A stretch of 20,000 nucleotides of DNA from an uncultured virus (IMG/VR IMGVR_UViG_3300027212_000008) (Duplodnaviria; Heunggongvirae; Uroviricota; Caudoviricetes; Crassvirales). Shown piece by piece: positions 1 through 20,000 of this stretch; positions within the stretch are counted from its first letter, which is position 1, and each line of letters begins with the position of its first letter. Position numbers and translations under genes: made by a program. The stretch lies in IMG/VR virus record IMGVR_UViG_3300027212_000008; one strand, 5' to 3'. Under the pieces are notes generated by a model. The model saw only the letters and a program-made list of their open reading frames with translations, was not told the DNA's origin and did no database searches.

Positions 1-1
1 A

Positions 2-2116
2 AGAAAGAAAGAATTTAAAGCTTATATCTCTGCTAACGATAAAGACGGTATCTCTAGAAAAGAAGAGCAATTGATGGAGCAGATTACTTCGGAATTAACT
101 TCTATGATCAAGAGCACTTCTATCACTGAAGAAGAAATTAAGAAGCGCCTAGAACAATTAAATAAATACCAAACTTACGATTTTCAAGATATAGCAGAAA
201 TCACTGCTAATAAAATACTTAAGAAAGAATACAAAGAAGGAGACTTTGATTTTACTTTCTTACGCACATTTGAAGACCTACTAGTTGGAGGTGAAGAAAT
301 AATGTATTGTGGAGTACTTGGAGGTAACCCAGTAATGCGAAGAGTAAATCCTATGAATGTCTATACAATGGGAGGTAACTCTATGTATATTGAAGATGCA
401 GATATTATTGTCGAATACGGATATAAATCTGTTGGACAAATAATTGATGATTATTGGGATGAAATTTCTGAGGACGATGTAGATTTCTTAGAAAGAGGAA
501 AAACTGATGCTTCTGCAGGAGGCGGAGGTATAGGACTTAATAGAGATATCTCTGTATATGATTATTACGGAGAACAAGGAGCACTAAGTATTTTCCATCC
601 TAATGAAATGGGAACTAGAACTTTCTCAGGAGCTTTTGACACATACGGAAATGTAAGAGTGTTAAAAGTATGTTGGAGATCGAGAAGAAAGATTGGAGAA
701 TTAACATTCTTTGATGATGATGGACAAGAACAAAAAGATTGGGTTCCTGAAGATTACAAGATTAATAAAGACTTAGGAGAAACGGTAAAGTGGATATGGG
801 TTAATGAATGGATGGAAGGTACTAAAATTGCTGACCATATTTATACAGTAATGCGCCCTGTACCTTATGCAAGTAAATCTATAGTTAATAAATCTAAAGG
901 AACCCCTCCGTATGTAGGATCTGTTAATTCTACTAACGACTATAAAGTCCAATCCTTGATGGACGTAATGAAGCCACTCACGTATTCTTACGACATCGCC
1001 TACTACAAAAGAGAATTAGCAATCGCTACATACAAGGGTTCTTTTACTGCTTTAAATTCTTCTCTTGTACCTTCAGGTTGGGACCCAAAAGAATGGATGC
1101 GATATGTTACTATAAACAAATTTGCTTGGTTAGACCCAACTAATGAAATCCTTAAAGGACCTTCTCAAGGTAAATCCGCGGGAGCTTTTAATACATTAAC
1201 AGCACAACAAATACAAGTAGGCGACCCTAATGAAATAGGCATGTACACTAATCTGATGTTGGACATAGAGAATACTCTAGGTAAAATTGCAGGTGTTACA
1301 GGCGCTAGAGAAGGCCAAATAGAAAACAGAGAAGCAGTAGGAAATGTAGAAAGAGAAGTTGCACAAACTAATCATATTACAGAAAAGTGGTTTGCAATAG
1401 ATGCTAACTTCCGTAAAAGAGTTCTTACTAAGTTCTTAGAATGTTGTAAATACTCTTATAAGAAAAATCCTAAGAAAGGGCAATTTTTACTTGACGATAT
1501 GGGGCAAGTGATGATAAACAATTTTGATGAATTTGTATCTACAGAATACGACTTACACGTATCTAATTCTACGGCAGATACGCAGTTGTATAATGACTTA
1601 AGAGCTTTAGCACAAGCAGCTATCCAAAATGGACAAGCTACTATTGCAGACTTAGCAGCTATATCGCAATCAGAATCTGTGCAAGAAGTTGCTAGAAGAC
1701 TTGATGATTCTGCTAGAAAAATCAAAGAGCAGAATGATGCAATGCAAGAAAAACAACTTGCTGCGCAACAGGAAAACGCTCAAATGCAACTGAAAGAAAA
1801 GCAAGATACTCGTGCTTTTGAAGCAGGTGAGGCAGAAAAAGATAGAGATCTTAAACGCGAAGAAATAGCTTCTAAAGAAAGAATGCATGAATTAGGCCAG
1901 TTATCTACTCACGTTAGAGAGATAGAAGGACGCGAAGACATGGACTCTGATAGCAATGGTGTAGCAGATTATTTAGATATCAAACGCACAGACGTTGATG
2001 AAGAATATAAACAAAATCAAATTAGAATAGCCGAAGCCAAACTAGCTGAACAGATAAGATCTAATACTGCTAAAGAAGAAATAGCAAGAGAAAAAGCAAC
2101 TAAACCAACTAAATAA
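2..2116 (+). CDS. Portal protein, crAss-like (5'-truncated)
   Basis: Frame is open from position 2 (RKKEFKAYISANDKDGISRKEEQLMEQ...), so the true start lies upstream of the window. Motifs VLKVCWRSRRKIG, WVNEWMEGTKI and GVTGAREGQI plus a coiled-coil C-terminus resemble crAss-like portals. Located upstream of scaffold and MCP. Confidence 0.9.
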   Translation, partial: RKKEFKAYISANDKDGISRKEEQLMEQITSELTSMIKSTSITEEEIKKRLEQLNKYQTYDFQDIAEITANKILKKEYKEGDFDFTFLRTFEDLLVGGEEIMYCGVLGGNPVMRRVNPMNVYTMGGNSMYIEDADIIVEYGYKSVGQIIDDYWDEISEDDVDFLERGKTDASAGGGGIGLNRDISVYDYYGEQGALSIFHPNEMGTRTFSGAFDTYGNVRVLKVCWRSRRKIGELTFFDDDGQEQKDWVPEDYKINKDLGETVKWIWVNEWMEGTKIADHIYTVMRPVPYASKSIVNKSKGTPPYVGSVNSTNDYKVQSLMDVMKPLTYSYDIAYYKRELAIATYKGSFTALNSSLVPSGWDPKEWMRYVTINKFAWLDPTNEILKGPSQGKSAGAFNTLTAQQIQVGDPNEIGMYTNLMLDIENTLGKIAGVTGAREGQIENREAVGNVEREVAQTNHITEKWFAIDANFRKRVLTKFLECCKYSYKKNPKKGQFLLDDMGQVMINNFDEFVSTEYDLHVSNSTADTQLYNDLRALAQAAIQNGQATIADLAAISQSESVQEVARRLDDSARKIKEQNDAMQEKQLAAQQENAQMQLKEKQDTRAFEAGEAEKDRDLKREEIASKERMHELGQLSTHVREIEGREDMDSDSNGVADYLDIKRTDVDEEYKQNQIRIAEAKLAEQIRSNTAKEEIAREKATKPTK

Positions 2117-2120
2117 AGCT

Positions 2121-2160
2121 ATAGCCCTATAGGAGAAATCATAAAAAATATATGGGCTAT
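2121..2160 (+). promoter_or_regulatory. Inverted repeat ATAGCCC...GGGCTAT (core TAGCCC-N26-GGGCTA), copy 1
   Basis: ATAGCCC 2121-2127 pairs with GGGCTAT 2154-2160. Same arms and spacing as 8096-8133. Confidence 0.6.
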
Positions 2161-2175
2161 TTATAAAAATTATTT

Positions 2176-2183
2176 TAATATTG
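2176..2183 (+). promoter_or_regulatory. Candidate Bacteroidota-type -7 promoter element (TAATATTG)
   Basis: One mismatch to TAnnTTTG, intergenic, 22 nt before the ATG at 2206. Confidence 0.4.
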
Positions 2184-2194
2184 TAACTAATTAA

Positions 2195-2204
2195 CGACAG
2201 CAAA
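2195..2204 (+). promoter_or_regulatory. CGACAGCAAA motif in translation-initiation region
   Basis: Ends 1 nt before the ATG at 2206. Repeated at 5001 and 5024; reverse complement at 8112-8121. Confidence 0.55.
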
Positions 2205-2205
2205 T

Positions 2206-3375
2206 ATGAGTGAAGAGATTAACGACCTATTTGAAGGACTTCAAATAATGTCAGCAGCAGAATTAAATTCAGCCGTGGAATCTAAAAATGAAGACGGAGA
2301 ATCTTCAAAGGAAGATGGGGAAGAATTTACTTTAACTCCAGTAGTAGCAGAAAAAGGAGATGACGATACTACTAGAGAAAATAAAACAGTAACAGCGAGA
2401 GCTGAAACTAATTCTAATTCTAGCGAGAATAAGAATGAAGTAGTTTACAAAGCCTTGATGAAGGAGCTAGTTAACTCAGGAGTTTTAACCGTTGAAGAAA
2501 TGGAAAAACTAGATGAGATGCCAGGAACCTTTGATTCAATTAAAGAGTTGGTAAACAAAACAGTTGAAACAAATTTTAAAGCTAAAGAGAATAGCTGGAA
2601 AAGTAACATGTCTTCTGCAAAGAAAAGATTTTTAGAAATCGAAGATGCATTTGACGAGACTGACCAAGCAATCTTAATGGCACAGAGATTAGAGTTCTTT
2701 GATACAGTAAGTATAGACGCAGTTAAAGCTGACGTAGGTTTGCAAAAGCAAATTTACTACGAGCAGTTGAAAGCTAAGAATTTCTCAGATGCAGATGCAC
2801 TAGAAGCAATTGAAGATGCAGAGGCTATTAATAAATTAGAGGAAAAGTCTTTAAAGGCAATCCCTGAGTTAAAAGCAATGTCTCAACATGTAGTTAATCA
2901 GTCTAGAGATAACAAAGAGTTAAAAACTAAGGCAGAACAAAAAGCTCAGATGGATGCTTTTGAAAATCTACTAGGACATATAGATTCTAGAGAAGGTTTT
3001 ATAGATGGTTTAAATCTTAATAAAGTCTCTAAAGATAAGTTAAAAAGCAACATAGTAAACCCTGTTTACACGGACCCTAAATCAGGAAAAGAGTTTAACA
3101 GTTTAATGTATAAGCAACAAAGAAACCCAGTAGAGTTTGAAATGTTGATTAACTACTATGACACATTAGGCTTATTTAACCTAGACAAAGAAGGAAAGTT
3201 TAAACCTGATATTACTAAGTTAAAGAACGTAGCAAAAACAGCAGCTATCAATGAACTAGATAAAGTCATTGCAGCTGAAGAACAAAGAGGAGTAGGTCGT
3301 AACACATCTATGGAAACCTCACAAAAAACAGAAGGTATACTTAGTCTCCTCGAAAGAGCGACTGGTGGAAAATAA
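2206..3375 (+). CDS. Putative capsid scaffolding protein (crAss 'gene 77'-like)
   Basis: 389 aa with an acidic disordered N-terminus and helical/coiled-coil remainder. Immediately upstream of MCP, as in Crassvirales. Confidence 0.65.
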   Translation: MSEEINDLFEGLQIMSAAELNSAVESKNEDGESSKEDGEEFTLTPVVAEKGDDDTTRENKTVTARAETNSNSSENKNEVVYKALMKELVNSGVLTVEEMEKLDEMPGTFDSIKELVNKTVETNFKAKENSWKSNMSSAKKRFLEIEDAFDETDQAILMAQRLEFFDTVSIDAVKADVGLQKQIYYEQLKAKNFSDADALEAIEDAEAINKLEEKSLKAIPELKAMSQHVVNQSRDNKELKTKAEQKAQMDAFENLLGHIDSREGFIDGLNLNKVSKDKLKSNIVNPVYTDPKSGKEFNSLMYKQQRNPVEFEMLINYYDTLGLFNLDKEGKFKPDITKLKNVAKTAAINELDKVIAAEEQRGVGRNTSMETSQKTEGILSLLERATGGK

Positions 3376-3416
3376 AATAAATTTATTCGTTTAACAATTA
3401 ATAACAAAAAACAAAA

Positions 3417-4928
3417 ATGGCTCAATTACTCCCATTACAACGGTATGAAGCTAAAGATTACAATGGTTTGGTTACTGATAACCACTTCCATTCTTTGTAT
3501 CAACAAAAACCTCAGTTGATTAGTAATGTAATTAAACAAATTTACAAGACTAACCTACAAGGTAAATTACGTGAATTCGTAGATCGTTTCCCTGTAAAAG
3601 AAGTGGAACAAGAAAACGGATTTTATAACTGGATGTTGCAAGGTCAACACGATAAAAATCTTCCTCTAGTAGATGCTGAAACTATTGACGGACGTACTAT
3701 TTCTGCAGGGACTTTCCCAGCAAACATTGGTGCTAACGGAGAACGTTTCTACTTAATCTTTGACGAACCGTTGTTTGAAGAAACTAACGTACTTCGTGGA
3801 GAAGTTGATGATTATCACTTGTTGGTTAAGAAAGCGATGGACGCAGGTTCTCGTTACAAAGTTGAAGTTGAATTAGTAACTGATAACTCTACTAAGTCTG
3901 TTCCTTCTGAGGAATTGTCTATCGGAGGACGTTGGTCTAAATTCTATTCTCTTTCTCCTTCTACATTATCTTACCAAGGTGCTAAACCTTATTTCACTTC
4001 TCCTTGGAGAATGGAAAATCGTCCTTCTACATTACGTATGGAGTATGAGGTTGCAGGTAACACAATCAACAAAGGTAAAAACGAACCATTAGAGTTTGGA
4101 TTTAACTACAAAGGACAACAAGAATCAATTTGGATTAACTACCAAGATATGGTAGCTCATCACCAATGTGAAGAAATGTTTGCTCGTATGTTGATGTACG
4201 GTAAGAAAAACTGGACAGCTGACCACAAGTATTTGAACAAAGATGACAAGACTAAATATGCTATCGAATCAGGTGCAGGTTTCTTTGAGCAAATTGCTCC
4301 ATCTAACGTTCACTACTATAACTCTTATGACCTTGATTGGCATTTAGAATTATTGTTAGACATGGGTGTTGGTAAAATTGAAAGAGGTAAGCGTGTAATT
4401 CACTTGTTAACAGGAGAATTCGGTGCTATTGAAATCTCTAAGCAAATCCAAGCTAAATCAGGAACAGGTAAATTTACTGTAATCTCTGATAAGTTCTTAA
4501 TGAGTAACACAGACCCAGGAAACTTAGGTGGTAAAAACACTAAAGGTTTAATGGAGCCGCAGTGGAACGTGTACGAATGGTACAATGGAGTTGTTATTAT
4601 GGTTGAGATCGTTGATTTCTTCGATGATGATGTTTACTTCCCTCAACGTCACCCAGATGGAAAAGGTCTTGTAGAATCTCACAGAATCTTAGCTCTTGAT
4701 TATGGCGACAATGCAGGTATCTACCGTGTTAAGCCAAAAGGAGTTCCAGATTACAATTGGGCATATATCCCAGGTATGAGAGACCCGTTCTCTCCTGCAG
4801 GTAAAGGTTCACCTAAAATGGTAGCTTCTCCAGTAGACGGATACTCAGTACACTTCCAGAAGTGGGGTGGATTGATGATTGAAGATCCTACTAAAGTAGT
4901 AGATTTACGTCTTTCAGTAGAGAGATAA
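3417..4928 (+). CDS. Major capsid protein (crAss-like, HK97 fold)
   Basis: 503 aa; motifs GLVTDNH, ESGAGFFEQI, LLTGEFG, YIPGMRDPF and GLMIEDPT resemble crAss MCPs. Strong high-expression codon bias (CGT, TTC, AAC). Followed by a terminator. Confidence 0.9.
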   Translation: MAQLLPLQRYEAKDYNGLVTDNHFHSLYQQKPQLISNVIKQIYKTNLQGKLREFVDRFPVKEVEQENGFYNWMLQGQHDKNLPLVDAETIDGRTISAGTFPANIGANGERFYLIFDEPLFEETNVLRGEVDDYHLLVKKAMDAGSRYKVEVELVTDNSTKSVPSEELSIGGRWSKFYSLSPSTLSYQGAKPYFTSPWRMENRPSTLRMEYEVAGNTINKGKNEPLEFGFNYKGQQESIWINYQDMVAHHQCEEMFARMLMYGKKNWTADHKYLNKDDKTKYAIESGAGFFEQIAPSNVHYYNSYDLDWHLELLLDMGVGKIERGKRVIHLLTGEFGAIEISKQIQAKSGTGKFTVISDKFLMSNTDPGNLGGKNTKGLMEPQWNVYEWYNGVVIMVEIVDFFDDDVYFPQRHPDGKGLVESHRILALDYGDNAGIYRVKPKGVPDYNWAYIPGMRDPFSPAGKGSPKMVASPVDGYSVHFQKWGGLMIEDPTKVVDLRLSVER

Positions 4929-4935
4929 TAAATAT

Positions 4936-4981
4936 AAAAAATGTATCCCCTTGGAGCTAATCACTCCGAGGGGGCATTTTT
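4936..4981 (+). terminator. Rho-independent terminator after MCP
   Basis: Stem TCCCCTTGGAG (4946-4956) / CTCCGAGGGGG (4964-4974), 7-nt loop, followed by CATTTTT. Upstream A-run suggests it could be bidirectional. Confidence 0.8.
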
Positions 4982-5000
4982 AATAAGAGAATTAATAATT

Positions 5001-5011
5001 GACAGCAAAAT
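5001..5011 (+). promoter_or_regulatory. GACAGCAAAAT motif in translation-initiation region
   Basis: Ends 2 nt before the ATG at 5014. Exact reverse complement of 8110-8120. Confidence 0.55.
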
Positions 5012-5013
5012 AA

Positions 5014-5952
5014 ATGGAAACAACGACAGCAGAAAAAGTGGTTTACGGTACATTTCTACAAGATAGAATTGTTGCAGTAAAACCAGTAGAATCATCAGGG
5101 AAATGGAGTACCCTATTAGTATCTGGACAGGACAATAAAAAAGACCCGTTCATTTATAACAAAGCAAAACGAAGCTACCAATTGCCTCTTAACAATGCAA
5201 ACTTAGGTGGAGGAGTTAAAGTAATTTTAGACGATCAAAAGAGAGTTAAAATTCAAAAATACATGGAGTCTTTTCCTAACGGAATGACCCAAAAAGAGTT
5301 CTTTGAAAAAGAATTAGGAGTAAACTTAAACCCTACTCTTAAGGCTGAAGAAAACTTCTGGAGAACAGACAGAAGAGGTAGAGTAGTAATGACTAAAGAA
5401 GGTACTACACTAAATCTTAATCTTTCCCTAGACATGCTTAAGTATCTTATACTTATAGCTAATAAGTCACTAGTATCTCCTTCGTATGAAGATAGAACAT
5501 TGAAAGCGACTTATGAGTTTATGATTGTAGACGAAAGCAAAGTAACTACTAAGAAATTAGCAGAGGCAAGTGTTAAGGCAGATGCGTTTATTAAGTATGC
5601 AGAAATTACAAATAGTAAGAAAGCTACTATTGGATTTATTAAATCCCTAGGTAGAACTATTCCTGCGACCGCAAGTGAAGAGTGGATAAAAAATGAAGTC
5701 TTAAATATTGCAGATAGTAATCCTGCATATTTCTTAGAAATTGTTAATCATCCTCAATATAATGAGCGTATCTTTGTACAAGAAGCTGTAGAAGCTGGTG
5801 CAATTATCCGTAAAGGAGAGAAAAGATATACTTTAGATAACGGGTCTGAGTTAGGAGATATGACAGATGTTATTAACTACTTACTTAACCCTGATAATCA
5901 GGAAGTAAAACTTAGAATTAAAGCAAAAATTGATTTAGCAAAACGTAACTAA
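5014..5952 (+). CDS. Conserved crAss-like protein downstream of MCP ('gene 75'-like), function unknown
   Basis: 312 aa; position after MCP and motifs NFW, TLNLNLSLDMLKYLIL and YLLNPDNQEV fit this family. Confidence 0.7.
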   Translation: METTTAEKVVYGTFLQDRIVAVKPVESSGKWSTLLVSGQDNKKDPFIYNKAKRSYQLPLNNANLGGGVKVILDDQKRVKIQKYMESFPNGMTQKEFFEKELGVNLNPTLKAEENFWRTDRRGRVVMTKEGTTLNLNLSLDMLKYLILIANKSLVSPSYEDRTLKATYEFMIVDESKVTTKKLAEASVKADAFIKYAEITNSKKATIGFIKSLGRTIPATASEEWIKNEVLNIADSNPAYFLEIVNHPQYNERIFVQEAVEAGAIIRKGEKRYTLDNGSELGDMTDVINYLLNPDNQEVKLRIKAKIDLAKRN

Positions 5953-5954
5953 TT

Positions 5955-6722
5955 ATGACTGCAAACGAAATGGCTGATGCATTAGAATTAAAACTAGACA
6001 GAAGTGATAGTTTTGGTTCCCCTGGATATGAAGATTTTGAATTATCTTCTGTTCTAAGTGAAGCTAATAGTTTATATGTTAAGAAGTACTTTGATGAATT
6101 AAACAACAGAAAAGGTAAAGGCTTCCAAGAAACAGAAATTAGAGACCAAGGTTTGGGAGCGTTAATACTAGACGCTCCCTCCCTCGTTTCTTCAGCTTCA
6201 CAAGTTGGTGTAATAGTCAACCCTAATGTAGTTGGAAAGTTCTTTGACTTACCGTTGAACCATATGTATACTATCTATGAAGAATGTACAATAGATAAAA
6301 TAGAATGTGGAACAGCAGAAACTAGTATAGTTGCTTATGTAACTCCAATAGCTCATACAGAAATGCAGAGATTTAATTGGAGTAAGTATAAGAAACCTTT
6401 CTATAATATTTCAGGAGACTCAAGAGTTTGGAGATCTGAATTTTCTAGACAAGTAACTGGAATTAATCCCGCATCACCTGCAACTGCAAAGAGGCATGAG
6501 ATGTTTACAGACGGTACTTTTAACATTACAGCCTATCACATGCGCTATGTTAAAAACCCTGAGAATATAGTAGTAGATAGAAATACTCCTACTAACCAAC
6601 GTAACTGTGAACTAGATACTTCTACTCACATAGTTATAGTAGACATAGCAATGAGCTTAATGTCTGATAGAATAAGAGAACAAAGAGTACAAAATATTGA
6701 GCAATTTAAAGAGCTCGAATAA
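5955..6722 (+). CDS. Tail ring / head-tail adaptor protein ('gene 74'-like, R3-type)
   Basis: 255 aa; N-terminal MTANEM, PGYEDFELSSVL, KGFQETE, YHMRYVKNP and CELDTSTHIVIVDIA are typical of crAss ring proteins. Confidence 0.75.
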   Translation: MTANEMADALELKLDRSDSFGSPGYEDFELSSVLSEANSLYVKKYFDELNNRKGKGFQETEIRDQGLGALILDAPSLVSSASQVGVIVNPNVVGKFFDLPLNHMYTIYEECTIDKIECGTAETSIVAYVTPIAHTEMQRFNWSKYKKPFYNISGDSRVWRSEFSRQVTGINPASPATAKRHEMFTDGTFNITAYHMRYVKNPENIVVDRNTPTNQRNCELDTSTHIVIVDIAMSLMSDRIREQRVQNIEQFKELE

Positions 6723-6759
6723 ATAATAATATAACAATAACAATTTAAAATTAAAAAAA

Positions 6760-8073
6760 ATGTTAAGAAAAGCAAACAATGTATTTAGCGTATTGCTAAA
6801 TGACGCTTCTAAATTAACTTCAGCGTTACCAGCAACAACTGCAGGTGTAGTTGTAACTGATGCAAATCTTGAATCAGGAGCAATCGTTGTAACAGATTTA
6901 GGATTGCAGAGATTAAGTGCTGCTGAATACACAGCATTAGCTAACAGTGACCAATTTCTTGTAGTACAAGGAAAAGGTGTTGGAAAACCTCTTATGAAGT
7001 CTCCAGTTTTAACTAAAGGTAAGATTAAGTTAACTGCAGCTCGTTTTAAAGCAGCTGTTCAACAAGTAACTACAATTGGTTATAACGGAACTACAGGAGT
7101 ACTTCCTACAGCAAACAATACTTCTTATTTTATTAAAATTAGAAAAAGAGATAATGATGCTGCTAACCGTTCTCAACCAATGAGTTTATTTGCAGGTCCA
7201 GTTAAGACTGACGCTACAGGTACTCAAGAAGAATTGGCTTTCTTGTTGGCAGTTAATGGTTTAAAGAACTTTAAAGATGAGCCTGCAAATGGTTACTTGA
7301 AATTTGAAGTAATTTCTAACGGAACTCTTGCAGCTATTGGTGCAACTACTTTAGCAGCTACTGTAGGTTCTAGATTAGTAACTTATTCTGCAGCACACTC
7401 TTTAGTAGTAGGTGATTTAATATTTATTGCTGGAGCAACTTATAAAGTAGCAGTAGTTCCTTCTGCAACTACAATAACTTTAAACTTTGCATTCCAAGGT
7501 ACAACTGTAACAGCTTTAGCAACAGGTACTACTTACGCAACTACTCACGGTTTATTAACTGTGCCTACTGCTTTTGGTATCCGTCTTACAGGTAAACCAG
7601 CACCGTTTGATGTAAATCAATTCCGTGATTATTATGCTAATCGTTTTACTGCAACTTTCTCTGATAGTTCAACTTTGAATACAGCAACTACAGGAGCTCG
7701 TAACGGTAACGGTGTATGGCAACAAGTTGCTATGGATGAGTACATGAACTATGGTTTTGAAGGTCAAAACAATCAGTTAGCTACTCCTTCTGTTCCTCGT
7801 GACCAAGTAGTTAAAATCCCTGGTGTAGGAACTGCAACAGCTTTAACTTCTAAGTATTGCGCTTTAAACATTGCTTGGGAAGAGTCAATTGGTACTCTAG
7901 TAACTATGGCAGGTGGAAAAGGTAACGTAGTAGTTTATGTTAATCTTACAGATAGTGCAGGTTTAGGAAAAATTTCTACTCCAACAACTACTACAGGAAA
8001 TGAGTTTATCACAGTATTTGGAGGTCCTACTGCTTTTGGCGTAGCTGCACTTACAGACTTGGATGAGCAATAA
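6760..8073 (+). CDS. Auxiliary capsid protein ('gene 73'-like)
   Basis: 437 aa, Thr/Ala/Gly-rich, highly biased codons, GNGVWQQVAMDEY motif, syntenic position after the ring gene. Confidence 0.65.
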   Translation: MLRKANNVFSVLLNDASKLTSALPATTAGVVVTDANLESGAIVVTDLGLQRLSAAEYTALANSDQFLVVQGKGVGKPLMKSPVLTKGKIKLTAARFKAAVQQVTTIGYNGTTGVLPTANNTSYFIKIRKRDNDAANRSQPMSLFAGPVKTDATGTQEELAFLLAVNGLKNFKDEPANGYLKFEVISNGTLAAIGATTLAATVGSRLVTYSAAHSLVVGDLIFIAGATYKVAVVPSATTITLNFAFQGTTVTALATGTTYATTHGLLTVPTAFGIRLTGKPAPFDVNQFRDYYANRFTATFSDSSTLNTATTGARNGNGVWQQVAMDEYMNYGFEGQNNQLATPSVPRDQVVKIPGVGTATALTSKYCALNIAWEESIGTLVTMAGGKGNVVVYVNLTDSAGLGKISTPTTTTGNEFITVFGGPTAFGVAALTDLDEQ

Positions 8074-8093
8074 AATGTAATTCTCCAACCCTC

Positions 8094-8135
8094 AGTAGCC
8101 CGTCACGAAATTTTGCTGTCGAGTGATGGGCTACT
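8094..8135 (+). promoter_or_regulatory. 13-bp stem-loop (TAGCCC-N26-GGGCTA copy 2); terminator and/or regulatory RNA
   Basis: AGTAGCCCGTCAC (8094-8106) pairs with GTGATGGGCTACT (8123-8135) with one G-U. 16-nt loop GAAATTTTGCTGTCGA. T-rich tract follows. Confidence 0.75.
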
Positions 8136-8149
8136 ATATTTATTTTTAT

Positions 8150-8157
8150 TACCTTTA
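8150..8157 (+). promoter_or_regulatory. Candidate -7 promoter element (TACCTTTA)
   Basis: One mismatch to TAnnTTTG. Starts after a 16-nt spacer from GGGCTA, as at 2176. Confidence 0.4.
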
Positions 8158-8173
8158 CTAAAATTTCAATCCT

Positions 8174-9004
8174 ATGAGTTTACTTCCTCAAATATCTTTA
8201 TCATTAGGAAACAAATGTAACACTGTAACCATTGAAGAGTTAACAGGTTTATTTGTAACTGATACCAACATAGGAGGTTGGGGAGGCCCTAATATTGATA
8301 CTAGTGTTATAACTTATGCAGCAGTTAATGTATTTCCTTACACAGGAAGTGTTATTTCAGCATCGGGCACAGGAGAAATCACAGGAACTCTATTTACAGA
8401 CACTACTCATATTTCAGGATTATTTCAAATAGGACAACAACTTATTGGTACGGGAGTTCTACCTGGAACTACTATCATAGCAGTTATTACAGGCACAGGA
8501 AATAACAACGGAGGAACTTATATTGTAAACTACTCTCAAACAGTATTACCAACTACTATCGCAGGTATACCTGTATTAGCTTCTTATCCATTATTTGATG
8601 GTACAGTTGACGTATTCTCAGGATTACCTTCTGCACCAACTCCATCACCTTTTATAGCACTTCAAGACCAACCTTGGTCTAACGTTGACGGAATTTATGA
8701 AATTGTTTATACAGTCACAGACGGTGTAGATGTTTATACTAATGAAACTCAACATGAATTGTTCATTTGTAATTTATGTAATTGCAAAGATAGTTTAGTA
8801 ATTAAACTTATTGATGCTTGTTCTACTATCGCTGTTAAAGCTTTAAAAGAACAAGTTGATCAAATGGAAGTATTTATTTACGGAATCCAATCAGCATTCA
8901 GCTGTGGGGATTTTGATACTGCTGAGAATATTATCACAGCAGCAACTAATTATTGTACAACAATATCTAACTGCAGCGGTTGTGGCTGTGGAGGAAATTG
9001 CTAA
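8174..9004 (+). CDS. Putative tail hub / fibre-docking protein, Cys-rich C-terminus
   Basis: 276 aa; beta-rich N-terminal part (DGIYEIVYTV), helical C-terminal part with many Cys. Position matches crAss tail hub genes. Confidence 0.55.
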   Translation: MSLLPQISLSLGNKCNTVTIEELTGLFVTDTNIGGWGGPNIDTSVITYAAVNVFPYTGSVISASGTGEITGTLFTDTTHISGLFQIGQQLIGTGVLPGTTIIAVITGTGNNNGGTYIVNYSQTVLPTTIAGIPVLASYPLFDGTVDVFSGLPSAPTPSPFIALQDQPWSNVDGIYEIVYTVTDGVDVYTNETQHELFICNLCNCKDSLVIKLIDACSTIAVKALKEQVDQMEVFIYGIQSAFSCGDFDTAENIITAATNYCTTISNCSGCGCGGNC

Positions 9005-9016
9005 AAATTATAAATT

Positions 9017-9547
9017 ATGGGTGGATGTAAAGATTGTAAAGGTATAACACTTTTTAAAGGAGCTGACGGACGAGGTATTGTTTCTATTACAGATAATGGA
9101 GACGGTACTTTAACTGTGCTTTATACAGATGGGACTATTTATATTACTCCTGATTTTACAGGTCCACAAGGAATCCAAGGAATCCAAGGATTACCAGGAA
9201 CTAATGGTACTAATGGTACAAACGGAACCAATGGTACTAATGGGGTAGATGCTCCTGTTCAAGTTGTAGATATTGGTGTGTGGGATATGGATATTACAGA
9301 CTCTGTAACTGTTCCACATGGATTGACTCTTTTAAGTATTAGAGCTGTTGACGCATTAATTTATGATACTGATGGCAACTTTAAATATAGATTAGATTAT
9401 CTTGATGGTGCAAATGTACAAGCAGGATCGGTAGGCGCTATAAATAGTACTACGGTAGAATTACGCAGACTACGAGGAGGATTTTTTGATTCTATTAATT
9501 TTTCAGGAATAGGTAATAGAGGTTACCTAGTAATTAGATACGTATAA
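9017..9547 (+). CDS. Short collagen-like fibre protein
   Basis: N-terminal CxxC, GADGRGIVSITDNGDGTLTV linker motif, 10 Gly-X-Y triplets, beta-rich C-terminal tip. Confidence 0.75.
   Translation: MGGCKDCKGITLFKGADGRGIVSITDNGDGTLTVLYTDGTIYITPDFTGPQGIQGIQGLPGTNGTNGTNGTNGTNGVDAPVQVVDIGVWDMDITDSVTVPHGLTLLSIRAVDALIYDTDGNFKYRLDYLDGANVQAGSVGAINSTTVELRRLRGGFFDSINFSGIGNRGYLVIRYV
9161..9250 (+). repeat. Collagen Gly-X-Y repeat (GPQ GIQ GIQ GLP (GTN)x5 GVD)
   Basis: 9-nt tandem units caaggaatc and ggtactaat are visible in the DNA. Confidence 0.9.
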
Positions 9548-9567
9548 CTTTACTATTATAGATTTTA

Positions 9568-9849
9568 ATGTGCACTCCTACTTACATAGAAATTACAGAA
9601 GATATTAATCCAGATATTTTATGCTTCTTTAAATTAGTTTGGCAAGAACAATGTGATTTTGCTCAATGCGTTTATAACTATGTACAATTATTACAATTTG
9701 GGGCAGCACCTTGCGATGCCTTAGACGAACTAATGAATAAAAGAAGAGCTCTAGAAATTCTTAACTGCTATGATGTTAGAGATATTCCTGATAATACTAC
9801 AGATTATAATATCTTAACTTACGCACAAATTAAAAAATTATTAAATTAA
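9568..9849 (+). CDS. Small helical Cys-rich virion protein (possible second tail hub subunit)
   Basis: 93 aa, six Cys, in the hub/fibre cluster. Function inferred from position only. Confidence 0.45.
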   Translation: MCTPTYIEITEDINPDILCFFKLVWQEQCDFAQCVYNYVQLLQFGAAPCDALDELMNKRRALEILNCYDVRDIPDNTTDYNILTYAQIKKLLN

Positions 9850-9854
9850 CTACT

Positions 9855-10379
9855 ATGATAACTTACGAAATAAAAATACCAATTACTGCAGATATTAGAG
9901 AAATCTTCTTTAATAGAAATACTAATAAATTATCCTATAAAAACGATTTAGGAATTATTTTTCCTTTAGATCCTGTAGCAACAAGTACTCCTACATTACA
10001 ACAAGTATTAACTGCAGGTAAAACATTAACAAATGATGCTAACTTTCAAGGAATAAATGCAGGTTTAAATAATACAGGAGTGCATATAGTAGGATTAGGA
10101 GAAAGTGCTGGTAGTGATAATACAGGTTCCTCTAATGTATTTTTAGGATGGGCAGCAGGAGCTTCTAATACAGGAAGTAATGTAGTTTCTTTAGGACTTT
10201 TTGCAGGAATAGGTAATACTCAATCAAGTAGATTTATAGTAGCTAACACAGAGATGCCCACTTTTGCTAACCATGCTGCAGCTGCTTTAGCAATTACTGT
10301 TCCTTTAGGAGCAAGTGCTGGAAGCACGTACATGTATCACAATCAGGCTACCAACAGTATAGGAGCAGTTAGATTATAA
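9855..10379 (+). CDS. Fibre/adhesin-like protein with beta-roll repeats
   Basis: TPTLQQVLTAG motif, then four ~16-aa repeats G-x-x-AG-x-x-NT(G/Q) resembling YadA-head-type beta-rolls. Confidence 0.6.
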   Translation: MITYEIKIPITADIREIFFNRNTNKLSYKNDLGIIFPLDPVATSTPTLQQVLTAGKTLTNDANFQGINAGLNNTGVHIVGLGESAGSDNTGSSNVFLGWAAGASNTGSNVVSLGLFAGIGNTQSSRFIVANTEMPTFANHAAAALAITVPLGASAGSTYMYHNQATNSIGAVRL

Positions 10380-10405
10380 TTATTAAATAATTAATAAACA
10401 ATATT

Positions 10406-10756
10406 ATGTCACAAAGAGAAGTAGCCATAACAGGTGGTCCTAGTAATACCAAAGCAATGGTAACTGGGCAAGAAGAGTTATTAGTTAAAGTTAATGCTTT
10501 AACTCTAACAGGATCTAACCTAGACGCAAAAACAAGAACTTCTAATATTCTTAGAACTACTACTACTGGAACAATTGCTGCAGGAGCTTATAGTGTTTCT
10601 TTTGCAAACACTAACACAGTAAATGCTACCGTTAAAACTGTTATTTTAAAACCAGGAGAAACTATTAATTTTGATGCAGGAGCTATGAACAATACCTTAG
10701 ATGCTATTCCTTATGTAGCAACAGGTACTGAGTTACTTATTATTTCTATTACATAA
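10406..10756 (+). CDS. Small beta-sandwich structural protein
   Basis: 116 aa, Thr-rich and beta-rich (ILKPGETINFDAG), within the fibre cluster. Confidence 0.5.
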   Translation: MSQREVAITGGPSNTKAMVTGQEELLVKVNALTLTGSNLDAKTRTSNILRTTTTGTIAAGAYSVSFANTNTVNATVKTVILKPGETINFDAGAMNNTLDAIPYVATGTELLIISIT

Positions 10757-10758
10757 TA

Positions 10759-11310
10759 ATGTCTACACATATAGACATATCTCCTAACTCATTTGGGTAT
10801 TTAACTAGACTATATAGTCAGACTAATTCTAGTACTCCTATAACTGCTACCGTATCTGAACTATCATTATTAGATGGTGGAGTTGGTAGTAAGGTAATTC
10901 CTGCTAATGGATTCCAAGTAGGAGATAGTTTTAGAGCTGTACTTATTGGACACATATCTTCAGCTAATAATGAAACATTAAGAATTAGAGTTAAGGCTGG
11001 TAGTATAGTTTTAGCAGATACCTTAGCTATGACGCTTCCTGCTACCGCTTCTAAACATTGGAAATTAGAAATAGATTTTACAATTAGAACTATTGGAGCA
11101 GCAGGAGTAGCATCTATTGCTTCAGGAGGAATGTTTACTTATTCTAAAACAGCAAGTGCTGCATTTGAAGGAGTAGGGTTTAGTGGTATTAATAATACAA
11201 CTTTTGATACTACTATTTCTAATGAATTATTTGTAACAGGACAATGGGGTAGTACCAATTCTACTAATTCTATATTCTCAGAAATATTTACTTTAACAAA
11301 AACTTACTAA
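10759..11310 (+). CDS. Beta-sandwich fibre-tip/decoration protein
   Basis: 183 aa; IPANGFQVGDSFR, WKLEIDFTIRT and FDTTISNELFVTGQW resemble phage fibre tip domains. Confidence 0.55.
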   Translation: MSTHIDISPNSFGYLTRLYSQTNSSTPITATVSELSLLDGGVGSKVIPANGFQVGDSFRAVLIGHISSANNETLRIRVKAGSIVLADTLAMTLPATASKHWKLEIDFTIRTIGAAGVASIASGGMFTYSKTASAAFEGVGFSGINNTTFDTTISNELFVTGQWGSTNSTNSIFSEIFTLTKTY

Positions 11311-12317
11311 TGAGTACACAAATTCAGATAACTCCTGCTTCAGGTTTAACGATAGGAACTACTGCTATTACTTCGGGAACAGTAGGGAGAATTTTGTTTG
11401 ATGGAACTGGTAGTGTAGTTCAAGAAGATTCAAACTTATTTTGGGATAACACAAATAAACGTTTAGGAATTGGTGCAACTCCTTCAACTTCTGTAAGGTT
11501 AGATGTAAGGTCGCAAGGTGCGTTATCAACTGATATAGCTTTTAGAGTTAGGAATAGTGCGGACACAAAAAATCTTATAACCGTTAGAGGAGACAAAACG
11601 ATTGAATTAATAGCCGATACACCTGCAACAAATGGAGGTATTTCTATCACGTCAAGTGCATACAATGAGCCTATAATAAATATGTATGACTCTTTTGCAA
11701 ATAAAAAATTAATCATAGACACTTCCAACGCATTAATAAATTTAGGCGGAAATGGGAATATTAAAATTGGCTCATTAACCACAGCAAATAGTTATTTAGG
11801 ATTAGTTACTCCAACAACAAATAACAGATTTCTTAAGCTTGTTGATAATTTTGCCAATGAATATTTATCTTTGGGTGGAAATGCTTATGATGGTACGGGT
11901 GGAATTTCTCTAACTTTAAAAACCACTACAAACACTGGGGCTACTTTTGTAACATTCTCAAAATCCGACAACACTAATAAAGTTGTAATAACCGACCAAG
12001 CAAATGTTGGAATAGGTCAAGCAACATTCGGAACATCCTCAAAGTTTGTTTTAGCAATTGCAAATGGAACAGCCCCAACAACTTCACCAGCTGATGCTTT
12101 TCAACAATACTCAGCTGACATCGTAGCAGGAAACGCTGCCCCCCACTTTATGACTGAAAATGGAGGAATAATTAAACTTTATCAACAAGCAACGGGAGGT
12201 ACAGCTTCTACCTTTGTTGCAAACACATCATTAATAGCAAATGACACAGCAACATTTGATGGCTATACAATAGGTCAAGTAGTAAAAGCATTAAGAAATT
12301 TAGGTATTTTAGCATAA
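11310..12317 (+). CDS. Fibre protein (tail or head fibre)
   Basis: 335 aa; LFWDNTNKRLGIG and NVGIG trimeric beta-fibre motifs. C-terminal VVKALRNLGILA helix. Confidence 0.7.
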   Translation: MSTQIQITPASGLTIGTTAITSGTVGRILFDGTGSVVQEDSNLFWDNTNKRLGIGATPSTSVRLDVRSQGALSTDIAFRVRNSADTKNLITVRGDKTIELIADTPATNGGISITSSAYNEPIINMYDSFANKKLIIDTSNALINLGGNGNIKIGSLTTANSYLGLVTPTTNNRFLKLVDNFANEYLSLGGNAYDGTGGISLTLKTTTNTGATFVTFSKSDNTNKVVITDQANVGIGQATFGTSSKFVLAIANGTAPTTSPADAFQQYSADIVAGNAAPHFMTENGGIIKLYQQATGGTASTFVANTSLIANDTATFDGYTIGQVVKALRNLGILA

Positions 12318-12329
12318 AAAAACATAATT

Positions 12330-12641
12330 ATGGCAATTTTAATTAAAGCAAACAAAGAAAAGAGTATTACAATTTTAGGTACTGAATTGAATTTAGAAAG
12401 CATCTATGCACGACTTGAATTCGCAGCGAGAGCAGATGGTAAAACGCTTGAAATCTCAGTAGCTACATACGCAAGTAGAGCAACTTTTGAAAGTAATCAA
12501 CCTATCTTTACAGATGTTCAACAAGGTAATTTTATAGTTGAGATTTTACCAACTGAATTGCAAGATATTAATGCAGCTAATAAATACGCAAGTTTAGCTT
12601 ATGAGCAAATGGGTTATTCAACTGAGATAATACCCGTATAA
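12330..12641 (+). CDS. Hypothetical protein, possible fibre-associated chaperone
   Basis: 103 aa directly after the fibre gene, with an A-rich leader. Confidence 0.5.
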   Translation: MAILIKANKEKSITILGTELNLESIYARLEFAARADGKTLEISVATYASRATFESNQPIFTDVQQGNFIVEILPTELQDINAANKYASLAYEQMGYSTEIIPV

Positions 12642-12643
12642 AA

Positions 12644-13081
12644 ATGAGAAAGACAGTTTATGTACTGGCACTAATTACTTTAATTATCTCTTGTACTCCA
12701 CAGAGAAGACTAGAAAGATTGCTCAGAAAACACCCTGAGCTTACTTCTGTTGACTCTATTACTATTCATGATACTATTAGAGTAATAGTTCCTGAAGTAC
12801 ACTTAGATACCGTTGTAACACTACAACAGTTATATGATACAGTTTACTTAGAGCAAGAACAACTTAAAGTAAAAGTATGGATGGATAGATATAATAAGGT
12901 TTACATCCAAGGTAAGTGTGATACCGTGTACATTGATAAGATAGTTACAAGAAAGATTCCAATAAGAATATATGAGAAGACTCCGCTATGGAAAAAGATT
13001 ATCAATTGGATTTTTGTATTTTTACTAATTATAACTGTTATCTATACCTTATATAAGGTGGCTAAGTCTAAACTATTTTAA
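12644..13081 (+). CDS. Putative unimolecular spanin (lipoprotein with C-terminal TM)
   Basis: Signal II with lipobox IISC (Cys17), beta-rich middle, C-terminal TM IINWIFVFLLIITVIYTLY followed by a basic tail. Adjacent to holin. Confidence 0.65.
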   Translation: MRKTVYVLALITLIISCTPQRRLERLLRKHPELTSVDSITIHDTIRVIVPEVHLDTVVTLQQLYDTVYLEQEQLKVKVWMDRYNKVYIQGKCDTVYIDKIVTRKIPIRIYEKTPLWKKIINWIFVFLLIITVIYTLYKVAKSKLF

Positions 13082-13082
13082 A

Positions 13083-13529
13083 ATGAAAACTATTATCTCT
13101 ACCCATATAATGACTATTTTGAAAACACTACTTTTATTTTTTGCGCCTATTAATGGAATTATAATACTTGTTATATTATCAATCTTGATAGACACAGGGT
13201 TTGGTGTTTGGAGAGCATATAAGACAGGACAAGATGTTTCGTCTAAAATATTTAGACATGGATTAATTCCTAAAATGATTTCTTATGTAGTTGCTATAAT
13301 GTTAGTTTATGCTGCGGACTTTCTTTTGATAAATGTTATTACACATTCTGTTATAAGTATAGACTTCTTATTTACAAAAGTAATTGCACTTGTTCTTCTT
13401 TCTATTGAAGTAAAAAGTATAGATGAAAATTTTACTGCTGTAAAAGGATATTCTTTTCTTAAGAAGGTTATTGACTTAGTAATGAAAGCTAAAAACATAA
13501 AAAAGAACTTAAATGAGCTTAACCCATAA
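13083..13529 (+). CDS. Phage holin (Phage_holin_4_1-like)
   Basis: Three to four hydrophobic segments; LIDTGFGVWRA, SSKIFRHG and EVKSIDEN motifs; basic C-terminus. Confidence 0.8.
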   Translation: MKTIISTHIMTILKTLLLFFAPINGIIILVILSILIDTGFGVWRAYKTGQDVSSKIFRHGLIPKMISYVVAIMLVYAADFLLINVITHSVISIDFLFTKVIALVLLSIEVKSIDENFTAVKGYSFLKKVIDLVMKAKNIKKNLNELNP

Positions 13530-13542
13530 TTCTTCAAGTATA

Positions 13543-13719
13543 ATGGATACATTCTTATCTAAATTAAAAGAGCAATCTTTTATTATTATACTAATGCTTG
13601 GGGGATTATACTACCAGAACAAACTATTTGAAGAGCAAATAGAAATAATGCGTAATAGGGAAGCATACTTAATTCAACAGAGAGATAAGTATGTAGAAGA
13701 TATAATTAATAATAAATAA
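13543..13719 (+). CDS. Small single-TM coiled-coil protein (holin/antiholin-like)
   Basis: In-frame ATG at 13543 avoids overlap (alternative start 13513). TM FIIILMLGGLYY then coiled coil. Lies between holin and endolysin. Confidence 0.5.
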   Translation: MDTFLSKLKEQSFIIILMLGGLYYQNKLFEEQIEIMRNREAYLIQQRDKYVEDIINNK

Positions 13720-14238
13720 ATGAGTTATAGTTTTTTAAATACAGAAAAATCTCCAAAGATTCTTGTTCAAGCAGTTAAGCTTATGGGAACAAAAGAGGTT
13801 GTAGGTAAAGTACATAATCCAGTTATTATGGGTTGGGCTAAACTCCTTGAACTTCAAAAAGTTTATACTTCAGATGAAATTCCTTGGTGTGGATTATTTA
13901 TTGCTCACTGTGCTGATGTAGCAGGATTAGAAGTAATAGACAAACCATTATGGGCTTTATCATGGGCTAAATGGGGAACTAAAGTTACTGAACCTATGTT
14001 AGGTGATATTCTTACATTTAAAAGAGATGGTGGTGGTCACGTTGGAATCTATGTAGGAGAAGATGAAGCTTGTTATCACGTTCTTGGTGGTAATCAAGGA
14101 AATGCAGTATCAGTAACAAGAATTGTTAAATCAAGATTGTATCAAGCAAGAAGAACTACATGGAAAGTTGCTCAACCTGCAAATGTCCGTAAAGTATATT
14201 TAGATGCTAAAGGTATTGTCAGTAAAAATGAAGCATAA
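13720..14238 (+). CDS. Endolysin, TIGR02594 family (NlpC/P60/CHAP-like peptidase)
   Basis: DEIPWCGLF (catalytic Cys), GDILTFKRDGGGHVGIY (His), VLGGNQGN. Confidence 0.85.
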   Translation: MSYSFLNTEKSPKILVQAVKLMGTKEVVGKVHNPVIMGWAKLLELQKVYTSDEIPWCGLFIAHCADVAGLEVIDKPLWALSWAKWGTKVTEPMLGDILTFKRDGGGHVGIYVGEDEACYHVLGGNQGNAVSVTRIVKSRLYQARRTTWKVAQPANVRKVYLDAKGIVSKNEA

Positions 14239-14396
14239 TGAAAATAAGAAACTCTTGGAAATCACGGAATAAACAATGGGATAAGTTTGCCATTAGATGT
14301 AGATTAGGTGCTGTAGATGTATTTACTGTAGAAATAGATATCTCTAGAGAGTTCTACATGATAACAGTGCTAAACTTTACTATTAAAAATAGATAA
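14238..14396 (+). CDS. Hypothetical 52-aa protein (not in ORF track)
   Basis: TAATG coupling to the endolysin stop. MKIRNSWKSRNKQWDKFAIRCRLGAVDVFTVEIDISREFYMITVLNFTIKNR. Confidence 0.65.
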   Translation: MKIRNSWKSRNKQWDKFAIRCRLGAVDVFTVEIDISREFYMITVLNFTIKNR

Positions 14397-14398
14397 TT

Positions 14399-14539
14399 AT
14401 GGCTAAGATTTCTAATTCTGACACAGGAAAACAAGTTACTTCTAAAGTAAGTAGACCAGGAATACATGCTAAAAGCAGAAGTTCTAAGTTAAAAAGCTCT
14501 AAGAATTATAAAAAAGCTTACGCAGGACAAGGTAGATAA
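14399..14539 (+). CDS. Small basic 46-aa protein ending YAGQGR (not in ORF track)
   Basis: MAKISNSDTGKQVTSKVSRPGIHAKSRSSKLKSSKNYKKAYAGQGR. Fills the gap exactly, 2 nt after the previous stop. Confidence 0.75.
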   Translation: MAKISNSDTGKQVTSKVSRPGIHAKSRSSKLKSSKNYKKAYAGQGR

Positions 14540-14554
14540 TTAATAAAATAATCG

Positions 14555-14562
14555 TATATTTG
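14555..14562 (+). promoter_or_regulatory. Bacteroidota sigma-A -7 element TATATTTG
   Basis: Perfect TAnnTTTG match in a 28-nt intergenic gap, 5 nt before the ATG at 14568. No clear -33 TTTG. Confidence 0.6.
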
Positions 14563-14567
14563 CTATT

Positions 14568-15308
14568 ATGTTATCATTACAAGATTTACAGGCACAATTA
14601 GATGAAGCTCTTGCGATTAACTCCATAGAGTCATCTTACTCGTATGAGTTCTATACAGACTTAATTAACGAGCAAAGATCTCTATGGCTAAGAAATGAAT
14701 ATAATAAAAACAGAAGCATTGATCCTTATATTATTCAGGATCTAAATTGCCTAGAACTAGAACCTGTTAGTCCTATTGATTGTTGCATAACAGTTCCTAC
14801 GGGATGTCAAGTACTACGAACTAAAAAGAAAATACCTAATACTATAGAATTCTTTTTTACTAAAGGAATAGTTTCAGTGGGCTCCGCAGATATAATGCAA
14901 CCTAGATTTTTACTAATAGATTATTCTAGAGTGCCTTACGTAGGCAACGGAAGAACAACTAAGAATTCTGTATATGCTTTTCTATATGGAGGCTATATGT
15001 ATGTTACTAGTAAGAATCCTAGTAATATGATGCTTAAATATATTACAGTTAGAGGAATTTTTGAAGACCCAACATCTTTAGGAGATTTCTTAAATTGCGA
15101 AACTAATCATAGTTGTTGGTTACCAACAGACCCTTATCCTATTAATCAATGGATGTGGGCATATATTAAACCTTACATATTACAACAGTTGATTCAAAAA
15201 GGAGGTTTCCCTTATGATAATGCTAATAATGCACAAGACCAAAGAACAGATTCTCCAGGCCAAGGAGGCGGAGGAGCACCACAACAACAACAAAGTGGAG
15301 GACAGTAA
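14568..15308 (+). CDS. Tail ring protein (R2-type)
   Basis: 246 aa; QDLNCLELEPV, LRTKKKIP, ITVRGIFEDP and DPYPI motifs; upstream of the IHF-like gene as in crAss-like phages. Confidence 0.7.
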   Translation: MLSLQDLQAQLDEALAINSIESSYSYEFYTDLINEQRSLWLRNEYNKNRSIDPYIIQDLNCLELEPVSPIDCCITVPTGCQVLRTKKKIPNTIEFFFTKGIVSVGSADIMQPRFLLIDYSRVPYVGNGRTTKNSVYAFLYGGYMYVTSKNPSNMMLKYITVRGIFEDPTSLGDFLNCETNHSCWLPTDPYPINQWMWAYIKPYILQQLIQKGGFPYDNANNAQDQRTDSPGQGGGGAPQQQQSGGQ

Positions 15309-15837
15309 TAATTATTTAAAAAGAGGTAAAGGAAAACTTGCAGGAGGAATTAAGAAAGCTGCTTTTTTTTCATTTTATCAAAAGAATGCCAAAGAAACAT
15401 TAGTAGATAAACCTGCTTATAATGCTTTTGTAAAAGATTTATTAGAAACTTACAGCACAGCAGTTGTAGAAACAGGTTTAGAATTAAAGATTACTAAAGT
15501 AGGAAAATTAAGAATACGCAGTAGCCATCTTAATTTTTTTAAAGTTAATGGAGAAAGATCTAAAAGTCTTAAACCTAATTGGCAAGCAACTTGGGAATTC
15601 TGGCATGTTAAATATCCAGGATTAACTAGAGATGAGATTGTAAATACAACTAATAAGAGAGTTATATATCACGAGAACGATCATACAGACCAAGAGTTTT
15701 ATGAGCATTATTGGGATAAGGTAACTGCTAATTTAAAATTTAAAAGTTTTTATACTTTCAAAGCTTCTAGACAATATTCTAGATTAATAGCTAAGATAGT
15801 AAAAGACCCAAACCGTAAAGTATTTTATTATGGATAA
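15295..15837 (+). CDS. IHF/HU-like DNA-binding protein, crAss type
   Basis: Helix then GLELKITKVGKLRI beta strands, extended arm with PNWQAT and YHENDHT, closing YTFKASR helix. GTG at 15295 after an A-rich leader is preferred to ATG 15214. Confidence 0.7.
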   Translation: MEDSNNYLKRGKGKLAGGIKKAAFFSFYQKNAKETLVDKPAYNAFVKDLLETYSTAVVETGLELKITKVGKLRIRSSHLNFFKVNGERSKSLKPNWQATWEFWHVKYPGLTRDEIVNTTNKRVIYHENDHTDQEFYEHYWDKVTANLKFKSFYTFKASRQYSRLIAKIVKDPNRKVFYYG

Positions 15838-16108
15838 TGAAGCAATAGAAAACGAAGGTTCTTCAAAAGGAGTAGAATCAATAGTAAAGATTACTAGAAA
15901 AGAATTTGAAGACGGTAGTCACGAAGAAACTAAAGTAGAACAAGTAGACGGAGGATTTATTACTACTATCTGTAAAAGATACAAAGATAAAGACGGATGC
16001 TGGCAATACTCAGACGAAAAGTCTGTAAGCACAGAAGACCCTAACAAAGATGAGTCTTCTGAAGGAATCGCAAGTAGATTAGAATCAGTACTTAAAGGCC
16101 TAATGTAA
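15830..16108 (+). CDS. Hypothetical acidic protein
   Basis: 92 aa, overlapping or coupled to both neighbours. Confidence 0.6.
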   Translation: MDNEAIENEGSSKGVESIVKITRKEFEDGSHEETKVEQVDGGFITTICKRYKDKDGCWQYSDEKSVSTEDPNKDESSEGIASRLESVLKGLM

Positions 16109-16932
16109 TGTACGCAGGAAAGACAGTTTCATATAAAGCAATCCTTGATAAAACCATCAGGGATTTCGGCTTTAACTACGATATCCACGAAGAGGAAGGA
16201 ATAGAATGGTTAGCAGAATTTATGGCTCACACTAATGTAGGTGTGACTATGGAGGAGAAAATTGCTTATATTGAAATCTGTGATGGACGCGGAGATTTAC
16301 CTTTTGATTTATACAAAATAGGGCAAGTAGCTCACGTTACAGGTGTTGCTTCTATTGAGGAAGCAGAATGTGGAGGAGGTAAAATGTTTCCAATGCGTTG
16401 GAAAACAGATTACTTTCACAAGAGATATCACCGTGACGAGCGGGACTACACTACTGAATCTAGAGAAACTTACACAGTTGGCCAAGGATACATTTTCCCA
16501 TCAATGCATGCGGGAATACTAGCAATGTCTTACAGCGCTATTCCTACGGACGAATGTGGCTATCCTACTATTCCTGCAGAACAACAATGGTTGGAAGCAG
16601 GAGCACATTATATTGCTCATAAAATAGCAAGAAAATTGTGGATACGCAACGAATTAACCGCTGATAAGTTTCAGATTATAGAACGAGATAAAGAATGGTA
16701 CTTTGCTCAAGCAGTTAATCATGCTAAACAATGGCATAACGTTGATGAAGCAGAAAGTGTTAAAAACAGTGTAGTAAGAACTATACCTGACCTACAAGCA
16801 CATGCTTCTTTCTTTGCTAATATGCAACTCCCTGAACAACGTAAGTTTAGGCCAAAAGCAGGCATAGGTTTAGTATCTACTATTAATGTTATTAGTCAAA
16901 GTACTCAAGGAGGTAATCCAGCTACTACATAA
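16108..16932 (+). CDS. Tail ring protein (R1-type, tail tubular/adaptor)
   Basis: 274 aa; GRGDLPFDLY, YSAIPTDECGYPTIP and WYFAQA motifs; immediately before the muzzle gene. Confidence 0.75.
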   Translation: MYAGKTVSYKAILDKTIRDFGFNYDIHEEEGIEWLAEFMAHTNVGVTMEEKIAYIEICDGRGDLPFDLYKIGQVAHVTGVASIEEAECGGGKMFPMRWKTDYFHKRYHRDERDYTTESRETYTVGQGYIFPSMHAGILAMSYSAIPTDECGYPTIPAEQQWLEAGAHYIAHKIARKLWIRNELTADKFQIIERDKEWYFAQAVNHAKQWHNVDEAESVKNSVVRTIPDLQAHASFFANMQLPEQRKFRPKAGIGLVSTINVISQSTQGGNPATT

Positions 16933-19900
16933 TGGAAAAACAAGTTAACGCATACCAAGGAATGAATAAGGATGCTGGCTATGACAGTATCCCTAATACT
17001 CATTATATTAATGCCGTAGATATTAGAATAACTACGACTACAGGAGAATCTATGGGGTCTTTTACTAATATAAAAGGTAACGTAGAATCTTTTTCTGTGC
17101 CCCAAGAAGGTTCAGGATTGAGCGAGATAATTGGATATACTACAATTAGAGATAAGATTATTTTATTTGTAGCAGATGATTCGGGAATTGGTGGTTGGAT
17201 TTATTTAGTAAAATACAACCCTGCTACTAGAGTAGTAGATAATTCTATATATCCTGAGTTACTATATACAGCAACAGAGTTAAATTTTAATAAAACAAAT
17301 CCTATCGAAGCTATAGGAAGATTCGAGTCTGACTGTATTCAAAGAGTTTACTGGACAGATTTTGAGAACTACCTAAGATCGATTAATATTTCTGACCCTA
17401 ACATTCTTACATTCGATCCTAACTTAATAGATATCTTTCCTGCAGTAACTTACCAACAGCCACTGTTAACAGCTATTTTAGGAAGTGGAAGTTTGCTAGT
17501 AGGAGAATATCAAGTTGCTTATCTTCTACGCACAGATGACGGTAAAGAAACACTAATATCTCCTCCTAGTAATTTAATACACATTACTGATACTTCAGAA
17601 TCTTTAGGACAGTCTGCACAATATCGAGGAAATATTAAAGGAACTAATTCTGGAAAAGCTATTCAAGTAACTATAGATACTACCGACTACGTAGGGGTAT
17701 TTAAAGAAATGGATATTATTTCTGTATTTCATGAAGATTTAGCAGGAACTCCTTCAGTTACATATATAGAAACTAAAGATGTTATTGGAACTTCTTTACA
17801 ATTTACTATAACAGGAAACGAGACAGGGAGTTTCCCTATTGAATTTTTTACTTATACTCTTAAGAACTACCCTTTTAAAACTTGTAAAACTCTTACACAA
17901 AAAGATAATTCCTTAGTAGTAGCTAATATTAAATCTTCAGTTTTTGATGTACAAGCAATAATACCTGGAATCTTTGACGCAAAGACTAAAAGATATAATT
18001 ATTTAGGTAACGATTGGAATACTGAAAATCCTCTTGGACCAGTTAAAACAGAACTAGATTTAGCTTTTAATACTAACTATAATTTAGATGCTCATTGGGA
18101 TTCTGATTGGCATGTAAACGAACAGTACCGATATAAATCTGACGGAGTTACTCTAGGAGGAGAAGGTCCTAATATTAGTTATAAATTTCATTTAGAAAAG
18201 TTTACTGTAGATGGTAATAATGCTACCGTAGGATTTGCTAACGTAGCTAACGTACCTGATACATATGCGCATGATTTACAAGACGGTTACGTTTATAACA
18301 ATACTACGTACCCCAACAATGCCTCTCCTTTTATCTCAGGATTGTTGCGAGGTTATAAACGCGGAGAAACTTATAGATTTGGTATAATCTTTTATAACGT
18401 AAAAGGAGAAGCTTCTTTTGTAGAATATATTGGAGATATTAAATTCCCTGATATCTCTGAACAAGATGCTACTCCTAATTCATCAGGAACTGACTATTTT
18501 CCTCTTAGTAACGTAGCATCATCAAAAACTACTGCTTATGCTATGGGGATAGAATTTACTTTTAATTTTCCGCCTGAGTTACTAGCAATTATTACTAGTT
18601 ATCAAATAGTAAGAGTAAAAAGAAACATTGCTGATACTAGGAGATTAACTCAAGGAATTATAAAACCTTTCTGGCATAATCCAGTAATATCTCCAGGTTC
18701 AGGAATAAATTGGGATTTACGAGTAAATAGTAGTACTAATGTTTACCACCTAATGCCTGTTTACCCTATAGGACCTCCTCCTTTAATTTTTAAAAATCCA
18801 GGCACTTTTAATACATTAAATAATAATGTGCACGGAGATTATGCGGATTATATTATACAGCCAACTTGCTTAGGATACTTTTCTCCAGAAATAAGTTACG
18901 ATTTTAACACAGTAAAAGATATAGCAACTACTTTTACTACAGCTCCTTGCTTATTAATTACAGGTGCTTATACAGACTTTCAGCTACAACAAGACACATC
19001 AGTTCCTGATAAAGATTTAAGTGGAATAGATTTATCAGGTACTTGTATAGATAAACGGAATAATGCTACTACTACCGATCCTGTTTCTTTTAACAGCATA
19101 GAAAATATTAGAAAATGGAAAAAAAATCGTTACATTAAAATGGATGATGATAACAATTACGGTGAAAATAGTCCAGAATCTTCTTTAGAAATTAATACTG
19201 GGGAGTGGATGAGGAATTATTATGCTGCTGATAATTTTAGTACAGGACCTTCTAATTCCCATTTAAATGATCCAGAATTAAATTCTGGGACTACTACAAT
19301 TAAATCTATTCTATTTAAAGGAGGAAGTAATATATTCGGGAATATAGAAAAAATTTCTTTAGACCCTATTACAGGAAACGGTGTCCCTACAGTTCCTGGC
19401 ACTGAATATTTTAATACTCCTTCTGGAGTGGGTCCTTTAGATATCTCAACACTAGATATTGCAGTTCCTATTGTAGATACTGTAATTCCTAAATTAGAAG
19501 TTTACGGAGGATTTGATCAATCTGTCCTAGAAACAAATATATTCCAAGTAGCATCCCCTGTAATAGACAAAGCAAACACAAGTCCTAGAGTATTTGGAGG
19601 AGATATTTTCTTAAATACTGTCACACTGCAGACCGCAACTATGTCTTTAAATACAGTATTTTATAAGCAGCAAAGTCCCAAAAGAGATTACCTATCTAAT
19701 TCTTCTAGAACAGAATTATATACGATGGAATCTACTATCAATATAGACCTTGCACACGGTACTACTCTTAAAACAGGAGTTAAGTACTTAACTACAAGTG
19801 TAGAAGAAGTAGTATTAAGACAAGAAAATAATAATACTACTTATGGATATGGGATAGGTACAGACATGTACGCGTACAACACAGCATATTCTAGAGAAAA

Positions 19901-20000
19901 CGAAGATTTAGCTTTTGGAGTTAGCCCTTTAAATGACGGAGACTGTGGAGGAAATGATATACGAGCTTATTTATCCAAAGTAAAAATCAATGAAGAGTTA
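16932..20000 (+). CDS. Muzzle / tail stabilisation protein (3'-truncated; not in ORF track)
   Basis: TAATG-coupled start MEKQVNAYQGMNKD. Spot checks give RVYWTD, GYKRGETYRFGIIFYNVKG, VFGGDIF and YLSKVKINEE in the same frame, consistent with about 1023 codons open to the window end. Confidence 0.85.
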   Translation, partial: MEKQVNAYQGMNKDAGYDSIPNTHYINAVDIRITTTTGESMGSFTNIKGNVESFSVPQEGSGLSEIIGYTTIRDKIILFVADDSGIGGWIYLVKYNPATRVVDNSIYPELLYTATELNFNKTNPIEAIGRFESDCIQRVYWTDFENYLRSINISDPNILTFDPNLIDIFPAVTYQQPLLTAILGSGSLLVGEYQVAYLLRTDDGKETLISPPSNLIHITDTSESLGQSAQYRGNIKGTNSGKAIQVTIDTTDYVGVFKEMDIISVFHEDLAGTPSVTYIETKDVIGTSLQFTITGNETGSFPIEFFTYTLKNYPFKTCKTLTQKDNSLVVANIKSSVFDVQAIIPGIFDAKTKRYNYLGNDWNTENPLGPVKTELDLAFNTNYNLDAHWDSDWHVNEQYRYKSDGVTLGGEGPNISYKFHLEKFTVDGNNATVGFANVANVPDTYAHDLQDGYVYNNTTYPNNASPFISGLLRGYKRGETYRFGIIFYNVKGEASFVEYIGDIKFPDISEQDATPNSSGTDYFPLSNVASSKTTAYAMGIEFTFNFPPELLAIITSYQIVRVKRNIADTRRLTQGIIKPFWHNPVISPGSGINWDLRVNSSTNVYHLMPVYPIGPPPLIFKNPGTFNTLNNNVHGDYADYIIQPTCLGYFSPEISYDFNTVKDIATTFTTAPCLLITGAYTDFQLQQDTSVPDKDLSGIDLSGTCIDKRNNATTTDPVSFNSIENIRKWKKNRYIKMDDDNNYGENSPESSLEINTGEWMRNYYAADNFSTGPSNSHLNDPELNSGTTTIKSILFKGGSNIFGNIEKISLDPITGNGVPTVPGTEYFNTPSGVGPLDISTLDIAVPIVDTVIPKLEVYGGFDQSVLETNIFQVASPVIDKANTSPRVFGGDIFLNTVTLQTATMSLNTVFYKQQSPKRDYLSNSSRTELYTMESTINIDLAHGTTLKTGVKYLTTSVEEVVLRQENNNTTYGYGIGTDMYAYNTAYSRENEDLAFGVSPLNDGDCGGNDIRAYLSKVKINEEL

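Follow-up and report, generated by a model that had tools for sequence, protein, structure and literature searches.

A candidate terminator-borne RNA element predicted to pair with two translation start regions in the head module of a crAss-like phage branch

In the icaR mRNA of Staphylococcus aureus, a pyrimidine-rich motif of the 3' UTR reportedly pairs with that mRNA's own ribosome-binding region, which is purine-rich. Small RNAs of the CpxQ, SroC and DapZ type, derived from 3' UTRs, are said to act by base-pairing and to share the terminator of the mRNA. Staphylococcus RNAIII and other kissing antisense RNAs reportedly display their seeds in loops. The sib element of phage lambda is said to cause retroregulation via an RNase III site in the read-through RNA, with no pairing to a start region. 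The hosts of crAss-like phages are Bacteroidota, in which Shine-Dalgarno sites are not used, and we know of no Hfq-type chaperone in the setting of these phages. Pairing of the 5' and 3' UTRs of icaR is reported in PMC3868564. In the hbs mRNA of Bacillus subtilis, the interaction of the 5' and 3' UTRs is reported to tie stability to translation (PMC5737220).

The element described here has features in common with each of these systems. As in icaR, a pyrimidine-rich box UAAUUCUCC of the phage 3' UTR is predicted to pair with a purine-rich box GAGAAUUA, and a hairpin loop with the region of the start codon. Unlike icaR, the phage has two separate seeds, one of them in a terminator loop, and two target genes, one of them up to 5.9 kb upstream; the setting is a phage late operon, and the phage element is a prediction from sequence. 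Like the CpxQ, SroC and DapZ RNAs, it has a seed directly 5' of a predicted intrinsic terminator and translation start regions as candidate targets. However, the second seed is in the terminator loop, and the targets are in the same operon or module. The oversized loop shows a short GC-containing seed for ribosome-binding regions, similarly to RNAIII, whereas the target is a linear A-rich leader and not a loop, and the seed is GCUGUC and not a C-rich anti-Shine-Dalgarno sequence. As in lambda, a 3' hairpin would control an upstream gene, but the crAss-like element is predicted to pair with the start region. Finally, as in hbs, the pairing would connect the ends of one bacterial-type mRNA; it differs from hbs, where the interaction is reported to be linked to RNase action and stability, in that the predicted duplexes cover start codons.

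Searches of the open-access and bioRxiv literature found neither a description of such an element for crAss-like phages, nor a phage interaction of this kind between a terminator hairpin and the UTR at a translation start. The support for the element comes from comparative sequence evidence. Control at the RNA level has hardly been explored in crAss-like phages. If the prediction is true, this would be a phage RNA device setting the ratios of structural proteins in hosts without Shine-Dalgarno control, and a concrete, mutable handle on the head-protein balance in hosts of the Bacteroidota type. It would further provide a natural example of communication between the 5' and 3' ends of a bacterial-type mRNA, with a comparative set of more than 100 relatives.

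The analysed stretch of 20,000 nucleotides (IMG/VR record IMGVR_UViG_3300027212_000008; below, the window) comes from an uncultured phage, a distant crAss-like one, and covers its head and tail module (Table 1). The phage collection contained no near-identical record for it, and the major capsid proteins (MCPs) of the closest named phages are only about 30% identical. Relatives were collected by searching IMG/VR with the MCP of the window, and the best 80 of 162 matching stretches, with 91-100% identity, were used. For genome-wide counts, the comparison genomes were four near-complete relatives of 87-92 kb (including G003-G006). An Rfam scan of the whole window gave 0 matches at E <= 1, and a scan of the window for tRNA and tmRNA gave none. 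By tblastn, ORF 5014-5952 is homologous to crAss proteins in the position of gene 75, which are annotated as structural or dsDNA-binding, and its neighbour encodes a crAss tail ring protein. The name of assembly factors, used in a preliminary description of this DNA, is not supported. The names scaffold and auxiliary capsid could not be confirmed, as neither ORF 2206-3375 nor ORF 6760-8073 has a match in PHROG, Pfam or the phage collection. The former is called here the scaffold-position gene.

Table 1. Genes and candidate regulatory features of the window
Feature	Position	Strand	Remarks
Portal gene	2-2116		PHROG E = 1.6e-91
Invariant TTTTAATATTGTAAC	2173..2187	+	kept in 62 relatives; one copy per genome
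Target B CGACAGCAAA	2195..2204	+	1 nt before ATG 2206 of the scaffold-position gene
Scaffold-position gene, 389 aa	2206-3375		between portal and capsid genes
Major capsid protein gene	3417-4928		PHROG E = 6.8e-64
Predicted terminator after the major capsid gene	4946..4974	+	terminator scan; gene-75 leader directly behind
Purine box A GAGAAUUA in the gene-75 leader	4987..4994	+	6 nt upstream of GACAGC
Target B1 GACAGCAAAAU (= GACAGCAAAAT)	5001..5011	+	2 nt before gene-75 ATG 5014
Gene 75 homologue	5014-5952	+	ORF; tblastn
Target B2 CGACAGCAGAA	5024..5034	+	codons 4-7 of gene 75; pairs through one G-U
crAss tail ring 3/4 protein gene	5955-6722	+	Pfam PF25710, E = 1e-18
ORF, 437 aa	6760-8073	+	third gene of the gene-75 message; tail genes follow
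Pyrimidine box A' UAAUUCUCC, single-stranded	8078..8086	+	7 nt 5' of the hairpin
Hairpin	8094..8135	+	stem 8094-8106 / 8123-8135, 13 bp, one G-U (G8102-T8127)
Hairpin loop, 16 nt, GAAATTTTGCTGTCGA	8107-8122	+	from sequence
Loop seed B' AUUUUGCUGUCGA	8110..8122	+	invariant core GCUGUC = 8115-8120
T/U-rich tail ATATTTATTTTTAT	8136..8149	+	3' of the stem; A-interrupted in the window

The hairpin begins 21 nt past the stop codon at 8071-8073. Its folding energy is -24.5 kcal/mol (z = -5.5), which was equalled by 0 of 200 shuffled sequences. It is absent from a simple terminator scan because the loop limit of that scan was set to 8 nt. The alignment of 38 distinct relatives shows standard pairing in 494 of 494 stem cells, and double-sided changes occur at 6 of the 13 stem pairs. 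G-U pairs are common in the stem (GU 18 at one pair, UG 13 and UG 7 at two others), and no shuffle or slid register comes near the pairing score of the real alignment. As the G-U pairs would be A-C mismatches on the opposite strand, the hairpin is a structure of the sense-strand RNA. Thus the complete pairing, the compensated pairs and the frequent G-U pairs bear out the earlier proposal of a plus-strand RNA structure.

A tail CTACTAT(A/T)TTTT is kept in the alignment of the relatives' elements. Since the stem covaries on the sense strand and the T tract is conserved, the hairpin is predicted to be the intrinsic terminator of the message that encodes gene 75, the ring protein and ORF 6760; the stem-loop is situated just past a stop codon, and a U-rich tract follows it directly. 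Six RNA-library runs contain parts of the stretch, and the contigs of the four examined gave no usable cover over 7910-8174. The block from GTAATTCTCC to the T tract can be aligned even where the flanking genes of the relatives differ or are non-homologous, and the seed upstream of the terminator is better conserved than these genes. The stop codon of the last gene is at most 20 nt from box A' and, in most relatives, overlaps the conserved GTAATTCTCC.

The preliminary description reported that the loop segment 8110-8122 is the reverse complement of 5001-5011 and 2195-2204, and this was confirmed; its positions for the hairpin, the loop segment, the two leader complements and the additional site at 5024-5034 are all correct. 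Contiguous complementarity in the window amounts to 11-13 bp between the loop and the gene-75 leader and to 10 bp between the loop and the leader of the scaffold-position gene. The predicted duplex energies are -17.0 (5001-5011), -16.8 (5024-5034) and -15.8 kcal/mol (2195-2204), values that leave out the strain of pairing within a loop. Opening of the paired sites costs 0.06-3.7 kcal/mol (0.47 for the loop seed).

The exact 9-mer GACAGCAAA occurs three times in the window, both strands considered, versus 0.18 expected, and none of 200 shuffles reaches three. The three copies are those of the two leaders and the inverted one in the loop. With one mismatch, there are 8 occurrences versus 5.3 expected, and 37 of 200 shuffles reach 8. 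Thus the comparison with a shuffled background, suggested at the outset, gave enrichment of the exact word and none of the one-mismatch word. Perfect complements of the loop of at least 10 nt are present in 2 of the 22 start regions of the window, and a fraction of 0.0002 of 20,000 shuffled loops does likewise. The match between the loop and the leaders is not due to chance.

When each loop was scored against all start regions of its own genome, as had also been suggested, gene 75 ranked first both in the window (21 start regions) and in four relatives (79-98 start regions). The scaffold-position gene ranked second in four of the five genomes and fourth in G006. The overall frequency of GACAGC in the four near-complete relatives, estimated from counts, is not above the prediction from composition, and GACAGCAA occurs 4-6 times per genome. 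Candidates for a wider regulon were rejected. The additional leader GACAGCAAAAATG of G006 has homologues in G003-G005 that do not conserve the word. At small early genes, the word ATGACAGCA is explained by the encoded residues (T-A), and AACAGC is found in the paralogues.

Each of the 38 distinct aligned copies has the word GCTGTC in its loop, although the loop length varies from about 9 to 17 nt with insertions and deletions on both sides of the word. A pattern scan with no constraint on the loop sequence returned 119 stretches. Among the 78 loci examined, 20 proved to be true hairpin elements, and all 20 contain GCTGTC; the other 58 are chance matches without a hairpin. Two loci matched the regular expression of the hairpin without GCTGTC, and neither has an obvious hairpin. 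For gene 75, 128 of 128 loci (56 unique) have the complementary word GACAGC between -45 and +24 relative to the ATG; for the scaffold-position gene, 103 of 103 loci (38 unique) have it at the ATG. Most relatives have a second GACAGC just past the gene-75 ATG.

Outward stepping via intermediate capsid proteins yielded 20 further loci with MCPs 65-87% identical to that of the window. GCTGTC is in the terminator loop of all 12 loci that reach the terminator, and GACAGC is at 16 of 20 gene-75 starts and 15 of 17 scaffold-position starts. In L308 (MCP 65%) the stem is wholly different (GGGTGGGGTT...GATCCCATCC), the loop is merely AGCUGUC, and gene 75 begins with AUGACAGC. The word at the gene-75 starts is upstream and non-coding in the clade of the window, while other lineages translate it, either as GAC AGC (Asp-Ser) or as ACA GCA (Thr-Ala). 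Thus the constraint acts on the nucleotides and not on the protein. There are several exceptions. L326 has GCUGUC in the loop and GACAGC at neither start, and its scaffold-position leader carries a GAGAGAGAAA box matching the 3' pyrimidine box. Only AACAGCAA and TACAGCAA are present instead of GACAGC in L286. L311 and L315 have GGCAGCAA, and their gene 75 starts with AUGGCAGCAA.

The 6-nt core never varies within the lineage of the window, and hence there is no covariation of the core there. The 3' extension of the complementarity into the flanks of the core is longer with the gene-75 leader of the same genome than with those of other genomes (mean 1.54 versus 1.08). The total flank extension for gene 75 is reached by a fraction of 0.001 of permutations, in a statistic that ignores relatedness. 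By the same statistic, again ignoring relatedness, the scaffold-position leader gives no own-genome signal of flank extension (fraction 0.214). Each genome has a contiguous complement of 8-13 bp to its gene-75 leader and 6-12 bp to its scaffold-position leader. Covariation of the flanks of the core with the scaffold-position leader is not convincing.

A second candidate complementary pair, boxes A and A', is predicted in addition to what the preliminary description contained. Box A matches AAUUCUCC (8079-8086) within A' and is the exact complement of 8078-8085 (8 bp; predicted duplex energy -8.3 kcal/mol), and so both the loop and the box make the 3' UTR complementary to a translation start region. 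In the alignment of window-type copies, AATTCTCC of box A' is invariant. The A'/A sequences are AATTCTCC / GGAGAATT in the clade of the window, AAATTCTCC / GGAGAATTT in the L222 group and L251/L255, TTTTTCTCC / GGAGAAAAA in L310, TTTTTCTCTCG / CGAGAGAAAAA in L326, TTTTCTCTT / AAGAGAAAA in L318, TTCTCTCC / GGAGAGAA in L313 and TTTTTTTCTCCA / TGGAGAAAAA in L299. In L286 the box complement, read by eye, is TTGGGAGA (8 nt).

The own-genome complement between A and A' is at least 8 nt long in 46 of 54 unique pairs of leader and flank. Among 29 representatives its mean length is 8.1 nt, compared to 6.66 nt with the leaders of other genomes, and 0 of 5000 permutations reach the own-genome mean, in a test that ignores relatedness. 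In the T-run/A-run class, the complements to foreign leaders are as long as the own ones in the matrix, because the boxes are of low complexity. On the MCP tree, the paired state changes from T-run/A-run to AATT/AATT once. At least two further changes are between AATT/AATT and AAATT/AATTT, among them that of the well-supported nested pair L251/L255. This gives at least three switches of the paired state in total. A and A' switch together across lineages, with their low complexity as a caveat. Compensatory change of the 3' UTR and leader partners as a whole has exceptions in L326, L286, L072 and L229, the last two with discordant boxes. In L252 and L265 box A of the leader is lost and box A' of the 3' UTR kept, and L308 has neither box.

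The order of the boxes is identical at the two ends: A is 5' of B in the leader, and A' is 5' of B' in the 3' UTR. Thus the two helices cannot make one colinear duplex. Both could form together only with the box helix alongside the stem. The repeats were also considered as sites of DNA inversion. This was rejected, as the boxes are not in mirror order and the segment is inverted in none of the loci examined.

More distant lineages use, by sequence comparison, other candidate words in the same position against the same two genes. The MCPs of L328 and L331 are 99% and 74% identical to P0080, which in turn is 56% identical to the MCP of the window. In both, the terminator that follows the third gene downstream of the capsid gene carries GUCUGCC in a loop of 31 nt, and the complement (AU)GGCAGAC is on the start codons of the scaffold-position and gene-75-like genes; the gene-75 match of L328 includes one G-U. 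Both L328 and L331 have these two starts among their three best predicted targets. The best-scoring target of L328 is another gene, with the start at 14930, which bears the same tag. L344 and L350 were reached through P0107, and it is P0107, not these two, that is 49% identical to the MCP of the window. The 3' UTR of both has a single-stranded spacer complementary over 11 nt to UAAACAAAAGA in the leader of the gene-75-like gene (rank 1 of 16), and the spacer of L350 is also complementary over 10 nt to AAAAGAGCUA at the scaffold-like start (rank 2 of 16). In L342 and L336 the complements are merely 6-9 nt long, and Cellulophaga phage phi14:2 has no comparable complementarity.

The candidate seeds and their targets are on the same strand, and the opposite strand has no genes. 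The predicted terminator after the capsid gene is strong, and its stem shows compensatory changes in a 79-row alignment. Behind this terminator no promoter is evident, which makes read-through the probable way in which gene 75 is expressed. In RNA libraries from two runs, contigs span 4946-4974, which is compatible with read-through; the libraries may contain DNA, and contigs cannot prove a single transcript.

The best-supported reading, which we consider fairly probable, is pairing of RNA with RNA between the 3' UTR and the translation starts. The hairpin would end the late message that comprises gene 75, the gene of the ring protein and ORF 6760-8073, so that terminated RNAs would contain the gene-75 leader, and longer read-through RNAs also the scaffold-position leader. 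The 3' UTR would then display two single-stranded seeds, the box UAAUUCUCC and the 3' part of the oversized loop, UUUUGCUGUC. Their predicted partners at gene 75 are GAGAAUUA and, at the start codon, GACAGC(A)n. A further partner of the loop would be GACAGCAAA at the start codon of the scaffold-position gene. The pairing may occur in cis, within a read-through mRNA containing both ends, or in trans, by a stable 3' fragment acting on the leaders. Some action in trans is suggested by the number of target sites, three for each loop, and by the terminator that follows the capsid gene.

The predicted duplexes span about -27 to +21 around the gene-75 AUG, and in some lineages include a part of the AUG itself. 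As this is the region that the ribosome must bind, the effect is probably repressive, and translation of the two proteins would most likely be lowered relative to the capsid protein. We infer both the meeting of the RNAs and the negative sign of the effect. Only tentatively may one go on to suggest that this environmental branch of crAss-like phages has a self-closing late message, whose 3' end grips the starts of two head genes by two seeds, with evolution rewriting seed and target together. That would be a phage-encoded device setting the ratios of structural proteins, and perhaps one of a broader group, not yet described, of anti-start-site regulators embedded in phage terminators.

The same pairing could have the opposite sign: closure of the ends could shield the message from RNases, or return terminating ribosomes to the starts. 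This version, which we hold to be rather unlikely, draws on exactly the same complementarity as repression, has a reported precedent in the hbs mRNA (PMC5737220), and agrees with the short distance between the last stop codon and box A'. However, in several lineages the duplex takes in a part of the start codon (AUGACAGC in L308/L268; AUGGCAGAC in L328/L331) or codons 2-4, and this should hinder the 30S subunit. Moreover, most messages of the scaffold-position gene probably end after the capsid gene and so would have no 3' element in cis.

Two other explanations need no RNA pairing. GACAGC might be a double-stranded DNA site, an operator or a roadblock, bound by a phage or host protein irrespective of orientation and inverted within the terminator by happenstance. 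Invariance of the core, with no covariation within the lineage, would be expected of such a site. L326, with the word in the loop and not in the leaders, would fit a protein site that acts independently, and the annotation of gene-75 homologues as dsDNA-binding in some crAss-like records makes autoregulation conceivable. On the other hand, orientation is tied to context. All leader copies are in the sense orientation next to start codons, and the only inverted copy is in the RNA loop in every relative despite insertions and deletions. A DNA site also leaves unexplained the A/A' pair with its paired changes and the new, mutually complementary words of the distant lineages, and an asymmetric site of 6 bp is short for a DNA-binding protein. 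We regard this explanation as improbable. The preliminary description had named RNA pairing of the hairpin with the two leaders as its main reading and a DNA operator as the alternative, and the comparative data favour the former.

Less probable still, with a very small chance of being right, is that the loop and the tail form a host-type promoter for the downstream tail genes inside the terminator, the match with the leaders being incidental. The boxes in question (-33 TTTG at 8112-8115 and -7-like TATATTTA at 8135-8142) and the 19-nt spacer would fit the Bacteroidota -33/-7 consensus. In addition, the genes on either side of the element differ from relative to relative, as they would around a portable regulatory cassette. 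But GCTGTC is invariably retained, even in L017 and the L113/L119/L051 type, which lack the TTG in front of it, and a promoter would explain neither GACAGC at two starts, nor the A/A' pair, nor the rewritten pairs of distant lineages. Some members may nevertheless contain a terminator-embedded promoter.

A minus-strand promoter in the hairpin was also considered and rejected, as its likeness to the promoter of the scaffold-position gene is confined to bases fixed by the stem and to the T tract, and the gene-75 leader, by inspection, has no such similarity. The promoter element of the scaffold-position gene is probably the invariant TTTTAATATTGTAAC, which would set a short 5' UTR containing the target. 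In a study of phi14:2 and its relatives (bioRxiv 10.1101/2020.03.07.982082), host RNA polymerase is reported to transcribe the middle and late genes, and promoter motifs are reported upstream of the homologues of gp092. In phi14:2, gp092 is the gene in the scaffold-position slot.

The target word GACAGC, found at the starts of the gene 75 homologue and of the scaffold-position gene (which lies between those for portal and capsid), is preceded by T in some relatives, as at the loci 17817 of G003 and 74173 of G006, two near-complete relatives of the phage. The T creates an upstream in-frame ATG (ATGACAGCAAATATG), and thus the word in such relatives may form codons 1-3 if translation begins at this ATG, or belong to the leader if it begins further downstream. 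The leader of the scaffold-position gene at L326, a relative's locus in IMG/VR, has lost GACAGC and carries GAGAGAGAAA immediately 5' of the ATG. This sequence matches the pyrimidine box in the 3' UTR of L326 itself. This may be a case of re-wiring, in which the box seed has taken the place of the loop seed. At two other such loci, L063 and L068, the 3' flank of the loop and the 5' flank of the gene 75 leader are identical (ACAAAT), not complementary.

The word ATGACAGCA, encoding M-T-A, starts small paralogous genes of the early region (88756 and 86344 in G003; 32845 and 32232 in G004, another near-complete relative). It was rejected as a part of the motif system: since paralogues of these genes carry AACAGC, it is dictated by the protein sequence.

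The sequence TTTTAATATTGTAAC (2173-2187), near-invariant among the 62 relatives compared and present as a single copy in each genome, probably serves as the promoter of the scaffold-position gene. The terminators of the two neighbouring genes are listed in the table. In the terminator that follows the major capsid gene, the loop is GAAA/GNRA-like in most relatives (TTGAAAGC, GTGAAAGC) and CTAATCA in the window itself; its T tract directly precedes the gene 75 leader.

Terminators of the portal and major capsid genes
Feature	Coordinates	Stem	Location	Basis
Portal-gene terminator	~2121-2160	ATAGCCC...GGGCTAT	just upstream of TTTTAATATTGTAAC	
Terminator after major capsid gene	4946-4974			compensatory stem changes among relatives

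In the alignment of the window with its relatives (8040-8230), the conserved terminator element, that is, the hairpin 8094-8135 with its T-rich tail, is flanked by variable modules. Among the relatives, the C-terminal end of the upstream gene comes in two or more unrelated versions, and the downstream position is occupied by three or more unrelated genes. In this the element is similar to a portable regulatory cassette placed where recombining modules meet. Within it, TTTG (8112-8115) is followed, after a 19-nt spacer, by TATATTTA (8135-8142), an arrangement which resembles the -33/-7 promoter layout of Bacteroidota. It is kept in some relatives, not all, and could be a tail-gene promoter overlapping the terminator.

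The product of ORF 5955-6722 matches Pfam PF25710 (E = 1e-18) and is a crAss tail ring 3/4 protein; therefore the operon ending with the hairpin mixes head- and neck-associated genes. The gene 9017-9547, whose protein has tail-fibre PHROG matches, contains a length-variable, collagen-like repeat. At 9195-9243, several runs have contigs that "go back" by 39-49 bases, and the copy number of the GGAAC/AATGGAAC-type repeats differs between contigs.
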